From a virus, in IMG/VR virus record IMGVR_UViG_3300025087_000054, positions 1 to 64,000 of that record: a stretch of 64,000 nucleotides of DNA. One strand, given 5' to 3'. The position numbers and the translations under genes were made by a program. Shown one piece after another: positions 1 to 64,000 of this stretch (positions within the stretch are counted from its first letter, which is position 1; the number at the start of each line of letters is the position of its first letter). The notes below the pieces were generated by a model, which was not told the DNA's origin, did no database searches, and was given only the letters and a program-made list of their open reading frames with translations.

Positions 1-2
1 GC

Positions 3-521
3 AGTAATGAGATTGAGGGGGTATACGATGAAAAAGCGTTGAAAGATGCTTTAAATGCCTGGACGTTTGCGTATACAATATTTGAAAGTACAAAAATGGT
101 AACTATAGCTATGTTATTAGATACCCATGGAATATTGATGCGGAATATAGATCGTGCTATTGCGGGTAAAGAACGTACTTGTAAGGTATGGATAGGTGGT
201 AGGGAATGCAAAGCAGAGACTAAAAAAAGTTGGCATAATAAAATGGGTAGATATTTACAGTTATGGAACGCTATTAATATGTGCTATACAAATAGTGAGT
301 TACGTAAAATTATTGAGGACGAGAATAAAAAAAACGGTAAGGGTATCGTTGATATAATACGCGGTCAGCACGTAGCTTTTGAAATGTTGCATCCTTTTGT
401 AGACGGGAATGGGCGTATTGGGCGTATTTTATATAATTTACAGCGAAATGCTTGTGGGCTACCAGTGCATATTTTGACCGCATCAGATCGCCCCTGGTAC
501 TATAGTTGGTTTAAATCATAA
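3..521 (+). CDS. Fic-domain protein (5' end probably outside window)
   Basis: Canonical HPFVDGNGRIGR motif; frame is open back to position 3 and reads SNEIEG, matching the (S/T)xxxE(G/N) Fic autoinhibitory motif. Confidence 0.9.
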   Translation, partial: SNEIEGVYDEKALKDALNAWTFAYTIFESTKMVTIAMLLDTHGILMRNIDRAIAGKERTCKVWIGGRECKAETKKSWHNKMGRYLQLWNAINMCYTNSELRKIIEDENKKNGKGIVDIIRGQHVAFEMLHPFVDGNGRIGRILYNLQRNACGLPVHILTASDRPWYYSWFKS

Positions 522-531
522 TAAGTATCCT

Positions 532-900
532 ATGTTTAAATGGATTAGTAAGATATACAATAAAATAGGTAAAGCAGATTGGAGATACGGTATTGGACTC
601 ATTCAGTTTACATTATTAATAATATATAAATTTGGTAGTAATTGGTCGAGTAAACCGAACGTATTTACAGCAGTAATGATTTGTATGGTATTACACGTAT
701 TATTTTTATTGTTAAGTAGGATTATTACATTTACGGATGAGTACAAAGAAAATGTTTTATATAGTAATTGGAGTTTGCTGATATTTATTAGTGGTTTTTG
801 GCAGATTGATTATATGTTTGATTTTTGGTCTCGGGAGTTAATAACGTTTGTATGGATATTAGTGTGGGGTATACGTGGAGCTTATTTATATAAAAATTAA
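532..900 (+). CDS. hypothetical multi-pass membrane protein
   Basis: About 4 hydrophobic segments. Confidence 0.6.
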   Translation: MFKWISKIYNKIGKADWRYGIGLIQFTLLIIYKFGSNWSSKPNVFTAVMICMVLHVLFLLLSRIITFTDEYKENVLYSNWSLLIFISGFWQIDYMFDFWSRELITFVWILVWGIRGAYLYKN

Positions 901-911
901 TATATTACGTT

Positions 912-1334
912 ATGGCAAACGAAACATGGGTTGATAGTATGTATAAACCGTCCGATAAAATACCGAAACAGTATCGTTCAGCTAAATTTGAAAAAGATAT
1001 AAAACATGTTCAAAGTAATTATGCGGGGGCGATAATGAATGAATATGATGATGTAGGAATTAAAGCTGATGGGGTACGTAAAGTTTTAGATAGAATATTA
1101 AATGAATTGCCACAGGATAGGCAATTAGAGGAATTTGAGTATGTAAGAAAAAGATTAGCTGAACATAGAGATGAAGAATGGGGCGACCAAGTACCAGAGA
1201 TATGGTATCAAACACCACTCGCTACATTATCAGATGCTAATATGAATTTAGTCGGATTAGGCACAGGGAATTTGAGTCATGTTGAGTTGGTTAATGTGAA
1301 TACAGGTTGGGATATTTTAATACTTAATAATTAA
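912..1334 (+). CDS. hypothetical protein
   Basis: ORF tightly packed in operon. Confidence 0.6.
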   Translation: MANETWVDSMYKPSDKIPKQYRSAKFEKDIKHVQSNYAGAIMNEYDDVGIKADGVRKVLDRILNELPQDRQLEEFEYVRKRLAEHRDEEWGDQVPEIWYQTPLATLSDANMNLVGLGTGNLSHVELVNVNTGWDILILNN

Positions 1335-1338
1335 TAAT

Positions 1339-1530
1339 ATGAAAACAAGTTTTGGTGAAATACTATTTGGTAACGATTATGTGGTACAAATGATTGCTGA
1401 GTGTGGGGAACGTAAACATGTTTTAGGTGTATGTGCGTACAGTGTTGCACATGCTACACATAAAGCAATAAACGAAATGAAAAACATTAAAAGTGAATGT
1501 ATGAGCGTTGATTATATTAAAAAGTTATAA
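1339..1530 (+). CDS. hypothetical protein
   Basis: ORF packing. Confidence 0.5.
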   Translation: MKTSFGEILFGNDYVVQMIAECGERKHVLGVCAYSVAHATHKAINEMKNIKSECMSVDYIKKL

Positions 1531-1605
1531 GTATTTAATGCTTAAATTATTTTATGGACTTATTAAAAATGCCAACTAGTACGTTCAGAAGGTTTTGAAA
1601 ATTAC

Positions 1606-1917
1606 ATGGAGAATGATTTTGAATATGGCGATGCTTGGGCAATACCTATCATGAAAAGTTATATAGAAGCAGGAATGACCGCCGAAGAGAATAGAGAGAA
1701 AATACAAGAGTTGGAAAGATTTTTACAGGAAAAGACCAAAACACGCCAAGAGGTGACAGAGCTATTCAAGGGATTAATCGACGGTTTAAGGGATAGATTT
1801 GGCCAGATAATACGATGTGAATTGCCTATGCTATGGCAAGCAACAGAGCTGGCGGGACTGATTCAAGACAACAAAATAGTGGTAATGATATTATTTTATA
1901 ATTTTAAATTTATATGA
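1606..1917 (+). CDS. hypothetical protein
   Basis: ORF; start uncertain. Confidence 0.5.
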   Translation: MENDFEYGDAWAIPIMKSYIEAGMTAEENREKIQELERFLQEKTKTRQEVTELFKGLIDGLRDRFGQIIRCELPMLWQATELAGLIQDNKIVVMILFYNFKFI

Positions 1918-2018
1918 AACTAGAACAATACGTTTGCAATTTAAAATTAGCTAAAAAACTATCAAAGCTGGGAGTAAAACAGGATAGTTTGTTTTGGTGG
2001 GGTAAGAAAAATAAATAG
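1914..2018 (+). CDS. 34-aa ORF MKLEQYVCNLKLAKKLSKLGVKQDSLFWW..., possibly a truncated phage gene
   Basis: Manual translation; ATGA overlap with previous stop. Confidence 0.45.
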   Translation: MKLEQYVCNLKLAKKLSKLGVKQDSLFWWGKKNK

Positions 2019-2071
2019 TTTTAATTTTATTGTAATTGTATTATAATAAAGTAGGTTAAACTATTTTATAT

Positions 2072-2239
2072 ATGATTACTATAATTGCTTTTATTTTAGC
2101 GATAGTTATGTTTGTATTAGCTTGGAAGAGGCGGGCAGATACTATTTACTTTAGACGATGGTTACGACTCGGTATAGTGTTATTACTAGTAGCGTTACTA
2201 GTATTTTTTGATGAGTATATGGTAATTACAACAACGTAA
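2072..2239 (+). CDS. 55-aa two-TM membrane protein (not in ORF track)
   Basis: Manual translation MITIIAFILAIVMFVLAWKRRADTIYFRRWLRLGIVLLLVALLVFF... Confidence 0.55.
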   Translation: MITIIAFILAIVMFVLAWKRRADTIYFRRWLRLGIVLLLVALLVFFDEYMVITTT

Positions 2240-2295
2240 TAGTTTGATTTTTGCGGTATGTATAGTAAGATACTATTAGCTTAATTTTTACAAAA

Positions 2296-2676
2296 ATGTA
2301 TAAAACCAAAAAACGATTGTTCCAACATGATTTAGATCAGGATTTACTGATCGAAGGGCCAGTATGGGTGGAAACACTAAGTATTTTTAATGATCACACA
2401 GCTACGTTATATTTATTTATAGCAGATTCCAATGAAATTGTAGCCGAGGATGAGGATTCAGAGGGGCAGATAACTGCATTATCGCCAGGAGTATCTACTA
2501 TAATAGATTTTTCAGATGAAGGGGAAGGAGCTACTAAAGGGTACGGACGTAGATTTATAGATGGTGCTTATTTTTCAGTTAGCACCAATAAATTAACAAG
2601 GGTATTGCCAGAGACGGGGCAGGAAGAACACGCAAACAATAAAAAATTGCAATTTGAGGCGTTATATAGAGACTAA
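2296..2676 (+). CDS. putative virion-associated beta-rich protein
   Basis: Acidic, beta-rich; heads the appendage gene cluster. Confidence 0.45.
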   Translation: MYKTKKRLFQHDLDQDLLIEGPVWVETLSIFNDHTATLYLFIADSNEIVAEDEDSEGQITALSPGVSTIIDFSDEGEGATKGYGRRFIDGAYFSVSTNKLTRVLPETGQEEHANNKKLQFEALYRD

Positions 2677-2699
2677 TCAAATATAATAATTAATAGATT

Positions 2700-3236
2700 A
2701 TGAAAATTATTGCACCAGTAACGTTATTCTCATTGGGGTTAGATGACATAGTAACGGTTAAGTCAAACTTATCAGCTACAATACCACCAACTGCTAATGA
2801 TGATGTACTTTTAGGGTATGAGGTGGGGTCAAGATGGGTGGATATTATTAATGATAATGAGTATGTATGTTTAGATGCAAGTGAGGGAGTTGCTTTATGG
2901 GAAGAAACAACAACAGGTGAGGGATCGCCTACGTTAATATCAATATTCGGCTATAAAGAAAAATTGGCAGATTATGCGGTTTTAGTCGGTGATGATATGA
3001 TAGTTATTACGGATACTAGTATACCTAGAACAATAACATTGCCAGATGCCTCAACAGTATCAGCGGGTAAACGATTTTTGATTAAGGATGGCACAGGTGG
3101 GGCGGATAATAATACCATTACAGTTTCAGCCCAAGAGGGGCAAATGATAGATGGTAATATAGATTACGTATTACAGACAAGTTATGCTTGCGTTTCAGTT
3201 GTGAGTAATGGTGTAGACAAATACTATATTTATTAA
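2700..3236 (+). CDS. virion fibre/appendage protein
   Basis: C-terminal ITLPDA..G..F.IKDGTGGA..NTITV..IDG module shared with 4811..5758. Confidence 0.6.
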   Translation: MKIIAPVTLFSLGLDDIVTVKSNLSATIPPTANDDVLLGYEVGSRWVDIINDNEYVCLDASEGVALWEETTTGEGSPTLISIFGYKEKLADYAVLVGDDMIVITDTSIPRTITLPDASTVSAGKRFLIKDGTGGADNNTITVSAQEGQMIDGNIDYVLQTSYACVSVVSNGVDKYYIY

Positions 3237-3247
3237 GTTATTGAAAT

Positions 3248-4297
3248 ATGTCCTATAATGTTGGAAATAATGCGTTTAAAACAGTATTTGGTGATGGTGA
3301 GGCTACTTATGTTGAAAAAACGGGTAATTACACTATGGTTGCTAATGATAAAGTATTTGTAACTGCCACGGCTATTATGACCTTGCCAGCCAGTCCAGTT
3401 AAGGGTAATTCGGTGCAGATACGTAGGGCGACAACAGGTAAAGTACAAATAGATGTAAATGGGAGTAAGATAAATAGTAATGGGTTAGTAGGTTATGCGA
3501 TTATACCAACTAATGGTTTAACGGTTACGTTGATGTATATAGACACCACAATAGGGTGGGTAGATGTATTTGGTGTATTGGGATATGTACCGTCAACGAA
3601 TATTTATACTTGTTTAAGCTCATTAAGTGATGTAACAGATGACGGTACAGGATTATGTTCTGCGTGGGGCGATCAGTCTACAAATAATAAAGACGCATCA
3701 CAGTCTACACAAGCGAATAGACCAGCAATAGAGACGGACGCTCAAAGCATTCCATATTTATATTTTGATGGGTATAATAGTAAAATTATGCAAATTGGTG
3801 CGAATGCTGATTTAAATTCGCAGGCTAATTTAAGTATTGCGTTGTGTTTAAATATAGTTAATGAGACAGAAGAGAATTATATTATGTGTAAATCTAATGG
3901 TGCGACAGACGATACTATATGGCTTGAGGCTTATTTGAATTTTATAAGATTAATAGGTACAAATGGGTACACACAACAAGAACAATCTGGGCACGATAAA
4001 TTAGGTACATACGGATTTCAGGAGATAATAGGGCAAAAAACTGATTGGCATATTGCAGTAAATTGGGCTAGTGGCGGTGGCAGATCAGATTTATTAAGAA
4101 AAGGTGTGTATAACGGTAATGTAGCTAACACACTGACGGCACCAGTTTTAAATAATAGTTTACTAATGCTAGGGCAAAGATATACGGGCGAGAATGGTTA
4201 CTTTAAGCTATATAGTTTAATTATGTGGACAAAAAAATTGACTATGGTAGAGCAGATAGCTGTTTCAAAATGGATGCAATCTAATTTTGTATACTAA
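3248..4297 (+). CDS. virion appendage protein with C-terminal LamG/ConA-like domain
   Basis: W.DQS.N..DA.Q....RP and YFDG motifs typical of phage lectin-like domains; N-terminal fibre module. Confidence 0.6.
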   Translation: MSYNVGNNAFKTVFGDGEATYVEKTGNYTMVANDKVFVTATAIMTLPASPVKGNSVQIRRATTGKVQIDVNGSKINSNGLVGYAIIPTNGLTVTLMYIDTTIGWVDVFGVLGYVPSTNIYTCLSSLSDVTDDGTGLCSAWGDQSTNNKDASQSTQANRPAIETDAQSIPYLYFDGYNSKIMQIGANADLNSQANLSIALCLNIVNETEENYIMCKSNGATDDTIWLEAYLNFIRLIGTNGYTQQEQSGHDKLGTYGFQEIIGQKTDWHIAVNWASGGGRSDLLRKGVYNGNVANTLTAPVLNNSLLMLGQRYTGENGYFKLYSLIMWTKKLTMVEQIAVSKWMQSNFVY

Positions 4298-4369
4298 GAA
4301 AAGGCTAGCGGTTATGATAGGAATAATTTATAATAAAAGTAGTTTTATATATTTTTTAATGATTAAAAG

Positions 4370-4732
4370 ATGTTTAAGGTAATTAATACATATTTGCACC
4401 CAGTTGTTCTTGAAAAAAGTACATCATTAGTATTATTGCCAGGGATAGTTGCGTTAGATAGTAATGATTTGGTTGTACCAGGAAATGATATAAGTGCTGT
4501 AAATATTGTAGGATTTACAGAAGGAGCTTTAGAGACTGCCAATAAAGTAAAGGTTTTTAAGGGGATTGTAAAAAAAGCAAATGATACTATTGATATTATT
4601 GATTCAAGTTATATCGGGCAGAGTGCCTATTTTGTTAATGACGATACTGTATCTTACAATCAAAATACATCACGTAAGAGAGCAGGAGATATAGTTGCAG
4701 TTGATTCAGACGGGGTTTATGTGTCGGTGTAA
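4370..4732 (+). CDS. putative capsid decoration/cement protein
   Basis: Small beta protein with IGQSAYFVNDDTV...AG.IVAVDSDGVYV pattern. Confidence 0.5.
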   Translation: MFKVINTYLHPVVLEKSTSLVLLPGIVALDSNDLVVPGNDISAVNIVGFTEGALETANKVKVFKGIVKKANDTIDIIDSSYIGQSAYFVNDDTVSYNQNTSRKRAGDIVAVDSDGVYVSV

Positions 4733-4810
4733 AATGATATTGTTTCATATAATATATAAGAATATAATATATTTAGATAAATAATTTTTATTTAATAATA
4801 TTTTTTAAGT

Positions 4811-5758
4811 ATGACTTACAATACCGCCAATGATTCGTTTGGTGCAGTGTTTGGTGGAGCTGGCACGCTTGGGGCTTATTTTAAGCAACCCGTAGTTGGT
4901 GCAACAGTTTCGGCATTAGCAGCAAATACACGAACAGACAATGTAATAACAGCAGACGCTAATGGGGCATTAGGCACTGCGATTGACGGATTAACTTTGG
5001 AGGTGGGAGACAGAGTATTGGTAAAAAATGAATCAACAGGGGCAAATAATGGTATTTACGCTATTACAGCATTAGGAGACGGTTCAAATCCTTTTGTTTT
5101 GACAAGAGCTACTGATATGGACGCGGATGCTGATATATCAGGAGGTGTTTATGTAGTAGTCCAGGAAGGGGCAAGTTTTGCAGATTCAGCGTTCATTTTA
5201 ACAAACGATGGTAGTTTGACTTTGAACACAACAGCGTTGACATTTACTAAGTTCAGTGGACTTGGTCAAGTATCAGCAGGGACTAGTATGGAAAAAACAG
5301 GCGATACTATTGGTATTGCGAATGGTGGTGTTGGTGCAACTCAATTAGCATCTAGTGCGGTTGAGGAAGCTAAGATTGCTAATGGAGCAGTTACCCCAAC
5401 AAAGATGGATTTGACACAAGATTATGTGTTTACAGGAGGAGTGGCGTTCACAGGGGCAATTAAATTTGCTAGAACTGAGGTAGATAATACTGCATATACT
5501 GTACAAAGTGGCGACAGTTATGTTGGTGTAATCAATTTAAGTCAAACTAGAGTAATTACTTTGCCAGCGGCGGCTACAGCAGGAGCAGGCACAATAATAA
5601 TGATTAAAGACGAAAGTGGTAATGCGACACAATCTATTAAAATTACTGTTGATGGTAACAGTTCAGAAACAATAGATGGTGCAACTACTTATGATATAGT
5701 TACTGCCTATGGTGCAGTAAGTTTGATTACTGATGGGGCTAATTGGTATATTTACTAA
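4811..5758 (+). CDS. head/tail fibre-like protein
   Basis: IDG.TL.VGDRVLVKN.....NGIY...LTRATD.D motif common in phage fibres; Gly/Thr/Ala rich. Confidence 0.7.
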   Translation: MTYNTANDSFGAVFGGAGTLGAYFKQPVVGATVSALAANTRTDNVITADANGALGTAIDGLTLEVGDRVLVKNESTGANNGIYAITALGDGSNPFVLTRATDMDADADISGGVYVVVQEGASFADSAFILTNDGSLTLNTTALTFTKFSGLGQVSAGTSMEKTGDTIGIANGGVGATQLASSAVEEAKIANGAVTPTKMDLTQDYVFTGGVAFTGAIKFARTEVDNTAYTVQSGDSYVGVINLSQTRVITLPAAATAGAGTIIMIKDESGNATQSIKITVDGNSSETIDGATTYDIVTAYGAVSLITDGANWYIY

Positions 5759-5785
5759 AAAGCAAGCCATTAAAGTGAGGTTGTT

Positions 5786-5816
5786 AGGGAGCTATATAAA
5801 TTATAGCTCCCTTTTT
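5786..5816 (+). terminator. intrinsic terminator
   Basis: AGGGAGCTATA-taaat-TATAGCTCCCT followed by T-run. Confidence 0.85.
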
Positions 5817-5841
5817 AGTAAGGCAATAAAATTAATATATC

Positions 5842-5884
5842 ACAATTTAAAAAACTTTACAAATCGTTATAGTAATATTATACT
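5842..5884 (+). promoter_or_regulatory. conserved phage promoter motif, copy 1
   Basis: ACAATTTAAAAAACTTTACAAA; TTTACA-17-TATACT. Confidence 0.75.
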
Positions 5885-5909
5885 GTACTTGTAATTTAAT
5901 TTTTATAAA

Positions 5910-6110
5910 ATGGATATAGCTCAATTAAAAACACTTGCTTTTGAGTGTTTTAAGGGTAAAGTAGTTCCAGTTAGTGTACAGGAATATTTACATTATTTAG
6001 AGAAAAAAGAGCAGGAGCGGAAAGATATTGAGGAGTATGCGGAAGATTTTACTACTATTGCGATCAAACAAGTATTTAAGGATGGGTATATTACTCAGTT
6101 AATTAGCTAA
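5910..6110 (+). CDS. hypothetical protein
   Basis: ORF directly after promoter. Confidence 0.55.
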   Translation: MDIAQLKTLAFECFKGKVVPVSVQEYLHYLEKKEQERKDIEEYAEDFTTIAIKQVFKDGYITQLIS

Positions 6111-6119
6111 ATTACACAA

Positions 6120-6374
6120 TTGACAGAAGAGTTACCAAAAAATCAGTTAGGTAAAATAATAAAAGTAACCGATCATTCAGTGATCAGGTATTTTATACAT
6201 ATTTTAGGGTTAAATGAAGCAGAACTACGTAAATTAATATTAACGGAAGAGTTGGCACAGATCATTACGAAATCAGGTGATGGTGATTATCCAATAATAT
6301 ATAAAACTGGTTTACAGAGTAAACAGTGTACAGTTGTAGTAAGAGATGGTAATGTGGTAACGATTAAAGAATAA
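6120..6374 (+). CDS. hypothetical phage protein (VTDHSVIRY...VVTI type)
   Basis: Motif resembles a recurrent small phage family. Confidence 0.5.
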   Translation: MTEELPKNQLGKIIKVTDHSVIRYFIHILGLNEAELRKLILTEELAQIITKSGDGDYPIIYKTGLQSKQCTVVVRDGNVVTIKE

Positions 6375-6397
6375 TTTATTAAATAATAAATATTAAA

Positions 6398-6487
6398 ATG
6401 AAAAAAATATTTAGTGGTATACAGGCAGGCTATAGAGCTTTTATGGAGTATTGTAAAAAGTTAGTAAAAATGGGTAAGAAAAAGTAA
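6398..6487 (+). CDS. 29-aa basic peptide (not in ORF track)
   Basis: MKKIFSGIQAGYRAFMEYCKKLVKMGKKK after AT-rich leader. Confidence 0.4.
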   Translation: MKKIFSGIQAGYRAFMEYCKKLVKMGKKK

Positions 6488-6505
6488 ACTTAAAACGCAT
6501 TTTAA
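6488..6505. repeat. palindromic motif ACTTAAAACGCATTTTAA copy 1
   Basis: Exact copies at 31171 and 46648. Confidence 0.8.
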
Positions 6506-6588
6506 TTAAGGTGGATTGTATTATTTGCCTTTTTATTGTAAATTTAAGGCGTACAGTGCATAATATTACAGACAATAATTATATAATT

Positions 6589-7959
6589 ATGGCAGAATCG
6601 CTTACAGTAATAAAATCAAATTTTTTACCGAGTAGGTTAGTGGTACAAAAGCAAGAACAAAAATTGGCCAGATTTAAGTCAATAGCTTTATCAGAGATGA
6701 GAATGGGGGCATCTATGGAGCATATAAATAAAATAGGGTTAAAAAAACCCTCGGCAGTGTCTTTTGAATTATTACGTAAATTGGCAAGTTATGATCCAAT
6801 AATACGTATTTGCGTTAATGTAATTAAGAAAGAGGTATCACAATGTGATTGGGAAATAATGGTAAAACCAAATGCACCAAAAGCAAAGGAGTATTATATG
6901 CCATTAGTTATGGAGGTGTATGATTTATTTGAGTATATGAATGCAAATGGTGAAAATCTAAGGATTTTATCCGACAGGGTATTAGAGGATTTATTAGTAT
7001 GTGATGCTGGGGTAGTTGAAAAAGTTTACACAATAGATAAAACAAAAATAGGGGCTTTGAACAGTATTGATGGAGCGTCAGTGAGACCAATATATAATGA
7101 ATACGGAGAACTGGGTAATGAGAATGGTGTAGCTTATGTACAGTATATAGATAATGTTAAGGTCGCTGAATTTACAGCAGATGAAGTGGTGTACATGATG
7201 GCACACCCTCAAAATGATGTAAAACATTTTGGGTATGGTAAAAGTAATATTGAGAGTATTTTATTGCATGTTCAGGCGGCTTTGGAGGCGGATATGTTTA
7301 ATATTAAACGATTTACTGAGGATAATGTGCCACCAGGTATATTAGACTTAGGCAATATTAATGAAGAGCAGGCACAAGTATTTAAGGAGATGTGGAATGC
7401 TACTGTAATTACAGAACCACACGCAATGAAATTTGTTTGGGGATCGGATTCAGCTAAAAAGTTTATACCGTTCGGAAACACACAAAAAGATATGCAGTAT
7501 ATTGAATATATACAATGGTTATCGAAACTAAAATTGGCAACGTATGGGCTATCCAGTATTGACGCAAACATGTTTCAAGATGCAAATAGGGCTAATTCAG
7601 AGGTACAGCAAGCTATATCAGCCTCAAGAGGAGTTAGATCATATAAAAAATTATTGGAGGAATATTGGACAAGAGGCGTAATAAGAGCGATGGGGGATGA
7701 TTATAAATGGCTTGAGTTTAAGTATAAAGATGCGGAAACTTTAGACCAGAAAAAACAGCAAGCAGAGATAGATAAGATTTATGTAGAAACAGGTGTATAT
7801 CAACGAAATGAGATACGAGAACGGGAGGGAAAAGCCCCAATTAAGGAATTAGATTATCAGGAGGAATTAGATATGGAAATTGCTAATGAATTAGATGCAG
7901 AAACGTTGGACGGTGATACAGTTAAAAGATCAATGAAAGTATTAAAAAACATGTACTAA
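6589..7959 (+). CDS. portal protein
   Basis: Portal-like motifs (DLLVCDAG, IDGASVRP, GYGKSNIE, NEIREREG..PI), size and position; start refined to MAESL; TTGTAA-17-CATAAT upstream. Confidence 0.9.
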   Translation: MAESLTVIKSNFLPSRLVVQKQEQKLARFKSIALSEMRMGASMEHINKIGLKKPSAVSFELLRKLASYDPIIRICVNVIKKEVSQCDWEIMVKPNAPKAKEYYMPLVMEVYDLFEYMNANGENLRILSDRVLEDLLVCDAGVVEKVYTIDKTKIGALNSIDGASVRPIYNEYGELGNENGVAYVQYIDNVKVAEFTADEVVYMMAHPQNDVKHFGYGKSNIESILLHVQAALEADMFNIKRFTEDNVPPGILDLGNINEEQAQVFKEMWNATVITEPHAMKFVWGSDSAKKFIPFGNTQKDMQYIEYIQWLSKLKLATYGLSSIDANMFQDANRANSEVQQAISASRGVRSYKKLLEEYWTRGVIRAMGDDYKWLEFKYKDAETLDQKKQQAEIDKIYVETGVYQRNEIREREGKAPIKELDYQEELDMEIANELDAETLDGDTVKRSMKVLKNMY

Positions 7960-7970
7960 TTTATATTTTT

Positions 7971-10358
7971 GTGGCTAAAGCGTTACCTGCAATGTCGGAG
8001 AGTGCTGTTTTAAAAAGTTTGTATAAATCAGATATGGTAAAACGGTTTAGAACTGATATTAAAGATGCATTAGATTGGCAATGGAATGGACTAGCCCAAT
8101 CCAATTTGGTAGATAGTCTGTATGATAGATTTTTGCCTGTATTTGATCGTGTAAGACAGTCTAAAATAAATAATACTATAAATAAATCAAGTCCAACGAG
8201 ACGGGCCTTAAATCAAGCAATTTTATCGGGTAAAATAGAAAGTTTGGATAGGTTTCAGCGGTATGTATACGATAAAGTTACTGGTGAAATGCGAAAAGTG
8301 GGTAATTACTCAGGATATGATATGTCGCCAAAAACTTACTTATATACAGTAATGGAAAAAGGCGGGCAGGATGTTTTAAATAAATATTTGGGTATTGATA
8401 AGGTTCAGTTCAGTTTAACAAACTATGAGATGAAGGTATTAATTGATCAAAGGATTAGAACGCTTGTGAAAGGGGTAGATGATTATACGGCACGAAGATT
8501 TAGTGCACAATTAATAAAAGGTATGGAAAATGGCGAGTCTAAAAAGGAATTGGTAACTAGGCTAATGAATGTCGGTTCGGATATATCGGAGATAAGAGCG
8601 GAACGTATTGTACGTACTGAAACGACCGCGGCTGTTGAGTATATGAGGCACGAAACGGCAAGATTAAATGGGGTACAGTTTAAAACTTGGATAACGTCCA
8701 TGTATGATGTATGTATTGTATGCCGTCCTTTACATGGTCAAACAGTAGCAATTAATCAGATGTTTGATGGCGGGTTTGATATGCCACCGATTCATATTAA
8801 TTGTTTTGATAAGGATACGGAAGTATTAACAAACGAGGGTTGGAAATATTTTAATGATATACGTGGAACAGAGAAATGTTTAAGTGTAGATTTAACTACA
8901 TTGAATAGTGAATGGGTAGATATTAAACATAATATTAAGTATAAATTTACTGGCAATTTGTCTTGGTACAAAAATATTAGTACAGATATTATGGTAACAT
9001 CCGATCATAAACATGTAGTTAAGTTTAGAAAAAAGGCAAAAGGTAGACAGGATGCGGGAGTTTTTAAATTAGTATCTGATAATGAGTTACCAAAGCATGA
9101 TTTTAGTTTGTTAGGCACTATACCTAACTATATAGGAAAAAGTGCAGGTACAATTAAAATAGGGGATATTTTGTTTGATACAGCTACATTTTGTGAATTT
9201 TTAGGTTATTATTTATCAGAAGGTAGTATTACTTTACATAAAGGGCATGGTTGGCAAATTAATATTGCTCAGATTAAGCATAAAGAAATTATGGATAATT
9301 GTGCTAAAAAATTGTTCAAAACAGTATGGATTGGAAAAAAGTGTAGCAATATTCCGATTAAGGATGAGAAGATAGTGTTATGGTTTAAACAATTAGGATA
9401 TAGTTATGAAAAATTTATACCCGACTGTATAAAAGAATTAGCTAAAAAGTATCTTAATATACTTTTAGATGCTTATATTTTAGGTGATGGTCATATACAA
9501 AAAGGTACTTATTGGAAAGGGCATCAGTTTGGTAATAGACGAGCATATTTTACATCAAGTAAACGATTGGCGGATGATATAGGTGAATTGTTATTAAAGA
9601 TAGGAAAACGCCCATCATATAGGTTGCCAGAAAGACCGAAAAGTATAAAATTTAAAAATGGTACTTATTTACAAAAACATACTTGTTGGCGTATATACGA
9701 GAATAATAGTACAATGCCTAATAGGGATGGACTACGTAAAGAAATAGTCCCGTATAATGATTATGTTTATGACGTAGAGTTAGTAAAGTACCATACGTTA
9801 TTTGTTAGACGTAATGGTAAGGTATTATTGAGTGGTAATTGTGTATGTCATTTGGAATACGATTTTGCTAATAGTTTATGTGATCAATACTTATCAGGAG
9901 ATTTTGCAAAAAAATATGATTTTTATGATACGATAGATGCCGATTTTTCAGTTTGTGCAAATCCAGAGATGGTATGGAAAGGTGGAAACGGCGTTATTGG
10001 TAATGATAAATTAGGGTTAGCTTTTGCTACGGCATTAATTACAGTTGATGGTAAAGATCAGTATGAAAAAGGATGGCAAGAATTATCTTGGAATAAATTA
10101 GACGAGTTGGCGGAATATGCCGATGATTTGATTGAGGAATATGGGCAGGAGTTATACAAAGATATAAACAATTTTAGGGCGAAAGCGGAGACGACTATAT
10201 TATTAGATTCAGAGTCAAAATTAGCTTTGATGGGGTTATCAGATGCTCAGTTGCGTTTTGTATTGGCTCGTAGTAAGCTTACGGACGCGGGATTTGCTCA
10301 GTTATATAAAAAGCTAAAGTTTCGTGGACTTGTTAAACCGCGGAACTTTACTAAATAA
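7971..10358 (+). CDS. head morphogenesis protein (Mu gpF / SPP1 gp7 family), intein-containing
   Basis: RAERIVRTET, KTW, C.VCRPLHG, PP.H.NC.C motifs directly after portal. Confidence 0.88.
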   Translation: MAKALPAMSESAVLKSLYKSDMVKRFRTDIKDALDWQWNGLAQSNLVDSLYDRFLPVFDRVRQSKINNTINKSSPTRRALNQAILSGKIESLDRFQRYVYDKVTGEMRKVGNYSGYDMSPKTYLYTVMEKGGQDVLNKYLGIDKVQFSLTNYEMKVLIDQRIRTLVKGVDDYTARRFSAQLIKGMENGESKKELVTRLMNVGSDISEIRAERIVRTETTAAVEYMRHETARLNGVQFKTWITSMYDVCIVCRPLHGQTVAINQMFDGGFDMPPIHINCFDKDTEVLTNEGWKYFNDIRGTEKCLSVDLTTLNSEWVDIKHNIKYKFTGNLSWYKNISTDIMVTSDHKHVVKFRKKAKGRQDAGVFKLVSDNELPKHDFSLLGTIPNYIGKSAGTIKIGDILFDTATFCEFLGYYLSEGSITLHKGHGWQINIAQIKHKEIMDNCAKKLFKTVWIGKKCSNIPIKDEKIVLWFKQLGYSYEKFIPDCIKELAKKYLNILLDAYILGDGHIQKGTYWKGHQFGNRRAYFTSSKRLADDIGELLLKIGKRPSYRLPERPKSIKFKNGTYLQKHTCWRIYENNSTMPNRDGLRKEIVPYNDYVYDVELVKYHTLFVRRNGKVLLSGNCVCHLEYDFANSLCDQYLSGDFAKKYDFYDTIDADFSVCANPEMVWKGGNGVIGNDKLGLAFATALITVDGKDQYEKGWQELSWNKLDELAEYADDLIEEYGQELYKDINNFRAKAETTILLDSESKLALMGLSDAQLRFVLARSKLTDAGFAQLYKKLKFRGLVKPRNFTK
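8802..9839 (+). mobile_element. intein with LAGLIDADG homing endonuclease (346 aa)
   Basis: PPIHIN|CFDKDTEVLT...LSGN|CVC; FLGYYLSEGS and LDAYILGDG motifs. Confidence 0.92.
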
Positions 10359-10385
10359 ATTATTTTATTATTTAATTATTAAATT

Positions 10386-10781
10386 ATGCCAATAGATGTA
10401 TCACAATGGAAATATAAGGAATTTAGATGCCCTATTACGAATAAGTTACTATGTAAATATAAGGGCGTAGACGGGCAGATAGAGAAAAAGCACCCAACAA
10501 AACAGCATACATATTATTTTGGTCCGCTACGTGAGCATAAAGATAATGGACCAAAAGGGGTAAATTTTGCGAGCAGAGCGGTAACGTTGCGATGTCAAAA
10601 TAAAAATTGTGTACAAGTATTGGCAAAAGTTATCGGGTATGATTTAATATTAAAGGTAGATTGTCATAGATGTGGATTTGAGAATAGATTTGATTTAAAG
10701 GATGTACATAAAGAGCGTGTTAGAGTGTTATCGGAAACTAGTAAAAAAATCTATATACAAAGATTAAAGGAATTGTTTTGA
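10386..10781 (+). CDS. tandem zinc-ribbon protein, Mu Com-like
   Basis: FRCPITNKLLCKY...IEKKHP and LRCQNKNCVQVLAKV...LKVDCHRCGFEN resemble two Com-type ribbons. Confidence 0.65.
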   Translation: MPIDVSQWKYKEFRCPITNKLLCKYKGVDGQIEKKHPTKQHTYYFGPLREHKDNGPKGVNFASRAVTLRCQNKNCVQVLAKVIGYDLILKVDCHRCGFENRFDLKDVHKERVRVLSETSKKIYIQRLKELF

Positions 10782-10806
10782 CAATAGATAAAGTATACAG
10801 TAAATT
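10778..10806 (+). promoter_or_regulatory. sigma70-type promoter for head genes
   Basis: TTGACA-17-TAAATT; the -35 contains the TGA stop of the Com-like gene. Confidence 0.7.
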
Positions 10807-10832
10807 TATAGGTGTATAAAAAATTTGTTTGT

Positions 10833-10897
10833 TACGGGCAACTAACCCTGTAGCCTCCAAGAGAGGCCGACTAATATAGATATATAGTTGGTCTTTT
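10833..10897 (+). promoter_or_regulatory. structured leader / putative attenuator
   Basis: Hairpins TACGGG/CCTGTA and GCCTC/GAGGC; the second overlaps terminator-like GGCCGACTA/TAGTTGGTC-TTTT. Confidence 0.6.
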
Positions 10898-10925
10898 ATT
10901 TAATACTAAATAAAAATTTTATCTC

Positions 10926-13208
10926 ATGTTTAAACTTTTAATCCCAATAATTAAATCAGTTAAAAGTGCTGATCGTAATGTACTTATCGTTGAAGGTATT
11001 GCGTCAGATCCAACTATTGATAGGGACGAAGAAAGATTTAGTGAAGAGGCTGTTAAAAAAATGGCGGAGTCTGTTAATACAAAACAGATCCCAATACGTG
11101 TAGAACACGAAAATAAATTTTTTACGAATGTAGGTGTTTGGAAAACTGCGGAGATGGTGGGGGATAAGTTAAGAGTTACTGGTGAGATTGATTTAGACAT
11201 GTCTTTAGGTAAAGACATACAAGTAGTTTTAAATAAAGGATTGGGTATAGCGTTATCAGTTGGTGGGAGGGTTTTAGATGCAAGTATTGAATATGCACAA
11301 GATTTGGGCAAATCAATACGTGTATATAAGGACATGATATTAGATGAAATATCAGTAGTTTTAAATGCATCAAATAAATCGGCAACTTTGGCGATTGCTA
11401 AGTCGTACGATCCAGATAAACGGCAAGAAACCGCTGAGGCACAAGTATTAGCAGAAACAACAAAACAACTAATAGAAAAAACAGAAAATGAGGTGGATAT
11501 ACGTAAAAGTATATTGCCTTTTTTAATTGTACGTAATAAGAATATAAAGGCGGAGAAAGCAACAATGGAGGAGTTAATGTCAGTAATGTCGGGTGTATTT
11601 GAACGTGGGGTAACAAAATTTTGGGATGATGAGGTATGTAGTGAATATTGTTGTGAAGAAAAGCACGAATTAACACAAGAGGATATAGATTTAATTTGTT
11701 TGATAGTTAGAATAATGCAGGATATTGATGTATCTGAGGTGGTTAAACCAATTGCGTTAGAGGATTGGGATTTTGTGGGTAAATTGCCAGAAGAGAGTTT
11801 TGTAACAAGTTTAGACGGAAAATGGTTTCCGCATCATAATGCTGATTTTACTATTAATATGGAATGGCTAACTTATTGGTTAGCACATTTAGTTTCAGGA
11901 GCGGAAACTTGGCTTAGTCCTGAACAGTATGCGTTAGCATTAGATCATTTATATCATCATTTTAAATACATTACTATGGACAAAAAAATTAAAGCAGATG
12001 TCTCAAAGTCTGAGGCTACAAAGGCTGAAATGACTGGTGCAGAGACTGGCGAGTTATTTACTAAAGAGGTGGTTAGCTTAATGCAATCATCTTACGAATT
12101 TTATGTAAATAAAAGTGGGGAAAGGCCACAAGTGGACGGTAATGACTTGTCCAATACAGAGGTTAAAAGATTAGCGGAAGCGTATAGAACATATACAACA
12201 CGTAAAAGAGCACAGGAAACAGAAGGAGCTAAATTATTAAAACAACTTTGTCCAGATAGTCAGCCAGAACAGGTTACTAAGGACGAAATTTTATCTACTA
12301 ACGAAACGATTATGAAAGCAAAAGCAAAACCAGCTATGGATGCTAAAGCTACGGCAAAAAAACCAGTGATGGATGAAAAAATGACAAAAACTGAGGAAGT
12401 AAAAGAAGAGATTGCAGTTACGAAGGAAGGAGAAGAAGCACAAGTTGAAAATAAAGAGCCTGAAAAGGCAAAAGACGGTTCAGAGGAAGACGCTGAAAAA
12501 GCGGAAAAATCTGAGGCAGATGCGTCTATAAAAAAGGAAGCCGATACAGAAGATGCACCAGCAGACGGTACAGAATCTGAAAAACCATCTTTGGAAGAGT
12601 CTACAGAAACAAAAAAATCTGAGGACGAAGATGAAGATGCGGAATCCGAAGACACCGAAGAGGTGGAAGAGGATGGTGTTGAAAAAGCAGTTAAGGAACA
12701 GGTTACTAAAGCAATTGAGGCAATCAAAATTGAATTGGCAAAAACTGTTGCAGAACAAATTGCGGAAGTAGTTAAGCAGGCTACAGAATCAGCTACAAAA
12801 ATCATAGAGGGAAAAATGGCTGATTTAACAAAACAGTTTCAGCCTAAGATTGACAGTTTAAATAAAGATTTTACTGATTTGAGGGCAAGTGTGTCTCAGT
12901 CAGCGGAAACTTTAACTAAGTCAACGAAGGAAGAAACGGACAGATTTGCTAAAGTGGAGGGGAGTTTAGAAAAAATAACAAACACCATTGAAGTATTTGG
13001 TAAATCCGTATTAGGACGTAAAAGTGTAGCATCAGCTGAAATACGCAAAGCATTTGTACAAGATATTGTTGCAAAGGGAGATAGTAAAGATTTAACGGTT
13101 GGGCAACAAATTGATTCTTTAGTAGCAAAATTTGTTGATGAGGACAAAATGTTATGGCGAGATGCGTACTCAAAAGCAAAAAAGCAGGTATATGCTATTG
13201 AAGAATAG
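10926..13208 (+). CDS. prohead protease fused to acidic/coiled-coil scaffold
   Basis: N-terminal HK97-type protease (VEGIAS..IDRDEE, H, LSVGG, EISVV..ASN); E/K-rich C-terminal half; precedes capsid gene. Confidence 0.88.
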   Translation: MFKLLIPIIKSVKSADRNVLIVEGIASDPTIDRDEERFSEEAVKKMAESVNTKQIPIRVEHENKFFTNVGVWKTAEMVGDKLRVTGEIDLDMSLGKDIQVVLNKGLGIALSVGGRVLDASIEYAQDLGKSIRVYKDMILDEISVVLNASNKSATLAIAKSYDPDKRQETAEAQVLAETTKQLIEKTENEVDIRKSILPFLIVRNKNIKAEKATMEELMSVMSGVFERGVTKFWDDEVCSEYCCEEKHELTQEDIDLICLIVRIMQDIDVSEVVKPIALEDWDFVGKLPEESFVTSLDGKWFPHHNADFTINMEWLTYWLAHLVSGAETWLSPEQYALALDHLYHHFKYITMDKKIKADVSKSEATKAEMTGAETGELFTKEVVSLMQSSYEFYVNKSGERPQVDGNDLSNTEVKRLAEAYRTYTTRKRAQETEGAKLLKQLCPDSQPEQVTKDEILSTNETIMKAKAKPAMDAKATAKKPVMDEKMTKTEEVKEEIAVTKEGEEAQVENKEPEKAKDGSEEDAEKAEKSEADASIKKEADTEDAPADGTESEKPSLEESTETKKSEDEDEDAESEDTEEVEEDGVEKAVKEQVTKAIEAIKIELAKTVAEQIAEVVKQATESATKIIEGKMADLTKQFQPKIDSLNKDFTDLRASVSQSAETLTKSTKEETDRFAKVEGSLEKITNTIEVFGKSVLGRKSVASAEIRKAFVQDIVAKGDSKDLTVGQQIDSLVAKFVDEDKMLWRDAYSKAKKQVYAIEE

Positions 13209-13244
13209 CAAGTTATTTATTAACAATTTAAAAATTTAATTTTT

Positions 13245-14210
13245 ATGGACATACAAAAAACATTAGAAAAAGTTGAAAAAACTTTGTCTACTCCTACATA
13301 TATTGAAGGGGCGATACTAACAAGAGAAAATCTTGCCGCAGGTATTACTCGTTTAACAGATAAGGAAACACCTATCAGGGATATGTTAACTCGTAAAAAA
13401 GGTAGCGGTTTAGCAGCATCTTGGAATGTACTTACAGCAATTGGTACAGGCAACTCACCATTTGCGGAAGGAGGTACACCAACAGAAGATGACGCAACTT
13501 ACGCAAGATCAAGTGCGGTCTACAAAGAACTTGGTAAAACAAAAAGTGTTACCGATAAAATGTTGGCGGCTGGTAAAGACTTTATTGATCAAGAAGCAGA
13601 GCAAACAGAGGTAGCTATGCGTGAAGTAATCCAGGACGAAGAACAGCTTATCATAACAGGAGATACAGGGTCATCAGCTTTGGAATTTGATGGTATGCGT
13701 ACACTTATTACAACTAATGTAATAGATGACGCAAATGATTCTGCTGGGTTCCGATCGGACTTGTTAGATCAAGCAATTGAAACGTTATTAGACACTTATT
13801 CAGTCAGACCTACAGTTATTTGGGTGGGTTATGCAATGAAAAGAGCAATCAATCAATCATTGGCTGGTGATGTAAGAGTGAATCTGGATCAAGGTAATTT
13901 AGTATCTACAGGTGTTGAGGTAGGTAGCTATCAATCAATGGTAGGTAAAATCCCTTTTGTTGCATCTTATGCAATTGCAAAAGACAGTGATACTTATTCA
14001 GCTACACAAAATGCAGTATCAGATATTTATGTTATTACTCAAAAGACAAAAGGACAGGATGTCATTTATATGGAGGATTTATATGGAATGGGAAAAAGCA
14101 AACTAGACCGAACAGGAGCGGCAATCAAGTTTATGATAACTGAATGTACAGTTCTTGTTTGTAGAGCTGAACAGTTCAACGTAAGAATAGCTAATGTACA
14201 AGTTGAATAA
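13245..14210 (+). CDS. major capsid protein
   Basis: 321 aa after protease; ETPIRDML, AEGG.P, IITGD....EFDGM motifs of HK97-fold capsids. Confidence 0.88.
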   Translation: MDIQKTLEKVEKTLSTPTYIEGAILTRENLAAGITRLTDKETPIRDMLTRKKGSGLAASWNVLTAIGTGNSPFAEGGTPTEDDATYARSSAVYKELGKTKSVTDKMLAAGKDFIDQEAEQTEVAMREVIQDEEQLIITGDTGSSALEFDGMRTLITTNVIDDANDSAGFRSDLLDQAIETLLDTYSVRPTVIWVGYAMKRAINQSLAGDVRVNLDQGNLVSTGVEVGSYQSMVGKIPFVASYAIAKDSDTYSATQNAVSDIYVITQKTKGQDVIYMEDLYGMGKSKLDRTGAAIKFMITECTVLVCRAEQFNVRIANVQVE

Positions 14211-14238
14211 TTTGCACATTAAATAATTGTTCAGTTCA

Positions 14239-14362
14239 AGCCAATGCCCTTAATTACGTAATACTCAAAGGCAACCCCGATGAGTGAGCGAATATAGAGC
14301 ATTGGCTAAAAAATTAGGTACTATAGGATTTATTCCTATGTGGGTAATGCCCACGTATTTAA
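14239..14362 (+). ncRNA. candidate structured RNA downstream of capsid gene
   Basis: AGCCAATGC/GCATTGGCT stem enclosing ACTCA/TGAGT; then junction TTAGGTAC/GTATTTAA, ATAGGA/TCCTAT, GTGGGT/GCCCAC. Confidence 0.55.
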
Positions 14363-14382
14363 TACTTAAAATCTTAATTAAT

Positions 14383-15294
14383 ATGGGAAAAGAAAAATTA
14401 TTGTCCAAGACACTTGGGCAAATCAAAAAAGGATACGGATATGATACCCCTTTGGGTAAATGTCCAATGTATCAGGAAATGAAGAATGTAGCAACAGCTA
14501 GTTCCACTAGTGTGTTGGCGGCTACTACATTAGCAAATGGTGTGGAATCTGTAGTAACAGAGAATATTACTGATCCGTTACATTATAGGAATTTACGTGT
14601 AGTAGGTGGCAGTGCTAAAGTAGCTCAAGTTAATACATTAACGGTAGGTGGTACTTTTGAAGTAGGGGATATATTTTCAGTTACTATTAATGGGCATCAG
14701 GTAGTACACACGGTAGTAACAGAAGATACAGATAACGCTGGTATTGCTACAGCATTAAAAACATTAATAGATGCGTTGGCTGATTCAGCATATACTTGCT
14801 CAAGATCAAGTAATGTATTGACATTAACTGCGGCAGTGGCAGGGGTAGCGTTTACAGTTACCGCAAATAATGCAACTAATGGTGGATCAACTAATGATCA
14901 AACTTTTGTTAAGGTTGAAACTGTTGCCAATGTAGTGGGTACAAATGGTGTTGTAACAATCAAAGGTAGAGACTGGGCAGGAAGACGTATTGCTGAACAA
15001 TTAACTTTGAATGGGGCAACTGTAGTAGTAGGTAATATACCATTTATGAGTGTTTATGAAATTACTTTACCAGCTAGATCAGTATCGGGCGATACCGTGT
15101 CAGTCGGTTGCGGTGATAAATTAGGTTTATATAGACCAATACGAGTTACAGCAGATGTATTAAGTGTAAGATTAGGTGATTATTCAGAGGAAACAATAGC
15201 GGCAGTGGGAGCGTCTTATGGTACAGTAACACCAACAAATGTGCCAAATAATACTAGGGATTATAATGTAAGTTATTTGACTTATTTAGTTTAA
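14383..15294 (+). CDS. virion structural protein (decoration candidate) with inserted beta domain
   Basis: Thr/Val/Ala rich, follows capsid gene; start refined to MGKEK. Confidence 0.6.
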   Translation: MGKEKLLSKTLGQIKKGYGYDTPLGKCPMYQEMKNVATASSTSVLAATTLANGVESVVTENITDPLHYRNLRVVGGSAKVAQVNTLTVGGTFEVGDIFSVTINGHQVVHTVVTEDTDNAGIATALKTLIDALADSAYTCSRSSNVLTLTAAVAGVAFTVTANNATNGGSTNDQTFVKVETVANVVGTNGVVTIKGRDWAGRRIAEQLTLNGATVVVGNIPFMSVYEITLPARSVSGDTVSVGCGDKLGLYRPIRVTADVLSVRLGDYSEETIAAVGASYGTVTPTNVPNNTRDYNVSYLTYLV

Positions 15295-15298
15295 AAAC

Positions 15299-15327
15299 TT
15301 TACTAATGAAGAAAGGCTGGTTATAAT
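15299..15327 (+). promoter_or_regulatory. promoter (variant of conserved motif) overlapping terminator
   Basis: AAAAAC then TTTACT-17-TATAAT. Confidence 0.65.
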
Positions 15328-15343
15328 ACAACCAGCCTTTTTT
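15312..15343 (+). terminator. intrinsic terminator
   Basis: AAAGGCTGGTT-ataatac-AACCAGCCTTT-TTT. Confidence 0.85.
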
Positions 15344-15363
15344 ATTATATAAAAATTTTTATT

Positions 15364-15714
15364 ATGAAATTTATTCGTGTGAAAAGTGCATATAAAAACA
15401 TGAGATTAAATACGCCATTTGGGGTAGTGCAGTTTAAAGATGGGTTTGGGATTGTGGCAGAGGAATTTGTAAGTAGATTGAGTTCAGCGTATAAAATCAT
15501 AGGAGATGCCACTGAAAAAGAGGTACAGGAGGTTTATGATATTAAAGAGAAAAAAGAGGACACGGTTGTGGAGAAAGAACCCGTATTAAATAACGATCCG
15601 CAGATAACTTTTGATAACATAAGCGAAGATACAATTACTGTAGTAAATGACAGTAATAATGGATTAGTAGCTGATCCAATTATTAATGAAGAGGTACAAG
15701 TTGAAAATAAATAG
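15364..15714 (+). CDS. hypothetical head-region protein
   Basis: VQFKDGFG motif plus acidic tail. Confidence 0.55.
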   Translation: MKFIRVKSAYKNMRLNTPFGVVQFKDGFGIVAEEFVSRLSSAYKIIGDATEKEVQEVYDIKEKKEDTVVEKEPVLNNDPQITFDNISEDTITVVNDSNNGLVADPIINEEVQVENK

Positions 15715-15770
15715 TAGATAAGATATTAATAATTAAGTATACTATTTTTGGATATATTAATTTTTAGTCT

Positions 15771-16430
15771 ATGGCTTATGTAACTACAGATGAGATCAGA
15801 GAATCTAAGGTTGGCTTTGATTTTACAAATTATGAGGATAGTTTGTTAGAACTGTTGGAAACAGTAGCGGTCGATTTAATTGAAAAGCATACAAATAGGA
15901 TTTTTGGGGCGGGTGCTTATACAGATAATGGGTCGTCAATTATAGATTATGAGGGTAGATTATTAATCAAATTTAAAAATTACCCTGTAGACGCAATAAC
16001 AGATGTCCAGGTATGGGTAACAGGAATGTCAGATAAAATAGCTTTGAATACGGATAATATAGCTTTATTTACAAATTATGCTTATGTCCCAACAGCTATA
16101 GGTGATGTTGCTGAAGATGCTTATCCCTCAAGGATAGTATCTTTGCGATCAAAATTATTTTATCAGGTTACGTATTCAGTAGTCGAAGATGTTCCAGAGA
16201 CAGTGAAAAGGGCTGTTTGCATGGTGGTAGCAAATTTATTAAAAGCCGATTATTACGCACAAGAGGCGGGCATGTCGGGATCAGAGGATGGCGTGTCCAG
16301 TTTCAAAAGTGGGGAATACGAGGTAAAATTTAATAAACCATCAACGGAAAATGTATCTGATTCGTTATTAACAAATACAGTGAAGGTGTTGCTTAGGGCA
16401 TATACAAATGTTGGGATAAGTATTGCATAA
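15771..16430 (+). CDS. head-tail connector/adaptor
   Basis: MAYVT.DE, IE.HTNR.F, VPETVKRA motifs; synteny. Confidence 0.75.
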   Translation: MAYVTTDEIRESKVGFDFTNYEDSLLELLETVAVDLIEKHTNRIFGAGAYTDNGSSIIDYEGRLLIKFKNYPVDAITDVQVWVTGMSDKIALNTDNIALFTNYAYVPTAIGDVAEDAYPSRIVSLRSKLFYQVTYSVVEDVPETVKRAVCMVVANLLKADYYAQEAGMSGSEDGVSSFKSGEYEVKFNKPSTENVSDSLLTNTVKVLLRAYTNVGISIA

Positions 16431-16497
16431 AAAGATTTAACAAATATTTAATATAGTGTATAATATTAAGGCATTACCTTAATAATGAAACTATTAT

Positions 16498-16785
16498 ATG
16501 ATTATGATTGCAATATATATACTGTATTGTTATGTAATCCTACATATTGTGCAGGAGGTTAGATTAATAATTTACGAAATAAAGGAAGCACAATATAAGG
16601 AAAATAGTTTCCTTACGGTTAGGCATAAAAAAGAGCATTTAATTATGTTAATAATACTATTTTGTTTTTTAACGGTATCCGTTATATTAACACCGCAAGA
16701 TAGCGGTATAGTTGCTATATTAGGATTAGTGCTTGGTTTGATACTAATAGGTCATTTTGAGGATGAGAGATATGGTCGTTTATAA
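16498..16785 (+). CDS. small 3-TM membrane protein
   Basis: Hydrophobic segments. Confidence 0.55.
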   Translation: MIMIAIYILYCYVILHIVQEVRLIIYEIKEAQYKENSFLTVRHKKEHLIMLIILFCFLTVSVILTPQDSGIVAILGLVLGLILIGHFEDERYGRL

Positions 16786-17434
16786 TTTAATTATATTTTA
16801 TATAATGTTATCAATCCCAGGTATAGGTGAGGTAAATTACGGATTAGTTGCGGAAAATGTATTAGCCGCGGTAATATTATTGCCTTTAATATGGTATCTA
16901 ATGAGAACACAACGAATGGATTTTAGGGAAGCAATGAAGGGTTTTTTGGAAGGACAACAAGCAATAATTAAGGCTATAAAAATTGAGGGCTTACGTACAC
17001 GAAGAGCAATAGGGCATACAGTATTAAATGAAGAGCAAACCGCCAAATTATTACAGGAAAAAATGTGGTATGTATCACAACAAAAATTAGATTATATTAA
17101 GGAGGTATTAGTAAATAATCATCTGGAGGATAGAGAGGAGCAAGTAAAACGCAAAGTAGAGACAGAGTTAATAAGATTATCTGGATTATATGTATCAGAT
17201 ATGAATGCGTTTGTAACACCCATAGGGGAACTGGGTACTTGGGTTAGGGAAAATTTAGATATGAAATCGTTTTTAGTCGAGGTATTTGCAATAATATTTA
17301 GGAAACAGACGGGTAATTTTAGTCGGGAGGAGAACATAAATGTTAAATTATCTGATTTATCGGTTTTAATGAAAAGTGTTCAAAATAGATTAGTTGACGA
17401 ATTAAAACAATTTATGGACAATGGGAGTAATTAA
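16757..17434 (+). CDS. N-terminally anchored helical membrane protein (start uncertain)
   Basis: TM helix then helical soluble domain. Confidence 0.55.
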   Translation: MRMRDMVVYNLIIFYIMLSIPGIGEVNYGLVAENVLAAVILLPLIWYLMRTQRMDFREAMKGFLEGQQAIIKAIKIEGLRTRRAIGHTVLNEEQTAKLLQEKMWYVSQQKLDYIKEVLVNNHLEDREEQVKRKVETELIRLSGLYVSDMNAFVTPIGELGTWVRENLDMKSFLVEVFAIIFRKQTGNFSREENINVKLSDLSVLMKSVQNRLVDELKQFMDNGSN

Positions 17435-17449
17435 TAATTATATTAATAT

Positions 17450-18088
17450 ATGTTAGGAGCTACTGTAAATGGGAGTACACAACGCATAGTATCGGATGTA
17501 TACACAGATAATATAGTGTCTTTTAAGTTTGGTATTGACCCATTAAAAAATAAGACATTACGTGCAGTTACCGAATATAGAACTAGGAGTATGCACTTAG
17601 GTAATATAGTGTACTGTAATATATTAGATATAAAAGTGGCCGATAGATTAACAAACGAGGATGATAGTAAAACTTATGTAGTTTTAGCTGTACCAGAACA
17701 TAAACGAGGATTGGGTAATCATATGGAGTTAGTTGTAAGACAGATAGCGTCAGATTTACACGAAACAGTTAATCGCAAAATATTATCAGTAACACAGACA
17801 TATTATGATCCTATATTATTAGAATATAGCGGTGCAAAAAGTTGGGAAGAGTCCGACTTATCTGTATTATTAGACCCGATTGAGCAGGCAAAAGAGCATT
17901 TTATTCAGATTGTTGAAGGGGGTAAATTAGATAAAGTCGATTATATTATGACAGTAGATTTACCAACAAGTATAGATGTGGGTGAAAAATTTGATTATAA
18001 AGATATTGAGTATGATGTCATGTGGGTTATACCACAACCTTTTCAGACATTGGTAGGCATAAAAAAATCAGTTACTAATTATTTTTAG
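17450..18088 (+). CDS. putative head closure protein (two repeated beta domains)
   Basis: Synteny; DIKVADRL..TY.V.AV..H..G..H.EL pattern. Confidence 0.5.
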   Translation: MLGATVNGSTQRIVSDVYTDNIVSFKFGIDPLKNKTLRAVTEYRTRSMHLGNIVYCNILDIKVADRLTNEDDSKTYVVLAVPEHKRGLGNHMELVVRQIASDLHETVNRKILSVTQTYYDPILLEYSGAKSWEESDLSVLLDPIEQAKEHFIQIVEGGKLDKVDYIMTVDLPTSIDVGEKFDYKDIEYDVMWVIPQPFQTLVGIKKSVTNYF

Positions 18089-18090
18089 TA

Positions 18091-18585
18091 ATGGCTAATT
18101 TTACGACATTTGGGCAGTTTGCCACATATTTAAGGGGTGTACAAAAATCTTTGCCTAAATTACAGGAGAGTGCTTTAGTGGCGATTGGTAAATATATTCG
18201 AGACACAATAAAAGCTAAGCACGGTGTGAAACAGTCTGGTTGGCCAAAAGGGATGTCAAAAACGCCACTGAAAAAAACAGGTGAATTGGCTGGGGCGGTT
18301 CAATATATTGCAACAAAAGAACAAGCCCGTATTTTTTCGACAAAATCTTGGTTGGCAATAATACATGAATACGGTATAACTATGCGTATGACAGATAAGC
18401 AACGAAAATACTTATTTGGTGTAGTATTAGCAGAGACTCCTTTGCCATCAGGTAAGCCTAAGTCAGGGTGGGGTACTGGCATGATTACAATACCAGCCAG
18501 ACCAATTTGGAGAACAATTTTACAGAAAGAACAAGGTAAGGTACAATCCATAGCAGATAGGTTTTTAACTCAATTATTTGTTTAA
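18091..18585 (+). CDS. tail completion / virion morphogenesis protein (Mu gpG / HK97 gp10-like)
   Basis: PLKKTGEL, AIIHEYG, IPARP motifs. Confidence 0.8.
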   Translation: MANFTTFGQFATYLRGVQKSLPKLQESALVAIGKYIRDTIKAKHGVKQSGWPKGMSKTPLKKTGELAGAVQYIATKEQARIFSTKSWLAIIHEYGITMRMTDKQRKYLFGVVLAETPLPSGKPKSGWGTGMITIPARPIWRTILQKEQGKVQSIADRFLTQLFV

Positions 18586-18586
18586 T

Positions 18587-19219
18587 ATGGCATTTGAATC
18601 TTGCCCAGAGGATCGGTTTATGTCTAATGTGCTAAAAACTTGGCTCATGTTATTACGTGAAGATACTGGTTTTAGTGGCGTGCATATTACGCCAAAATCG
18701 CCCGACGAAGATAAAGCATTTACTTTACCGTGTGTTGTACTAAAAAGAGTAGGTGAGGACTCATGGAATTTAGCCAGATTAAGTGGCTATTTTAGGGAAC
18801 AAGATAATGAGGAAGATACCACACAATTGGATGTATTACGAGGATATACGTATAGGGCTATGTATCAGTTTGATATTTTGGCAACAACTAACAATAAAAT
18901 TAATGAATTAAGCACGAAATTAAATAACATATTAAAATCTGGCGATGATTCAGATATATTTGTGGATGGGGAAGGACCAAAAATGACTGTAATAACATTA
19001 AAAGACTTTGCAGATTCAGGAAGTATAGATTATACTGAAACTGATCTTTTAATAAAATTTAAGTATTGGCGGGACGTATCGGGTAATGATGTTAAAACAT
19101 TTGATCCTGAATTACTGCAATACTCAATAAGTGTAGGTTTTTGGGTAGATTATTTGCAGGCAAATACTTACCCAAAACTTGCAAGTGTAGGATATACTGC
19201 TACACTAAGTGAGGAATAA
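18587..19219 (+). CDS. putative tail terminator
   Basis: LPCVVL, YQFDILA; directly before sheath. Confidence 0.6.
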   Translation: MAFESCPEDRFMSNVLKTWLMLLREDTGFSGVHITPKSPDEDKAFTLPCVVLKRVGEDSWNLARLSGYFREQDNEEDTTQLDVLRGYTYRAMYQFDILATTNNKINELSTKLNNILKSGDDSDIFVDGEGPKMTVITLKDFADSGSIDYTETDLLIKFKYWRDVSGNDVKTFDPELLQYSISVGFWVDYLQANTYPKLASVGYTATLSEE

Positions 19220-19265
19220 AATAATAAGATTATATATTTTTATTAAAATTTAATTTTTAACTAAT

Positions 19266-20618
19266 ATGACAAACGTAAAAGTGCCTCATATCTCGGTAAC
19301 TGAGACTGCTCAGTCATTACCAGTACCACAACGTAATCAGGTGGTAATAGGTATAATTGGTATATCTGAGACTGCGGGGGCGGATATTTTAAATATCGTT
19401 CAGGAGATTACATCAGTATCGCAGGCCGAAGGCATTTTTGGAGATAATACTGCTTATGATGCAGATTTAATTAAAATGATTAAAGTGGCTTTTGCGGAAG
19501 GGGCTAGTAAGATAAAAGCTGTTACTATAGGTATACCAACACGTGATGCATCTACGAGTAGTACTCAAGGTACTTTGACTGGTAATGTGGATGTTGGGGA
19601 TAATACTTTTGAGGTAGCGTTAGCTACTATATATGCAGATAATGATGTTATTTATGTAGGTACGGGATCAAGTTATAAGTATGAAGAAAGACATATTGTT
19701 AATGGAACACCAGCGTCGGGTACTACAGTTACGATAGACGGTACATTTGAGTTTGCTCATTATATAGGTGAGATGGCAAATGTAATTACTGAAAAAGCAT
19801 CGACAGATTATGCTACAGCAATTACAGCTATGGAAGAGGATGAAGAAAAAGCAATAGTTATTTGTCAGTTAAATGACGATACTACAGCAGGGTTAATCAA
19901 GACAATGTGTGATAATTCATTGTTAAACTTTAACACTCCTTGTGTATATATAAGGGCACCTGAATTTGCGGAAGCAGAATCGGACGTAAGAACAAATGCT
20001 ACAGCACATAACTCAAGTAGGATTTTATGTATGTGGCCAAGATTGATTGATTTTAACGGAAGAACATACCGACCAGGCGAAAATTCAGCGGCATTGGCGG
20101 GCGTAATTGCAAATAATAATTTGCCAAAATTAAATCATAATTTTAGCGAGTTTAGTACAGTTGGGGCAGTTACTGCAAAAATATCTAATATGGATACTGA
20201 TATATCTGCGGGGGTTACTCCAATACAGTTAAAATACGGTACTATACACATAGTAAGACTAGTTACAACTTATGTAACAAAAGATGGCGTGCCAGATACA
20301 ACATGGCAGGAAGGATCAGTTAGGTTGAATGTTGATTATATAATTAAAGATATAACATCAATGGTTCAGACTAAATTTATGCAAAAAGGTAATACTATTA
20401 CTACACGAAGAGCGATTAAAGAGGAAATAAAGGCAAGATTAGCTAAATTTGAATCGTCTGAAATATTAGTTGCAGATGAAAGAACAGGCACACCAGCATA
20501 TAAAGACCCTGTAGTGGTGCAGAATGCCGATGATGCTACACAAGCAGATGTATCAATCGAGTTAAGTCCAGGAAAACCATTAAACTTTATTACAGTAGCG
20601 TTTAATGTGTATTTATAA
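19266..20618 (+). CDS. tail sheath protein
   Basis: VPHISVTE N-terminus, AGVTPI...IVRLVTTY, LNFITVAFNV C-terminus. Confidence 0.88.
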   Translation: MTNVKVPHISVTETAQSLPVPQRNQVVIGIIGISETAGADILNIVQEITSVSQAEGIFGDNTAYDADLIKMIKVAFAEGASKIKAVTIGIPTRDASTSSTQGTLTGNVDVGDNTFEVALATIYADNDVIYVGTGSSYKYEERHIVNGTPASGTTVTIDGTFEFAHYIGEMANVITEKASTDYATAITAMEEDEEKAIVICQLNDDTTAGLIKTMCDNSLLNFNTPCVYIRAPEFAEAESDVRTNATAHNSSRILCMWPRLIDFNGRTYRPGENSAALAGVIANNNLPKLNHNFSEFSTVGAVTAKISNMDTDISAGVTPIQLKYGTIHIVRLVTTYVTKDGVPDTTWQEGSVRLNVDYIIKDITSMVQTKFMQKGNTITTRRAIKEEIKARLAKFESSEILVADERTGTPAYKDPVVVQNADDATQADVSIELSPGKPLNFITVAFNVYL

Positions 20619-20662
20619 GATTTATAAATACTTTAACTTTTATTATTTAAAATTATAAAATT

Positions 20663-21091
20663 ATGGCAGACGAAGTCTCAAAAGCAAATAACCAAGATGC
20701 TGTTAGCATTGCGGAATGTTCCATCGTTTTGGATGGAGTAACACTTGGGTACATGACAAGTCTTACAGTTGATGGTAGGGCTCCTGAGGATATAATTAAT
20801 TGTTTTGGCGGTACTTTAAGACGAAGGAAACCAGAGACAGTTGAATGGTCATCAGACGGAGTTGTGTTATACGACAACTTAAAAATGCTGAATGCATTAC
20901 GTAATGGCGATTTGTTTCAGATTGTTGTTACAACAGCAAACCCAGACATTACTCAGACAGCTAATTTAGGGCAGATAATGACTGTATATAACTGTAGAGT
21001 GAATGACCATAATGTTACGTTGAATGATAGTTCAACATTTAAGATGAATGGTAGAGCAGATAATTGGGATGTTGAAACAATAGAGTCATAA
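20663..21091 (+). CDS. tail tube protein
   Basis: 142 aa beta protein directly after sheath. Confidence 0.75.
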   Translation: MADEVSKANNQDAVSIAECSIVLDGVTLGYMTSLTVDGRAPEDIINCFGGTLRRRKPETVEWSSDGVVLYDNLKMLNALRNGDLFQIVVTTANPDITQTANLGQIMTVYNCRVNDHNVTLNDSSTFKMNGRADNWDVETIES

Positions 21092-21096
21092 AATAG

Positions 21097-21150
21097 ATAA
21101 AGGGGGTGTAACTTAAAATGCTATTTTAAGTGTTAGCCCCCTTTATTTTT
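21097..21150 (+). terminator. long hairpin terminator
   Basis: ATAAAGGGGG...ACTTAAAAT/ATTTTAAGT...CCCCCTTTAT-TTTT. Confidence 0.8.
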
Positions 21151-21172
21151 GCAATTATAAAATTATACAAAT

Positions 21173-21793
21173 ATGGAAATACGAAAGCAATTTAAGTATG
21201 AGATGGCTCATATAGTACGGGGAGCTTGGACACGTAGATGTTCAGTAAATTTACACGGACATAGTTATATATCGGAAATACTGATAAAAGGTAGTACATT
21301 AGACGCAGGGCAAATGCTTATTGATTTTGGGTTAGTAAAATTATGGATGAATGATTTTATGGATAGTTTTGATCATACTATTATGCTATATAATATAGAA
21401 CAAGATGCCGATTTAATTGAACTAGCAATTAAAAAATTTGAGAGGGTGATTGTATCTCCGTTTAATACGACAGCGGAAATGCAGGCGGCTTTTCAGGCAT
21501 TTGTTATAAAAAGGTTAATAGATAGTCATATAAAACAAAATGATGAGGCTAATGGTGCTATTTATCCAGACGCAGTTAAGGTACGATTACATGAGACAAC
21601 GACTGGTTATGCACAGGCTGGTTCAGATGAGTTTTTTATTAATTATCCACATCAAGTACCATTTAAGGTTTGTACGCCTGTCTTATTAAACGAAATACTA
21701 GAGCATAAAGATATTTTTTGGATGAGTGAGGGTATTGCATCAGAATGGAAAAATAAAGATTGTTGGTTGGAAAGTTACAATAAAATTATTTAA
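21173..21793 (+). CDS. queD: 6-carboxytetrahydropterin synthase (QueD/PTPS family)
   Basis: AH, C...LHGHSY, IDFG..K, FDH, TAE, LHET motifs. Confidence 0.9.
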   Translation: MEIRKQFKYEMAHIVRGAWTRRCSVNLHGHSYISEILIKGSTLDAGQMLIDFGLVKLWMNDFMDSFDHTIMLYNIEQDADLIELAIKKFERVIVSPFNTTAEMQAAFQAFVIKRLIDSHIKQNDEANGAIYPDAVKVRLHETTTGYAQAGSDEFFINYPHQVPFKVCTPVLLNEILEHKDIFWMSEGIASEWKNKDCWLESYNKII

Positions 21794-21805
21794 TTATTTA
21801 ATTAT

Positions 21806-22507
21806 ATGTCAAAATCATTTAAAGATTTACGGCCAGTTAAGGACGAATCGGGTAATTTAAAACTTGATTTGTTACGCAAGGCTGGAGTCGCCGCTAAGGT
21901 AATAACGTTTCCGAATACAGATGTTGAATGTGTTATGCGAGTTTTAACTAAATCCGAGGTATTAACAGCTCAAGATGAAGCGGCTCGAAAAGTTGAACAA
22001 CAATGTAAAAGTACGACACAGCAATCAGAACTGATAGATAATTTTTTTCAGTATGAGGTATTTTATCGGGCATTAAGAACCATGCCTGATGGTAAAGGAT
22101 TAAGGGAGGTTGACCCGAAAGAATTGCCACATTTTTTCAGTTCAGCAGAGGAGGTCGGGGAATGTACCGCGGATGAGTGCGTTGAATTATTTAATGAGTA
22201 TACTAATATTCAGAAACATTATGCAGGTATACCAGATTTGGATACGCCAGAACAATTTGAAACATTTATTGAGGAACTAAAAAAAAACTCAGCAACTGGG
22301 AATTATTTAAGTTCACACATATTGAAAAAGCTCGTTCGATTTTTAATCGCGAATATGACAATATCACAGACGGAGAATGGCTCTACATCTATGTTTGCGA
22401 CAGTAAAGCAAAAGAACTTGAAAAACAAGCCTATGAGAAAGCAGGGGCTGGAGCTCAAGGAGGAGCTGGAGGAGGAGTTAGTCTTAAATCAAGAAAAAAG
22501 TTTGTAG
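21806..22507 (+). CDS. tail assembly chaperone (zero-frame product)
   Basis: Before tape measure; EELKKN slippery site. Confidence 0.75.
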   Translation: MSKSFKDLRPVKDESGNLKLDLLRKAGVAAKVITFPNTDVECVMRVLTKSEVLTAQDEAARKVEQQCKSTTQQSELIDNFFQYEVFYRALRTMPDGKGLREVDPKELPHFFSSAEEVGECTADECVELFNEYTNIQKHYAGIPDLDTPEQFETFIEELKKNSATGNYLSSHILKKLVRFLIANMTISQTENGSTSMFATVKQKNLKNKPMRKQGLELKEELEEELVLNQEKSL

Positions 22508-22608
22508 ATCCGAATTGGAGTGATAAAATAAAGATGGTAAAATCAGGTATACAGCCTGAAAATACTTTATTGAATAAATTAAAAAATAAAAAGTATGGCC
22601 ACCAGTAA
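22279..22608 (+). CDS. -1 frameshift extension of tail assembly chaperone
   Basis: A9C run (A AAA AAC at 22282-22288); -1 frame open ~107 codons (LSNWELFKFTH...KYGHQ) to TAA 22608 overlapping tape measure start. Confidence 0.8.
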   Translation, partial: KKKLSNWELFKFTHIEKARSIFNREYDNITDGEWLYIYVCDSKAKELEKQAYEKAGAGAQGGAGGGVSLKSRKKFVDPNWSDKIKMVKSGIQPENTLLNKLKNKKYGHQ

Positions 22609-25600
22609 ACAACTTGAATTGTCAGTTACCTTAAAGGGTACACAGGCACGAATGGCCTTGGACGGTATTATTGCTTCGACTGAAAAAGCCCATGGCAAAA
22701 TGGGACAGTTACAAGGGCAAGCTACTGTTACGGGTACTTTGATGGGTAAAGCTTTTAGTAGTGTTAACGGTATTTTATCAGATTCGGTTAAGCAGGCGGC
22801 AAATATGGCAAAGTATATGATGACTATTGCTACTATAACTGGCGGTATTTGGCTAAGGCAATCAATAAGGGATTTGGTTGAATTTGAAACACGATTTAGT
22901 TTAATGAATGCCACATTACGAGCGAAATTGCCGTCAACATTAAATTATTTACGAGATGAGATAATGCAATTATCCAGTAGTACTGGTAAGAGTATAATAG
23001 ATATTACAGATACAATGACACAATTTTTTGGAGCGGGTTTAAAACCGACCGCAAAAGAAGGTACTTTTGCATATCAAAAACAGTTAAATGATGCAATGAA
23101 AATACAGGAGTTATTATCAAATAGTGCATTGGCAACGGGCGAAAGTACTGAAAATATGATGGAGGCGTACATATATGCCGCTAATGCTTTAGGTCGCGAT
23201 TCAAAACAGTTTGAGACAGCTAGGTATATAATGTCATTATTTGGATCAACATTGGATCAAGGTATTGGTTGGATGAAAGAATATGGTACTCAGTTCGTTA
23301 AATTTACAATGGAAGCAAAACAGGCGGGATTGAGTGATGCGGAGATGTTTGCTACATTTGCTAAGATGACAAGAGTAATGACTCCAGAGGTGGCTGGATT
23401 TACTATGTCAGCTTTTATGCGGGGCATGAATGATTTGCCAAGGCAAGCTCAAAGAGCGGCCTTAAAAGTACAAGATATAATGAAAAGTACTAATCTTACT
23501 GGTGATCAGCGTAAATTAGTTCGGCAGTTTGATACAAGAGAGGAATGGGAAAATATATTTTTTGCAACAAACGAAAAAGGTGAAAAAGTTAAAAAAAGTT
23601 ACCGAGCATTAATGGCAGATTTACAAAAAATAGTTACGGTAGTTCCAAACAATACCGCATTATTTGATGTATTGTTTCAGGGATTATCTAACAATAGGGT
23701 AGCTAAACGAGGAATGCAGTTATTATTGGAGGACTCGGGATTTACAGACTTATTTGGTGAAAATGGATTGGTTGATTTAGTAGATAAAGATTTATTGGAC
23801 GGTACTATAATGATGGAAAAAATAGCAGGTATGCAAGAATCTTTCGGAACTAAATGGACAAAAATGTGGGCGGCAGTTAAAACTGAAACTTTAAAAGTTA
23901 CCCATGCGTTAAGTCCAGCATTATCCGCTTTTGCTTCGGTTGTGCATAGTAAATTAACTGGGGAGGGAATAGATAATAAAAGTTTAGCGGCTTATTTTGG
24001 TAATGCCAGGGCGGAGATTGAAAAAATAGCACCATCATTAGAACCCGTAATAGATGGTATTGAAAAAATGACTTATTATATTGCATCGGGACAGTTTAAG
24101 CGAGAACTTAATTATGTTAAAGGATTTGTTGGTGAGCTATACTCATTATCAATAGCCATGAAAGAGATATTTATGGGATTTTGGAACTCGCCACCAATGG
24201 TTTGGTTAAGAGAAAAATTGCAGGGACAGGAGGTACTAAGTTTAGCATTAACATTGGTCGGGTATAATGCGGCTAAACATATGTTAATGGGTCTAGGTAC
24301 ATTATTCGGCACATCATTATTATCAGGAATAATAGGCAGTGAGATGGCGGGGGCATTATTAGGTAAAACATGGGCGACAAATGCGTTAGGATTAATGACA
24401 ACAGGTGGATTGGCCGCTACAAAATGGGGTGCTGTGGGTAAAATACTAACATCGGCATCTATTTGGGCGGTAGTGGCCGCTATTATTGCTGGTGGTATTA
24501 AAATGTATATGGAGGGCAGAGAGAATAAACGTGATAAAGCCGTTGAGGATCAAATAGCAAGTGGCGAATTACACACACGAGTAAAAATGGTATCAAAAGG
24601 CACAATAGCTGGGTTACAAGATGATAAATTAATAGGGCAATTGAATGAATCATTAGATAAAAAAATGGATTTTAATAGAGTAGATTATGCAGGTCAACAA
24701 AAATTAGCTCAAATATTAGCACCAGGTAAATTAAAATATAATATACCAAGAGAGTGGAATAAGTTGGGGATACATAAGGATATGAGTGAGATAACGGGCG
24801 GGGATATGTCGCCTAATCAGTTAATAGATAGATACGGAGAGGATATGGCATTAAGTATAATTGGCACATTAAAAGAATATGCTAGTTCGCAGTATGATAC
24901 TGGGTTATTTAGTGCTTTGACTGGGCAAATGGTAGATGAGGGCACAAATTTAGCTGTCGGCACGGGCGTATCGGAATTAATCAACTCGTTAAAATTATTA
25001 AATGATATATCGTTAGGTAATACGAGTAGTGTTTTAAAATTACAACAAGCCTATGATTTATTTACGGGAGCAATTTCAGCTGGCGATATGCCAAAAGCCA
25101 CCGAAGCCTTGAAGGAGTTTAATAAATTAAAGTTTTATGTAGACCCATATAAAAATACGGATCTAATAACTAGTCTACAAGAAAGTATTGCTGTGCAGTT
25201 AAATACAACGACTACGGAATTGAATGACGTGAATAATCAATTAGCGGGCATTAATTTTGATAGTGCTTTATCAGGAAAAGAACCAGATAAAGAGGCGGAA
25301 GCTTTATACGAAAAACAAGGTAAATTACAAACTATGCTAGATGAACTTAATAAAACACAAAGCTTTTTTGATACAGAGGATATGGGCAAATTGAGAGAGG
25401 CAACACAATTATCTAATGAGGAGTTAAGTAATATTAATTTAGGTATTGCAGGTATGAAACGGGCAATAGAGACAAATAAGTTAAGTTTTACGCCTACGAT
25501 ACAAGTAACACTTAATGTAGATGGTAAGAGTATGTGGAGTAATGCTGATTCGCCCGCTTCGGCTAATTATACAGGACCAGGAGGATTATATACTCCGTTT

Positions 25601-25648
25601 GCAGATAATAATCAGATTTTAAATGCTAATTTTACTCCAGCATATTAA
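22595..25648 (+). CDS. tape measure protein
   Basis: 1017 aa helical, TP901-like core, hydrophobic middle. Confidence 0.88.
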   Translation: MATSKQLELSVTLKGTQARMALDGIIASTEKAHGKMGQLQGQATVTGTLMGKAFSSVNGILSDSVKQAANMAKYMMTIATITGGIWLRQSIRDLVEFETRFSLMNATLRAKLPSTLNYLRDEIMQLSSSTGKSIIDITDTMTQFFGAGLKPTAKEGTFAYQKQLNDAMKIQELLSNSALATGESTENMMEAYIYAANALGRDSKQFETARYIMSLFGSTLDQGIGWMKEYGTQFVKFTMEAKQAGLSDAEMFATFAKMTRVMTPEVAGFTMSAFMRGMNDLPRQAQRAALKVQDIMKSTNLTGDQRKLVRQFDTREEWENIFFATNEKGEKVKKSYRALMADLQKIVTVVPNNTALFDVLFQGLSNNRVAKRGMQLLLEDSGFTDLFGENGLVDLVDKDLLDGTIMMEKIAGMQESFGTKWTKMWAAVKTETLKVTHALSPALSAFASVVHSKLTGEGIDNKSLAAYFGNARAEIEKIAPSLEPVIDGIEKMTYYIASGQFKRELNYVKGFVGELYSLSIAMKEIFMGFWNSPPMVWLREKLQGQEVLSLALTLVGYNAAKHMLMGLGTLFGTSLLSGIIGSEMAGALLGKTWATNALGLMTTGGLAATKWGAVGKILTSASIWAVVAAIIAGGIKMYMEGRENKRDKAVEDQIASGELHTRVKMVSKGTIAGLQDDKLIGQLNESLDKKMDFNRVDYAGQQKLAQILAPGKLKYNIPREWNKLGIHKDMSEITGGDMSPNQLIDRYGEDMALSIIGTLKEYASSQYDTGLFSALTGQMVDEGTNLAVGTGVSELINSLKLLNDISLGNTSSVLKLQQAYDLFTGAISAGDMPKATEALKEFNKLKFYVDPYKNTDLITSLQESIAVQLNTTTTELNDVNNQLAGINFDSALSGKEPDKEAEALYEKQGKLQTMLDELNKTQSFFDTEDMGKLREATQLSNEELSNINLGIAGMKRAIETNKLSFTPTIQVTLNVDGKSMWSNADSPASANYTGPGGLYTPFADNNQILNANFTPAY

Positions 25649-25656
25649 TTTAAACT

Positions 25657-26691
25657 ATGATAAAAAAACATAAAAAAATGTATATACGGTATAAGGGATT
25701 TGAGTTCCCAATATCAGTCAAAACTTTTTCGATGGATGAACAAGCTAAAGTAGCAACGTATGAGTATGCGGGGCGAAATGGGGCAGAACACGAAAGAGTA
25801 TTAAACTATCGTATATTTAGGATAACGGGTATATTTACGAGATCATCGGGTACTGAATCACCAAGGGCGTATATTAATAGACTTAGATTACTTAATGATA
25901 ATGAGCCAGGAGAATTGTTTCATCCAGATTTCGGGGCGTTTCAATGTATAATACAAAAGTTATCTATATCACAAAATGCCGATGAGTTTGAGACGGATGG
26001 TAATAGCTCAGTAAAAGATGATGAGGGTATAGTAAATTATCTGTTTGAGATGGAGTTATGGGAGCATACTGATCCAAGTTCAGCAACAATAACAGATTTT
26101 TTAAAAAAATTATTCCCAGCGTCAGTGGCTAAACCCCCATCAGATGATTATGCTACAAGATTAAAATACCCAACAGTTGCTTTATTATTCCGAGCAATAA
26201 AATTAGGTAAAATAGTTCCAGGTACTGATCCAATACGTAATGCCGAATGGTTAAGATATGATTATGATTTTAGGGCGGAAGCATACGCTTTATGGTTAGA
26301 TTATTTGGAAAATGGTGATACTACAGCAACAACTATTGAGACGAGTAACCAAAGAACCTATACAGTTCAGCCAGGTGATATGGGATTGACTATTGCATAC
26401 AAATTTTCAGTTGCTTTTACAGACTTATTTGAGTTAAATAGGGGACAAAAAGTACGCACGATCGCTAAAGGTAGTGAGGGTTTGTATTGGAAAAGTGCCA
26501 ATTTATTGTATGTGGGAGATATATTATTATTGCCAGATAAAGCGATAGCCCCAAAAATAACTCGCAGTATACCAGCAAGTGCTTCGACTACTAACGAAGA
26601 AAAAACTAAACAAGATAAGTATAAAGATGAGTTAAATTACACGCCAGCTGAGTGGGATGATTGGTATGGTGGCGTTTGTTGGGAATATTAA
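25657..26691 (+). CDS. tail tube initiator / Mu gpN-like protein with LysM
   Basis: YEYAGRNG..E, GELFHPDFG; LysM YTVQPGD...LYVGDILLLP. Confidence 0.8.
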   Translation: MIKKHKKMYIRYKGFEFPISVKTFSMDEQAKVATYEYAGRNGAEHERVLNYRIFRITGIFTRSSGTESPRAYINRLRLLNDNEPGELFHPDFGAFQCIIQKLSISQNADEFETDGNSSVKDDEGIVNYLFEMELWEHTDPSSATITDFLKKLFPASVAKPPSDDYATRLKYPTVALLFRAIKLGKIVPGTDPIRNAEWLRYDYDFRAEAYALWLDYLENGDTTATTIETSNQRTYTVQPGDMGLTIAYKFSVAFTDLFELNRGQKVRTIAKGSEGLYWKSANLLYVGDILLLPDKAIAPKITRSIPASASTTNEEKTKQDKYKDELNYTPAEWDDWYGGVCWEY

Positions 26692-26703
26692 TAATAAACT
26701 AGT

Positions 26704-27771
26704 ATGAATATAGATAAACAATTAGGATTAGATATAGTTATTAATGGCAAGCAGGAATTACAGTTTAGTTCCTTAACAATTAATAGGACAGTATCACAGT
26801 TTGTAGACACATTTGACGTGAATATGGCCAATTCGGGTGGGAGTAAGTCAACTACGATACCGATAGGGTGTATACTAAATGCTTATAAAGATGGTATTGA
26901 GATATTTAGGGGATTGGTTGAGGATAAAAAAACTACTTGGAATAATATAGGTAGCACAATGACATTAAGTGGACGAGAGGAATTGGTATATTTAACTGAG
27001 GATGATATAACCCCGACTTTAGGACCGTTTAAAGGAGTAACTGATAACTCAATACTTGAATTAGTATTTGCGGATTTTAATTGGGATTTGGAGCTAGGTG
27101 AGGGGGTAATTATTAAAGAATATGCCATTCAGTCGGGTAGCGTACGAAAAGGACAAGTAGTGGACGATATATTAAAATACAATGATTTTATTTTAATTAA
27201 AAAGGGATTGACCATACGTAAAACAAAGTTACCAATAAGTTTTGATTCGGCAAAAGTTAAAGATAAAATAACTATTACACAAGTAGATGGTCAATTTAGT
27301 ATACATAATCAAAGGATTGAAAAAATACAAGTCAATGAGAGTATATCAGGTGTGCGTAATAAAATTACGGGATATACTTATGCAAGCTCAAAGGCTAAAC
27401 TACAGGTTAAGATGGAAAAGGAAAATGCTAGTTTAACGGGTGGTGATTATGCACAAAGGTTACGAAATAAATCTGATTTGCAAGGGCAACCTATTAGCAG
27501 ACATAGATATGTAACGACTCCAGCTAAAGATGCGGGCGAGCTTACGGGGCAAGTAACACGTTTATTGAAAGAATCTGATATAGTGGCTAGTATTGAGTTA
27601 GCAGTATATGGAGTGGCCGATTATGATTTATTGGATATATTAGATATAAGATTTGAGCAAGAAAAAATATTGCAATATATGTATATAGATACTTTGACAT
27701 ATAATTTTGATAGTAAAAATAAAACTACGACTACTATATTAGTAAAACCGTTTCCAGTAATTAATAATTAA
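26704..27771 (+). CDS. baseplate hub (Mu gp44-like)
   Basis: IFRG.VE, LSGRE pattern; synteny. Confidence 0.75.
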   Translation: MNIDKQLGLDIVINGKQELQFSSLTINRTVSQFVDTFDVNMANSGGSKSTTIPIGCILNAYKDGIEIFRGLVEDKKTTWNNIGSTMTLSGREELVYLTEDDITPTLGPFKGVTDNSILELVFADFNWDLELGEGVIIKEYAIQSGSVRKGQVVDDILKYNDFILIKKGLTIRKTKLPISFDSAKVKDKITITQVDGQFSIHNQRIEKIQVNESISGVRNKITGYTYASSKAKLQVKMEKENASLTGGDYAQRLRNKSDLQGQPISRHRYVTTPAKDAGELTGQVTRLLKESDIVASIELAVYGVADYDLLDILDIRFEQEKILQYMYIDTLTYNFDSKNKTTTTILVKPFPVINN

Positions 27772-27776
27772 TTTAT

Positions 27777-28274
27777 ATGAAAACACTTGAATATGGGATA
27801 GTAACGTCAGTACTAAAAGATGATGATAAAGGAGCACAGTTATGTCATGTCAAAGGACAGCTTACAGATAGAGAATATAAATTTTGTGAGGTGATGACAC
27901 CAAGGGGTATAAGTAGTTTACCAAAGGCTGGCGATACTGTAATAGTATGCGAACTACATAATGCTGAAATTGTAATTTTAAATGTATTAGAACAGTATGA
28001 TTTAAGTTTGGAGGCTGGGGAAGTGTTATTACACTATGGGACAATAGTTCAGGAAGGGCAAATCAAAAAATACAGGCCGTCAGCAAAAATTAAACTGAAT
28101 AAGGATAATGCGATTGAGATGGTTACAGGTACTTATACTGGCAATGTATTTACGCAACAAAATCGAATTTTATTGGAAACAACTGGTAAGATAACTATTG
28201 AAGGCACTAATGATATTTTAATTTGTTCGGATACTAAAATATCATTAGACGCACCAATAGTTGAGGTAATATAA
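27777..28274 (+). CDS. baseplate spike (Mu gp45 / P2 gpV-like)
   Basis: P.GISSLPK.GD.VIV, L.AGEV.LH. Confidence 0.8.
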   Translation: MKTLEYGIVTSVLKDDDKGAQLCHVKGQLTDREYKFCEVMTPRGISSLPKAGDTVIVCELHNAEIVILNVLEQYDLSLEAGEVLLHYGTIVQEGQIKKYRPSAKIKLNKDNAIEMVTGTYTGNVFTQQNRILLETTGKITIEGTNDILICSDTKISLDAPIVEVI

Positions 28275-28293
28275 AAAATAATGTAAATTAATT

Positions 28294-28629
28294 ATGGCAA
28301 GTGTTATAAAAAATGGTGATACAGCGATAGGGCATACAGATATATTAGGCAATCCTATTACAGGGGTAGTGCAATGCACAGGAAAATTGGTAAATGGCAG
28401 TGCCATAGCTAAAGCGGGGGACACAATTCAGTTTAGTAGTCATGCTCACGCTTTAGATGATGATAATCCAATTGAATACAGTACGCATGATATTGTTATT
28501 ACAGGGTCTGGTAAACTAATTGTAAACGGCAATAAAGTGGCATTACATGGTGAAACAGTACTTGTTGCAGATAAGGCAGGCCCAAATGCTACATTAGTAG
28601 CGAGTGTAAATAATTTAAAAAGTATTTAA
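28294..28629 (+). CDS. PAAR-like spike tip protein
   Basis: GDTA.GH, IAKAGD, ITGSG..IVNG.KVA..G repeats. Confidence 0.75.
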   Translation: MASVIKNGDTAIGHTDILGNPITGVVQCTGKLVNGSAIAKAGDTIQFSSHAHALDDDNPIEYSTHDIVITGSGKLIVNGNKVALHGETVLVADKAGPNATLVASVNNLKSI

Positions 28630-28634
28630 AAAAT

Positions 28635-29033
28635 ATGGCAAATGCAACTCAAAAAATGGTAGATTTAGCTTTGATTCAAGGATCTGATTTTGAACTAACT
28701 AATAGTGGCGATTTAGCCCTTGTGGAGAACGAGTTTGTATTGTTACAAATGGCTCAAAATAGGTGCTTGGCTGAGGTCGGTAGTTGGTTATTAGATGCTC
28801 AGTATGGATCAAATTTATTGTCTGAACTAAAGCACGGATCACCATATAGTATACCAGATAGTGCGTACGTTTCGCATGTATTACGAGCATTACAGCCAAT
28901 GTTAGATGACAAACGATTAGATCAAGTCAAATCAGTAAAAGTATTGGATAAAACATCGGATACTGTTACGCTTGAAATACAGGTGAAAATAGGCACGCAG
29001 GTCGGTACAGTTACTTATGATTTAAACTTTTAA
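28635..29033 (+). CDS. baseplate wedge gp25/gp46-like
   Basis: GDLALV, GSW....YGS.L, ALQPM. Confidence 0.75.
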   Translation: MANATQKMVDLALIQGSDFELTNSGDLALVENEFVLLQMAQNRCLAEVGSWLLDAQYGSNLLSELKHGSPYSIPDSAYVSHVLRALQPMLDDKRLDQVKSVKVLDKTSDTVTLEIQVKIGTQVGTVTYDLNF

Positions 29034-29036
29034 AAA

Positions 29037-30491
29037 ATGGCAATAGTACAAACAAAATCATTGGAGGAATGGATTAGTGTGATATTACAAAAATGGCAGT
29101 CGCAAATAAGTAATATTAACATTAATCCCGATTCAGTAGTATATCAGGATTCAGCAGTGTTAGCGTTTATTGTATATACATTACAACAGGATTTATTGAC
29201 GGCAACAAATAACGCTTTTTTAGCTTATGCGATTGGTGATGAATTAGACAATTTAGGTGCTGATAGGGGTACTGAACGTAAAACAGCTAATTTTGCTACG
29301 GGTATTATTAAATTTGGGCGAGCTGAATTAGCAGAATCTGATTATACAATAGTTGAGGGTACTATTATAGGAACACAGCCAGCAGGAGATGGTACTACAA
29401 TTAATTTTGAAACTACAGAGGAGGTGGTTTTATATGGGACAGTTTCCGCACCAGAACAGCCTACATCGGCAGTTTTAATAGATGGCGGGTCATTAGTAGA
29501 CGAAGAGTACCATTTTAAAATTACGTCTGTGTCTGCGGATGGAAAAGAGTCAGAATCAAGTCCTGTTGAAACAGTAACTATTGCCGAAGGAGACGCAAAT
29601 AACTCGATAAGTTTAACATGGTCGGCAGTTCCAAGAGCAGTTAGTTATAATGTGTATTCAGCAATAGGTACAGGCGAGGAGGATAATGTAATATTGTTAG
29701 ATAATACATTGACACCATCGTATACAGTTACAGATGCAGATACTGGGGCCGAAACACAAGAACCACCAGCAACAAACGAAACAGGTAATTTGACTATTGA
29801 GGCGGATATACAAGCAACAGTTGCGGGATCGGCATCAAATGTGGCTGTAAATACACTTACAAATTTGATTAATAAGCCAACTGGTATTGAATATTGTGTA
29901 AATGAGGCATCTATAACTGGCGGAACAGATGAAGAGGATGATGCCACTTATAGGGCAAGGATTAAAGATTTATTATCTGTAAATACGGGTAAAGTAACGG
30001 TGTCTGGTTATCAGCAAACATGCGAAAGTGTTGATGGTGTGGCTACAGCTACAGTTACTATTCCAGTAGGTGGGGCATTTAGTAATTTGATTGAGATATA
30101 TATTACAGCCTCAAGTGGCAATGGTGTGCCTTCGGCAGAGCTATTGGCCGAGGTATCTGCACTGGTCAATTCAGATGATAACAGAGCTGTTTGTGATAGC
30201 ATTACAGTATTACCACCAGATACGAACAATATAGATATAACAGTAGATATTGTGGAATATGATACGGATTATGGGCAAGCAGATTTGGAGACTACTATTC
30301 AAACCGCAATTGAAGCATATTTACCTACTTTAGGTATAGGGGGTAAATTATACATAGTTGATCTTGAAAATATATTACATGATACTGCGGGTATTTTAGA
30401 TTTTGATATTACATTGCCAGTGGCTAATATTCAGTTAGCGGCCTCCGAGATGGCAATTTTGGGAACTTTAACTTTTAATTGGCCTGTATAA
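29037..30491 (+). CDS. baseplate J-like protein with inserted FN3-like domain
   Basis: A.GDELD, AGS.SNV..NT, GGTDEEDD..YRARI; insert with LTWSAVPRAVSYNVY. Confidence 0.88.
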   Translation: MAIVQTKSLEEWISVILQKWQSQISNININPDSVVYQDSAVLAFIVYTLQQDLLTATNNAFLAYAIGDELDNLGADRGTERKTANFATGIIKFGRAELAESDYTIVEGTIIGTQPAGDGTTINFETTEEVVLYGTVSAPEQPTSAVLIDGGSLVDEEYHFKITSVSADGKESESSPVETVTIAEGDANNSISLTWSAVPRAVSYNVYSAIGTGEEDNVILLDNTLTPSYTVTDADTGAETQEPPATNETGNLTIEADIQATVAGSASNVAVNTLTNLINKPTGIEYCVNEASITGGTDEEDDATYRARIKDLLSVNTGKVTVSGYQQTCESVDGVATATVTIPVGGAFSNLIEIYITASSGNGVPSAELLAEVSALVNSDDNRAVCDSITVLPPDTNNIDITVDIVEYDTDYGQADLETTIQTAIEAYLPTLGIGGKLYIVDLENILHDTAGILDFDITLPVANIQLAASEMAILGTLTFNWPV

Positions 30492-30492
30492 T

Positions 30493-31176
30493 ATGACTGC
30501 ACTCGAAGAACAATTTAAGGAACAGATTGAAGCATTTTATCCTAAAGGGTTGTATAATGATTCCGAGGATAGTACTAGTATTATTTATGCCCGTAATATA
30601 GTAAAAGCCAATGCTTTAGCAACTTTTAAAAATTTGCTTGATGAGGCGGCTCAACAGTTAATAGTTACAACTGCTACCGAAGATGGTCTAACTGAATGGG
30701 AAACTTTTTTAGATATACCAGTCAATTCGGAACTAAGTAATGTAGTAAGACGGGCAAATATAATATCTAAATTATCAGGTACAAGAGCGACAGTAGCGAC
30801 AATCAAAGCAGTAGCGACAGCTATTGTAGGCAATGACGCACAGAGTGTTGATATAATTGAGCTTTATACAATAAGTAGTGATCCAGATGATGTATTTACA
30901 TATAAAGTTCAGATATATAAACCAACTTACGGTGATTATGAAGCACAAGATTTGGTTGATATACTTGAGGTAATCCACCCTGCTCATTGCAATGTAATTG
31001 TGGAGATAATACCAGGACAGGCAGATGCCTTTGGTGTAACTGCGGAGGTGGATTATGGATTGCATGATCCATTTATGTGGGGGGACGCTGACGCACCAGA
31101 CCCATCGGATACCGATTGGTTTGATAAAGACGTATCAACACCACTGGAAGGATATTTTTGGCAATCAGAGACTTAA
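30493..31176 (+). CDS. baseplate protein (Mu gp48 / DUF2313-like)
   Basis: TAT..GL.EWE..L.I, RR..I..K, I.PAH motifs. Confidence 0.8.
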   Translation: MTALEEQFKEQIEAFYPKGLYNDSEDSTSIIYARNIVKANALATFKNLLDEAAQQLIVTTATEDGLTEWETFLDIPVNSELSNVVRRANIISKLSGTRATVATIKAVATAIVGNDAQSVDIIELYTISSDPDDVFTYKVQIYKPTYGDYEAQDLVDILEVIHPAHCNVIVEIIPGQADAFGVTAEVDYGLHDPFMWGDADAPDPSDTDWFDKDVSTPLEGYFWQSET

Positions 31177-31188
31177 AACGCATTTTAA
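31171..31188. repeat. palindromic motif copy 2
   Basis: ACTTAAAACGCATTTTAA exact. Confidence 0.8.
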
Positions 31189-31204
31189 CATTTATTTAAA
31201 TAAT

Positions 31205-31696
31205 ATGCAAACAGCTTTTCGTATAATGAACCAAGTGAGAATATCACTTGAGGATAAAAAAACGGGTAAAATTGATTCACAACAGATAATCACTAATACC
31301 CCATGTAGGGGCGGATTGAATGCTTTTGCTAATAGGATGATGGATTATGATGATACTGCTCAATTAGGCTTAGCTAAACATATTGAGATAGGTACGGGTA
31401 TAACGGCGGAAAATGTTGAGCAGACTAGTTTAGCGACACCGTATAAACGATCGGCAATTATTCAAGCGGATAGTGTTATTAATGAAACAACGAGTGTTAT
31501 TAAAGTGTATGCTAGGTTCGATGATGATTCAGTGGTTACAATAACTGAGGTAGCTTTATTCGGTAATGCGGAATCTATTGCCACATTAGGATCAGGAGCT
31601 ATGTATGCACGAGCATTATTAGATGCAAGTATATCAAAAACAGCTACTAAAGCGGTAACTATTGAGTGGACAATTAGCTTGGTAGTTGGCGTATAA
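31205..31696 (+). CDS. baseplate / tail-fibre attachment protein
   Basis: IEIGTG, ITEVALFG, MYAR...I.KT....TIEWTI; start refined to MQTAF. Confidence 0.7.
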   Translation: MQTAFRIMNQVRISLEDKKTGKIDSQQIITNTPCRGGLNAFANRMMDYDDTAQLGLAKHIEIGTGITAENVEQTSLATPYKRSAIIQADSVINETTSVIKVYARFDDDSVVTITEVALFGNAESIATLGSGAMYARALLDASISKTATKAVTIEWTISLVVGV

Positions 31697-31730
31697 TACG
31701 CTAAAATAAAATTACTAAAATTATAAAATT

Positions 31731-33572
31731 ATGAAATCAACAGCAATAGCAGTCAAAGGCCCAGCTTATTTGCAACAGTATAATGATTTGCGGGAGGATG
31801 CCAAAGGAGGTTCATATTTAAGAGCCTTTGCTCAAAATACTCCAAATATGACTGTAAAAATTATGGACGGGCATTGGGTAACGGGTGATGGGGTACTTGT
31901 TGAATGGGCCGAAGGTAATTCGGGTACTATTACAGCACCAATTACGAATGACAGAATAGATTTAATAAGTATGGACGATACAGGAGCTTTAACGATAACA
32001 GCAGGGTCTGAATCGGCTACGCCAGTAGTTCCAGTAGTTCCAGCAGGCGAAATACCATTATGCCAAATATATTTACGTCCTGGATGTACTGAAATATTAG
32101 ATACGGATGATAGTGCAGAGGCATATATAATAGACGCAAGACCTATATTAAGTTTGGGTAGTAGTTTGGAGTTAGGTGAAACTAGTTCAACTGCATATAG
32201 AGGAGACAGGGGTAAGACTGCATATGACCATAGTCAAGTAGTTACAGGGAATCCACATGGTACAAGCAAGACTGATTTGAGTTTAGGTAACGTTACGAAT
32301 GATGCACAGCTTAAAATAGCAAGTAATTTATCAGACTTAGCAAATGTAACTACAGCAAAAACAAATTTAGGGTTAAATAATCTTACAAATGATGCACAAT
32401 TAAAAATTGCATCAAATTTATCTGATTTAGCCAGTGCAACAACTGCTAGAACTAATTTAGGGTTGGGCAATTCAGCAACAAAAGACGTAGGTACAGCTAC
32501 AGGAACAGTGATGGCAGGAGACGATTCAAGAGTAGTAAATGCAGTACCAAATACTAGAACAATAAATAGTAAAGCATTATCTTCAAATATTTCAATTGAT
32601 AAAACTGACGTAGGATTAAGCAATGTAACAAATGATGCACAGCTTAAAATAGCTAGTAATTTATCGGACTTAAATAATGCGGGTACTGCTAGAACTAATT
32701 TAGGTTTGGGGAATGTAAGTAATGATGCCCAATTAAAACGAGCCGCAGGGGATTTTGTGTCATTTACAGAAAAAACTAGTTTAGATGGGGATGATTTATT
32801 TTTAGTTGAAGATAGTGTGGATAGTAACAATAAGAAAAAAATTAAAAAAAGTGTTATTGCTAAAATGACTCAAGCACCCTTGTCAATAGTATTGCCATAT
32901 TATTGTAATGGAACAGGATACATGTGCCCAAGAGCATTAGATTCCATTAGTAAGCTTCCAGGTAGACAGGATAGTAGCGGGGGATTTAGTTTGCACATAA
33001 AAATATATGCAAAAGGTAGTAATTATCAAGATAGAACAGTAACTAGTGATTGGGCATCGGCTACTGACATATATGGCTGGTGTATAATAGGGGATTATGT
33101 ATATGTCTTATTAGTAAATAGTCCTTTTACTGCGTATAGGCTATATAGGTATGCTAAGAATAATTTAGCAGCTGGCGGTACATTAATGCCATATACATTT
33201 GGCACTACCAATGGGAATTCGCATATGTTTACAGATGGTACATATTTATATTTTACGAATAGAGCGGGCTTTACAACAACAAGTTATAACATAAGACAAT
33301 TAACTATTAACGGAACGGCATTAGATTCCGCTGTTGATTTTAGTTTAAGTGATTCACTTGATGTTAGTGGTGGTGTTATTGGAGCAGATTCTTTAAATAT
33401 ATATGCAGTAGGAAGTGGAACATTGTATAAGTATAATTTAAGTGGCGTCGCACAGTGTAATCAATCACTATATGGGTCAAATCCCGCTGGGATGGTTATG
33501 TATACAGATATAGATGCATGCTATATGATGTGTGACGTAAGCCCAGATTTTTTGGCTAGATGTTTAATTTAA
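31731..33572 (+). CDS. tail fibre / receptor-binding protein
   Basis: RIDLI N-terminal module, AYRGDRGKTAYDHSQ and four LGNVTNDAQLK-type repeats, beta-rich C-terminal domain. Confidence 0.85.
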   Translation: MKSTAIAVKGPAYLQQYNDLREDAKGGSYLRAFAQNTPNMTVKIMDGHWVTGDGVLVEWAEGNSGTITAPITNDRIDLISMDDTGALTITAGSESATPVVPVVPAGEIPLCQIYLRPGCTEILDTDDSAEAYIIDARPILSLGSSLELGETSSTAYRGDRGKTAYDHSQVVTGNPHGTSKTDLSLGNVTNDAQLKIASNLSDLANVTTAKTNLGLNNLTNDAQLKIASNLSDLASATTARTNLGLGNSATKDVGTATGTVMAGDDSRVVNAVPNTRTINSKALSSNISIDKTDVGLSNVTNDAQLKIASNLSDLNNAGTARTNLGLGNVSNDAQLKRAAGDFVSFTEKTSLDGDDLFLVEDSVDSNNKKKIKKSVIAKMTQAPLSIVLPYYCNGTGYMCPRALDSISKLPGRQDSSGGFSLHIKIYAKGSNYQDRTVTSDWASATDIYGWCIIGDYVYVLLVNSPFTAYRLYRYAKNNLAAGGTLMPYTFGTTNGNSHMFTDGTYLYFTNRAGFTTTSYNIRQLTINGTALDSAVDFSLSDSLDVSGGVIGADSLNIYAVGSGTLYKYNLSGVAQCNQSLYGSNPAGMVMYTDIDACYMMCDVSPDFLARCLI

Positions 33573-33585
33573 TAATTTATAAATT

Positions 33586-34275
33586 ATGCGACCAATAAGA
33601 AAACCTTTTAATGAAAATTATAGTATCAGCCAATTATTCGGTAAAAATCCACAAATTTATAAACAATTTGGATTAAAAGGACATAACGGATTAGATTATG
33701 CTACTCCAATAGCAACGCACCTGTACGCATTGGGCAAAGGTACTGTTATGGAGACGGGTAATGACCCAAAAGGGTATGGTCATTATATTAGGATAAATTA
33801 TGATGACGGCTTTCAAAGTCTTTATGCTCATTCAGATACAGAGCCAATGGTTAAAAAATATGATAGAGTAATTGAGGATCAGTTTGTTATGTCGTCAGGT
33901 AATAGTGGATTTAGTACAGGGGCACATTTACATTTTGGTATACGTGAATTGGATAGCAATGGCGGGGTGATAAATTACAATAATGGATTTGCGGGCTATA
34001 TTGATCCAAAACCATGGTTAGATAAATATGCTGAATGGGAGCAAAGTCAAATCATACCTGACTGGGCTGAAAACCCAAAAGCAAAAGCTATTGAATCGGG
34101 TATAATTACGAAATGGGATAATCCAAATGCAGATTTAACGGTGGAGGATTGGTGCTGGATATTTTTTAAATTAGGTTGGACAAACGATTTACATAAAATA
34201 ATGAATAGATGCGAAGCGGCAACTATGCTGGATAAGCAAAAAGCGTTTGATAAATTTTTATTATTAAATAAATAA
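33586..34275 (+). CDS. M23 peptidase endolysin
   Basis: HNGLD, YAH, SGNSGFSTGAHLHF. Confidence 0.9.
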   Translation: MRPIRKPFNENYSISQLFGKNPQIYKQFGLKGHNGLDYATPIATHLYALGKGTVMETGNDPKGYGHYIRINYDDGFQSLYAHSDTEPMVKKYDRVIEDQFVMSSGNSGFSTGAHLHFGIRELDSNGGVINYNNGFAGYIDPKPWLDKYAEWEQSQIIPDWAENPKAKAIESGIITKWDNPNADLTVEDWCWIFFKLGWTNDLHKIMNRCEAATMLDKQKAFDKFLLLNK

Positions 34276-34279
34276 TTAT

Positions 34280-34552
34280 ATGGATTTTACAAGTTTATCG
34301 ACTGTACAAGGATTAATAGCGGGGGCTACTTTGGCTATAGTACAAATTTTAAAATGCCTGCTAAAATTTACTGATAAAAAGCAAAAAAAATATTTGCAAT
34401 TATTATCCGTACTAATAGGAGCGTTAATAGGGGTAATTATGGCATACACGGAGGGATGTAACACATGGGAGGGTATGATTATAGGTGTTATGTCAGGGGC
34501 AATGGCAACTGGTGTATATGGGGCAGTAAAAAACCCACTTAAAAAAGATTAG
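34280..34552 (+). CDS. holin
   Basis: 90 aa, 3 TM, G..SG..ATG.Y, next to endolysin. Confidence 0.8.
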   Translation: MDFTSLSTVQGLIAGATLAIVQILKCLLKFTDKKQKKYLQLLSVLIGALIGVIMAYTEGCNTWEGMIIGVMSGAMATGVYGAVKNPLKKD

Positions 34553-34554
34553 AT

Positions 34555-34583
34555 TTGACGTATGTATAAAGTTAATTTATAAT
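34555..34583 (+). promoter_or_regulatory. sigma70-type promoter
   Basis: TTGACG-17-TATAAT. Confidence 0.8.
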
Positions 34584-34587
34584 AAAT

Positions 34588-34651
34588 ATGCTCATCGGTT
34601 CACAAACGTAAAGGTTAGTAAAAAGGCTCGGCAGTAATGCTAAGCCTTTTT
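34588..34651 (+). ncRNA. candidate small RNA antisense to recA translation start
   Basis: Bounded by promoter and terminator; segments complementary to 34689-34718. Confidence 0.6.
34620..34651 (+). terminator. intrinsic terminator
   Basis: AAAAAGGCT-c-GGCA-gtaa-TGCT-a-AGCCTTTTT. Confidence 0.85.
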
Positions 34652-34653
34652 AT

Positions 34654-34682
34654 TTTACTTTTGTAAAAGTCGCCATTATAAT
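34654..34682 (+). promoter_or_regulatory. recA promoter
   Basis: TTTACT-17-TATAAT directly after terminator. Confidence 0.7.
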
Positions 34683-34711
34683 AATCGCTACTTAACCTTA
34701 ACTTTTTACGT

Positions 34712-36712
34712 ATGAGCAAAAAATTTGCCCAGCTATTGTCTGGGCTACAAAAAAAGTATGGGCAAGGATCAGTCGAGCTTTATTCCGAAATGGATAGGGC
34801 GGATGTTACTCGTATCTCGACAGGCTTGCCATCAGTAGATTTTATTTTAGGAGGGGGCTTGCCAGAGGGGAGGATAATTGAGATCTATGGCCCCGAAAGT
34901 TCAGGCAAAACGAGTTTGTCGATTATGTTTTTAGCACAGGTACAAAAAAAATATCCTAAAAGCGGAGTAGCATTTATTGATGTAGAACATGCACTCGATC
35001 CAGATTACGCACAGCAATTAGGATTAAATATGGATGAACTAATACTAAGCCAACCAGATAGTGCGGAACAGGCTTTAAATATTATGAATGAGTTAGCGGC
35101 ATCGGGCGAAATCAAAGCCATAATATTGGATTCAGTTGCCAAATTAGTCCCACGAAAGGAGGTGGAGGGCGAGGTAGGAGACGCCGAAATGGCAATGAGA
35201 GCTAGATTAATGGGGCAAGCATTACGTAAAATAGTCCCGAATGCAGATAAAAATAAATGTACGTGTTTTTTTATTAATCAAGTACGTAATAGTGTAGGGA
35301 TAACCTATGGGTGTCATCACGCAGATAATATTATTTATTTTGATGATGGACGAAAAATTAAAATCAGGGATGTGGTCAATAAAAAAATAGTTGGTAATAT
35401 TATAGCTTGGGATGAAAAAACTAATAAATATGTAACAGCACCCATAATAAATTGGTTTAATAATGGTAAAATAACCGATAAGTCTGAATGGATAACTATA
35501 CGTATGGAGGGTATTGATAGTACAAATGGTGTAAATGCCATAACGGTTACAAAAAATCATAAATTATTGACACAACGTGGTTGGGTTGAGGCTCAAAATA
35601 TTATAATTACAGATAAAATACATGCATGTATTAATGATAGATTACAAGGCACTTTAGCTAAACAATTTATGTATGGGGTATCTGTTGGGGATAGCTCAAT
35701 TAGAACAACAGGAAAAAATAAGTTTTTATTAAAACTACAGGATATTAAAAACAAGGATTATGTGTATTGGAAAGCAGATAAGCTACACATATTAGGATTT
35801 GATACTACTATAAAAAATAAAAAAAGACTTATAAGTCGTAGTGGGCATGATCTAGCTAATTTTAATTATCAACGTAATCCTATGGACATTATCGATAAGT
35901 TAGATTGGTTAGGTTTTGCAATATGGTTAATGGACGATGGGCATTTAGATTTAGATAATTATCATTGTAGATATGCGTTATCTATAGGTCGGCTAAAGGA
36001 TGATAAGGACGCACTAAGAAAAATAGTACAATCATTTACAGAGAGTTTTAAAATAACACCAGAATTACGGAAAGATGGTTTATTAATTTTTTCAGCAAAA
36101 GATTCTCGTAAAATTGCCCAGCATATATGTACATATATACCAGATAGTATGCAGTATAAGTTACCAGTTCAGTTTAGGGGTAGATATATTGATTTTAATT
36201 TGGAGACTGCAAGTATAAAAAAAGAGTATTTTACTAGTATTATATCTATAGATACGAATAGTGCACGTAAGTATAGGAATAAAGATAAATATGATATTGA
36301 GGTAAAAGATTATCATAATTATATATGTGATGGTATTGTAGTGCATAACTCACCAGAATTGAGACCTGGCGGGCGGGCATTGCCTTTTGATGCAAGTGTG
36401 ATATTACGTACAAGTTTTAAGCAAACAACAGATGAAAAAATTGGTGAAACAAAAATAATGGTTAAAAAAAATAAGGTAGGTAAACCGTTTCGATCAACAA
36501 CAGTACAGATTGAATACGGTAAAGGATTTAATGTACTACAGGATACGATTACAATGGCATTGACTGCTAAGGTAATTACGCAAAAAGGAGCTTTTTATTA
36601 CTTTGGCGATAAGCAATGGCAAGGCCAAGACGCAGTAAGACAAGCGATTGCAGATGATCCAAAGCTTGCAAAAGATATTATTGAGATTATACATAACTCA
36701 ATAGTTACATAA
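34712..36712 (+). CDS. recA: RecA recombinase, intein-containing (mature ~320 aa)
   Basis: GGGLPEGRIIEIYGPESSGKT, FIDVEHALD, DSVA, ARLMGQALRK, KNKV. Confidence 0.95.
   Translation: MSKKFAQLLSGLQKKYGQGSVELYSEMDRADVTRISTGLPSVDFILGGGLPEGRIIEIYGPESSGKTSLSIMFLAQVQKKYPKSGVAFIDVEHALDPDYAQQLGLNMDELILSQPDSAEQALNIMNELAASGEIKAIILDSVAKLVPRKEVEGEVGDAEMAMRARLMGQALRKIVPNADKNKCTCFFINQVRNSVGITYGCHHADNIIYFDDGRKIKIRDVVNKKIVGNIIAWDEKTNKYVTAPIINWFNNGKITDKSEWITIRMEGIDSTNGVNAITVTKNHKLLTQRGWVEAQNIIITDKIHACINDRLQGTLAKQFMYGVSVGDSSIRTTGKNKFLLKLQDIKNKDYVYWKADKLHILGFDTTIKNKKRLISRSGHDLANFNYQRNPMDIIDKLDWLGFAIWLMDDGHLDLDNYHCRYALSIGRLKDDKDALRKIVQSFTESFKITPELRKDGLLIFSAKDSRKIAQHICTYIPDSMQYKLPVQFRGRYIDFNLETASIKKEYFTSIISIDTNSARKYRNKDKYDIEVKDYHNYICDGIVVHNSPELRPGGRALPFDASVILRTSFKQTTDEKIGETKIMVKKNKVGKPFRSTTVQIEYGKGFNVLQDTITMALTAKVITQKGAFYYFGDKQWQGQDAVRQAIADDPKLAKDIIEIIHNSIVT
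35312..36349 (+). mobile_element. intein with LAGLIDADG endonuclease (346 aa) in RecA
   Basis: VGITYG|CHHAD...VVHN|SPE; GVSVGDSS and IWLMDDG motifs. Confidence 0.93.
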
Positions 36713-36717
36713 AAAGG

Positions 36718-36759
36718 ACAAGCATAAAAACTTTACAAAACCTACAAAACATATATACT
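36718..36759 (+). promoter_or_regulatory. conserved promoter motif copy 2
   Basis: ACAAGCATAAAAACTTTACAAA; TTTACA-16-TATACT. Confidence 0.8.
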
Positions 36760-36788
36760 GACATTGTATCAATAATTTTTATATTGGC

Positions 36789-37076
36789 ATGACACAAGCA
36801 GTTAATCTTGAGATATACCTGGAAAAAGGCGGTAATTGCTATAATGCAGTTAATAATTTTTCAGTTATCAATACTTTTATTTATAGGGGACGTTTTGAAA
36901 AAGAGGCGATAGCAAATCAATTAAATATAAATAAAGGTGATAAATTAAGCTTAAAAAGTGAGGAGGAGGATAACGTAGGATGCTTTTCAGTTAGTGTTTG
37001 GTATAAAGATAAAAAACTAGGATTTTTGCATAAAGACTTAGCACCAGTTATATCTCGATTAGTTAAGATAGTATAG
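36789..37076 (+). CDS. HIRAN-domain protein
   Basis: GDKLSLKSEEEDN....VSVW..KKLGFL..DLA. Confidence 0.7.
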   Translation: MTQAVNLEIYLEKGGNCYNAVNNFSVINTFIYRGRFEKEAIANQLNINKGDKLSLKSEEEDNVGCFSVSVWYKDKKLGFLHKDLAPVISRLVKIV

Positions 37077-37166
37077 ATAAGGTTGATATTGAGGGTAAAC
37101 ATATATTACCAGGACTACCGATTACGTTAGTGAACAAAAAAGCATTATATATTTAATTTTTAAAAT

Positions 37167-37424
37167 ATGAGTACAATTATCCCAGATAGGGAGTACACAT
37201 TACAGGAAATAATCAACGAGGGAATAATCCCTTGTGTTGAAACGCATCCTGTAATTTATAATTTAATTACAAAAAAAGATAAAGTAGGTAAACGCCTGCC
37301 TGTAATTAAAACTAATAAGACGCAAATAAAGCCTATTGTCTATAGTAGACCAGGAGCAAAAATAGTGGGACAGTATAAAGTATTAGGTAACGAAATACTT
37401 AAATTTTTACAATTTAATCAATAA
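37167..37424 (+). CDS. putative small DNA-binding protein
   Basis: YTLQEI...YKV.G.EILKFL excisionase-like pattern. Confidence 0.45.
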   Translation: MSTIIPDREYTLQEIINEGIIPCVETHPVIYNLITKKDKVGKRLPVIKTNKTQIKPIVYSRPGAKIVGQYKVLGNEILKFLQFNQ

Positions 37425-37434
37425 TATTTTTAAT

Positions 37435-37983
37435 ATGCCGATAGACAAAAAAAGTGCTGATGAGGCACATGTTATTAAAGGTCGCTATTTTGATTCAAAA
37501 GGTATGGAGCAGGCCTTTATATTATCAAATATAATTAATATGCAATATGATACCTGGAAAGCAGGTAATGCAAATATAATAAGCTTTAAAGGATGCCAAA
37601 AAATTGCCGATAAACTACAGATTATAATTATAGATAAACCAGAATGGATACAAGTTCCAGATGAGACTAATCTAATGAATCATATTGTTCAGATAAATAT
37701 GGGGTATATAGATAGTCCAACACATCAGGTTTTTGTTATGGGTGAGGCAAGTAGATTAAATACAGGTAAGTTTGAGGAGGATCGCAAGACAGGTAAAATA
37801 TCATATAAAGAACGAGGCATAATTGACGCTCAATATAGAGCGAGTATGGCATGGAAACGAGCTTTTTGTAAGGGTGTCCTTGAACTTACTGGACTACGGG
37901 ATAAATTTTATGCCGAGGACGAGTCAACAAGTTTTGCACCACCTGTACAACAGGACGGTACATTAGATTATAATAATCTTTAA
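37435..37983 (+). CDS. putative ssDNA-annealing protein
   Basis: GEAS..N, MAWKRA...VL.L.G....YAEDE motif; near recA. Confidence 0.5.
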   Translation: MPIDKKSADEAHVIKGRYFDSKGMEQAFILSNIINMQYDTWKAGNANIISFKGCQKIADKLQIIIIDKPEWIQVPDETNLMNHIVQINMGYIDSPTHQVFVMGEASRLNTGKFEEDRKTGKISYKERGIIDAQYRASMAWKRAFCKGVLELTGLRDKFYAEDESTSFAPPVQQDGTLDYNNL

Positions 37984-37994
37984 TCTTTATTTTT

Positions 37995-38624
37995 ATGGCT
38001 GAACAAATTGCTACTAGCACAAAACCAATACCAACATTTAAGGATATTATTAACGAAACAGAAAAGTTTGTAGATACTTTATATGATAAAACCTATAAGG
38101 TTAATGAGCTATTATCTGAAATTGAGTTAATATATGACGACATGCGAGGATTGGGTGCTTCGGGATTATCATTTTCAGATTTTACGCCAGATGATTTATC
38201 ACGAATGGCAGGTAAATTAAGTGTATTACGATCAAGTTTAATACCATTACGAGCAAGAGCTTGGCGTAATTTAAGTAAAGCAAATAAATTTATTGATTTA
38301 AGGAGAGCGGGGTTACAGCATAAACTGAAAGAGACTCTGGAAACATTGCATGGCAAGACAACAAGAGACGAGGTTAATGCCGAATTAGATAGACAATTAG
38401 TACGAGCTACTTTTACGGCAGACTTGCATAAGGAGATGTATGAAAAATTACAAAGTTATTGGTATGGTATACCAGATCAGTTAAAAATGATTCAATTAAG
38501 GATTAATGTAATTAGGGGTGATTCAGATACAATACACTTTCAGCAACATTTAAGTGATAACGATGATGTGCCATATCAAAGTTCAAATGAGTTTGATTTT
38601 GAGATAGATGACAGTATAAAATAA
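37995..38624 (+). CDS. helical protein, possible UvsY-like recombination mediator
   Basis: Coiled-coil, position. Confidence 0.35.
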   Translation: MAEQIATSTKPIPTFKDIINETEKFVDTLYDKTYKVNELLSEIELIYDDMRGLGASGLSFSDFTPDDLSRMAGKLSVLRSSLIPLRARAWRNLSKANKFIDLRRAGLQHKLKETLETLHGKTTRDEVNAELDRQLVRATFTADLHKEMYEKLQSYWYGIPDQLKMIQLRINVIRGDSDTIHFQQHLSDNDDVPYQSSNEFDFEIDDSIK

Positions 38625-38645
38625 GTCAATAAAAATGGCTTAATA

Positions 38646-38687
38646 ACAAGCTAAAAAACTTTACAAATTGATTATAGGATATATAAT
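38646..38687 (+). promoter_or_regulatory. conserved promoter motif copy 3
   Basis: ACAAGCTAAAAAACTTTACAAAT; TTTACA-16-TATAAT. Confidence 0.85.
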
Positions 38688-38726
38688 CAAGACATAAAAA
38701 TTATTTAATAATTAAATTATTCGTTT

Positions 38727-39797
38727 ATGAGCAACGAGCTATTTACTTTGGGCAAAGTATCTTGCCCTATTAATCCAGGTACCGACCCTACTTGGATAAA
38801 AGAGCTAGTCCCATCAGGTATCAATTATGTGATGGAGGGCGAGCAGGATCAGGATTTTACAACGCATGTATTATTGGGTGCAAAAACAAATCGCAATGTT
38901 TTATTAGTAGGCCCAAAAGGTACTGGTAAAACTACTTGTATAGCATATCTTGCACAGCAAACGAACAATCCATTACAGATTATTCAGTTAAATGGGGCAA
39001 CAGGTATTGATTCATTTGTAGGTAAATGGCTTTTACGAGATGGGCAAACTTATTGGGTGGATGGCCCACTAGCATTAGCAATACGTAATGGCTATTGGTT
39101 ATTGTTAGACGAACTAAATATGGCTTTACCTGAAATACTTGCCGTATTACAACCAGTATTAGACGATAGACGAATATTATATATGGAGGAAAAAGGTGGT
39201 GATAAGGCTGAATTTATTAAAGCACATCCTAATTTTAGGTGTTTTGCGGCCATTAATCCAACTGAGGATTATGCTGGCACAAAGGAGATGAATAGGGCTT
39301 TGGAGGATAGATTTAGTATTAATCTTGAGTTAGCATATCCAAGTGCACGCAAAGAACGTGAGATATTATTAACTAATCCCGCAATTAAGATTGATGATAA
39401 ACCAATACAGAGTAAAACAGGTATAATAAGTCGTATAGTACAAGTAGCAAATGAGCTACGTAAATTATATAAAGACCAGCAATTTGCTTATGAGATAAGT
39501 ACTCGTAATCTTATTGACTGGGCGATAATGTGTGAGTTTGTTACAATTAAAGATGCCTATAAAATGACTTGGCAAAATAAAATAGATAAAGATGAGCGAG
39601 TAATAGCTAATGATAATATTAATAAATTATTTGCAGATAACGAAAGTTGGGGTACGGGTATGGCACTTAAAAAAGCGTTTACACGCCCAACAAAAGAGAC
39701 TGAAAATATAGATTTGGAATCTATAGATATGGGAGCTGGTATAGCACAAGATACTCTTATAGATACTGTTACAATACCAACAGAAACGATTGAATAA
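38727..39797 (+). CDS. MoxR-type AAA+ ATPase (CbbQ/NirQ/CobS-like)
   Basis: GPKGTGKT, LLLDELN, HPNFR.FAA.NP..YAGTKEMN.AL.DRF, ISTR. Confidence 0.92.
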   Translation: MSNELFTLGKVSCPINPGTDPTWIKELVPSGINYVMEGEQDQDFTTHVLLGAKTNRNVLLVGPKGTGKTTCIAYLAQQTNNPLQIIQLNGATGIDSFVGKWLLRDGQTYWVDGPLALAIRNGYWLLLDELNMALPEILAVLQPVLDDRRILYMEEKGGDKAEFIKAHPNFRCFAAINPTEDYAGTKEMNRALEDRFSINLELAYPSARKEREILLTNPAIKIDDKPIQSKTGIISRIVQVANELRKLYKDQQFAYEISTRNLIDWAIMCEFVTIKDAYKMTWQNKIDKDERVIANDNINKLFADNESWGTGMALKKAFTRPTKETENIDLESIDMGAGIAQDTLIDTVTIPTETIE

Positions 39798-39824
39798 AAA
39801 ATTATTTAATTATACAATTATATT

Positions 39825-41654
39825 ATGGATTTTGACTCATTTTTATCGGATTTATATTACAAATCGTCTGAGGATACGCCCGAAGATATTGTTCAATATA
39901 AACAAACTATTACTAGTATTGGTAATAGGATTGAAAAATTGGCAGAAACAACATTAGACACTAAGATAATATTAGAGCCAGTGCCTTTATCATCAGAGGA
40001 TAAAGATATTTGGAAATGTATTAAGGACGGAGATGCTTTTAAATTATCTGTAGTAGTTAAAGATATAATAAACAAACCAGAGAGATGGTCTATAGCTGAT
40101 GCACTTAACGCAATAGCGTACGGTAAATACGTAGATGAGGCTGAATTTGTTAGTGTACCGTTTCCGATTGATGCTACGCCAGAGTATCATCAATTAATTA
40201 ATATGATTAATACAATAAGAATAGAGTCGCAATTAATGCAATATTATCCAGGTACAAAAGATAATTTTAGCTATAAATGGCTGAAACAAAATGCTCAAAT
40301 ATCAGCTAAAGAGGAGGCTAAATTAACAAAACCAGTTCAGTTTATATATGCACTATACACAGGATTTTGGGGTGGTGAGATGCCTACGATAGACGAAAAA
40401 GTATTAGATGCCCTTGAAAATTTGGAGGAATCATTATTTGAGGCATATAATACCGAAAGTATTAGGGACATGTTATCGGTATTAAATAAAAATATCTGGC
40501 CTGTATTTAAAAAATTAGTAGATGAGCATGAGCAGGAACAGGGCAAAAAGGGCACTAAAGATGAGTATCAGCAGTTATTTAATAATAACACATCACTATC
40601 GGAATTGATGTCCAAAATGGCGGAAAATAGTGGTGAAAAAGATAGCGAAAATGAGACTAAAGTCTTTGAAAAACCAAAAGACGAAAAATCTAATTTTGGG
40701 ATGGATGTTGAAACACATTTTGATAAAATTGAGGCTAGTAATATAGATAAAAATAATAGCCAAAGTAATGGCACATCAGTTCAATATGGTCAAGACGATC
40801 CTGTACTAGGTACAAATTGTTGCTTTCACGATGAGCCAAAATTGGCTAAAGAGGATTATTTAACCTATGAGACGATGTATAACGAAATACGCCCATTGAT
40901 ACCTTTTTTCAAAAAAAAGCTGTCCAGCATAATGAAAGATAACAATTATAATAGATTAGGTGGTTCACACAGGTCAGGTAAACTAGATAACAAAAAATTA
41001 TATAAAGTCGGAGTTAATAATCCAAGGATTTTTAACAAAAAAATAATGAGACAGCATAAAGATTATGTAGTTAGTTTAGTGGTAGATGAATCAGGGAGTA
41101 TGAGTAGTTCACAAAAAAATAGACATGCCGCTAAAGCAACAATACTTTTTGCCGAGGTGCTTAATGCGGTAGGTATACCCTTTGAGATACGAGGATTTAA
41201 CGCAACGTTAAGACAATATAAAAAAATCGCTGAAAAATTTACGCATAAACATCGAAGGCAACTTGAGCGTATTATACTTGAATCGCATGGATACGATGCT
41301 GGTTGCAATAATGATGGATTTGCGTTATGGTCGTCATCGCACACATTAAGACATTATGGTACTCGCAATACAGAACGAATTATAATAATGGTATCCGATG
41401 GATTGCCAGCACCAAATTGTAATAATATACCAATTAATTATAAAAGTTTAGTGCCAAAAGGTAAGATAACATATAGGGATTTTGATTTAAAACACGAGAT
41501 AGTTGAGGCGAGTAAAGATGCTGTAGTAATAGGAGTCGGTGTAAATGCACACCATGTTTCAGATTTTTATCCTCAAAATGTAGTTGTTGAGGATGTAAAA
41601 TGGCTACCAGTACAATTATTGAATAAATTACGAAAAAATATTAAACGTGGTTAA
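39825..41654 (+). CDS. vWA-domain protein (CobT/NorD-like)
   Basis: MIDAS VDESGSM, NNDG.AL, VSDG.P, IGVG. Confidence 0.9.
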   Translation: MDFDSFLSDLYYKSSEDTPEDIVQYKQTITSIGNRIEKLAETTLDTKIILEPVPLSSEDKDIWKCIKDGDAFKLSVVVKDIINKPERWSIADALNAIAYGKYVDEAEFVSVPFPIDATPEYHQLINMINTIRIESQLMQYYPGTKDNFSYKWLKQNAQISAKEEAKLTKPVQFIYALYTGFWGGEMPTIDEKVLDALENLEESLFEAYNTESIRDMLSVLNKNIWPVFKKLVDEHEQEQGKKGTKDEYQQLFNNNTSLSELMSKMAENSGEKDSENETKVFEKPKDEKSNFGMDVETHFDKIEASNIDKNNSQSNGTSVQYGQDDPVLGTNCCFHDEPKLAKEDYLTYETMYNEIRPLIPFFKKKLSSIMKDNNYNRLGGSHRSGKLDNKKLYKVGVNNPRIFNKKIMRQHKDYVVSLVVDESGSMSSSQKNRHAAKATILFAEVLNAVGIPFEIRGFNATLRQYKKIAEKFTHKHRRQLERIILESHGYDAGCNNDGFALWSSSHTLRHYGTRNTERIIIMVSDGLPAPNCNNIPINYKSLVPKGKITYRDFDLKHEIVEASKDAVVIGVGVNAHHVSDFYPQNVVVEDVKWLPVQLLNKLRKNIKRG

Positions 41655-41656
41655 TT

Positions 41657-41917
41657 ATGGAATATAAAACTAAAAATCTACATTTTGCTACTTACTTATG
41701 TGCTTCGGGAGTAGTGCTTAAAAATATTGAGCTTGCCGAACATCCAGATACTGAGGTGGTTACATTTGTTTTAGATATACCTATAAGTATAGATATTAAA
41801 TATTTGGAGGCGGAATGGGATAAACCAAGTACGGATAGTGTACGTAAATTATTAAGACAGTATAAAACTTTAAAATGGGAGTTGTTTAAATTTAATAAAA
41901 ATTATGTCAAAAACTAA
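41657..41917 (+). CDS. small conserved phage protein (DUF5659-like)
   Basis: YKTKNLHFATYL..SG. Confidence 0.55.
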   Translation: MEYKTKNLHFATYLCASGVVLKNIELAEHPDTEVVTFVLDIPISIDIKYLEAEWDKPSTDSVRKLLRQYKTLKWELFKFNKNYVKN

Positions 41918-42683
41918 GACAAAATATATATCCGCCAGTCAAATAGGTACATTTTTAACCTGCCCATTGGCATATAAATATATTTACGTTGACGGAGCAA
42001 AACGTATGCCACCAAATCCATATACGGTTTTTGGGTCCGCTATACATTCGGCTCTGGAGTACAATTTTGAACAAAAGATTAAATCAAAAACCGATTTAGA
42101 TACTATGTCTATTATTAATAAGTTTCAAACTGAATTTGAAAATGGCTTAAAAACAGTATCAAGGCAATGGATGCGATACTCAAGCACGCTTAATCTACAA
42201 GGCGAGGATATGATAAGTAAGTATATGGCTGATATAGCACCTGATATTATACCTATAGCAACAGAACAAAAATTTGAGATCGAATTAAAATCAATAGGTG
42301 TAACTATATTAGGATATATAGATTTAATAACTGAGGACGGCACAATATATGATTATAAAACTTTAGGCGAAAGTAGTTATCGTAAATGGACACAGGAATA
42401 TTTAGATAATAACATTCAGTTTACATTGTATGCTTTGGCATATCGTAAACTTATGGACAAACCAGAACAAAGATTGGGCGTACAGTTATTAAAAAGACTC
42501 AAAGGTGGGCCAAGTTTTGATATAATGTATACACAACGAGATGAGCAAAATATTATTGCAATAGTACAATTATTAGCACGAATGGATCAGATCATAAAAA
42601 ATGATTTATGGTACCCGAATTTACTCAGTTGTACTGCATGTGATTTTAAAACTAGTTGCAATAGACAATGTTTTTTCAAATAA
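41904..42683 (+). CDS. PD-(D/E)XK exonuclease (RecB/Cas4-like)
   Basis: SASQI..F..CP, GSAIH..LE, GYIDLI..IYDYKT, Q..LYA, C..CDF...C. Confidence 0.9.
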   Translation: MSKTKTKYISASQIGTFLTCPLAYKYIYVDGAKRMPPNPYTVFGSAIHSALEYNFEQKIKSKTDLDTMSIINKFQTEFENGLKTVSRQWMRYSSTLNLQGEDMISKYMADIAPDIIPIATEQKFEIELKSIGVTILGYIDLITEDGTIYDYKTLGESSYRKWTQEYLDNNIQFTLYALAYRKLMDKPEQRLGVQLLKRLKGGPSFDIMYTQRDEQNIIAIVQLLARMDQIIKNDLWYPNLLSCTACDFKTSCNRQCFFK

Positions 42684-42710
42684 ATTTTTTATTTACTAAC
42701 TTTTACTTTT

Positions 42711-43493
42711 ATGGATATGGCCATAATGCAGGTGGACGACACACAAGTCCAAATCACTCCCGAATTTGCTAATGCAGTGCAGGAGTATAAACTTAAAAAA
42801 GACGAGGTTATGCAGGACTTTATTGTCGGCGTAGCTGAGTTAGGTTCAATTTTAGCAAAACACCGACAAGTTATGAAACAAGAACGTAATTGGTTGGATT
42901 ATTGTTCAGCTATTGGGTTAAGTGTAGCGTCAGCAAATCAACAAATAAGATTATTTGAATATAAAAAGGAACTATCAGATCAAAAAGCAAAAGCTTTAAC
43001 GACAGTTATTACTAATTGGTCAAAATTAAATGCTTTTTTAACGTTACCAAATCCAAGTAAGGACGAATTATTGGAGGATGAGGCACTTACCGAGGATACA
43101 AGTAATCAGGATTTTAGGGATAAGGTAGTATCAGTCAAGCCAGTGGATGCTGTTGAGGAACTAGTAGACGAACAAAATATAGACGAGGTAGCCGAAGCCG
43201 ATCCTGAGGATGAACAGATAATGTTTGACGCTTTAAAACACATGATGGATTCAGATTTACAGGACGAAAATATTTTATTAGATAACCCAAAAGAGACTGC
43301 GAAAAAAATACAGACTGAATATAAAATGGGGGTACACTTACGCGGGTATTTTGAAGGGATAATACATGTACAAAAAGGCTTAACGTTACTCAATGACACT
43401 ACAAAATTAAATAGACTAGATAGATCAAGATTAATGCCTTTATTACAAGAACAACTTGATTTATTGAACAAACTTATTGCACAATATAAGTAG
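42711..43493 (+). CDS. hypothetical protein (DUF3102-like N-terminus)
   Basis: ELG.IL...R...W..YC..IG.S...A...IRL. Confidence 0.5.
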   Translation: MDMAIMQVDDTQVQITPEFANAVQEYKLKKDEVMQDFIVGVAELGSILAKHRQVMKQERNWLDYCSAIGLSVASANQQIRLFEYKKELSDQKAKALTTVITNWSKLNAFLTLPNPSKDELLEDEALTEDTSNQDFRDKVVSVKPVDAVEELVDEQNIDEVAEADPEDEQIMFDALKHMMDSDLQDENILLDNPKETAKKIQTEYKMGVHLRGYFEGIIHVQKGLTLLNDTTKLNRLDRSRLMPLLQEQLDLLNKLIAQYK

Positions 43494-43524
43494 TCAATAT
43501 TAAAATATTTTATAAAATATACAG

Positions 43525-44055
43525 ATGGAGGATCAGTTTACATATGATTTTAACGATCAATTACCATTAGGACAAAAGGGTGAGGAGCGAGTATTTGCTT
43601 ACTTAAATAACCTGCCTGAAACTATATCGCTACGTAATGTAGCTATGGATAAAAAGTTTCAGGCATTGGGTATAGACGGCTTTTGGGATTGGATCAGTCC
43701 AGTAAATGAGCTTGTGTACAGTACTAGCTTTGACGTAAAAACAGATTTTTATGTTCATAAACGCGATACACTTTATCTTGAAACGCATAAAGCGGATGGA
43801 GTATTAGGCGGATTTTTAAGTACCAAGGCGGAACTTTTTTTGTATTACGATCCATATAAAGGACGGCTGATACATATACCAATAGCACGATTGCGTAATT
43901 GGTACTATAAAAAAGGTTTGGCTATGAAACATATACAACAGGCTCAAGGAGTTGGTAGGTATCATGAGGGATTAGTACTTACATTAGCACAACTTGAGGA
44001 TATTTGCTTTGAACTAAAAATACAAACCGATATAGAACCATTAAAATTTGTTTAA
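43525..44055 (+). CDS. PD-(D/E)XK-family nuclease-like protein
   Basis: GQKGE, FQ..GID, DVKTD, LYLET. Confidence 0.65.
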   Translation: MEDQFTYDFNDQLPLGQKGEERVFAYLNNLPETISLRNVAMDKKFQALGIDGFWDWISPVNELVYSTSFDVKTDFYVHKRDTLYLETHKADGVLGGFLSTKAELFLYYDPYKGRLIHIPIARLRNWYYKKGLAMKHIQQAQGVGRYHEGLVLTLAQLEDICFELKIQTDIEPLKFV

Positions 44056-44059
44056 TACT

Positions 44060-44431
44060 ATGCAAAGTTTTATACAAAAATTGCCTTATTTACCTAAGGA
44101 CTTTTTTGATAGGTATCAAATTAGTAAAACACAATTAAAATTGTATGTATTAATAATCAAAACATGCAGGAATAATAAAGATTATGTTTGCCAACTAACA
44201 AATAAACAATTAACGGATTTGTTAAATGTATCTATTAGTTCACACAAATATATAGGTAAATTAATTGCTAATTTAGTCAGCAAACAATTAATAACTGTTA
44301 CATATAAAATTATTGAGAGTGAAGGCACAGTGAGATATATAATGGAATCAGAACAAGTGTTTCAATTATGTGTATTAGCTTGGGCGAATAAGTTATTATG
44401 TAAACATAAAAATATAGATATCCAAGATTAA
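44060..44431 (+). CDS. winged-helix DNA-binding protein
   Basis: LKLY..I, TNKQL..LLNVS...I..L...LI.V. Confidence 0.6.
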   Translation: MQSFIQKLPYLPKDFFDRYQISKTQLKLYVLIIKTCRNNKDYVCQLTNKQLTDLLNVSISSHKYIGKLIANLVSKQLITVTYKIIESEGTVRYIMESEQVFQLCVLAWANKLLCKHKNIDIQD

Positions 44432-44490
44432 AAAGGTTTACTTTTATATGTTACTACTATTTAATGATTAAAAATAATTAAATATCATAT

Positions 44491-44766
44491 ATGCTTATAG
44501 ATAAAACACCGTTATCTTTAACTGAAACAGCTTTTTTACACTTAATTTTGGATATAGCTAAAAACCCAAAAAAATATAAACATATTTTAATATATCAAAA
44601 GGACGGGTGGTTTGGTTGGAAACATTCAGTTTTTGAGGCGTATTGTGGGTTATCCACATTTAAACAAAAAACGTTAATAAACCAATTAGTTATTAATAAC
44701 TATATTAAAAATAAACTAACAAATTGTTACTTAGGTCGTATAAATATATATCAAATTATAAAATAA
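44491..44766 (+). CDS. winged-helix-like protein
   Basis: GWF......E..CGLS..KQ...I.QL....YI. Confidence 0.55.
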   Translation: MLIDKTPLSLTETAFLHLILDIAKNPKKYKHILIYQKDGWFGWKHSVFEAYCGLSTFKQKTLINQLVINNYIKNKLTNCYLGRINIYQIIK

Positions 44767-44774
44767 CAAAAAAT

Positions 44775-45965
44775 ATGACAGATTATAAAATGTTACAAGG
44801 AGTCCCATATAATATATTACCAGCTAATGTATTATTAGCTGAGGATATAACATCGTTTGAAAAATTACTGTATACTGAAATATTAGCATTATCTAATAGG
44901 GCTGGATATTGTTGGGCTGAAAATAAACATTTTGCAACGGTATTTAAGATACATATTACGAATATATCAAAGTCAATAAATAATTTAAAAGCACATAATT
45001 ATATTGCGGTTACTTTTTTACATAAAGGTATAAATAACGTACAAAGACGTATTTTTATTAATCATCAAAAATTTACTGATTGGTTAATAAATGAGAAAAA
45101 ACAGCAGCATTTACAATATAGTGAGTTAGACGATTATAAATCAGCGGAAGAGTTAGGGCTAGACTCATTAGTTGAAGGGGATACGGAAAAAATTACTCCC
45201 CCCCTTAGCGAAAACACCAAACTAGATTTTACTAGTTTGGCGAAAACACCAAACTATTACTTTAGCGAAAACACCAAACTAATAATAAATCATACTAACA
45301 AAGCATTAAAGTATATAAATATATTAATAAAAGGAAACGGCGACCAAAAAACTGAAAAGGAAACCGAACTGAATAATAAAATATTTTCAGTTAATAATAA
45401 TTCAGAAGAAAAGTGGGAGGATTCAGTTAAGAAAATTTTGGACAAAAAAGTTGAACTAAAAAATTGCTCAAATAGGCAGGTAGCACAAATTATTTTATGG
45501 TACGCTAAGGAGTTGAGGGGTAAACGAATTACGAAACCGTTACCATGGATTAAGAAAATAGAAAATATATTGCAGGTGGAAAAGATAGATTTTACTGATT
45601 TGATTGAGGCTATGTGGAGATTAGAGCATAATGCTTGGATGTCTGGTAGAGCGGATAAAAGTAGGTATAAAAAAGGTTTGCCATGGCATTGGGATTTAGG
45701 ATATATTTTTGGAAATTTTAAGACTAAATCGGCTATTGAGATAGGTCTAAATAGACCTATTGAGTATAAAGCGTCAGGTAAGGCTTTAGATGCCTATAAT
45801 AAAATCAAACATTTATGTTCAGAATCATTTAACCAAATAGTTTATGACCAGCCAAATTACTCTAGCGGAGATGGACAAGTTGATAGCGACGATGACAGAC
45901 GAGAGCTTTCGGATGACGAAATTGCCTTACGACAGGCTCAGCTTAAAGAGGCGATGTTTGGATAG
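44775..45965 (+). CDS. replication initiator (N-terminal wHTH)
   Basis: EKLLY.EI.ALS..GYCWA.N..FA; internal iterons; followed by DnaC-like gene. Confidence 0.85.
   Translation: MTDYKMLQGVPYNILPANVLLAEDITSFEKLLYTEILALSNRAGYCWAENKHFATVFKIHITNISKSINNLKAHNYIAVTFLHKGINNVQRRIFINHQKFTDWLINEKKQQHLQYSELDDYKSAEELGLDSLVEGDTEKITPPLSENTKLDFTSLAKTPNYYFSENTKLIINHTNKALKYINILIKGNGDQKTEKETELNNKIFSVNNNSEEKWEDSVKKILDKKVELKNCSNRQVAQIILWYAKELRGKRITKPLPWIKKIENILQVEKIDFTDLIEAMWRLEHNAWMSGRADKSRYKKGLPWHWDLGYIFGNFKTKSAIEIGLNRPIEYKASGKALDAYNKIKHLCSESFNQIVYDQPNYSSGDGQVDSDDDRRELSDDEIALRQAQLKEAMFG
45205..45281 (+). repeat. three 20-bp iterons TT(A/G)GCGAAAACACCAAACTA; putative origin
   Basis: Copies at 45205, 45237, 45262; AT-rich tract follows. 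Confidence 0.85.
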
Positions 45966-46653
45966 GCTTAATTTAATATTGAATCAGTCTGTCGAGTGGT
46001 TGCCAGGATGTGAAAAGTGTGCATTGGGGCGAATTAAAAAGCCATCGGAGTTTGGCTATACCACGGAGATGTGTACGTGTTACACAGAATACGAGGCGGT
46101 TAAGGAATGGCTAAATATATTCAGTCGCAGTAATATACAAAAAGAATCCCTAAGTAGATATAGCTTAGGTAATTATAAAGGTAATGTAATTAGTGAGGCT
46201 ATGTTATGGGACTTTGTGCAGGGGGTAGGTAAAAAGAAATGGTTTTATTTTTCAGGTCCAACAGGGACAGGTAAAACCTATTCAGCAATATTGTGTGCAT
46301 TGATGGCAATATACCTAGGTAAGCAAGTGTATTATGCTAATGTGCCTAACTTAATGGATATGTTAAGGCCATCAGAAAAGGATGTTAGTAGGGTAATTAT
46401 GCAAAAATGTATTGAGGCGGAATTTTTAGTCCTGGACGATTTAGGCCAAGAAAAAGGAAGTGAGTGGGTGTTGGAGAGACTGTATATAATCGTTAATGAG
46501 CGTTATTTAGCTCAAAGGGCTACTATCTACACCTCGAACCATAAAATCTCGTCCTTGCCCTTAAAAATAAGCCACAAGGCCATCGTATCTCGACTGGTGG
46601 GTGATGCCCATGAGGTACAGTTTGTTGGGGAGGATAAAAGACTATTAACTTAA
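45844..46653 (+). CDS. DnaC/IstB-like helicase loader ATPase
   Basis: GPTGTGKT, LVLDDLGQE, IVNERY, TSN, SRL. Confidence 0.9.
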   Translation: MTSQITLAEMDKLIATMTDESFRMTKLPYDRLSLKRRCLDRLNLILNQSVEWLPGCEKCALGRIKKPSEFGYTTEMCTCYTEYEAVKEWLNIFSRSNIQKESLSRYSLGNYKGNVISEAMLWDFVQGVGKKKWFYFSGPTGTGKTYSAILCALMAIYLGKQVYYANVPNLMDMLRPSEKDVSRVIMQKCIEAEFLVLDDLGQEKGSEWVLERLYIIVNERYLAQRATIYTSNHKISSLPLKISHKAIVSRLVGDAHEVQFVGEDKRLLT

Positions 46654-46665
46654 AACGCATTTTAA
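46648..46665. repeat. palindromic motif copy 3
   Basis: ACTTAAAACGCATTTTAA exact. Confidence 0.8.
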
Positions 46666-46678
46666 CTTTTTTAAAAAT

Positions 46679-48514
46679 ATGAACCAGATTGAGCAATATC
46701 TTGTGGATAAGGGGTTGGAATACCGTGCAATTAATAATCAGTTTAATGTTAAATGTCCATTTTGTTTGGACGGAAAATGGAATCATTGCTATTTGAGTGA
46801 TGTTACTGGTGTGTGGTATTGTCAAAAATGTTCGGGCAAAGGATCGTTTAATGAGTTTCGTAAGTTGTTTAATGACGAACCGATTAACGTACCAGAACAG
46901 GCAACTGTAGTCCAGGAAAAGGAGTTTAAATTGATAGAGTATAAAACAGTACAAAATTATGCACAAAGTCTTTGGAGTTTTGGCGATAAAATTTTAGAAT
47001 ATTTGCGTGTAAAACGAGGGTTACAGGATAAAACTATTAAGCATTTTATGTTGGGTTGTGATGGGCATGATATAACGATACCGCTTATAGATTCAGAGCA
47101 GGTTGTGGTTAATGTTAGGCGTAGAAAAGACCCGTTTATGGAAACGGAAGGCCCAAGGTATTATTCAGAAAAGGGTTGTAAAGCTATTTTGTTTAATGAG
47201 CAAGTGTTAAAATACAATCCAAAAAGTATTTTTATAACGGAAGGGGAGATGGATGCCATGGTATTATGGCAGATGGGGGTTACAAATGTAGTATCAGTAA
47301 CACAAGGTGCTAATTATTTTTCAGAGCATTGGGTGGATTTGTTTAATAATGTGAGTAAAATTTATATAGTATTTGATTCTGATGTGCCAGGGCAGAAAGG
47401 GGCATTAAAAGTTGCCGCTAAGTTGGGTAAAGATAAGTGTAGATTAGTTGAGTTACCAAATAGTGAAAATGGAGAAAAATGTGATGTAACAAATTATGTT
47501 GTAGATCAAAAACATACGAAGGAAGATTTTTTAGCTTTAGTTGATAAAGCCAGATTACCTGTTGCAGATGTAGATGCGGTTAAACACATATCAGAATATA
47601 ACGAGCAATTGCTACAAAGATTGCTTACTGGCGGCTATAAGGGATTGTCTACAGGATTGGCAGAGTTGGATGCAATAATAGGCGGATATAGATCGGGTAG
47701 ATTGATTATATTATCGGGACTTACGAGCGTGGGAAAAACTACTTTTTCGGTAAATTTATCGTTACAATTATTAAGTAAGCAGTTCCCGATGCTGTTTATA
47801 TCAATGGAAATGCCCCCGATAGACATATATAAAAAGTTTTTAATGTTGCGAAAAAAATTAATGGGATATGCATTAGATGGTTTGACAGAAACATCGCCCG
47901 AGATGAAAATATTGCAGGAAGGTATTGCGGAATTTACAGGAGAGAATGCGTTGCCATTATATGTTTGCAGTAAGACAGGAGAGATAAAATTAGAATCAAT
48001 ACTTGATATAGCACGAGTAGCGAAAGAGAATTACGGCGTTCAGGTGGTTGTAATAGATCATCTACATTATTTTGGGCATGTTACAAATAATAGGGCATCG
48101 GAATTATCAGATGTGGTGCGAAAAATTAAAGCTATTGCTATGGAGTTGGATATTACAGTATTATTACTAGCACACTTGAATAGAGGAGGTAGAACACAAC
48201 AACGAAGAGGTATGTACGTGCCAAGTTTATCTGATTTAAAGGATACATCAGCAATAGAACAGGATGCCGATCAGGTTATATTTGTTTGTCGGGATTCAGA
48301 GGCAACGGACGAAGACACAAAACGAAAAACAGTAGTAAAGGTTGCTAAGAATAGAGACGGTAAAACAGGGCATTTCAGTATGGATTTTGATTTAAATACT
48401 GGGGTATTATCAACAATAGCGGGAGTAGATTATTTAGAAGAAAAAAAGAGTAAATTTAATAAAGTATCTGATAGGGAAGAGGGTACTATGGATATGCCAA
48501 TTATTAATTTTTAA
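46679..48514 (+). CDS. primase-helicase (zinc finger, TOPRIM, DnaB-like)
   Basis: CPFC..C..C, ITEGEMDA, FDSD..G, GLTSVGKT, IDHLH, IEQDAD, KNRDG. Confidence 0.93.
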   Translation: MNQIEQYLVDKGLEYRAINNQFNVKCPFCLDGKWNHCYLSDVTGVWYCQKCSGKGSFNEFRKLFNDEPINVPEQATVVQEKEFKLIEYKTVQNYAQSLWSFGDKILEYLRVKRGLQDKTIKHFMLGCDGHDITIPLIDSEQVVVNVRRRKDPFMETEGPRYYSEKGCKAILFNEQVLKYNPKSIFITEGEMDAMVLWQMGVTNVVSVTQGANYFSEHWVDLFNNVSKIYIVFDSDVPGQKGALKVAAKLGKDKCRLVELPNSENGEKCDVTNYVVDQKHTKEDFLALVDKARLPVADVDAVKHISEYNEQLLQRLLTGGYKGLSTGLAELDAIIGGYRSGRLIILSGLTSVGKTTFSVNLSLQLLSKQFPMLFISMEMPPIDIYKKFLMLRKKLMGYALDGLTETSPEMKILQEGIAEFTGENALPLYVCSKTGEIKLESILDIARVAKENYGVQVVVIDHLHYFGHVTNNRASELSDVVRKIKAIAMELDITVLLLAHLNRGGRTQQRRGMYVPSLSDLKDTSAIEQDADQVIFVCRDSEATDEDTKRKTVVKVAKNRDGKTGHFSMDFDLNTGVLSTIAGVDYLEEKKSKFNKVSDREEGTMDMPIINF

Positions 48515-48517
48515 GCC

Positions 48518-49189
48518 ATGAGTTTATTAGTAACAAATGCTCAAGCATCTCGTTATCTTGATGACGTTATGTATAGTTATTTAGATAAGATTAGGGTTAA
48601 TGAGATTAAGGTTGTTGCGTTAAATGCAAGACAAGTACGATTAATACGTAATAAAATATTGGATGATGCTAATGTACAGTATTGGTTTGAGGATAGTAGG
48701 GGTAAAAAGTACACTATGGCGGCGTATGCAGTAGAGCGAGATTCTGTTCAGGCGGAATGTTTATATACAGGTGATTTGTTGGTGGATATAACAGAAAGTT
48801 TAAAAACAAATACATTGCTACCAATGTGGCAGTTGGCACGAGGTAACGTATCAGATTACAAGTTATTATTCAGTATACAATTGGCAATATCGAATGAGGT
48901 ACTGGTTACTATGCCAAATAATTTTTTTTCGTGTAGTAAGAAAGAAGAAAAAATAAATAAATTGTTTAAAATATTGGGTAATTATATGGGGGGACTTGTA
49001 ACAGGTTATATGGAATATGTAGTACAATATCCGCACAAATTTGTAGTACAAAGTTTGAGAGTGGGTAGCATATCGTTTGATGTTCAATTAGATGTGCATG
49101 AGCTTATAAATAACGCTAAACGAATAATACGACACAATAGTATGAGGGTAGTAACAAGTAAAAAAACTTTACAAATACAAAAACAATAA
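48518..49189 (+). CDS. hypothetical protein
   Basis: ORF packing. Confidence 0.6.
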   Translation: MSLLVTNAQASRYLDDVMYSYLDKIRVNEIKVVALNARQVRLIRNKILDDANVQYWFEDSRGKKYTMAAYAVERDSVQAECLYTGDLLVDITESLKTNTLLPMWQLARGNVSDYKLLFSIQLAISNEVLVTMPNNFFSCSKKEEKINKLFKILGNYMGGLVTGYMEYVVQYPHKFVVQSLRVGSISFDVQLDVHELINNAKRIIRHNSMRVVTSKKTLQIQKQ

Positions 49190-49195
49190 TATAAT
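49154..49195 (+). promoter_or_regulatory. conserved promoter motif copy 4
   Basis: ACAAGTAAAAAAACTTTACAAAT; TTTACA-16-TATAAT, inside 3' end of upstream CDS. Confidence 0.8.
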
Positions 49196-49222
49196 TAAGT
49201 TACGATTAATTAATGTTTTAAA

Positions 49223-49420
49223 ATGGAAAAAGTAAAAGTTACAGTTACATTTGAATTAGGGGATCAAATATTACACACGGCTACGAAAGAGATAAATGCC
49301 GATATACTTGCTTTGAAAAGGCAAAGAGTCTTTCAGTTTGAACATGATTGCGGGAAGTTTATTGGGTTGCAGATGCCTATTGTGTTTGAAGCGTTTGATA
49401 ATTTATCAAAAAATGAGTAA
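49223..49420 (+). CDS. hypothetical protein
   Basis: ORF after promoter. Confidence 0.55.
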   Translation: MEKVKVTVTFELGDQILHTATKEINADILALKRQRVFQFEHDCGKFIGLQMPIVFEAFDNLSKNE

Positions 49421-49670
49421 TACTTGTATTAAATGTGGTCAAAATATATTGGATAAAGCTACAGTGTTTGATTTTATGTTGATTGACGATATCGGATTAA
49501 AGTTATTTGAGGTAAGTAAAGTAACTGTGCGTACGAGTCATTTGGTTACAGGTAAAGATACTGTAATATGTTGCTCATTACAATGTGCAAGGGCATATTG
49601 TTATAGTATAATAGATGATTTTTTGGGGGAGTTACGGCCACCGATAGGGCGAAAAAATATTGTAAATTAA
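49413..49670 (+). CDS. small zinc-binding protein
   Basis: CIKC ... CCSLQC; start refined to MSNTC. Confidence 0.55.
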   Translation: MSNTCIKCGQNILDKATVFDFMLIDDIGLKLFEVSKVTVRTSHLVTGKDTVICCSLQCARAYCYSIIDDFLGELRPPIGRKNIVN

Positions 49671-49695
49671 ATTTTTATTTTTTAATTTTTATTTT

Positions 49696-50613
49696 ATGTC
49701 TGATGAACTCAGCTATGTTGCACCCTCGCAAAAAAGAGGTGAAACGCTCCGTCCAGCGTTGGAGTTTGCTCCATTACAAGACGAATCTTATATTGCTAAA
49801 ATTGTGGGTATGTCTTTGAGACATAAGCCAGGGTTTAAGCAAACAAAAGCGGGCAAGTGGTTTATGGATTTTAGCCAGCCAAAACCTATTTTTGACGTGG
49901 TTTTAGCTATTTATAAACGTAAAGCCGAAGATGGTATTTTAGATGTAAATGGACAGGTAGTAAAACCGTTATTAAGGCGAGTAAATATTGAGATAAGTGC
50001 ATTATCACCAGATTTTAAGAAAGATAAAGCACCTACATTATCAAGATCCTTATTATGTTATGCTACCAATCAGGAAGTGTCTGGAGCTATTAAGACACCA
50101 GTTCCAGTTTTTTATAATACTATAAAGAGATGTTTTGCTAGTGCAGACAGTGCAAAAAAATACGATACTGATTTACGTAAATTATTTAAGGGAGAAAGTC
50201 CTAAGCTTAAAACGTATGCCGATATTGCTGGGTATAAGGAAGGTATACGGCATATTTGGGATTTGAGAAAATTAGTTGGTCGTTATGTTGGTGTACATTT
50301 AATTGTGAATGGTGATTTTAATAAGGCATACGATTTTTCAAGAGTACCAGAAACATTTAAGGCAGATTTGGAAATAGAACAAAAAGGTCTCGAAAAACTA
50401 GAGGAATCAGAGAAAAAACGGATAGAACGTGTAAGAGCAAGAGAGGAACGGGAGGGATTTACTATTGATATACAGAATGAAGAGTTAATAGGGCAACAAG
50501 AACTTAGTCAGGAATCTAGTAAGGTTGTTGATGCGGGTAACGATGGTGTGGTGGATAATTTGACTGATACAGTTGAAAATGAGACTATTGAGGTAGAAAA
50601 TATTGATTTTTAA
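49696..50613 (+). CDS. hypothetical protein, possible ssDNA-binding protein
   Basis: Y.AKIV N-terminus, acidic tail ending IDF. Confidence 0.4.
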   Translation: MSDELSYVAPSQKRGETLRPALEFAPLQDESYIAKIVGMSLRHKPGFKQTKAGKWFMDFSQPKPIFDVVLAIYKRKAEDGILDVNGQVVKPLLRRVNIEISALSPDFKKDKAPTLSRSLLCYATNQEVSGAIKTPVPVFYNTIKRCFASADSAKKYDTDLRKLFKGESPKLKTYADIAGYKEGIRHIWDLRKLVGRYVGVHLIVNGDFNKAYDFSRVPETFKADLEIEQKGLEKLEESEKKRIERVRAREEREGFTIDIQNEELIGQQELSQESSKVVDAGNDGVVDNLTDTVENETIEVENIDF

Positions 50614-50626
50614 TCTATATAAAACT

Positions 50627-50893
50627 ATGTCAAAGAAAAAAAATAAATTTGGTGAGTATGTGTCAGATACAGATAGTGAAATAGTAGAGGAACAGGTATT
50701 AGTTAATAATATATCGAGTATGGAAAATATATTAGATAATGGCCAATCAGTTAAGGAAACTATAGAGGAACAAAAATTAGTACCAAAAACAATAAAAATT
50801 GATCCAATGGAATTAAAATTTACGCCTGTGGTAGTAAAACCCAAAAAATTACGCCCAGGCGTAAAGTCGGGAGTACAAATTAAAGCAGTTTAA
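50627..50893 (+). CDS. hypothetical protein
   Basis: ORF packing; start refined. Confidence 0.5.
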   Translation: MSKKKNKFGEYVSDTDSEIVEEQVLVNNISSMENILDNGQSVKETIEEQKLVPKTIKIDPMELKFTPVVVKPKKLRPGVKSGVQIKAV

Positions 50894-50895
50894 AA

Positions 50896-51276
50896 ATGGC
50901 TTACGCAAGAATTACATATCGAGCAGTTATTAATATATTAGTCCAGACAGGTAAATTGTCCGCGGATAAAGCAATGGAAGTGGCGGATGCGGTGTTTGAT
51001 TTATTGGAAAAGGAAAAACCAGTGCTACAAACACCGCAGGTATTAAATAATATAGGATCAGATCGGGTGGATGAAAATCATGTGGTAAAAGTAAAAGAGA
51101 CGGACAATAAAAATAAGACTGTTTTAACTGTACATAGTAGTTTGACTGGTGGTAAACCAACACCACAAAAAGTAGTTAAGCCACAAGGGTGTGGTTATGT
51201 GAATAAAAAAGGTGAGTTTGTGCCGACATGGAAAAAACTAACAACGCTTGACCCGTTTAAAGATAATGGAAAATAA
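50896..51276 (+). CDS. hypothetical protein
   Basis: ORF packing. Confidence 0.55.
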   Translation: MAYARITYRAVINILVQTGKLSADKAMEVADAVFDLLEKEKPVLQTPQVLNNIGSDRVDENHVVKVKETDNKNKTVLTVHSSLTGGKPTPQKVVKPQGCGYVNKKGEFVPTWKKLTTLDPFKDNGK

Positions 51277-51637
51277 TTTAGATATCGGCATATCAGAGGG
51301 TACAGCGGAGTGGTTATTAGGTAAACAAAGGCGGTGTGTAGAATGTGGTTCAGTTAATAGGGAGATACATCATCGAATATATAGGAGTCAGTGGAGTCAG
51401 GAATATATAAATAATTTTTTTGGAATGGCATTTGTCGTATATGAACAGTGTTATAAAAAAGTGTTAATTATTTGGGGATTACATTCAGTTCAAAATTTAG
51501 TGTGCTTATGTAATAAATGCCATACAAGATTACATAGTGGTAATGCTCCAATGTTGGCTAAAAAATATAGATTAAGTTTTACGTGTCCTAGAACAGGGTA
51601 TAATGTATTTTATAAAAAACGAGTATGTCATTATTAA
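51266..51637 (+). CDS. HNH endonuclease
   Basis: CVECG...EIHHRI.RS ... NLVCLC.KCH..LH. Confidence 0.85.
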   Translation: MENNLDIGISEGTAEWLLGKQRRCVECGSVNREIHHRIYRSQWSQEYINNFFGMAFVVYEQCYKKVLIIWGLHSVQNLVCLCNKCHTRLHSGNAPMLAKKYRLSFTCPRTGYNVFYKKRVCHY

Positions 51638-52104
51638 ATAAAACATTGTTGGCGATTGATCCAAGTATAAATAAACTTGGGGTGGCTGTATTTAAAGGGC
51701 GGAAAATGGTTTTTTGTAGCACATTAACTACTAAATTAGAGGGGGATAATAGATATGTGGAAATCACGTTAAAAATTAAGGAGTTGATTAATAAAGTCAA
51801 GCCAGATGTTTTTGCTATTGAGACGCAATATATGAGCTTTCAGAGTAATGCGGCGTTTAAAATTGCCGAAGTGAAGGGTATATGTAGGGCATTATTTTTA
51901 TCTTTTAATAGTTCAGGGCAAATGATAGATGTTGGCCCAAGCGAGGTAAAAAAAGTAATGGGTATGCCAGGCAGAACAAAAAGAAAAGAAGCTAAAATAT
52001 TATCAGTTCAATTTGCGAAAGATAATTTTGGTATAACGGTGGACGATAATCAGTCCGATGCTATAGGTATAGGTATGGTGGCGTTAGCTAAAATAAGACT
52101 ATAA
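51625..52104 (+). CDS. ruvC: Holliday junction resolvase RuvC-like
   Basis: LAIDPS...GVA, AIE, PS.VKK, DN..DAIGI. Confidence 0.88.
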   Translation: MSLLNKTLLAIDPSINKLGVAVFKGRKMVFCSTLTTKLEGDNRYVEITLKIKELINKVKPDVFAIETQYMSFQSNAAFKIAEVKGICRALFLSFNSSGQMIDVGPSEVKKVMGMPGRTKRKEAKILSVQFAKDNFGITVDDNQSDAIGIGMVALAKIRL

Positions 52105-52116
52105 TTTTAAATAAGA

Positions 52117-52158
52117 TCAAGCCCAAAAACTTTACAAATTATAATTAAAATATATAAT
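52117..52158 (+). promoter_or_regulatory. conserved promoter motif copy 5
   Basis: TCAAGCCCAAAAACTTTACAAAT; TTTACA-16-TATAAT. Confidence 0.8.
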
Positions 52159-52184
52159 GTATATGTAATTAATTTTTATTGTTT

Positions 52185-52505
52185 ATGAGAAAAAGGCAAA
52201 TTAATAAGCATAGTTATTTTTATTTAATTGCTATTTTATTTGTTATAGGTTTGGTTAGCAGTATAAGTTATAAATCTAGCTCGGCAGTTAGTTATACATG
52301 TACGGATTTTTATGTACATATTTTTCAGGGTAAGTATTTAGGGGAATGGCCGATAGATAATATTAGAGCAGGGGATAGTTTTAAAATATCAAATACAGAG
52401 GAGTATATTATTAGTTATGGGGATACTTGGAGTAAATTAGTTAGTAAATTTGGTTTAGATAATATTAAAAAATATAATTGTTATGAGTTTATTAGTAAAA
52501 AATAG
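52185..52505 (+). CDS. membrane-anchored LysM-like protein
   Basis: N-terminal TM; YIISYGDTWSKLVSKFG....KYN. Confidence 0.55.
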   Translation: MRKRQINKHSYFYLIAILFVIGLVSSISYKSSSAVSYTCTDFYVHIFQGKYLGEWPIDNIRAGDSFKISNTEEYIISYGDTWSKLVSKFGLDNIKKYNCYEFISKK

Positions 52506-52980
52506 CGATGTTCGTGTAATTTTACGTAACTGTTTAGATAGTATTCAGTTTGATTTAGAAGGCGGTGTAGCTAGGATGACAGAACACAATGGGCTAGTGG
52601 TGGGCAATTTATTATATAAGTTACGGGAATCTGTGCGTATAGAGGTAACAGAAGGTAAATCACCGTATGCAACTAAATATGTTATGTATATAGTACTATC
52701 TAATGATACTGTTCAGATAAGAGATAATAGTATACCAAGTAGTAAACATGGTAGTTGTTTAAGAGGTATTTTTACAGAGTCTTGCAGTAATAAGTTTTTT
52801 GTGGCAATAGATAGAGTAGGTAGTTTTGAGTTTGCAATAAATGACATGGAGTTGTATGCAGAATATGTAGCTGAAAAATTATATTTAAATGATAATATGG
52901 GAAAGTCAAGGACGGTACGAGATACGGCAAATTTTTTAAATGGTATTCGTAAATTTTTATTACAAAATGCAATTACGTGA
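52483..52980 (+). CDS. hypothetical protein
   Basis: ORF packing. Confidence 0.55.
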   Translation: MSLLVKNSDVRVILRNCLDSIQFDLEGGVARMTEHNGLVVGNLLYKLRESVRIEVTEGKSPYATKYVMYIVLSNDTVQIRDNSIPSSKHGSCLRGIFTESCSNKFFVAIDRVGSFEFAINDMELYAEYVAEKLYLNDNMGKSRTVRDTANFLNGIRKFLLQNAIT

Positions 52981-55756
52981 TTATCAAATTAAGTGTATTA
53001 ATAGTATTGCTAGTGCTATTAAACGAGGAGTACGGCGAATGGTGATTGAGTTAGCAACAGGTTTAGGGAAAACTATAATTTTCGCACAATTACCACAACA
53101 AGTCAAGCGATCAGGTAAAAAGACATTGGTTTTAGCACATCGGGACGAGTTGTTACAGCAGGCTAAAGATAAAATTTTAGCTATATCGCCAGAATTATCT
53201 GTTGAGATAGAACAAGGAGGTAATAAAGCAGAACCAGATGCTGATGTAATAATAGCGTCCGTTCAGACATTAGGGCGTAAAGAATCAAAACGAATACAAA
53301 AATTTAATCCAGGTCATTTTGGGTTAGTAATAGTTGACGAATGCCATCACTCCTGCTCTAGTAGCTATTTACATATACTTGAATATATGGGCTGTTATAG
53401 TAAGGAGGGAGACGAGCTGAATAAGTGTCCTGTGTTATTAGGCGTAACAGCAACACCAGAACGGCATGATGGGCAGGGATTAGATAAAGTGTATCAGGAA
53501 ATAGTATTTAGGTATGGGCTACAGGAAGGTGTGCAGAACGGGTATTTAGCTCCAATTAAAGCGTATACAGTGCGAACCAATGAGGATTTAAGTGGTATTA
53601 AATTACGTAACGGTGATTTTGCGGTAGAGGAGTTAGCAGAAACTGTAAATTGTCCTGTACGAAATAAAATAGTTGTGGATGCTTATACTAGATTAGTAAA
53701 AGGAGAGCCAGCAATAGCTTTTGCGGTTGATGTACAGCACTCAGAAGATTTGGCTGAGTTATTTAGGCAAAATAAGTATACGGCTCAGTCAGTTACGGGC
53801 AATACTGATACAGAAACACGGCAACAAATAATGTCGGATTTTAGGGCAGGTAAATTACAAGTACTTGTTAATTGTATGGTTGCCACAGAGGGGTTTGATT
53901 GTTTAGACGACAAGACGGAGATACTAACTGATGTAGGGTGGGTGGGTATATCTAATATGGAGAAGGCTAGTAACTGTTTTAGTCTTAATCTTGAAGAAGG
54001 TGTTATAGAAATTGTTCCTATATTAGCGAGGGGTAAACGACCATTAAAAGTAAGTGAGCGTATGGTAGAGTTTAAAAATCAACATTATAATTTGAGAGTT
54101 ACAGAGGGGCATAGTATTTATATTAAAGGTAGAACTAAAGGGCATGTGGGTAAAAATTGGATGTGTAAGTCAGCAAAGGAATTGGTAGAGAGGTTGGGTG
54201 TATTTGCTTTACCTATGAGTGGCGATTATTGCAGTGAGAATAGTTTAGGTGTTTTACTTAGTGATGAGGAGTTGCGTATTATAGCTTGGTACATAACGGA
54301 CGGGTATTTGTCAAAAAACAATAGAGCATTATGTGTTTATCAAAGTTGTTCATCAAAATATAATAAAAGGTATGTGGTAGAAATAGAGGAATTATTAGTG
54401 TCTTTAGGGTGGGATTATGGTAAAAGAGTTAGATATAGTGGTAGAACGGCGTATAAGAAAGAAACTATTATGATGGAATTTAGAATACCGAAAGGAACAT
54501 CACGGATTAGCACTAGAATGCGTACTGGGTATAATAGTTTAGAAAAGTATCTTAAAAAGGAATTATCAGAAGAATTAATGTTAATGTCCCCACGGCAATT
54601 TTTATTGTTTTGGAAGGAGTTATTAAAAGGTGATGGGTGTGGGTATAAGGCTAACGGTGAAAAACGATCTTGGTTATGCACTAGTAATAAGTTATTAGTG
54701 GATAGAATACAAGAGTTAGCGATTAGGTGTGGGTTTGCTACATCTGTTAATTTATCAAAAGCTACAATAACGGGTAAGGATATATGGTATTTAACGGTAC
54801 GAGAAAAAAAGTTTTTATGCACACAAGCTAGAAAAGTTAAAGATGAAGGTAGGCATATTGCGTATAGTAGTGTAGTTAAGAACGAAAACGTGTGGTGTAT
54901 GGAGAATAAGAATAAAACGTTAGTTGTTCGCCGAGAAGGAAAAGTGTCTATTATAGGGAATTGTCCAAGGATTAGGGCGGTGTTATTTGCTAGACCCACA
55001 AAATCAAGTGTTGTGTATAAACAACAGGCGGGTAGAGGCACAAGATTATTTGCAGGTAAAGATCATGTAAAATTTATCGATTTTGTGGATAATATGGAAA
55101 GGTATGATTTATGTTCAGCGTCTACGTTAATAGGGCTTAATCAGCCTATTCAGGCTAATGGGGAGGATTTATTTTCAGTAAAAGACAAGTTTGAAGAGTT
55201 GCTTGCTAGTAATCCTATGGTAAATGTGTTTGATGTTAATATAAATAATATTGATAAATTAATTAAGGAGGTAAATATATTTGCTTTAGCACAATTAACT
55301 ACGGAGGTACAAAAATTTAGTAAATATAGTTGGAATAAGTTTATGGAAGGGTATCGTATAAGTTTAGGAGCAAAAGACGATGAACGGGACTTTGCCGAAA
55401 TACGTGAAAATATGCTAGGGCAGTATGAGGCTGTATTTTACAGTTTAAAAGCGATTAAACCATCTTTCATCAATGGGTATAGTAAAACACAGCGTATGGA
55501 TAAGTTTAGGGCAACTGGGGCGGACAAGGTAAGTGCTTTGCAAAAAGCGGATAGTATAATTTATAGTAATTTTGATGATCGTATTAATTTGGTTAAACAA
55601 AATGCGGGTTGGCGGAGTGATGGTGTTACTGATAAACAAAAAGTATTATTAATAAAATTTGGTCATCGGGAGTCTGATGTGGTTAAATTAACGAAAGGGC
55701 AGGCGAGTATTTTATTAGATAAATGTTTTTCAGAACGCTCACGTCGTAAAAAATAA
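52967..55756 (+). CDS. superfamily 2 (DEAD/DEAH, ResIII-like) helicase, intein-containing
   Basis: LRDYQ, LATGLGKT, DECHH, TATP, TEGFD, QQAGRGTR. Confidence 0.93.
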   Translation: MQLRDYQIKCINSIASAIKRGVRRMVIELATGLGKTIIFAQLPQQVKRSGKKTLVLAHRDELLQQAKDKILAISPELSVEIEQGGNKAEPDADVIIASVQTLGRKESKRIQKFNPGHFGLVIVDECHHSCSSSYLHILEYMGCYSKEGDELNKCPVLLGVTATPERHDGQGLDKVYQEIVFRYGLQEGVQNGYLAPIKAYTVRTNEDLSGIKLRNGDFAVEELAETVNCPVRNKIVVDAYTRLVKGEPAIAFAVDVQHSEDLAELFRQNKYTAQSVTGNTDTETRQQIMSDFRAGKLQVLVNCMVATEGFDCLDDKTEILTDVGWVGISNMEKASNCFSLNLEEGVIEIVPILARGKRPLKVSERMVEFKNQHYNLRVTEGHSIYIKGRTKGHVGKNWMCKSAKELVERLGVFALPMSGDYCSENSLGVLLSDEELRIIAWYITDGYLSKNNRALCVYQSCSSKYNKRYVVEIEELLVSLGWDYGKRVRYSGRTAYKKETIMMEFRIPKGTSRISTRMRTGYNSLEKYLKKELSEELMLMSPRQFLLFWKELLKGDGCGYKANGEKRSWLCTSNKLLVDRIQELAIRCGFATSVNLSKATITGKDIWYLTVREKKFLCTQARKVKDEGRHIAYSSVVKNENVWCMENKNKTLVVRREGKVSIIGNCPRIRAVLFARPTKSSVVYKQQAGRGTRLFAGKDHVKFIDFVDNMERYDLCSASTLIGLNQPIQANGEDLFSVKDKFEELLASNPMVNVFDVNINNIDKLIKEVNIFALAQLTTEVQKFSKYSWNKFMEGYRISLGAKDDERDFAEIRENMLGQYEAVFYSLKAIKPSFINGYSKTQRMDKFRATGADKVSALQKADSIIYSNFDDRINLVKQNAGWRSDGVTDKQKVLLIKFGHRESDVVKLTKGQASILLDKCFSERSRRKK
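53900..54961 (+). mobile_element. intein with LAGLIDADG endonuclease (354 aa) in helicase
   Basis: TEGFD|CLDDKTEILT...IIGN|CPRI; IAWYITDG and ELLKGDG motifs. Confidence 0.92.
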
Positions 55757-55777
55757 TTTATTTTTTAATTTTATGCT

Positions 55778-56413
55778 ATGGCACAGTCGATTGAACCTTG
55801 TTATGCAGAGCAGATAATGACAATAGATACTAATGGAGATATAAGAGATAAAGGAGAATCCGCACCACGATCAACTATAGATTGTTTATTGGCTCAGTTT
55901 ACGCATGTAATTGCTGGGTTAGATATTGTAGATACACATAATCAACATTTAGTACAAAGAAAGAGAATAAAGCCGTTAGAACAATCTATGTTAAGTGTAG
56001 CGGTAGCGGGTCATGTGCCATATAGTGATAGTTTATCTAAAGAGTATGTGGGTAATTTTTTATCTATTGATTATTTAAAAGAGTCGGTCATAGATGCTGT
56101 ACGAAAAGAGTTAGGTCAAAAATTGGCATTATATTTTAACATTCAGGAACAAGATTTAGGAGTACCAGATTTTAGATTGGATAGTTCAAGTACGGGTAAT
56201 GCTATGAATCATTTACTGGCGTTATTTACGTGGAAAATACCTTGGCTAGATAGTAATACAGTTCAAACTTTATTTGAGCCGAGTTCGGAGTCGGATGGTG
56301 TACTGATTGCAAGTCAGGATATGTTACCAGATATTGTGCATAGGGTTAAAACAGATATTTTTATGTACCCACCAATGCGACAACTTTTTGAAAAATGGCT
56401 AATAAGGGCATAA
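55778..56413 (+). CDS. hypothetical protein
   Basis: ORF. Confidence 0.6.
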   Translation: MAQSIEPCYAEQIMTIDTNGDIRDKGESAPRSTIDCLLAQFTHVIAGLDIVDTHNQHLVQRKRIKPLEQSMLSVAVAGHVPYSDSLSKEYVGNFLSIDYLKESVIDAVRKELGQKLALYFNIQEQDLGVPDFRLDSSSTGNAMNHLLALFTWKIPWLDSNTVQTLFEPSSESDGVLIASQDMLPDIVHRVKTDIFMYPPMRQLFEKWLIRA

Positions 56414-56425
56414 TATTTATTTAGA

Positions 56426-56467
56426 ACAAGCTAAAAAACTTTACAAATAGTAAGCATACTATATAAT
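56426..56467 (+). promoter_or_regulatory. conserved promoter motif copy 6
   Basis: ACAAGCTAAAAAACTTTACAAAT; TTTACA-16-TATAAT. Confidence 0.85.
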
Positions 56468-56499
56468 AAAAACGTGATATTAATTACTAACTTATTAAT

Positions 56500-56664
56500 A
56501 TGACTCAAGTATTAGATATAGATGAATCAGAGGGGCTAGATATAATTGAGGAGATGGGTAGATGTAGCTCATGTGGTGAGGATTTGATGATGGAAAATGT
56601 AGGATACGATGAGCCAAATGGGCCAAGTAAATTAGAATGGCATTGTCAAAATGGTTGCTTTTAA
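56500..56664 (+). CDS. 54-aa acidic zinc-ribbon protein (not in ORF track)
   Basis: MTQVLDIDESEG...CSSCG...CQNGCF right after promoter. Confidence 0.6.
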   Translation: MTQVLDIDESEGLDIIEEMGRCSSCGEDLMMENVGYDEPNGPSKLEWHCQNGCF

Positions 56665-56682
56665 TTTTTAATTTTTTTAAAT

Positions 56683-56895
56683 ATGGATGATGTATTTAGT
56701 AACCACAATAAAGATTTAAGTGACGACCAAGAGGAATCAATGATGAGGATAAAAGAAAAAGCAGCAGAATTATTGCTAATAATTGAGGAGGATGCGGGTA
56801 CGGAGAGATCCGAAAGTAATAGATATAGAGCGATTGCTAAAACACATTTGGAAATAGCCATTATGATGGCGTGTAAAGCGGTTTGTATTGATTAA
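56683..56895 (+). CDS. Acb2-like anti-CBASS cyclic-nucleotide sponge
   Basis: DLS..Q...M.RIKE.A..L..I and R..AIAKT.LE.A.M.A.KAV resemble the two-helix Acb2 pattern. Confidence 0.7.
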   Translation: MDDVFSNHNKDLSDDQEESMMRIKEKAAELLLIIEEDAGTERSESNRYRAIAKTHLEIAIMMACKAVCID

Positions 56896-56906
56896 ATAAA
56901 TACTAT

Positions 56907-57362
56907 ATGCTTGCAGAACTAATTTTCAGCTATATTGTAACGATAATAGCTAAAACGGAGTTATATAATGAAAAACAGATTTTACCAGATCAATTAGAAC
57001 CAACAGCACAAATTTATCAGTTAGCGGGGGAGGAGTATAATTATCCATGGCAGATATTATCAGCAATACATGAAAAAGAGCGTAATAGATATATTGGTCA
57101 TAAATTATCGAGTGCGGGGGCGAAAGGGTGTATGCAATTTATGCCAAATACGTTTAAATTTTATGGCGTAGATGGGAATAGGGATGGGCAAATAGATATA
57201 TATAATTGTACGGACGCTATTTATTCAGCGGCGAATTATTTGTCTAAAAATAAAAAAGTGAGTAGTACATGGAATAGTATTTGGAGATATAATCACGATA
57301 ATAAGTACGTATCGGATGTGTGGCGAATAGCCAAAGATTTGGGATGGAAAGGTGGTAATTAA
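56907..57362 (+). CDS. lytic transglycosylase (SLT family), N-terminal anchor
   Basis: PWQILSAIHEKE, SSAGAKG.MQFMP.TF, DAIYSAANYL, YNH...YV. Confidence 0.9.
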   Translation: MLAELIFSYIVTIIAKTELYNEKQILPDQLEPTAQIYQLAGEEYNYPWQILSAIHEKERNRYIGHKLSSAGAKGCMQFMPNTFKFYGVDGNRDGQIDIYNCTDAIYSAANYLSKNKKVSSTWNSIWRYNHDNKYVSDVWRIAKDLGWKGGN

Positions 57363-57408
57363 ATTAATGGTAAGATGTGCTCGTTTTATAGATTAATTAA
57401 AAATTAGT

Positions 57409-57939
57409 ATGAAAAAAATATTGGTATGCCCATTATGTAGGTATCAGTCCGATTCGGAATCTGCGGATAGACTACGATATGTAGATTATTTGCAAGATAA
57501 AAGTAAGTATGATGATAGGTATTTATGCCCTTGTTGTGTACAAGCTATTGAGCATTGCCCTATATGTAGGGAAAAGCCAAATGGAGTATTAGTGCAAAGG
57601 GAAGGTGAAAGAGGATTGTATGACTCAAATAAAGTTATAGAGTGGTCAAAAAACCCGCCTTGTACGGAATGTAAAGAGCTGATAAATGACCCAGAGAATA
57701 TTTGTATACTTTGTGATAGGTGTGATAGTTTGACAGTCTCCGATTATACTTATATGTTACAAATTTTTCCGAATTTGGCTAGACTAACGCCAGTGCATGT
57801 TAAGCAGTGTCCCGCATGTAAAGACGTAAGAGAGCAATTTTTTAAGTATTATACGGAAGCAGATGCTAAGATATTAGAGGAGATTAAGTCCGACTTGTGG
57901 CATACTGCAAAAATATTACGTAAATATTATCCAAGATGA
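57409..57939 (+). CDS. Cys-rich zinc-binding protein
   Basis: Six CxxC pairs. Confidence 0.6.
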   Translation: MKKILVCPLCRYQSDSESADRLRYVDYLQDKSKYDDRYLCPCCVQAIEHCPICREKPNGVLVQREGERGLYDSNKVIEWSKNPPCTECKELINDPENICILCDRCDSLTVSDYTYMLQIFPNLARLTPVHVKQCPACKDVREQFFKYYTEADAKILEEIKSDLWHTAKILRKYYPR

Positions 57940-58244
57940 GTCAATTAATTACCGATGATAAGTTAAAAACTTGGCTATTTGAGTATTTGGATAGCAAAGG
58001 TATAGATACTTTTTTGCATAATTATTTTGGTACAGAATCGGGGAAGGCTATTTTAAAGCAACTGTTATCTGAAATGTTAAAAAACGATAACGGTGTATTA
58101 CCAACTATAGATAGTTTATGTAGTAATAAGTATTATTGTGCAGGTTTGGAGGATTTTATTAATTTAAAACTAGTAGCTTATCAGAATCAGTTGTTACGTC
58201 CAGATGATGCTCCATATCCAAATAATGGCTTTAGCAAAAGTTAA
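57936..58244 (+). CDS. hypothetical protein
   Basis: ATGA overlap. Confidence 0.55.
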   Translation: MSQLITDDKLKTWLFEYLDSKGIDTFLHNYFGTESGKAILKQLLSEMLKNDNGVLPTIDSLCSNKYYCAGLEDFINLKLVAYQNQLLRPDDAPYPNNGFSKS

Positions 58245-58261
58245 TATAAATGTATAGTAAA

Positions 58262-58304
58262 AAGAGTCAAAAAACTTTACAAAGTTACGCTTAAACTATA
58301 AAAT
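58262..58304 (+). promoter_or_regulatory. conserved promoter motif copy 7
   Basis: AGTCAAAAAACTTTACAAA; TTTACA-17-TAAAAT. Confidence 0.75.
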
Positions 58305-58327
58305 AGTATGTATAAATTAATAAAAAT

Positions 58328-58447
58328 ATGTATATGAATGTGGTAGTGGGTATAGTTTTGTTATTATTAGTATTATTGATTATAATAGGTAATAGTATTT
58401 ATATGTATATTGCATTAAGGGCATTAATTAAATATTTAAAATCATGA
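58328..58447 (+). CDS. 39-aa single-TM peptide (not in ORF track)
   Basis: MYMNVVVGIVLLLLVLLIIIG...; ATGA overlap with next gene. Confidence 0.5.
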   Translation: MYMNVVVGIVLLLLVLLIIIGNSIYMYIALRALIKYLKS

Positions 58448-58650
58448 CTAAGTTTTATGTTACATTTGGACAGGTTCACCGTCATATAATAAATGATAAA
58501 ATTTTTGATAAAGATTGTGTATGTGAGTTGGAAGCAATAGATAGTAAGGATGCCCATAATAAAGCAATGATGCTATTTTCAGCACGTTTTTGTACTATTA
58601 ATATAGAACCCAGTTTGAAATTTTATCCAAGGGGAATAATTAAATTTTAA
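58444..58650 (+). CDS. small phage protein
   Basis: FYVTFGQ.H.H N-terminus. Confidence 0.6.
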   Translation: MTKFYVTFGQVHRHIINDKIFDKDCVCELEAIDSKDAHNKAMMLFSARFCTINIEPSLKFYPRGIIKF

Positions 58651-58653
58651 AAT

Positions 58654-58986
58654 ATGCAAATAAAAAATAACTATTTAGAATCTTTTAAGGGGTATATGAG
58701 TTTATTTATGGGCTGGGTGCAGGTCAGTGATAGTGCTACTTTGGTTGTTTACCAGAAACAAGAGCCTGCTAAGATGGCGAGTATAATAATAACTATTTTA
58801 TTGTTATTGGTGGGTATTTTCCCAGGTATTGTATATTTTATTATATTTAGTCGTCCAGCACGGGTGCATAGCATATCAGTATCGTTGGATAGTGAGGGTA
58901 AATTAATGCCAAGCGGTACTTTTTGGGGTATGTGGCATTTTACAATTTGGATAAAGACGTATTATAAAGCACCTAGTAAGATTTAA
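58654..58986 (+). CDS. membrane protein
   Basis: LLLLVGIFPGIVYFI hairpin. Confidence 0.6.
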   Translation: MQIKNNYLESFKGYMSLFMGWVQVSDSATLVVYQKQEPAKMASIIITILLLLVGIFPGIVYFIIFSRPARVHSISVSLDSEGKLMPSGTFWGMWHFTIWIKTYYKAPSKI

Positions 58987-59028
58987 AATGCATTTTACGA
59001 TTTATATATAAAATACTTTAGCAAAAGG

Positions 59029-59071
59029 ACAAGCTAAAAAACTTTACAAATCTAAATCCTTTATATATAAT
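59029..59071 (+). promoter_or_regulatory. conserved promoter motif copy 8
   Basis: ACAAGCTAAAAAACTTTACAAAT; TTTACA-17-TATAAT. Confidence 0.85.
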
Positions 59072-59100
59072 AAAAATGTAATATTAATTAATTATATTTT

Positions 59101-59742
59101 ATGAACTTAATGAGTAAACATAAGATTACTTTAGTCTTATTTAAGAAGAAATTTGATTATAATGATTATGAATTATGTGCATTAATGAAGCACAGGTCAG
59201 AATTATCTGAGGACGAATTTAGTCAAGGGGTATTAGGATTGGTAAAAAGAGCGTGTGAGTTTTATGAGGGGAGCGACTCATTTTATGATAATGTAGAAGA
59301 AGGGGCGTTGGATGATTTATGTATTGAAATTTATGATATACAAGGTAAGGATACCCACTCAAAAGGTAATTATTCGCCAGAGGTGTTTTTAGAAGATGTA
59401 GGGTTAGATGAAGAGTCGTATTCGTTTTTCGGTGATGGCATACCAGCGGAAATTTTATATGATAGTATTAGTGTATATAGGGGGAAAAATTTACCGAAAA
59501 TAGAAGATGGAGGTGTTATGGTAGATTCAGTAGTTCATTATAAAATTTTGGATATGCAGTTAGTTCAGACATTTGATTTAGACGAGATTTTTAGTGTAAA
59601 TAATATAATGGAACGTATAGAAAAGAAGGTAGCTAAGGTTCAGGGTAGTCTATTGGAAAAGCATTTAGTAGGTGTAGTTAAAAGGAGTTATAAGGTAAAA
59701 CATAAAATTGTTAAGAATCAAGTCAAAAAACTTTACAAATAG
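59101..59742 (+). CDS. acidic hypothetical protein
   Basis: ORF after promoter. Confidence 0.6.
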   Translation: MNLMSKHKITLVLFKKKFDYNDYELCALMKHRSELSEDEFSQGVLGLVKRACEFYEGSDSFYDNVEEGALDDLCIEIYDIQGKDTHSKGNYSPEVFLEDVGLDEESYSFFGDGIPAEILYDSISVYRGKNLPKIEDGGVMVDSVVHYKILDMQLVQTFDLDEIFSVNNIMERIEKKVAKVQGSLLEKHLVGVVKRSYKVKHKIVKNQVKKLYK

Positions 59743-59759
59743 CAAAAAGGTTATAGTAT
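59718..59759 (+). promoter_or_regulatory. conserved promoter motif copy 9
   Basis: TCAAGTCAAAAAACTTTACAAAT; TTTACA-16-TAGTAT. Confidence 0.75.
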
Positions 59760-59783
59760 AAAAGTACAAATTAAAAATAGTAT

Positions 59784-60062
59784 ATGTTTTTGTTATCCAA
59801 ATTATTAGGTAGTTTAGATAAGATAGGGTACGAATTACAAGATGTTATATATGAAAAGGATAGGGGGATGACAGTTCAGTTATGTACAAAGGGGAGTATA
59901 GCAAAGAATAAATTAGTTTTTTCAGTTAGGATGTTAAAAGCGGAAAGATTAACGATTGCATTAGAGACGTTTTTAAATACTTGTGCGAGTGAGCGTAACC
60001 AATCAATACATGATAAGTTAAAAACCTGTATGAAACAGAAGGAAACGGTTACTACTAACTAA
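59784..60062 (+). CDS. hypothetical protein
   Basis: ORF after promoter. Confidence 0.55.
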   Translation: MFLLSKLLGSLDKIGYELQDVIYEKDRGMTVQLCTKGSIAKNKLVFSVRMLKAERLTIALETFLNTCASERNQSIHDKLKTCMKQKETVTTN

Positions 60063-60071
60063 TTGTACTAT

Positions 60072-60287
60072 ATGTTTGGTTTATTTAGTAAAAAAGCATC
60101 AAAAAAGCAAGTGTTAGGTGATAAATTATGTGCTTTAAATAAAAAAGGGTTATATTGTGAATTTGAGCATATTGGTAAAGGCGGTGCAAAGGCTATTATA
60201 ATTGACAAAGACAATAAAGTAGTAGGTGAAATAGTTGGAAAAAATTTTGAGGATACTGCGGTAAAAGTAATTAGTAAATATACATAA
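60072..60287 (+). CDS. hypothetical protein
   Basis: ORF packing; start refined. Confidence 0.55.
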   Translation: MFGLFSKKASKKQVLGDKLCALNKKGLYCEFEHIGKGGAKAIIIDKDNKVVGEIVGKNFEDTAVKVISKYT

Positions 60288-60298
60288 TTTTCAAATAT

Positions 60299-60925
60299 AT
60301 GAGTCATTTTGCAGTTTTAGTTATAGGTAATAATCCAGACGAGTTGTTAGCTCCGTATGATGAAAATATTGAGGAGGAGTTATATGTACGGGGATTCGTT
60401 ACAGAAAAAGAGAAACAAGATTTTATAGAGTATTATACAGAAAAAAATGCTAGTGGTGATATAGTAGAACGGACAGAAAATACCCTATTAACTTTTGAGG
60501 ATTTGTATGAAAAATACAAAGAGGCGTGGAATGAAGGTAGGTGGAAAAAGAATGATGAAGATATGTGGGTGGAGTATAGTACATATAATCCATTGTCAAA
60601 GTGGGATTGTTATATATTAGGTGGTAGATGGCCAAATTTATTAAAATTAAAGAATCAGTCGGGATCGTGCGTTATAGGAGAGGATACCAAGTTTATTGAA
60701 GGATACACAGATAGTGCATTGGCTGAATATGTTGATCTACAGGGAATAGGGGAAAAGGTTCACGCTGTGTTGTATAATGGGGAATGGTTTGAGCGAGGTG
60801 AGATGGGATGGTGGGGGAGTGTTCATGATGAAAAAGATAGTAAAGAATGGATAAAAGAGGTAGATAATGTAATTGCAAAGATACCAAAAGATGTATTAGT
60901 GTCTGTATATGATTGTCATATTTAA
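60299..60925 (+). CDS. conserved Trp-rich phage protein
   Basis: MSHF.VLVI...LAPYDE, YNP..KWD.Y..GGRW, GEMGWWG, VYDCHI. Confidence 0.7.
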   Translation: MSHFAVLVIGNNPDELLAPYDENIEEELYVRGFVTEKEKQDFIEYYTEKNASGDIVERTENTLLTFEDLYEKYKEAWNEGRWKKNDEDMWVEYSTYNPLSKWDCYILGGRWPNLLKLKNQSGSCVIGEDTKFIEGYTDSALAEYVDLQGIGEKVHAVLYNGEWFERGEMGWWGSVHDEKDSKEWIKEVDNVIAKIPKDVLVSVYDCHI

Positions 60926-60943
60926 AATTTTAAATTAATATAA

Positions 60944-61174
60944 ATGATTCCAATTCAGTCAGGCAATATTGACGAAGCGGCTCAAAAATTTAGACAAGTA
61001 GTTGAAAAGATGACGGGTAAATCAGTTGTTGTAGGATGGGCAGTAGTAGACGAAAATGATGAGGAAGGGGATGGTAATTTATTATTACCAGATGAGATTG
61101 ATTTGGACGTAATATTGCAGATATTATTTAGTTGGACATGTGTGGTAAAAGAGTCAATGGATGATGGTTATTAG
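60944..61174 (+). CDS. small acidic protein
   Basis: ORF packing. Confidence 0.55.
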   Translation: MIPIQSGNIDEAAQKFRQVVEKMTGKSVVVGWAVVDENDEEGDGNLLLPDEIDLDVILQILFSWTCVVKESMDDGY

Positions 61175-61191
61175 TTATTAAACTTTACAGT

Positions 61192-61467
61192 ATGGATGAA
61201 TTAATTTTAAGTATAATGGAGTCGGCAAAAAAGTGGGATGCAGTAGTTCAGATACATGCAGACGGTTCAAAGACAGTTAAGCCTAATCCGCAAAAGAATT
61301 TTTGGTTAGATAGTATGATAACTATTTTAAGTAATTTAAAGAAAACGTTACCGCCAATTTGTATTGATAATTGTAATGGGGAGTTGGCAGGGAGTTTTCG
61401 GGAATGGCAAAAGCAGAATAGGGAGATAGATTCAGTAATTAGTATGCTACGAGGGCATAATAATTAG
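61192..61467 (+). CDS. hypothetical protein
   Basis: ORF packing. Confidence 0.55.
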   Translation: MDELILSIMESAKKWDAVVQIHADGSKTVKPNPQKNFWLDSMITILSNLKKTLPPICIDNCNGELAGSFREWQKQNREIDSVISMLRGHNN

Positions 61468-61493
61468 TTTTTATAATATAATAAAAATCCAGT

Positions 61494-61793
61494 ATGCAAG
61501 AATTATGTGGTAAACCATTAACATTTGGAAATGAGGATCAGATTAAGCACTTACGTAAAGAGGCTGAAAAACAAGAGCAGTATAATGATGCTAAGAATCA
61601 AGAGCCAAAGAATGTTACGTATATAGATACGGTTATTGCTCAATGCCCAGATTGTCGTAATGAGAGTGATGAGCCAACACATAACCAAAGGTATGCGTTT
61701 GAGTGTATTGCAGAAAAGTTAAGCTCGCCAGGACAGGAAGATATTTGGGTATGTCGTGGGTGTGGTACGCATTTATTACAAGCTAAATTTTAA
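61494..61793 (+). CDS. zinc-ribbon protein
   Basis: CPDC ... CRGC. Confidence 0.55.
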   Translation: MQELCGKPLTFGNEDQIKHLRKEAEKQEQYNDAKNQEPKNVTYIDTVIAQCPDCRNESDEPTHNQRYAFECIAEKLSSPGQEDIWVCRGCGTHLLQAKF

Positions 61794-61798
61794 AATTT

Positions 61799-62143
61799 AT
61801 GTTATCCAAAGATAAAATCAGGGAGTTGATAGGTAAGGGGTTTAAGGATTTATACCAGAATCTGTATACGAGTAGTTTTACTATAACTCATGTACAAGAT
61901 TGGGCGATTTATACTTTAAAATTGCCTTACGATATAGTGTCAATTGATAGGTTATGTAAAGAAAAAGGATACACTAATTGGGTACGAATAGTGTCGAGAC
62001 TATATTGGGAAATTACATCATCAATAGATACAGGATTAATAGATACTGGTAATGAGAATATAGATAGTGATAATAGTGTTTTATTTTATAACCACGGTGA
62101 GATTAATTTATTGGAACAGGATTTAGTAGGTAAACAAGTTTAA
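61799..62143 (+). CDS. hypothetical protein
   Basis: ORF packing. Confidence 0.55.
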   Translation: MLSKDKIRELIGKGFKDLYQNLYTSSFTITHVQDWAIYTLKLPYDIVSIDRLCKEKGYTNWVRIVSRLYWEITSSIDTGLIDTGNENIDSDNSVLFYNHGEINLLEQDLVGKQV

Positions 62144-62175
62144 AAACTTTACAAATAGTATAAAGATACTATACT
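62134..62175 (+). promoter_or_regulatory. conserved promoter motif copy 10
   Basis: ACAAGTTTAAAAACTTTACAAAT; TTTACA-16-TATACT. Confidence 0.8.
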
Positions 62176-62198
62176 AATTTTGTATTTAAGATAAATTT

Positions 62199-62366
62199 AT
62201 GGAAACTTTAGTACTAAAAAACGGTAAAAAAGTAGTGTATGAGGCTGAGATAGTTAGTGTGGATGGTTGTGAGATATATGTGCATACAAAATTGACTGCG
62301 GAAGAGAAAAAGGAGGTTAGATATGAGTTACAGAGTGAAGGGGACGTGCTTTATATACATTTTTAA
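62199..62366 (+). CDS. 55-aa protein (not in ORF track)
   Basis: METLVLKNGKKVVYEAEIVSVDG...; fills gap after promoter. Confidence 0.6.
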   Translation: METLVLKNGKKVVYEAEIVSVDGCEIYVHTKLTAEEKKEVRYELQSEGDVLYIHF

Positions 62367-62377
62367 AAATAATTATT

Positions 62378-62560
62378 ATGAAATTTTACAATATTTACCC
62401 AAATTTTCAGTTCAGAGTAGAGGCGGAGTCGCTATCGGTAGCCGAAGATATTGCACACGATTTATTAAAGCGAGGTGCGGGTACTATTTGTGGAGCGTTA
62501 AGTTTTGATTTTGATATAGAGGAGGATATAACCGAGGAGAGCTGTGAGCAAATTAATTAA
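62378..62560 (+). CDS. small acidic protein
   Basis: VEAES...AE..A pattern. Confidence 0.55.
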   Translation: MKFYNIYPNFQFRVEAESLSVAEDIAHDLLKRGAGTICGALSFDFDIEEDITEESCEQIN

Positions 62561-62572
62561 TAATATTATTAT

Positions 62573-62863
62573 ATGGCAAAATGTATAGACTGTGGATGTG
62601 GTTTAAATCAAGGTATTTGTTCTAATTGTCATGAGGAACTGCATATAGATGTTTTTCAGAAAGACGGTAGTGAAGAGCCTAGTTCACCAGAATGGCAAGA
62701 TAAGGTAATTGAGCAAGTAAGTGCCGTACAAAAACAACGATTAGAACGAAAGGCGGGTATACAAAATGAAATTGATACTTGTACATGTAGATTAAAAAAT
62801 ATGTCGGTAGAGGATAGGGATTATGCAGAGCTATGGGATAAACGGGTCGATTTAAAACATTAA
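62573..62863 (+). CDS. zinc-finger protein
   Basis: CIDC...CSNC. Confidence 0.55.
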   Translation: MAKCIDCGCGLNQGICSNCHEELHIDVFQKDGSEEPSSPEWQDKVIEQVSAVQKQRLERKAGIQNEIDTCTCRLKNMSVEDRDYAELWDKRVDLKH

Positions 62864-62887
62864 TTAAATAGTATATAATTTTAAAAT

Positions 62888-63226
62888 ATGAGTATAGATA
62901 CAAGTTTAGTGGTATTTGTAGGTATAAGGGCTAGTCAGCTATCTGATAAACAGAGAGAAAAAATTGAGACTAAGTATGAAGGGGTAATAGGTGATTTTAT
63001 TGAGTCAGGCGAATTAGGAGTAGAGATGGATTATATGGAAATGTCCCATGATATTGAAGATATTTATGAGGAAACACTAATCGGGCGAATTGTAGTAGAT
63101 ATATATGAGGGGACTGTTGAGGAATTTGGTAGCACTGAGTATATGAGCAATATGAAAAGTACTATAGAAGATGTTGAAAATGGAATAAAACTAACTCCTA
63201 GTATCTATACTTTTATAAGAAAATAA
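62888..63226 (+). CDS. acidic hypothetical protein
   Basis: ORF packing; E/D rich. Confidence 0.55.
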   Translation: MSIDTSLVVFVGIRASQLSDKQREKIETKYEGVIGDFIESGELGVEMDYMEMSHDIEDIYEETLIGRIVVDIYEGTVEEFGSTEYMSNMKSTIEDVENGIKLTPSIYTFIRK

Positions 63227-63236
63227 TTATATTAAT

Positions 63237-63551
63237 ATGGTTAAAATAAAAAATATATCAGAATCAGCACGAAGTAGTAGCTTATTAGGTGATTATGGAA
63301 GGATGTTTAAAACACCTATGGTGTGTAGCAATAATTTAAGTATTTTTACATTAGGGTATAATAATAAAGGTGCTTTATTTATTTTTATTGTTGAGGATGA
63401 TGGGCTATTAAGTAGGATTATCGTAAAAAGGGTTTTTAAGTGTGGTGATACTATGTGGGCAGTTCAATACGGTATACACACAATAGATTTTAAGGACTAT
63501 GGAGATGATACACTACCAAGAATATTTACGCAGTATGGGTATATTATATAA
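63237..63551 (+). CDS. hypothetical protein
   Basis: ORF packing. Confidence 0.5.
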   Translation: MVKIKNISESARSSSLLGDYGRMFKTPMVCSNNLSIFTLGYNNKGALFIFIVEDDGLLSRIIVKRVFKCGDTMWAVQYGIHTIDFKDYGDDTLPRIFTQYGYII

Positions 63552-63562
63552 TAAATTAATTT

Positions 63563-63778
63563 ATGTATAAGTTTTACGTATTAATAGTGGTATTAAGTTT
63601 ATTAGCCAGTTGGATGTATACTAATCAAAAGATACAATTAATTACTCAGCAAAAGCGGGCTTTGTTTATGGAATGTGTGCAACTTAAAATAAAATTAGAT
63701 GGGTTGGAGCGAGATGGCTATGGTGTTACTTTACCGTATGCGGAATTAAACGAGGTATGCGATCCTATAACGTTTTAA
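63563..63778 (+). CDS. small protein with N-terminal TM/signal
   Basis: Hydrophobic N-terminus. Confidence 0.5.
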   Translation: MYKFYVLIVVLSLLASWMYTNQKIQLITQQKRALFMECVQLKIKLDGLERDGYGVTLPYAELNEVCDPITF

Positions 63779-63795
63779 TTATTAATTTATAAATA

Positions 63796-64000
63796 ATGGA
63801 TAATGTTTTTCAGTCAGTATTTTTGCCTATTTATTTTGAGAACTTAAAAACTAAGTTCCCAGAGAGTACTAGGGCAAAACAGTTGGCTATGGGCGGTCTA
63901 GATGCAAAGGCTGTTATTGAGGTAGAGACATTATTATTAGAGTCCGCTTTTGAATCTGCATTGAAAGCTTGGCAAGATAAAGCATTAGCTTGTGTAGCAG
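63796..64000 (+). CDS. hypothetical protein, runs off window
   Basis: ATG at 63796, open to end. Confidence 0.5.
   Translation, partial: MDNVFQSVFLPIYFENLKTKFPESTRAKQLAMGGLDAKAVIEVETLLLESAFESALKAWQDKALACVA

Follow-up and report, generated by a model that had tools for sequence, protein, structure and literature searches.

To our knowledge, the only function that has been characterized for a Com protein is the translational activation of mom. In phage HK022, the two stem-loops of the put RNA make RNA polymerase resistant to terminators, and in the factor-stabilized antiterminators (RAT and the ANTAR targets) a conserved, intrinsically unstable helix overlaps a terminator. Com itself is a zinc finger that binds an RNA hairpin and exerts its effect on a structure immediately 3' of its own gene, and Mu Com is a translational activator (PMC6483171). 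Its target hairpin adjoins, and partly overlaps, an inhibitory structure of the mom mRNA (PMC6483171). The Com zinc finger of Haemophilus sputorum, a model of Mu Com, selects the motifs 5'-GAG(N)2CC-3' and 5'-CC(N)2-3GAG-3' in the loop region of a short hairpin with a stem of 3 to 4 bp (PMC6483171).

Here we describe a virus locus in which a tandem Com-like gene stands directly 5' of an RNA element that looks like a protein-operated switch timing capsid production. The stretch of DNA that was analyzed (the window) comprises 64,000 nucleotides of a 74.9-kb IMG/VR virus record. Its G+C content is 33%, with a strong skew of G over C, and its genes are all on the plus strand.

The tandem Com-like gene and its neighborhood

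The features of the locus are listed in Table 1. A scan for hairpins followed by a T run found only about four clean intergenic terminators in the 64 kb. One of them lies in the gap downstream of the Com-like gene and another closes the scaffold-capsid-p336 unit, so that this block is bounded by a terminator on either side. The latter terminator and the two outermost ones are at module borders. The first is followed by a TTTACA-17-TATACT sequence ahead of the packaging and portal genes, and a TTTACT-17-TATAAT match overlaps the loop of the terminator behind the 336-aa protein gene.

Table 1. Coordinates of features at the locus, in positions of the window
Feature	Position	Strand	Basis or detail
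Clean terminator	~5790-5816		hairpin-plus-T-run scan
Portal gene	6511-7959	+	
Mu-F-like head protein gene with LAGLIDADG-containing insert	7971-10358	+	
131-aa tandem Com-like zinc-ribbon protein	10386-10781	+	ORF (ATG at 10386, TGA stop at 10779-10781), Pfam PF10122, family alignment
N-terminal degenerate Com-like repeat, ~residues 11-46	10416-10523	+	hhalign, alignment A1
C-terminal Cys4 Com-type ribbon, ~residues 66-104	10581-10697	+	invariant Cys, PF10122 match
Sigma70-like promoter TTGACA-17-TAAATT	10778-10806	+	-35 box 10778-10783, TAAATT 10801-10806
Intergenic gap, 144 nt	10782-10925		
Hairpin P1	10831-10854	+	10831-10838 pairs with 10847-10854; core GGG 10836-10838 with CCC 10846-10848
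Hairpin P2, candidate antiterminator	10853-10867	+	GCCUC 10853-10857, loop CAAGA, GAGGC 10863-10867
CCAAGAG, match to SELEX motif CC(N)2-3GAG	10857-10863	+	
Alternative extended terminator helix	10861-10897	+	takes 3' strand of P2; GAGAGG pairs with UCUUUU
Intrinsic terminator (predicted)	10865-10901	+	GGCCGACUA 10865-10873 pairs with UAGUUGGUC 10885-10893, U-tract 10894-10901; hairpin-plus-T-run scan
Protease/scaffold fusion gene, 760 aa	10926-13208	+	PHROG head maturation protease, E=1.4e-6
Major capsid protein, SU10 type	13245-14210	+	Pfam PF17236, E=1.6e-20
336-aa protein gene	14284-15294	+	
Intrinsic terminator closing scaffold-capsid-p336 unit	15315-15343	+	hairpin-plus-T-run scan
Clean terminator	34625-34657		hairpin-plus-T-run scan

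The first-pass annotation had described the 131-aa protein as a double Com-like ribbon with a degenerate first copy, and both the duplication and the likeness to Com were borne out. When the profiles of the two halves were compared with hhalign, they aligned with a probability of 97% (E=8e-11); by this comparison, the Cys-less N-terminal half is a copy of the Cys4 C-terminal half. Residues C70, C75, C93, and C96 are invariant in the family alignment (A1), giving the C-terminal repeat the four-Cys, two-knuckle pattern of zinc ligands and the consensus CxxCxRLLxKAIGxDxxVEIKCxxC. The N-terminal repeat, with the consensus EYRCxxxxLLCKAxGxGQIEI, lacks the four Cys. Taken alone, the 131-aa protein matched Pfam Zn_ribbon_Com (PF10122) over residues 68 to 100 with E=1.7e-4 and 21.4 bits, slightly below the curated cut-off of 22.9 bits, and it matched the PHROG families "translational regulator" and "gpCom" weakly. 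All 12 aligned family members, the 131-aa protein included, matched PF10122 (E<=0.1; best E=4.9e-9). The subthreshold score of the single protein and the missing zinc ligands of its N-terminal repeat call for caution. Pfam searches with the protein and its family returned Zn_ribbon_Com and weak zinc-ribbon families only, with no ANTAR or CAT domain, and no Q family was found in the Pfam, PHROG, and NCBIfam scans.

The tandem family is rare. A word-indexed search of 5.8 billion proteins matched the 131-aa protein only to itself, and an exhaustive HMMER search of 1.84 billion representatives returned 11 true relatives of 90 to 179 aa; a twelfth match, the 775-aa repeat protein P0012, was discarded as a false positive. 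Where the family conserves a G, five of the database relatives (P0006, P0008, P0010, P0011, and P0013) show W, as if their genes had been translated wrongly under code 4. An AF2 model built with the family alignment reached a pLDDT of 88 and showed two beta-hairpin modules and a C-terminal helix, whereas the model from the single sequence was useless (pLDDT 39). Foldseek searches against PDB and BFVD, VIA-align searches of 48,161 chains, and sequence and profile searches of PDB found no whole-protein structural analogue, solved or predicted, and no RNA-binding analogue above noise; the best structural match was the Tim15 zinc finger (Z 2.9).

With the capsid protein as a handle, we collected 20 viral and 28 metagenomic loci. 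Among those with enough upstream DNA and a homologous head module, the order portal, MuF, Com-like gene, a gap of 110 to 350 nt, scaffold, and capsid is kept, and the protease/scaffold gene, the first gene 3' of the RNA element here, holds this place in the relatives as well. The Com-like gene of three viral loci (L015, L016, and L020) and of the metagenomic locus L157 became visible only after TGA codons were read through, and the proteins obtained in this way were clear family members (E=2e-44 and 3e-50). As a side observation, the Mu-F-like protein of the window has 795 aa and an internal insert at about residues 280 to 650, with a weak match to LAGLIDADG_3 and PHROG matches typical of intein-bearing proteins, while the length of the protein in relatives ranges from 399 to 834 aa. 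Such a pattern would fit an intein or a homing-endonuclease insertion carried by some relatives and missing from others.

Several close relatives are recoded: in-frame TGA codons occur in the capsid and Com-like genes of L015, L016, L020, and L157 and of the metagenomic locus L153 (for example, L015:5436-8972). Within the capsid genes of L015 and L157, 28 of 35 and 13 of 20 of them, respectively, align with Gly in standard-code homologues, and this predominance of Gly indicates genetic code 25, which is used by Gracilibacteria and Absconditabacteria. The phage under study uses the standard code, with TGA as a rare stop (4 of 71). Relatives that read TGA as Gly suggest Patescibacteria hosts. 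A search of 185,579 prokaryote genomes found only three relatives of the capsid protein; L171 and L172 are contigs of Patescibacteria MAGs, and L170 comes from a MAG labeled Nanoarchaeota. These MAGs hint at CPR hosts, the binning of phage contigs being weak evidence, and the host is probably uncultivated.

The RNA element and its competing helices

The gap downstream of the Com-like gene contains a motif of four parts: P1, a linker, P2, and P3. In the relatives, P1 consists of GGG, a loop, and CCC and is followed by the linker, usually UGAGA; P2 has 3 to 5 bp and a loop such as CAAGA; and P3 is a long hairpin directly 3' of P2, which begins with GCCGACUAA and mostly runs into a U-tract (weak in L014 and L004). 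The hairpins proposed in the first-pass annotation were found where it had placed them, as was the sharing of bases 10865-10867 between P2 and the terminator. The predicted terminator has the G+C-rich stem and U-tract typical of its kind, with 9 bp and an AU extension followed by UUUUAUUU. The extended version of this helix is the minimum-free-energy fold, and the leader folded better than 200 of 200 shuffled sequences (z = -4.1 and -3.8). The U-tract is separated from the next ATG by 25 nt here, by 17 to 25 nt in most loci, and by 0 to 150 nt across the relatives. With only 25 nt between the two, transcripts of the head genes must cross the terminator. A search of positions 10300-11000 against Rfam 15 gave no relevant match at E<=10, and a scan for tRNA and tmRNA found none; with about 70 nt and no counterpart in Rfam, the RNA represents a new, compact motif.

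Covariance models built from six sequences (R1) and fourteen sequences (R2) together identified the motif in 16 distinct phage loci, with a single occurrence in the genome under study. Two weak model matches, L009 and L157, were added by inspection, giving 18 instances. Enough upstream DNA is available in 17 loci, and in every one of them the motif follows the end of a Com-like gene at a distance of 9 to 99 nt, so that none has the motif without the gene; L017, cut by the contig end, was left out of this count. The Com-like gene and the RNA are strictly linked. Unrelated viral DNA, 1.08 Mb chosen beforehand for the presence of a 14-nt core pattern, gave no match to the covariance model. All 120 viral-contig loci returned by a loose 14-base pattern scan were chance matches according to the model, and a strict 17-mer scan returned only L002 and L003, both already in the set. 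Queries with the Com-like protein found no further related loci among viral contigs, and alignment A1 contained no block conserved enough to serve as a search query.

The covariance models did not find the motif in L021, which is discussed below, or in the mosaic loci L163 to L168. The latter were considered as negative controls and rejected as invalid, since they share part of the capsid gene and have no portal, MuF, or scaffold genes of this type. Their capsid similarity is limited to a portion of 130 to 270 aa with 62 to 68% identity, and there is no likeness in the portal, MuF, Com-like, or scaffold genes; given this partial, capsid-only similarity, the capsid gene is either mosaic or interrupted.

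The base pairing is well preserved among the loci. In a model-based alignment of 16 sequences, 87% of the cells pair, and both partners change in 9 of the 15 pairs; the observed score was reached in none of 500 column shuffles, and no slid register came near it. All four pairs of P2 have changes on both sides in these sequences, with variants that include CCUC/GAGG, CUUC/GAAG, ACUC/GAGU, UCUC/GAGA, CCUU/AAGG, and CCC/GGG, and the pairs of P3 also covary. The GGG/CCC core of P1 is invariant, with one compensatory change, and P1 is backed more by conservation than by covariation. The extended helix between the 3' strand of P2 and the tail of the terminator is 91.6% paired and has changes on both sides in three of four tail pairs, for example GAGU/GCUC in L008, GAAG/UUUC in L006, and AGG/CCU in L146 and L011. 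Because the model fitted the tail columns to no structure, this support for the extended helix is independent. Fold and covariation across the homologous loci thus agree with the overlap that had been read from the single genome, and P2 and the base of the terminator stem are mutually exclusive and both under selection. It is rare that sequence alone yields covariation support for both of two helices that exclude each other.

P2 is a weak helix. On its own, it has a folding energy of about -3.1 kcal/mol in this genome and between 0 and -3 kcal/mol in 12 relatives, and the extended terminator beats the P2 state by 1.7 kcal/mol here and by 5.5 to 10.3 kcal/mol in the 12 relatives. These ranges refer to the 13 sequences in which P2 is correctly aligned; L019, with a misaligned 5' strand of P2 (-4.6 kcal/mol for P2 alone), was left out. 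P2 shares bases with the terminator stem and is the weaker of the two without a factor, as is the case for the antiterminator of RAT- and ANTAR-type leaders; both helices covary. On these energies, a conserved helix as weak as P2 would need a stabilizing factor.

Two further features were considered and rejected. A kissing interaction between the P1 loop (GAAC and similar) and the interior of P3 (GUUY) is unsupported, since self pairs scored no better than cross pairs (4.36 versus 4.18). Attenuation by a leader peptide would involve a 13-codon GTG frame at 10812-10853, beginning at the predicted 5' end of the transcript, and was rejected because relatives with only 14 to 18 nt from the -10 box to P1 have no room for it. 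With about 116 nt, the P3 hairpin of L014 (5761-5876) extends so far that the first ATG of the scaffold ORF precedes its 3' strand. Either translation of the scaffold gene truly starts further 3', or the start codon of this relative is also covered by the structure.

The TGA stop of the Com-like gene lies inside the -35 box of the promoter-like sequence that had been noted upstream of P1, and this sequence is present as described. A single match of this kind is no better than chance (44 found versus 45.7 expected in the window). However, in the 80 nt 5' of P1, matches of at least 9/12 occur in 9 of 18 loci, compared with 9% of control windows from the same loci, and matches of at least 10/12 in 6 of 18, compared with 1.6%. 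Many relatives have a TTGMCA-16/18-TAtaaT-like site 5' of P1, with a -35 box (TTGCCA, TTGCAA, or TTGACA) that often reaches into the 3' end of the Com-like gene. A sigma70-like promoter over the stop codon recurs in about half of the loci. No convincing promoter was found in L010, L004, and L009, and L010 has only 9 nt between the Com-like stop and the motif. Some relatives have no room for a separate promoter, so the element would also act as an intercistronic attenuator and not just as a promoter-proximal leader. RNA polymerase would always reach it by reading through from the Com-like gene and, in roughly half of the phages, from its own promoter as well.

A putative switch and its alternatives

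We propose, with a probability of roughly 45%, that termination in front of the scaffold and capsid genes is modulated by binding of the Com-like protein to P1/P2. The element would then work in cis as an RNA switch through which transcription enters the genes of the capsid shell (protease/scaffold, major capsid protein, and the 336-aa protein), and the zinc-ribbon product of the tandem Com-like gene immediately 5' of it would probably operate this switch. Transcripts would come from two sources, the promoter over the Com-like stop and read-through from the portal-MuF-Com genes. The nascent RNA would fold P1 and the short P2 first and the long terminator hairpin afterwards, with the 3' strand of P2 doubling as the bottom of the terminator stem, beside the U-tract. 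Since the full terminator wins at equilibrium, the default would be termination or attenuation. Once the Com-like protein had accumulated, it would bind the P1-P2 segment carrying the CC(N)2-3GAG elements and keep the 3' strand of P2 off the terminator base, and RNA polymerase would enter the head genes. Both the binding of the protein to the RNA and the read-through driven by it are predictions made by analogy, and the activity of the terminator is likewise predicted. The energetics suggest this polarity; it could also be reversed, with the protein melting P2 and promoting termination. P2 has just 3 to 5 bp, its overlap with the canonical stem is 2 to 4 nt, and because the terminator core is intact in either state, the effect of the switch could be small.

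The candidate target of the protein resembles that of Com. The motif CC(N)2-3GAG is present in the P1-P2 segment of 17 of the 18 instances, often twice, compared with 3% of control windows; the instances are homologous and therefore amount to about one independent coincidence, with a chance of about 3 to 10%. The most conserved unpaired stretch of the RNA, CCCUGAG, fits CC(N)2GAG, many P2 hairpins carry a second copy (CCAAGAG in this genome), and L010 and L157 match the full bipartite SELEX pattern. The presence of the motif is suggestive, a pointer to Com-type recognition and not proof of it.

Binding to P1/P2 could also act after transcription. The protein would then regulate the 3' UTR of its own mRNA, or the translation or stability of the scaffold mRNA in the manner of Mu Com, and the terminator would merely end the portal-MuF-Com transcript. 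Such a role would be in keeping with the translational activity of Mu Com itself (PMC6483171), with the motif of L010, which begins 9 nt past the Com-like stop as a 3' UTR or intercistronic element would, and with the 17 to 25 nt that separate the U-tract from the next ATG in most loci. We regard it as unlikely because the ATG follows the motif at a distance that varies between 0 and about 150 nt, and because the conserved helices do not include the start codon. Moreover, the competitor of P2 is the terminator base rather than the ribosome-binding region, these genes have no Shine-Dalgarno sequence, and the covariation of the tail with the 3' strand of P2 would be left unexplained.

The order of a promoter-like site and a terminator within about 90 nt, seen in about half of the loci, would also fit an element that works independently of the protein: a stand-alone sRNA (a promoter, an RNA of about 90 nt, and a terminator), a sensor of a host factor or ligand, or a put-like RNA as in HK022, with the Com-like gene as a mere neighbor. 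Another promoter-terminator unit is found in this genome at 34555-34657. Additionally, L021 keeps the protein without the RNA. Its diverged tandem Com-like gene (5818-6204) has two Cys-complete ribbons, CxxC...CxxxH at the N terminus and CxxC...CxxC at the C terminus, and is separated from the scaffold gene by a gap of 24 nt. The protein thus need not depend on the RNA, and L021 is the main caution for the switch model; it may preserve the ancestral arrangement or belong to a lineage from which the switch has been lost. We nevertheless find an RNA acting without the protein improbable, given that the element was never found without the Com-like gene in 17 loci and that L010, L004, and L009 have no recognizable promoter or no room for one. 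The RNA contains the Com recognition motif, has no long conserved single-stranded seed, and matches no riboswitch or put family of Rfam.

A passive role of the terminator appears quite unlikely. A partial terminator could lower scaffold and capsid expression relative to portal and MuF, or insulate one from the other, with P1 and P2 stabilizing or processing the transcript and the Com-like protein serving an unrelated function such as head assembly. The four or so clear intrinsic terminators of the genome all stand at module borders and the Com-like gene lies within the morphogenesis module, as would be expected. However, a marginal, covarying P2 that overlaps the terminator base would not be expected of a passive element, and the conserved unpaired CCCUGAGA segment would be left unexplained. 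Finally, the order of regulator, promoter, short leader, terminator, and structural genes mirrors that of Q-PR'-tR'-late genes in lambda, but a zinc-ribbon protein that binds promoter DNA and loads on paused RNA polymerase to make it terminator resistant is highly improbable here, with no Q family detected, the promoter missing in some loci, and conservation residing in RNA helices with compensatory changes and not in DNA sites.

If the Com-like protein does control termination, we tentatively suggest that these loci represent an undescribed class of phage antiterminators, in which a tandem Com-type protein and a two-hairpin P1-P2 RNA act against an intrinsic terminator and set the timing and level of scaffold-capsid transcription in phages of Patescibacteria (CPR). 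The new attenuator would be a variant of known regulatory logic. It would extend the Com family from the translation of one DNA-modification gene to the attenuation of virion-gene transcription, and it would be the first link of the family to transcription termination and to the timing of capsid genes. A natural tandem Com with a covarying two-hairpin target would also offer a second, comparative handle on how this zinc ribbon reads RNA. The clade appears to infect Patescibacteria, among them hosts in which TGA encodes Gly.

Comparison with described systems

The HK022 put RNA, like the element described here, comprises two adjacent phage stem-loops just ahead of a terminator. However, there is no sequence or Rfam similarity between the two. 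Here the terminator has a competitor in one of the hairpins, and a dedicated protein gene is found next to the RNA in every case. The lambda Q/PR'/6S leader/tR' region shares with this locus a regulator gene directly 5' of a promoter, a short leader, and a terminator gating structural genes. In contrast to lambda, the regulator has no homology to Q, the conserved information is RNA secondary structure, and the element lies inside the morphogenesis module, 3' of the portal and MuF genes.

The targets of the ANTAR proteins EutV, AmiR, and NasR and the RAT of BglG/LicT likewise have one or two weak hairpins ahead of a terminator, and the hairpin closest to it overlaps the 5' side of its base. In those leaders, the terminator wins unless a protein stabilizes the antiterminator, a behavior that the folding energies predict for the present element. 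Unlike them, this locus encodes no ANTAR or CAT domain, and a Com-type zinc ribbon is the candidate binder. The paired hexaloops of ANTAR targets have no counterpart among the loops here, and the genes under control would be those of a phage head.

The Mu Com-mom system also includes a small zinc-ribbon protein of the Cys4 type, which belongs to the same Pfam family (PF10122), and a short hairpin just 3' of its gene that adjoins or overlaps a larger inhibitory helix. The target segments of both contain CC(N)2-3GAG, with binding at the present locus predicted from sequence. However, the domain is duplicated here, with a first copy that lacks Cys, and the inhibitory helix is an intrinsic terminator, whereas the start codon is occluded in mom. 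The genes 3' of the element encode the protease/scaffold and capsid proteins rather than mom or another DNA-modification function, and the hosts are probably Patescibacteria.

Follow-up and report, generated by a model that had tools for sequence, protein, structure and literature searches.

A candidate anti-start small RNA gene at the junction of the late operon and recA in an uncultured groundwater phage

In an uncultured groundwater phage, the spacer that separates the lysis genes from recA contains a near-consensus promoter, a stretch complementary to the recA leader and start codon, and an intrinsic terminator. Our preferred reading, put forward tentatively, is that the 3′ UTR of the late operon carries anti-start sequences and doubles as a candidate 3′-UTR-type small RNA (sRNA) gene whose product occludes start codons. 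From sequence features, folds, shuffling statistics and a parallel in one relative we infer where transcription may start and end and that RNAs may pair in vivo, with what effect and at what time.

The window is the whole stretch analysed (64,000 nt, positions 1 to 64,000 of IMG/VR record IMGVR_UViG_3300025087_000054). The record probably covers only some 75% of the phage genome, which is about 97 kb when complete, as in the 97.5-kb contigs of runs X4 and X6. The gene starts used here are crude ORF calls made in this analysis. The seven runs with DNA of this phage are groundwater or soil DNA metagenomes, and the contigs from four metagenome assemblies are identical, with 0 variants and 0 joints. 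The host is probably a Shine-Dalgarno-scarce candidate-phyla bacterium using genetic code 25. The first-pass annotation had described the genome as free of Shine-Dalgarno sites, and indeed none precedes any of the 114 ORFs inspected.

Promoters, arm and terminator in the holin–recA spacer

The holin gene (34280–34552, plus strand, stop codon at 34550–34552; PHROG holin phrog_1299, E 3e-13) is the last gene of a late block of structural and lysis genes, in which gaps at the tail-fibre and endolysin genes are 13 and 4 nt, and the candidate RNA element lies within its 3′ UTR. Downstream, recA (34712–36712, plus strand) encodes 666 aa split by a LAGLIDADG intein. Its product matches the PHROG UvsX-like/RecA (E 7e-71), with the homing endonuclease occupying residues 319–486, while RecA of relatives is 317–345 aa long and without intein. 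The recA start codon at 34712 is backed by RecA homologues that align from residue 1–3 on, and the nearest RecA proteins (P0003, P0005, P0006, P0008 and P0010) share 60–72% identity. The gene context is further supported by PHROGs for an M23 endolysin, MoxR and vWA/CobT. A minus-strand gene was ruled out, all genes being on the plus strand and a minus-strand promoter being absent.

Each feature listed by the first-pass annotation is present in its place. Promoter P1 (34555–34583, plus strand) is a near-consensus σ70-type sequence, TTGACG-17-TATAAT, matching at 11 of 12 positions. It is one of 9 matches of at least 11/12 to the σ70 consensus in 75 kb, all of them intergenic; shuffled sequence yields 3.7. 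A second promoter, P2 (34654–34682, plus strand; TTTACT-17-TATAAT, 10/12), overlaps the U-tract of the terminator. Both have −35 and −10 hexamers at the 16–18 nt spacing of σ70 promoters, and their activity is predicted. Neither is among the 16 copies listed for the phage's own promoter family, CAAGC-N2-3-AAAAACTTTACAAA-N16-TATAAT, the AAAAACTTTACAAA box being absent from both; a search of IMG/VR with the promoter-box pattern gave single matches, probably by chance.

The complementarity to recA begins at the predicted start of P1 (~34588–34591). The sequence that follows (34588–34619, plus strand) would, as judged from duplex energy and folding, make up the unpaired 5′ arm of a putative small RNA, and includes AAGGUUAG and the segments UGCUCAU (34589–34595, complementary to AUGAGCA), ACGUA (34606–34610) and AAGGUUA (34611–34617). 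Next comes an intrinsic terminator (34620–34656, plus strand), a G+C-containing hairpin at 34620–34651 with a stem of 12+4 bp, one bulge and a GUAA loop, directly followed by the U-tract UUUUUAUUUU. Because of the bulge it was missed by a simple terminator scan. Folding of the predicted 67-nt RNA leaves ~27 nt free ahead of this hairpin (MFE −19.7 kcal/mol, z −4.05), with the arm unpaired in the centroid. P1 would thus fire at ~34590 and transcription would stop at ~34652–34656, giving a product of ~62–67 nt in which the first 27–30 nt are free and a stable hairpin with a U-tail comes after them. The discrete small-RNA anatomy that the first-pass annotation had proposed, of promoter, free 5′ arm and terminator, therefore holds in sequence and in fold. 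Rfam had nothing at the gathering score in the whole window, and the sub-threshold search returned only ctRNA_p42d, matching the terminator hairpin alone at 26.7 bits (gathering score 50). Since the exposed 30 bases mirror the starts of recA and of neighbouring genes, the promoter-to-terminator unit probably makes a blocking small RNA.

The arm also reads as a possible leaderless 7-codon ORF (34588–34611, plus strand), MLIGSQT followed by TAA, as had been noted before; this is read from the sequence only. Short terminated transcripts 5′ of genes are classic antitermination units, and a second promoter with a terminated leader lies upstream of gene 10926. P1 might on these grounds be a conditionally terminated recA promoter, governed by mini-ORF attenuation or by antitermination like that of lambda PR′-tR′, with the complementarity incidental or auxiliary. 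We consider this improbable. Its attenuation form, in which a ribosome at the mini-ORF stop (34609–34611) would occupy the terminator's 5′ foot, is equally improbable: the mini-ORF does end 9 nt before the terminator stem, but no competing antiterminator helix is present in the MFE or centroid structure of 34590–34656, where the terminator stays intact behind 27 unpaired nucleotides at the 5′ end. Furthermore, P2 renders read-through from P1 unnecessary, and folding predicts that recA is closed to translation in RNA reading through from P1.

Complementarity to the recA start region

The target of the arm is the recA leader with the AUG and 4 further nucleotides (34690–34718, plus strand; CUUAACCUUAACUUUUUACGUAUGAGCA), in which the pairing segments are UAACCUU (34693–34699), UACGU (34707–34711) and AUGAGCA (34712–34718). 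The arm–leader duplex has an energy of −19.4 kcal/mol compared to −9.8 ± 2.5 for shuffles (z about −3.8), a value attained by 5/2000, 0/2000 and, separately, 2/1000 shuffles. When accessibility is taken into account, binding is −12.7 versus −7.15 ± 2.1, attained by 4 of 400 shuffles. The complementarity to leader and AUG claimed in the first-pass annotation is thus significant, being equalled by 2–5 per 1000–2000 shuffles. In addition, recA ranks second of 113 genes when each start region is paired with its own upstream 140 nt. These values are to be read knowing that duplexes at a bare energy of −16 or below are common, with 492 loci in the genome.

A further complementary sequence, overlooked by the first-pass annotation, lies within the spacer of P1 (copy 1, 34558–34576, plus strand; ACGUAUGUAUAAAGUUAAU) and supplies part of the P1 −35 hexamer. 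Copy 1 pairs with 34697–34715 through 8+8 bp, 2 G·U pairs included, at −15.4 kcal/mol, which 6 of 1000 shuffles attain; its G·U pairs function solely in plus-strand RNA. Being 5′ of the P1 start, it would be present only in late-operon transcripts. The shared motif, ACGTA-N0-7-AARGTTA, has four copies in the genome, three of them in the holin–recA spacer within 159 nt, two direct and one inverted (P1 spacer, P1 +17 and P2 +4 to +22).

The clustering of three copies on two promoters, and the near absence of the motif elsewhere in the genome, would fit DNA operators for a phage or host regulator of P1 and P2. We regard this as improbable too: the half-motifs are spaced unevenly, at 5, 0 and about 2 nt, the match of copy 1 depends on G·U pairs and so fails in DNA, where these are mismatches, the UGCUCAU/AUGAGCA block is extra and occurs in one pair only, and no other promoter has such a site. 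An inverton was also ruled out, since the arms are gapped and imperfect, are spaced about 70 bp apart and have one orientation in the assemblies; the single orientation and 0 joints across four metagenome assemblies are a weak test, as these are contigs only.

Another view is that no regulatory pairing takes place. The spacer would then be no more than a late terminator with the recA promoter after it; the repeats would be a neutral relic left by local duplication or inversion where two modules join, and P1 would be a fortuitous match or a second promoter with an inert short product. The contribution of copy 1 to the −35 hexamer and the abundance of comparable duplexes across the genome both point this way. 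Against it are the three motif copies within 159 nt, the pairing p values of about 0.002–0.03 in several designs, and the other strong consensus promoters, which are all intergenic and evidently real. We consider a functionless repeat possible but doubtful, and return to it with the relatives.

Folding of longer transcripts suggests a strong effect of the pairing when both arms are on one RNA. The AUG has an unpaired probability of 0.40 in the RNA from P2, falling to 0.014–0.05 in read-through RNA, and that of the start region falls from 0.76 to 0.28–0.40. Only 4–10 of 300 shuffled arms close the recA start to the same extent. The 132-nt read-through fold is itself closed by arm–leader pairing (MFE −41.3, z −6.2). 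The P2 transcript, by its predicted start, has a recA leader of ~22 nt and neither anti-start copy.

These folds would also suit a purely cis-acting lock of the kind found at T4 genes e, soc, 49 and I-TevI, in which RNA leaking from the late operon or P1 folds onto the recA start and the arm has no role in trans. With P2 between the arms, P2 transcripts would be without the 5′ arm and translated; copy 1 can work only on late-operon transcripts; and the mechanism is documented in T4 (PMC3014915). However, a strong terminator between the arms means that little read-through RNA is expected, and P1 is left without a role. Together with the evidence from other gene starts given below, this makes an exclusively cis-acting lock unlikely.

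In the candidate sRNA reading, the free arm would pair segmentally with the AU-rich recA leader and AUG, and more weakly with the starts of genes 37435, 37995 and MoxR and of some replication genes. The RNA might have two sources, P1 and the 3′ ends of late mRNAs, each of which, if ending at the terminator, would carry the arm and copy 1 (34558–34576) at its 3′ end. As phage and host are without Shine-Dalgarno sites, binding of the 30S subunit needs an open leader, so that such pairing should block initiation. Messages started at P2 or at the family promoters are without the arm and would be acted on in trans; the rare RNAs that extend past the terminator would pair internally in the same way, silencing recA in cis. 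The first-pass annotation had envisaged both modes, a trans-acting sRNA and a cis fold-back, and both are thermodynamically plausible; recA as the unique or top target did not stand.

Other predicted targets and the relatives

As a target in trans recA ranks 2 by duplex energy and 4 of 113 by cofolding with accessibility, so that it is not the top start in the genome-wide comparison proposed earlier. By cofolding it is outranked by 46679, 71459 and 42711, and is followed by the start regions of the 182-aa gene 37435 (37435–37463, plus strand; rank 5/113) and the 209-aa gene 37995 (37979–38002, plus strand; rank 6/113). The MoxR start region (38710–38739, plus strand; CGUUUAUGAGCA) had been named as a second partner of the arm; the pairing is present, but its rank is only 6–10 of 113, with rank 10 by cofolding.

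When 873 intergenic windows are ranked as anti-start-region 32-mers, the arm comes first. It matches 11 start regions at −15 kcal/mol or below, compared to 1.1 ± 1.0 in 250 shuffles; at this threshold the reversed, complement and reverse-complement control arms match 0, 2 and 0, and natural windows at most 4. It also prefers the recA–MoxR block (MWU p 0.008; dE −2.98 versus −1.05 ± 0.68 for shuffled arms), a preference spotted post hoc and absent from three other terminator-bearing spacers. Predicted targets are enriched in the 34.7–50.7 kb module (p 0.017, again post hoc), and a late-versus-early bias among them is not significant (p 0.23). Start regions of the block are somewhat "sticky" toward shuffled RNAs too, and a perfect antisense of the recA start region matches 6 other start regions. 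The recA start is relatively GC-containing, and the promiscuity of the arm is therefore partly expected from any antisense copy. The multi-target pattern is nevertheless left unexplained by a lock acting only in cis.

Only one collinear relative, G003, which uses genetic code 25, is laid out comparably; a putative terminated RNA occupies the equivalent position there and is not homologous. The top G003 anti-start window of 669 lies just 5′ of recA and is followed by a hairpin and U8; a convincing promoter upstream of this RNA was not found. Among predicted targets of the G003 RNA, the best include those orthologous to 37435, 37995 and MoxR, at ranks 1, 2 and 4–5 of 67, with a 12-bp duplex across the AUG of the 37435 orthologue. 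The preference for this target block has an MWU p of 0.003–0.009 and is equalled by 0 of 50 shuffles. recA, however, is not a predicted target in G003 (p 0.17; rank 37–48/67). In place of the recA pairing, whose covariation in relatives the first-pass annotation had proposed to examine, the G003 RNA matches the genes just downstream. Such matches, to starts 1.3–2.5 kb away and not to recA, are awkward for a local hairpin, and the parallel as a whole argues against a functionless repeat. In support of the latter, the spacer sits at a module boundary, where G003 has a 23 kb insertion between the tail fibre gene and recA, and it is conserved in no relative, a homologue being absent from the 14 related contigs.

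The more distant relatives G008, G014, G017 and G024 have no comparable unit; in these, recA does not adjoin the 37167–37995 block, and neither is preceded by a terminated unit. Searches of INPHARED (near and distant DNA, holin and RecA proteins) gave nothing useful, IMG/VR searched with the holin and endolysin yielded 0 relatives, a search with the RecA N-extein gave only generic RecA at no more than 55% identity among the matches listed, and a capsid alignment against the genome contigs found nothing.

If the candidate sRNA is real, it would show a phage of a Shine-Dalgarno-scarce host gating its recombination and replication operon by masking the AUG and AU-rich leader; should it prove no more than a cis lock or a relic, it would be unremarkable. 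The G003 parallel, with different RNA and target sequences, suggests that such a system may be findable by position and complementarity, not by homology. A far-reaching extension, to which we give a low probability, is that phages of Shine-Dalgarno-less, TGA-recoded bacteria of candidate phyla (Absconditabacteria/Gracilibacteria) maintain, where the late operon meets recA, a gene devoted to an anti-start-region RNA. Such a gene would be fluid in sequence and conserved in position, would co-evolve with leader and start-codon sequences in the recA–MoxR block, and would provide a translational shut-off replacing Shine-Dalgarno-based control.

Relation to known phage and bacterial RNAs

Control of a phage's own translation by RNAs that it encodes is known in few cases, c4, sar, oop and P4 CI being the textbook ones; to our knowledge all of these come from Shine-Dalgarno-using hosts. 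The first-pass annotation did not recognise the arrangement as a named system, which is roughly right, the nearest being c4 RNA, 3′-UTR-derived sRNAs and hairpins of the T4 gene e type.

Bacterial sRNAs derived from 3′ UTRs, such as DapZ and MicL, share the terminator of an mRNA and may have their own promoter. The phage element is similar in lying directly 3′ of a stop codon, in using the operon terminator as its 3′ hairpin, in its 5′-proximal seed, and in its possible origin from both its own promoter and a parent mRNA. It differs in that its promoter is past the stop codon and not inside the coding sequence, in its phage rather than chromosomal origin, and in a seed aimed at the AUG and an AU-rich leader, not at a Shine-Dalgarno region.

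Phages P1 and P7 encode c4 antisense RNA (Rfam C4, RF01695; PMC8201110, citing Citron and Schuster 1990; PMC12197685), which is likewise about 70 nt long, on the same strand as and 5′ of its target, whose short separate segments block a ribosome-binding region. In our phage 34589–34619 is complementary to 34690–34718 on the same strand in four blocks. c4 pairs via hairpin loops, is processed from an operon transcript and targets an antirepressor, whereas the candidate RNA has a linear free 5′ end as its arm, its own promoter and terminator, and recombination and replication genes as predicted targets. The phage and host here, moreover, are without Shine-Dalgarno sites. The C4 covariance model gave no match at the gathering score in the whole window and none at E ≤10 in 34450–34800. 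The element thus resembles c4 RNA in logic and is not a member of its family.

At the T4 genes e, soc, 49 and I-TevI, inhibitory hairpins cover the start region and enclose a promoter; the start codon of long transcripts is sequestered by a segment lying upstream, and transcripts begun at the enclosed promoter, which are without the 5′ arm, are translated (PMC3014915). Start-codon sequestration is seen in our phage in silico only. In contrast to the T4 hairpins, the loop of about 70 nt encloses a strong terminator, the upstream sequence is present twice, the 5′ arm comes with its own consensus promoter, and starts of other genes are matched by the arm as well. The order of arm, P2 and recA leader nonetheless fits the T4 geometry, with P2 (34654–34682), a predicted promoter, lying between the pairing arms.

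Predicted promoters and terminator in the holin–recA spacer

All ORFs in the window (34% G+C) lie on the plus strand. Upstream of the 159-nt spacer directly 5′ of recA, PHROGs annotation places genes for a tail fibre (31731–33572), an M23 endolysin (33586–34275) and a holin (34280–34552); downstream are recA with its LAGLIDADG intein (34712–36712), four small genes of unknown function, MoxR (38727–39797) and a vWA/CobT protein gene. None of the 114 ORFs has a Shine-Dalgarno sequence, and the leaders are AU-rich. Gene starts are crude ORF calls made in this analysis; the recA start codon at 34712 is backed by homologues aligning from residue 1–3, and the source's own call (P0001, 640 aa) begins 26 codons late. 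The intein, with its homing endonuclease, spans residues ~200–560.

A sequence check located every motif listed in the first-pass annotation. Promoter P1 (TTGACG-17-TATAAT, 34555–34583, plus strand) adjoins the holin stop codon. RNA from ~34590 is predicted to begin with ~27 free nt and then to fold into a hairpin of 12+4 bp, capped by a GUAA loop and followed by a U-tract (−19.7 kcal/mol, z −4.05). Promoter P2 (TTTACT-17-TATAAT, 34654–34682, plus strand) overlaps this U-tract and gives recA a predicted leader of ~22 nt. Scoring for at least 11 of 12 σ70 consensus positions, we found nine matches in the genome compared to 3.7 in shuffles, all nine in spacers, although just 5.4% of the DNA is spacer. 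Seven belong to a promoter family (CAAGC-N2-3-AAAAACTTTACAAA-N16-TATAAT) whose 16 copies are confined to the plus strand and have leaders of 25–35 nt; almost all lie 49–70 nt 5′ of a gene start (5841–5863, 36717–36760, 38645–38687, 49153–49195, 52116–52158, 56425–56467, 58261–58300, 59028–59071, 59717–59760, 62133–62175, and more past 64 kb). There are exactly 10 copies of the family's 14-mer in the window, a count that no shuffle matched. Given this intergenic placement and clear family, consensus promoters are evidently used in this phage, to judge from sequence, and P1 is a credible promoter outside the CAAGC family. A box resembling that of the family, AAAAACTTG(A/C)CAAAA, occurs in relatives G014 and G017.

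Comparable elements occur elsewhere. At 10778–10925 a promoter (TTGACA-17-TAAATT) overlaps the stop codon of a Com-like zinc-ribbon gene. Downstream of it come two hairpins and then a terminator-like one, which has a U-tract and lies 30 nt 5′ of gene 10926 (genes are named by start coordinate); the leader of this unit does not pair unusually with the 10926 start. At 15293–15352 a terminator hairpin holds a promoter −10 hexamer in its loop or stem (AAAAACTTTACTAA..GGCTGGTTATAATACAACCAGCC-T6), one element thus ending the upstream transcript and starting the next, and the same design lies 5′ of recA in relatives G008 (L210) and G003 (L180).

Predicted pairing with the recA leader

The first-pass annotation had claimed a stand-alone RNA of ~63 nt complementary to the recA 5′ UTR and start codon, and the complementarity is confirmed beyond chance in shuffle tests. 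The free 5′ part of the putative RNA (the arm, 34588–34619) pairs with the leader at −19.4 kcal/mol, compared to −9.8 ± 2.5 for dinucleotide-shuffled arms (5/2000 reach the real value); shuffled leaders reach it in 0/2000 cases. A repeat test gave 2/1000. When folding within each RNA is allowed for, the binding energy comes to −12.7, and shuffles give −7.15 ± 2.1 (4/400 reach the real value). All energies were computed at 37 °C; pairing would be favoured at the lower temperature of an aquifer. When 113 start regions were each compared with their own upstream 140 nt, recA ranked second (−20.8; mean −10.0 ± 3.1), below only a doubtful start within another ORF. Duplexes of such energy are common whenever a 32-mer is compared with the 130 nt that follow it (492 loci in the genome), so the signal is the location of the pairing, not its strength.

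A second anti-start copy, ACGUAUGUAUAAAGUUAAU (34558–34576, plus strand), lies inside the P1 spacer and pairs with 34697–34715 (8+8 bp, −15.4 kcal/mol, 6/1000 shuffles); since the duplex includes two G·U pairs, only plus-strand RNA shows this match. The motif ACGTA-N0-7-AARGTTA, defined only after its copies had been seen, has four copies in the 150 kb of the two strands together, and three of them lie within the holin–recA spacer (two direct, one inverted). Such repeats could be DNA operators; however, the gap between half-motifs varies (5, 0 and ~2 nt), which is easier to reconcile with RNA pairing than with an operator bound by protein, and we give operators the smallest chance of the readings considered.

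Proposed action in cis or in trans

On a 132-nt read-through RNA, from P1 or the late operon, the arm is predicted to close on the leader (−41.3 kcal/mol, z −6.2). In the predicted folds the start region is unpaired at 0.76 and the AUG at 0.40 in the P2 transcript, compared to 0.28 and 0.014 in the read-through transcript; only 4–10 of 300 shuffled arms sequester the recA start as well. A lock acting purely in cis, with the arm on read-through RNA closing the leader, would be arranged in the same way as the locks of T4 gene e, soc, 49 and I-TevI (PMC3014915). However, a strong predicted terminator separates the two pairing arms, P1 would serve no purpose, and relative G003 points to distant targets. 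These points favour a trans reading, and make the cis-only lock rather unlikely; a regulated leader is more doubtful still.

The arm also behaves as a general anti-start sequence. It pairs at −15 or below with 11 start regions, compared to 1.1 ± 1.0 (maximum 5) for 250 shuffles, 0, 2 and 0 for the reversed, complemented and reverse-complemented arm, and at most four for each of 240 natural windows; it ranks first of 873 intergenic windows even without recA. The perfect antisense of the recA leader matches six other start regions, and the promiscuity is in part due to the arm being antisense to this rather GC-containing leader. With accessibility counted (n = 113 start regions), 46679 (primase-helicase), 71459 and 42711 take ranks 1–3, followed by recA, 37435 and 37995 at 4, 5 and 6. 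Thus recA holds as a good target but not as the top one, and the MoxR pairing also proposed at first pass falls within the top ten, only just, at rank 10. The top ten include four of the six genes from recA to MoxR, an enrichment noticed after the fact (hypergeometric p 4e-4; MWU p 0.008). This block is somewhat sticky even to shuffled arms, yet the real arm's preference (dE −2.98) exceeds theirs (−1.05 ± 0.68; 0/28), and no such bias was seen for three further spacers that carry terminators. The strongest single duplex (−22.6 kcal/mol, exceeding recA's) is with UUACUAACUUUUACUU, the leader (42684–42721) of an unknown 260-aa gene after a PD-(D/E)XK nuclease gene, which complements arm positions 34606–34621 (14 Watson-Crick pairs and one G·U of 16).

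The first-pass interpretation is partly borne out. We tentatively favour, at slightly less than even chances, an anti-start RNA that would work in trans and, in addition, lock read-through transcripts in cis. From sequence, fold and statistics we infer a mechanism in which the small RNA and the late-mRNA 3′ end would act in trans on start regions, the cis fold-back being a by-product or backup. Closest in logic is the c4 RNA of P1/P7 (target downstream on the same strand, paired in segments at its ribosome-binding region); however, c4 pairs by loops, here a free 5′ arm would pair, and the Rfam C4 model gave no match, so this is not a C4 family member. The anatomy resembles 3′UTR-type sRNAs, here with a predicted promoter of its own, and the cis aspect resembles the T4 gene e lock.

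Relatives and host

All datasets found to contain this DNA are DNA metagenomes from groundwater or soil. The record totals 74,893 bp (the window being its first 64 kb) and public assemblies X4 and X6 hold the same DNA in 97,505-bp contigs, so it probably covers about three quarters of the genome, with about a quarter of it, and of the possible RNA targets, missing; CheckV-style completeness estimates of relatives imply genomes of ~97–120 kb. A capsid-protein alignment search gave 24 IMG/VR contigs (56–72% capsid identity) and no close relatives; five carry recA, all with an intein-free RecA of 317–345 aa. No homologue of the spacer was found in 14 related contigs. In none of these five relatives does the recA start pair significantly with what lies upstream (p 0.17, 0.27, 0.03 (inside an ORF), 0.58 and 0.39), so the recA-specific pairing is not conserved. 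That the spacer is a functionless relic, or an ordinary terminator plus promoters, is unlikely, if less so than the other alternatives.

G003 and the window phage are collinear over two stretches, the virion module and the genes from recA to MoxR. There a small-ORF 3′ UTR precedes recA and ends in a hairpin and U8, 25 nt before the AUG, and of 669 intergenic windows the one that scores highest as anti-start sequence lies in precisely this UTR (chance ~0.045), its match count reached by 0/120 shuffles. Its best predicted targets are orthologues of 37435, 37995 and MoxR (ranks 1, 2 and 4–5 of 67; block preference MWU p 0.003–0.009, 0/50 shuffles), with a 12-bp duplex, CCAUUGCUAUUG over GCAAUGG, at the 37435 orthologue. 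The sequences differ but position and predicted target block are the same, the sole comparative support and from one genome; the putative G003 RNA has no convincing promoter. G008, G014, G017 and G024 have a different gene order and no comparable unit. Between tail fibre gene and recA, G003 carries ~23 kb of other genes (C1:3843–27080), where the window phage (33573–34711) has endolysin and holin only, marking the spacer as a module junction.

G003 uses genetic code 25: within its recA (L180:1123–2076, minus strand) 17–18 TGA codons stand in frame, each where RecA has a conserved glycine. The window phage has no in-frame TGA; its nine TGA-ending ORFs (of 114) each have TAA or TAG 1–18 codons on, so it would read correctly under either code, as reported for certain Gracilibacteria/Absconditabacteria phages (PMC10746230). 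In Absconditabacteria, Shine-Dalgarno sites are likewise scarce (PMC10783764), which fits the missing sites here, and the host is likely a code-25 candidate-phyla bacterium.
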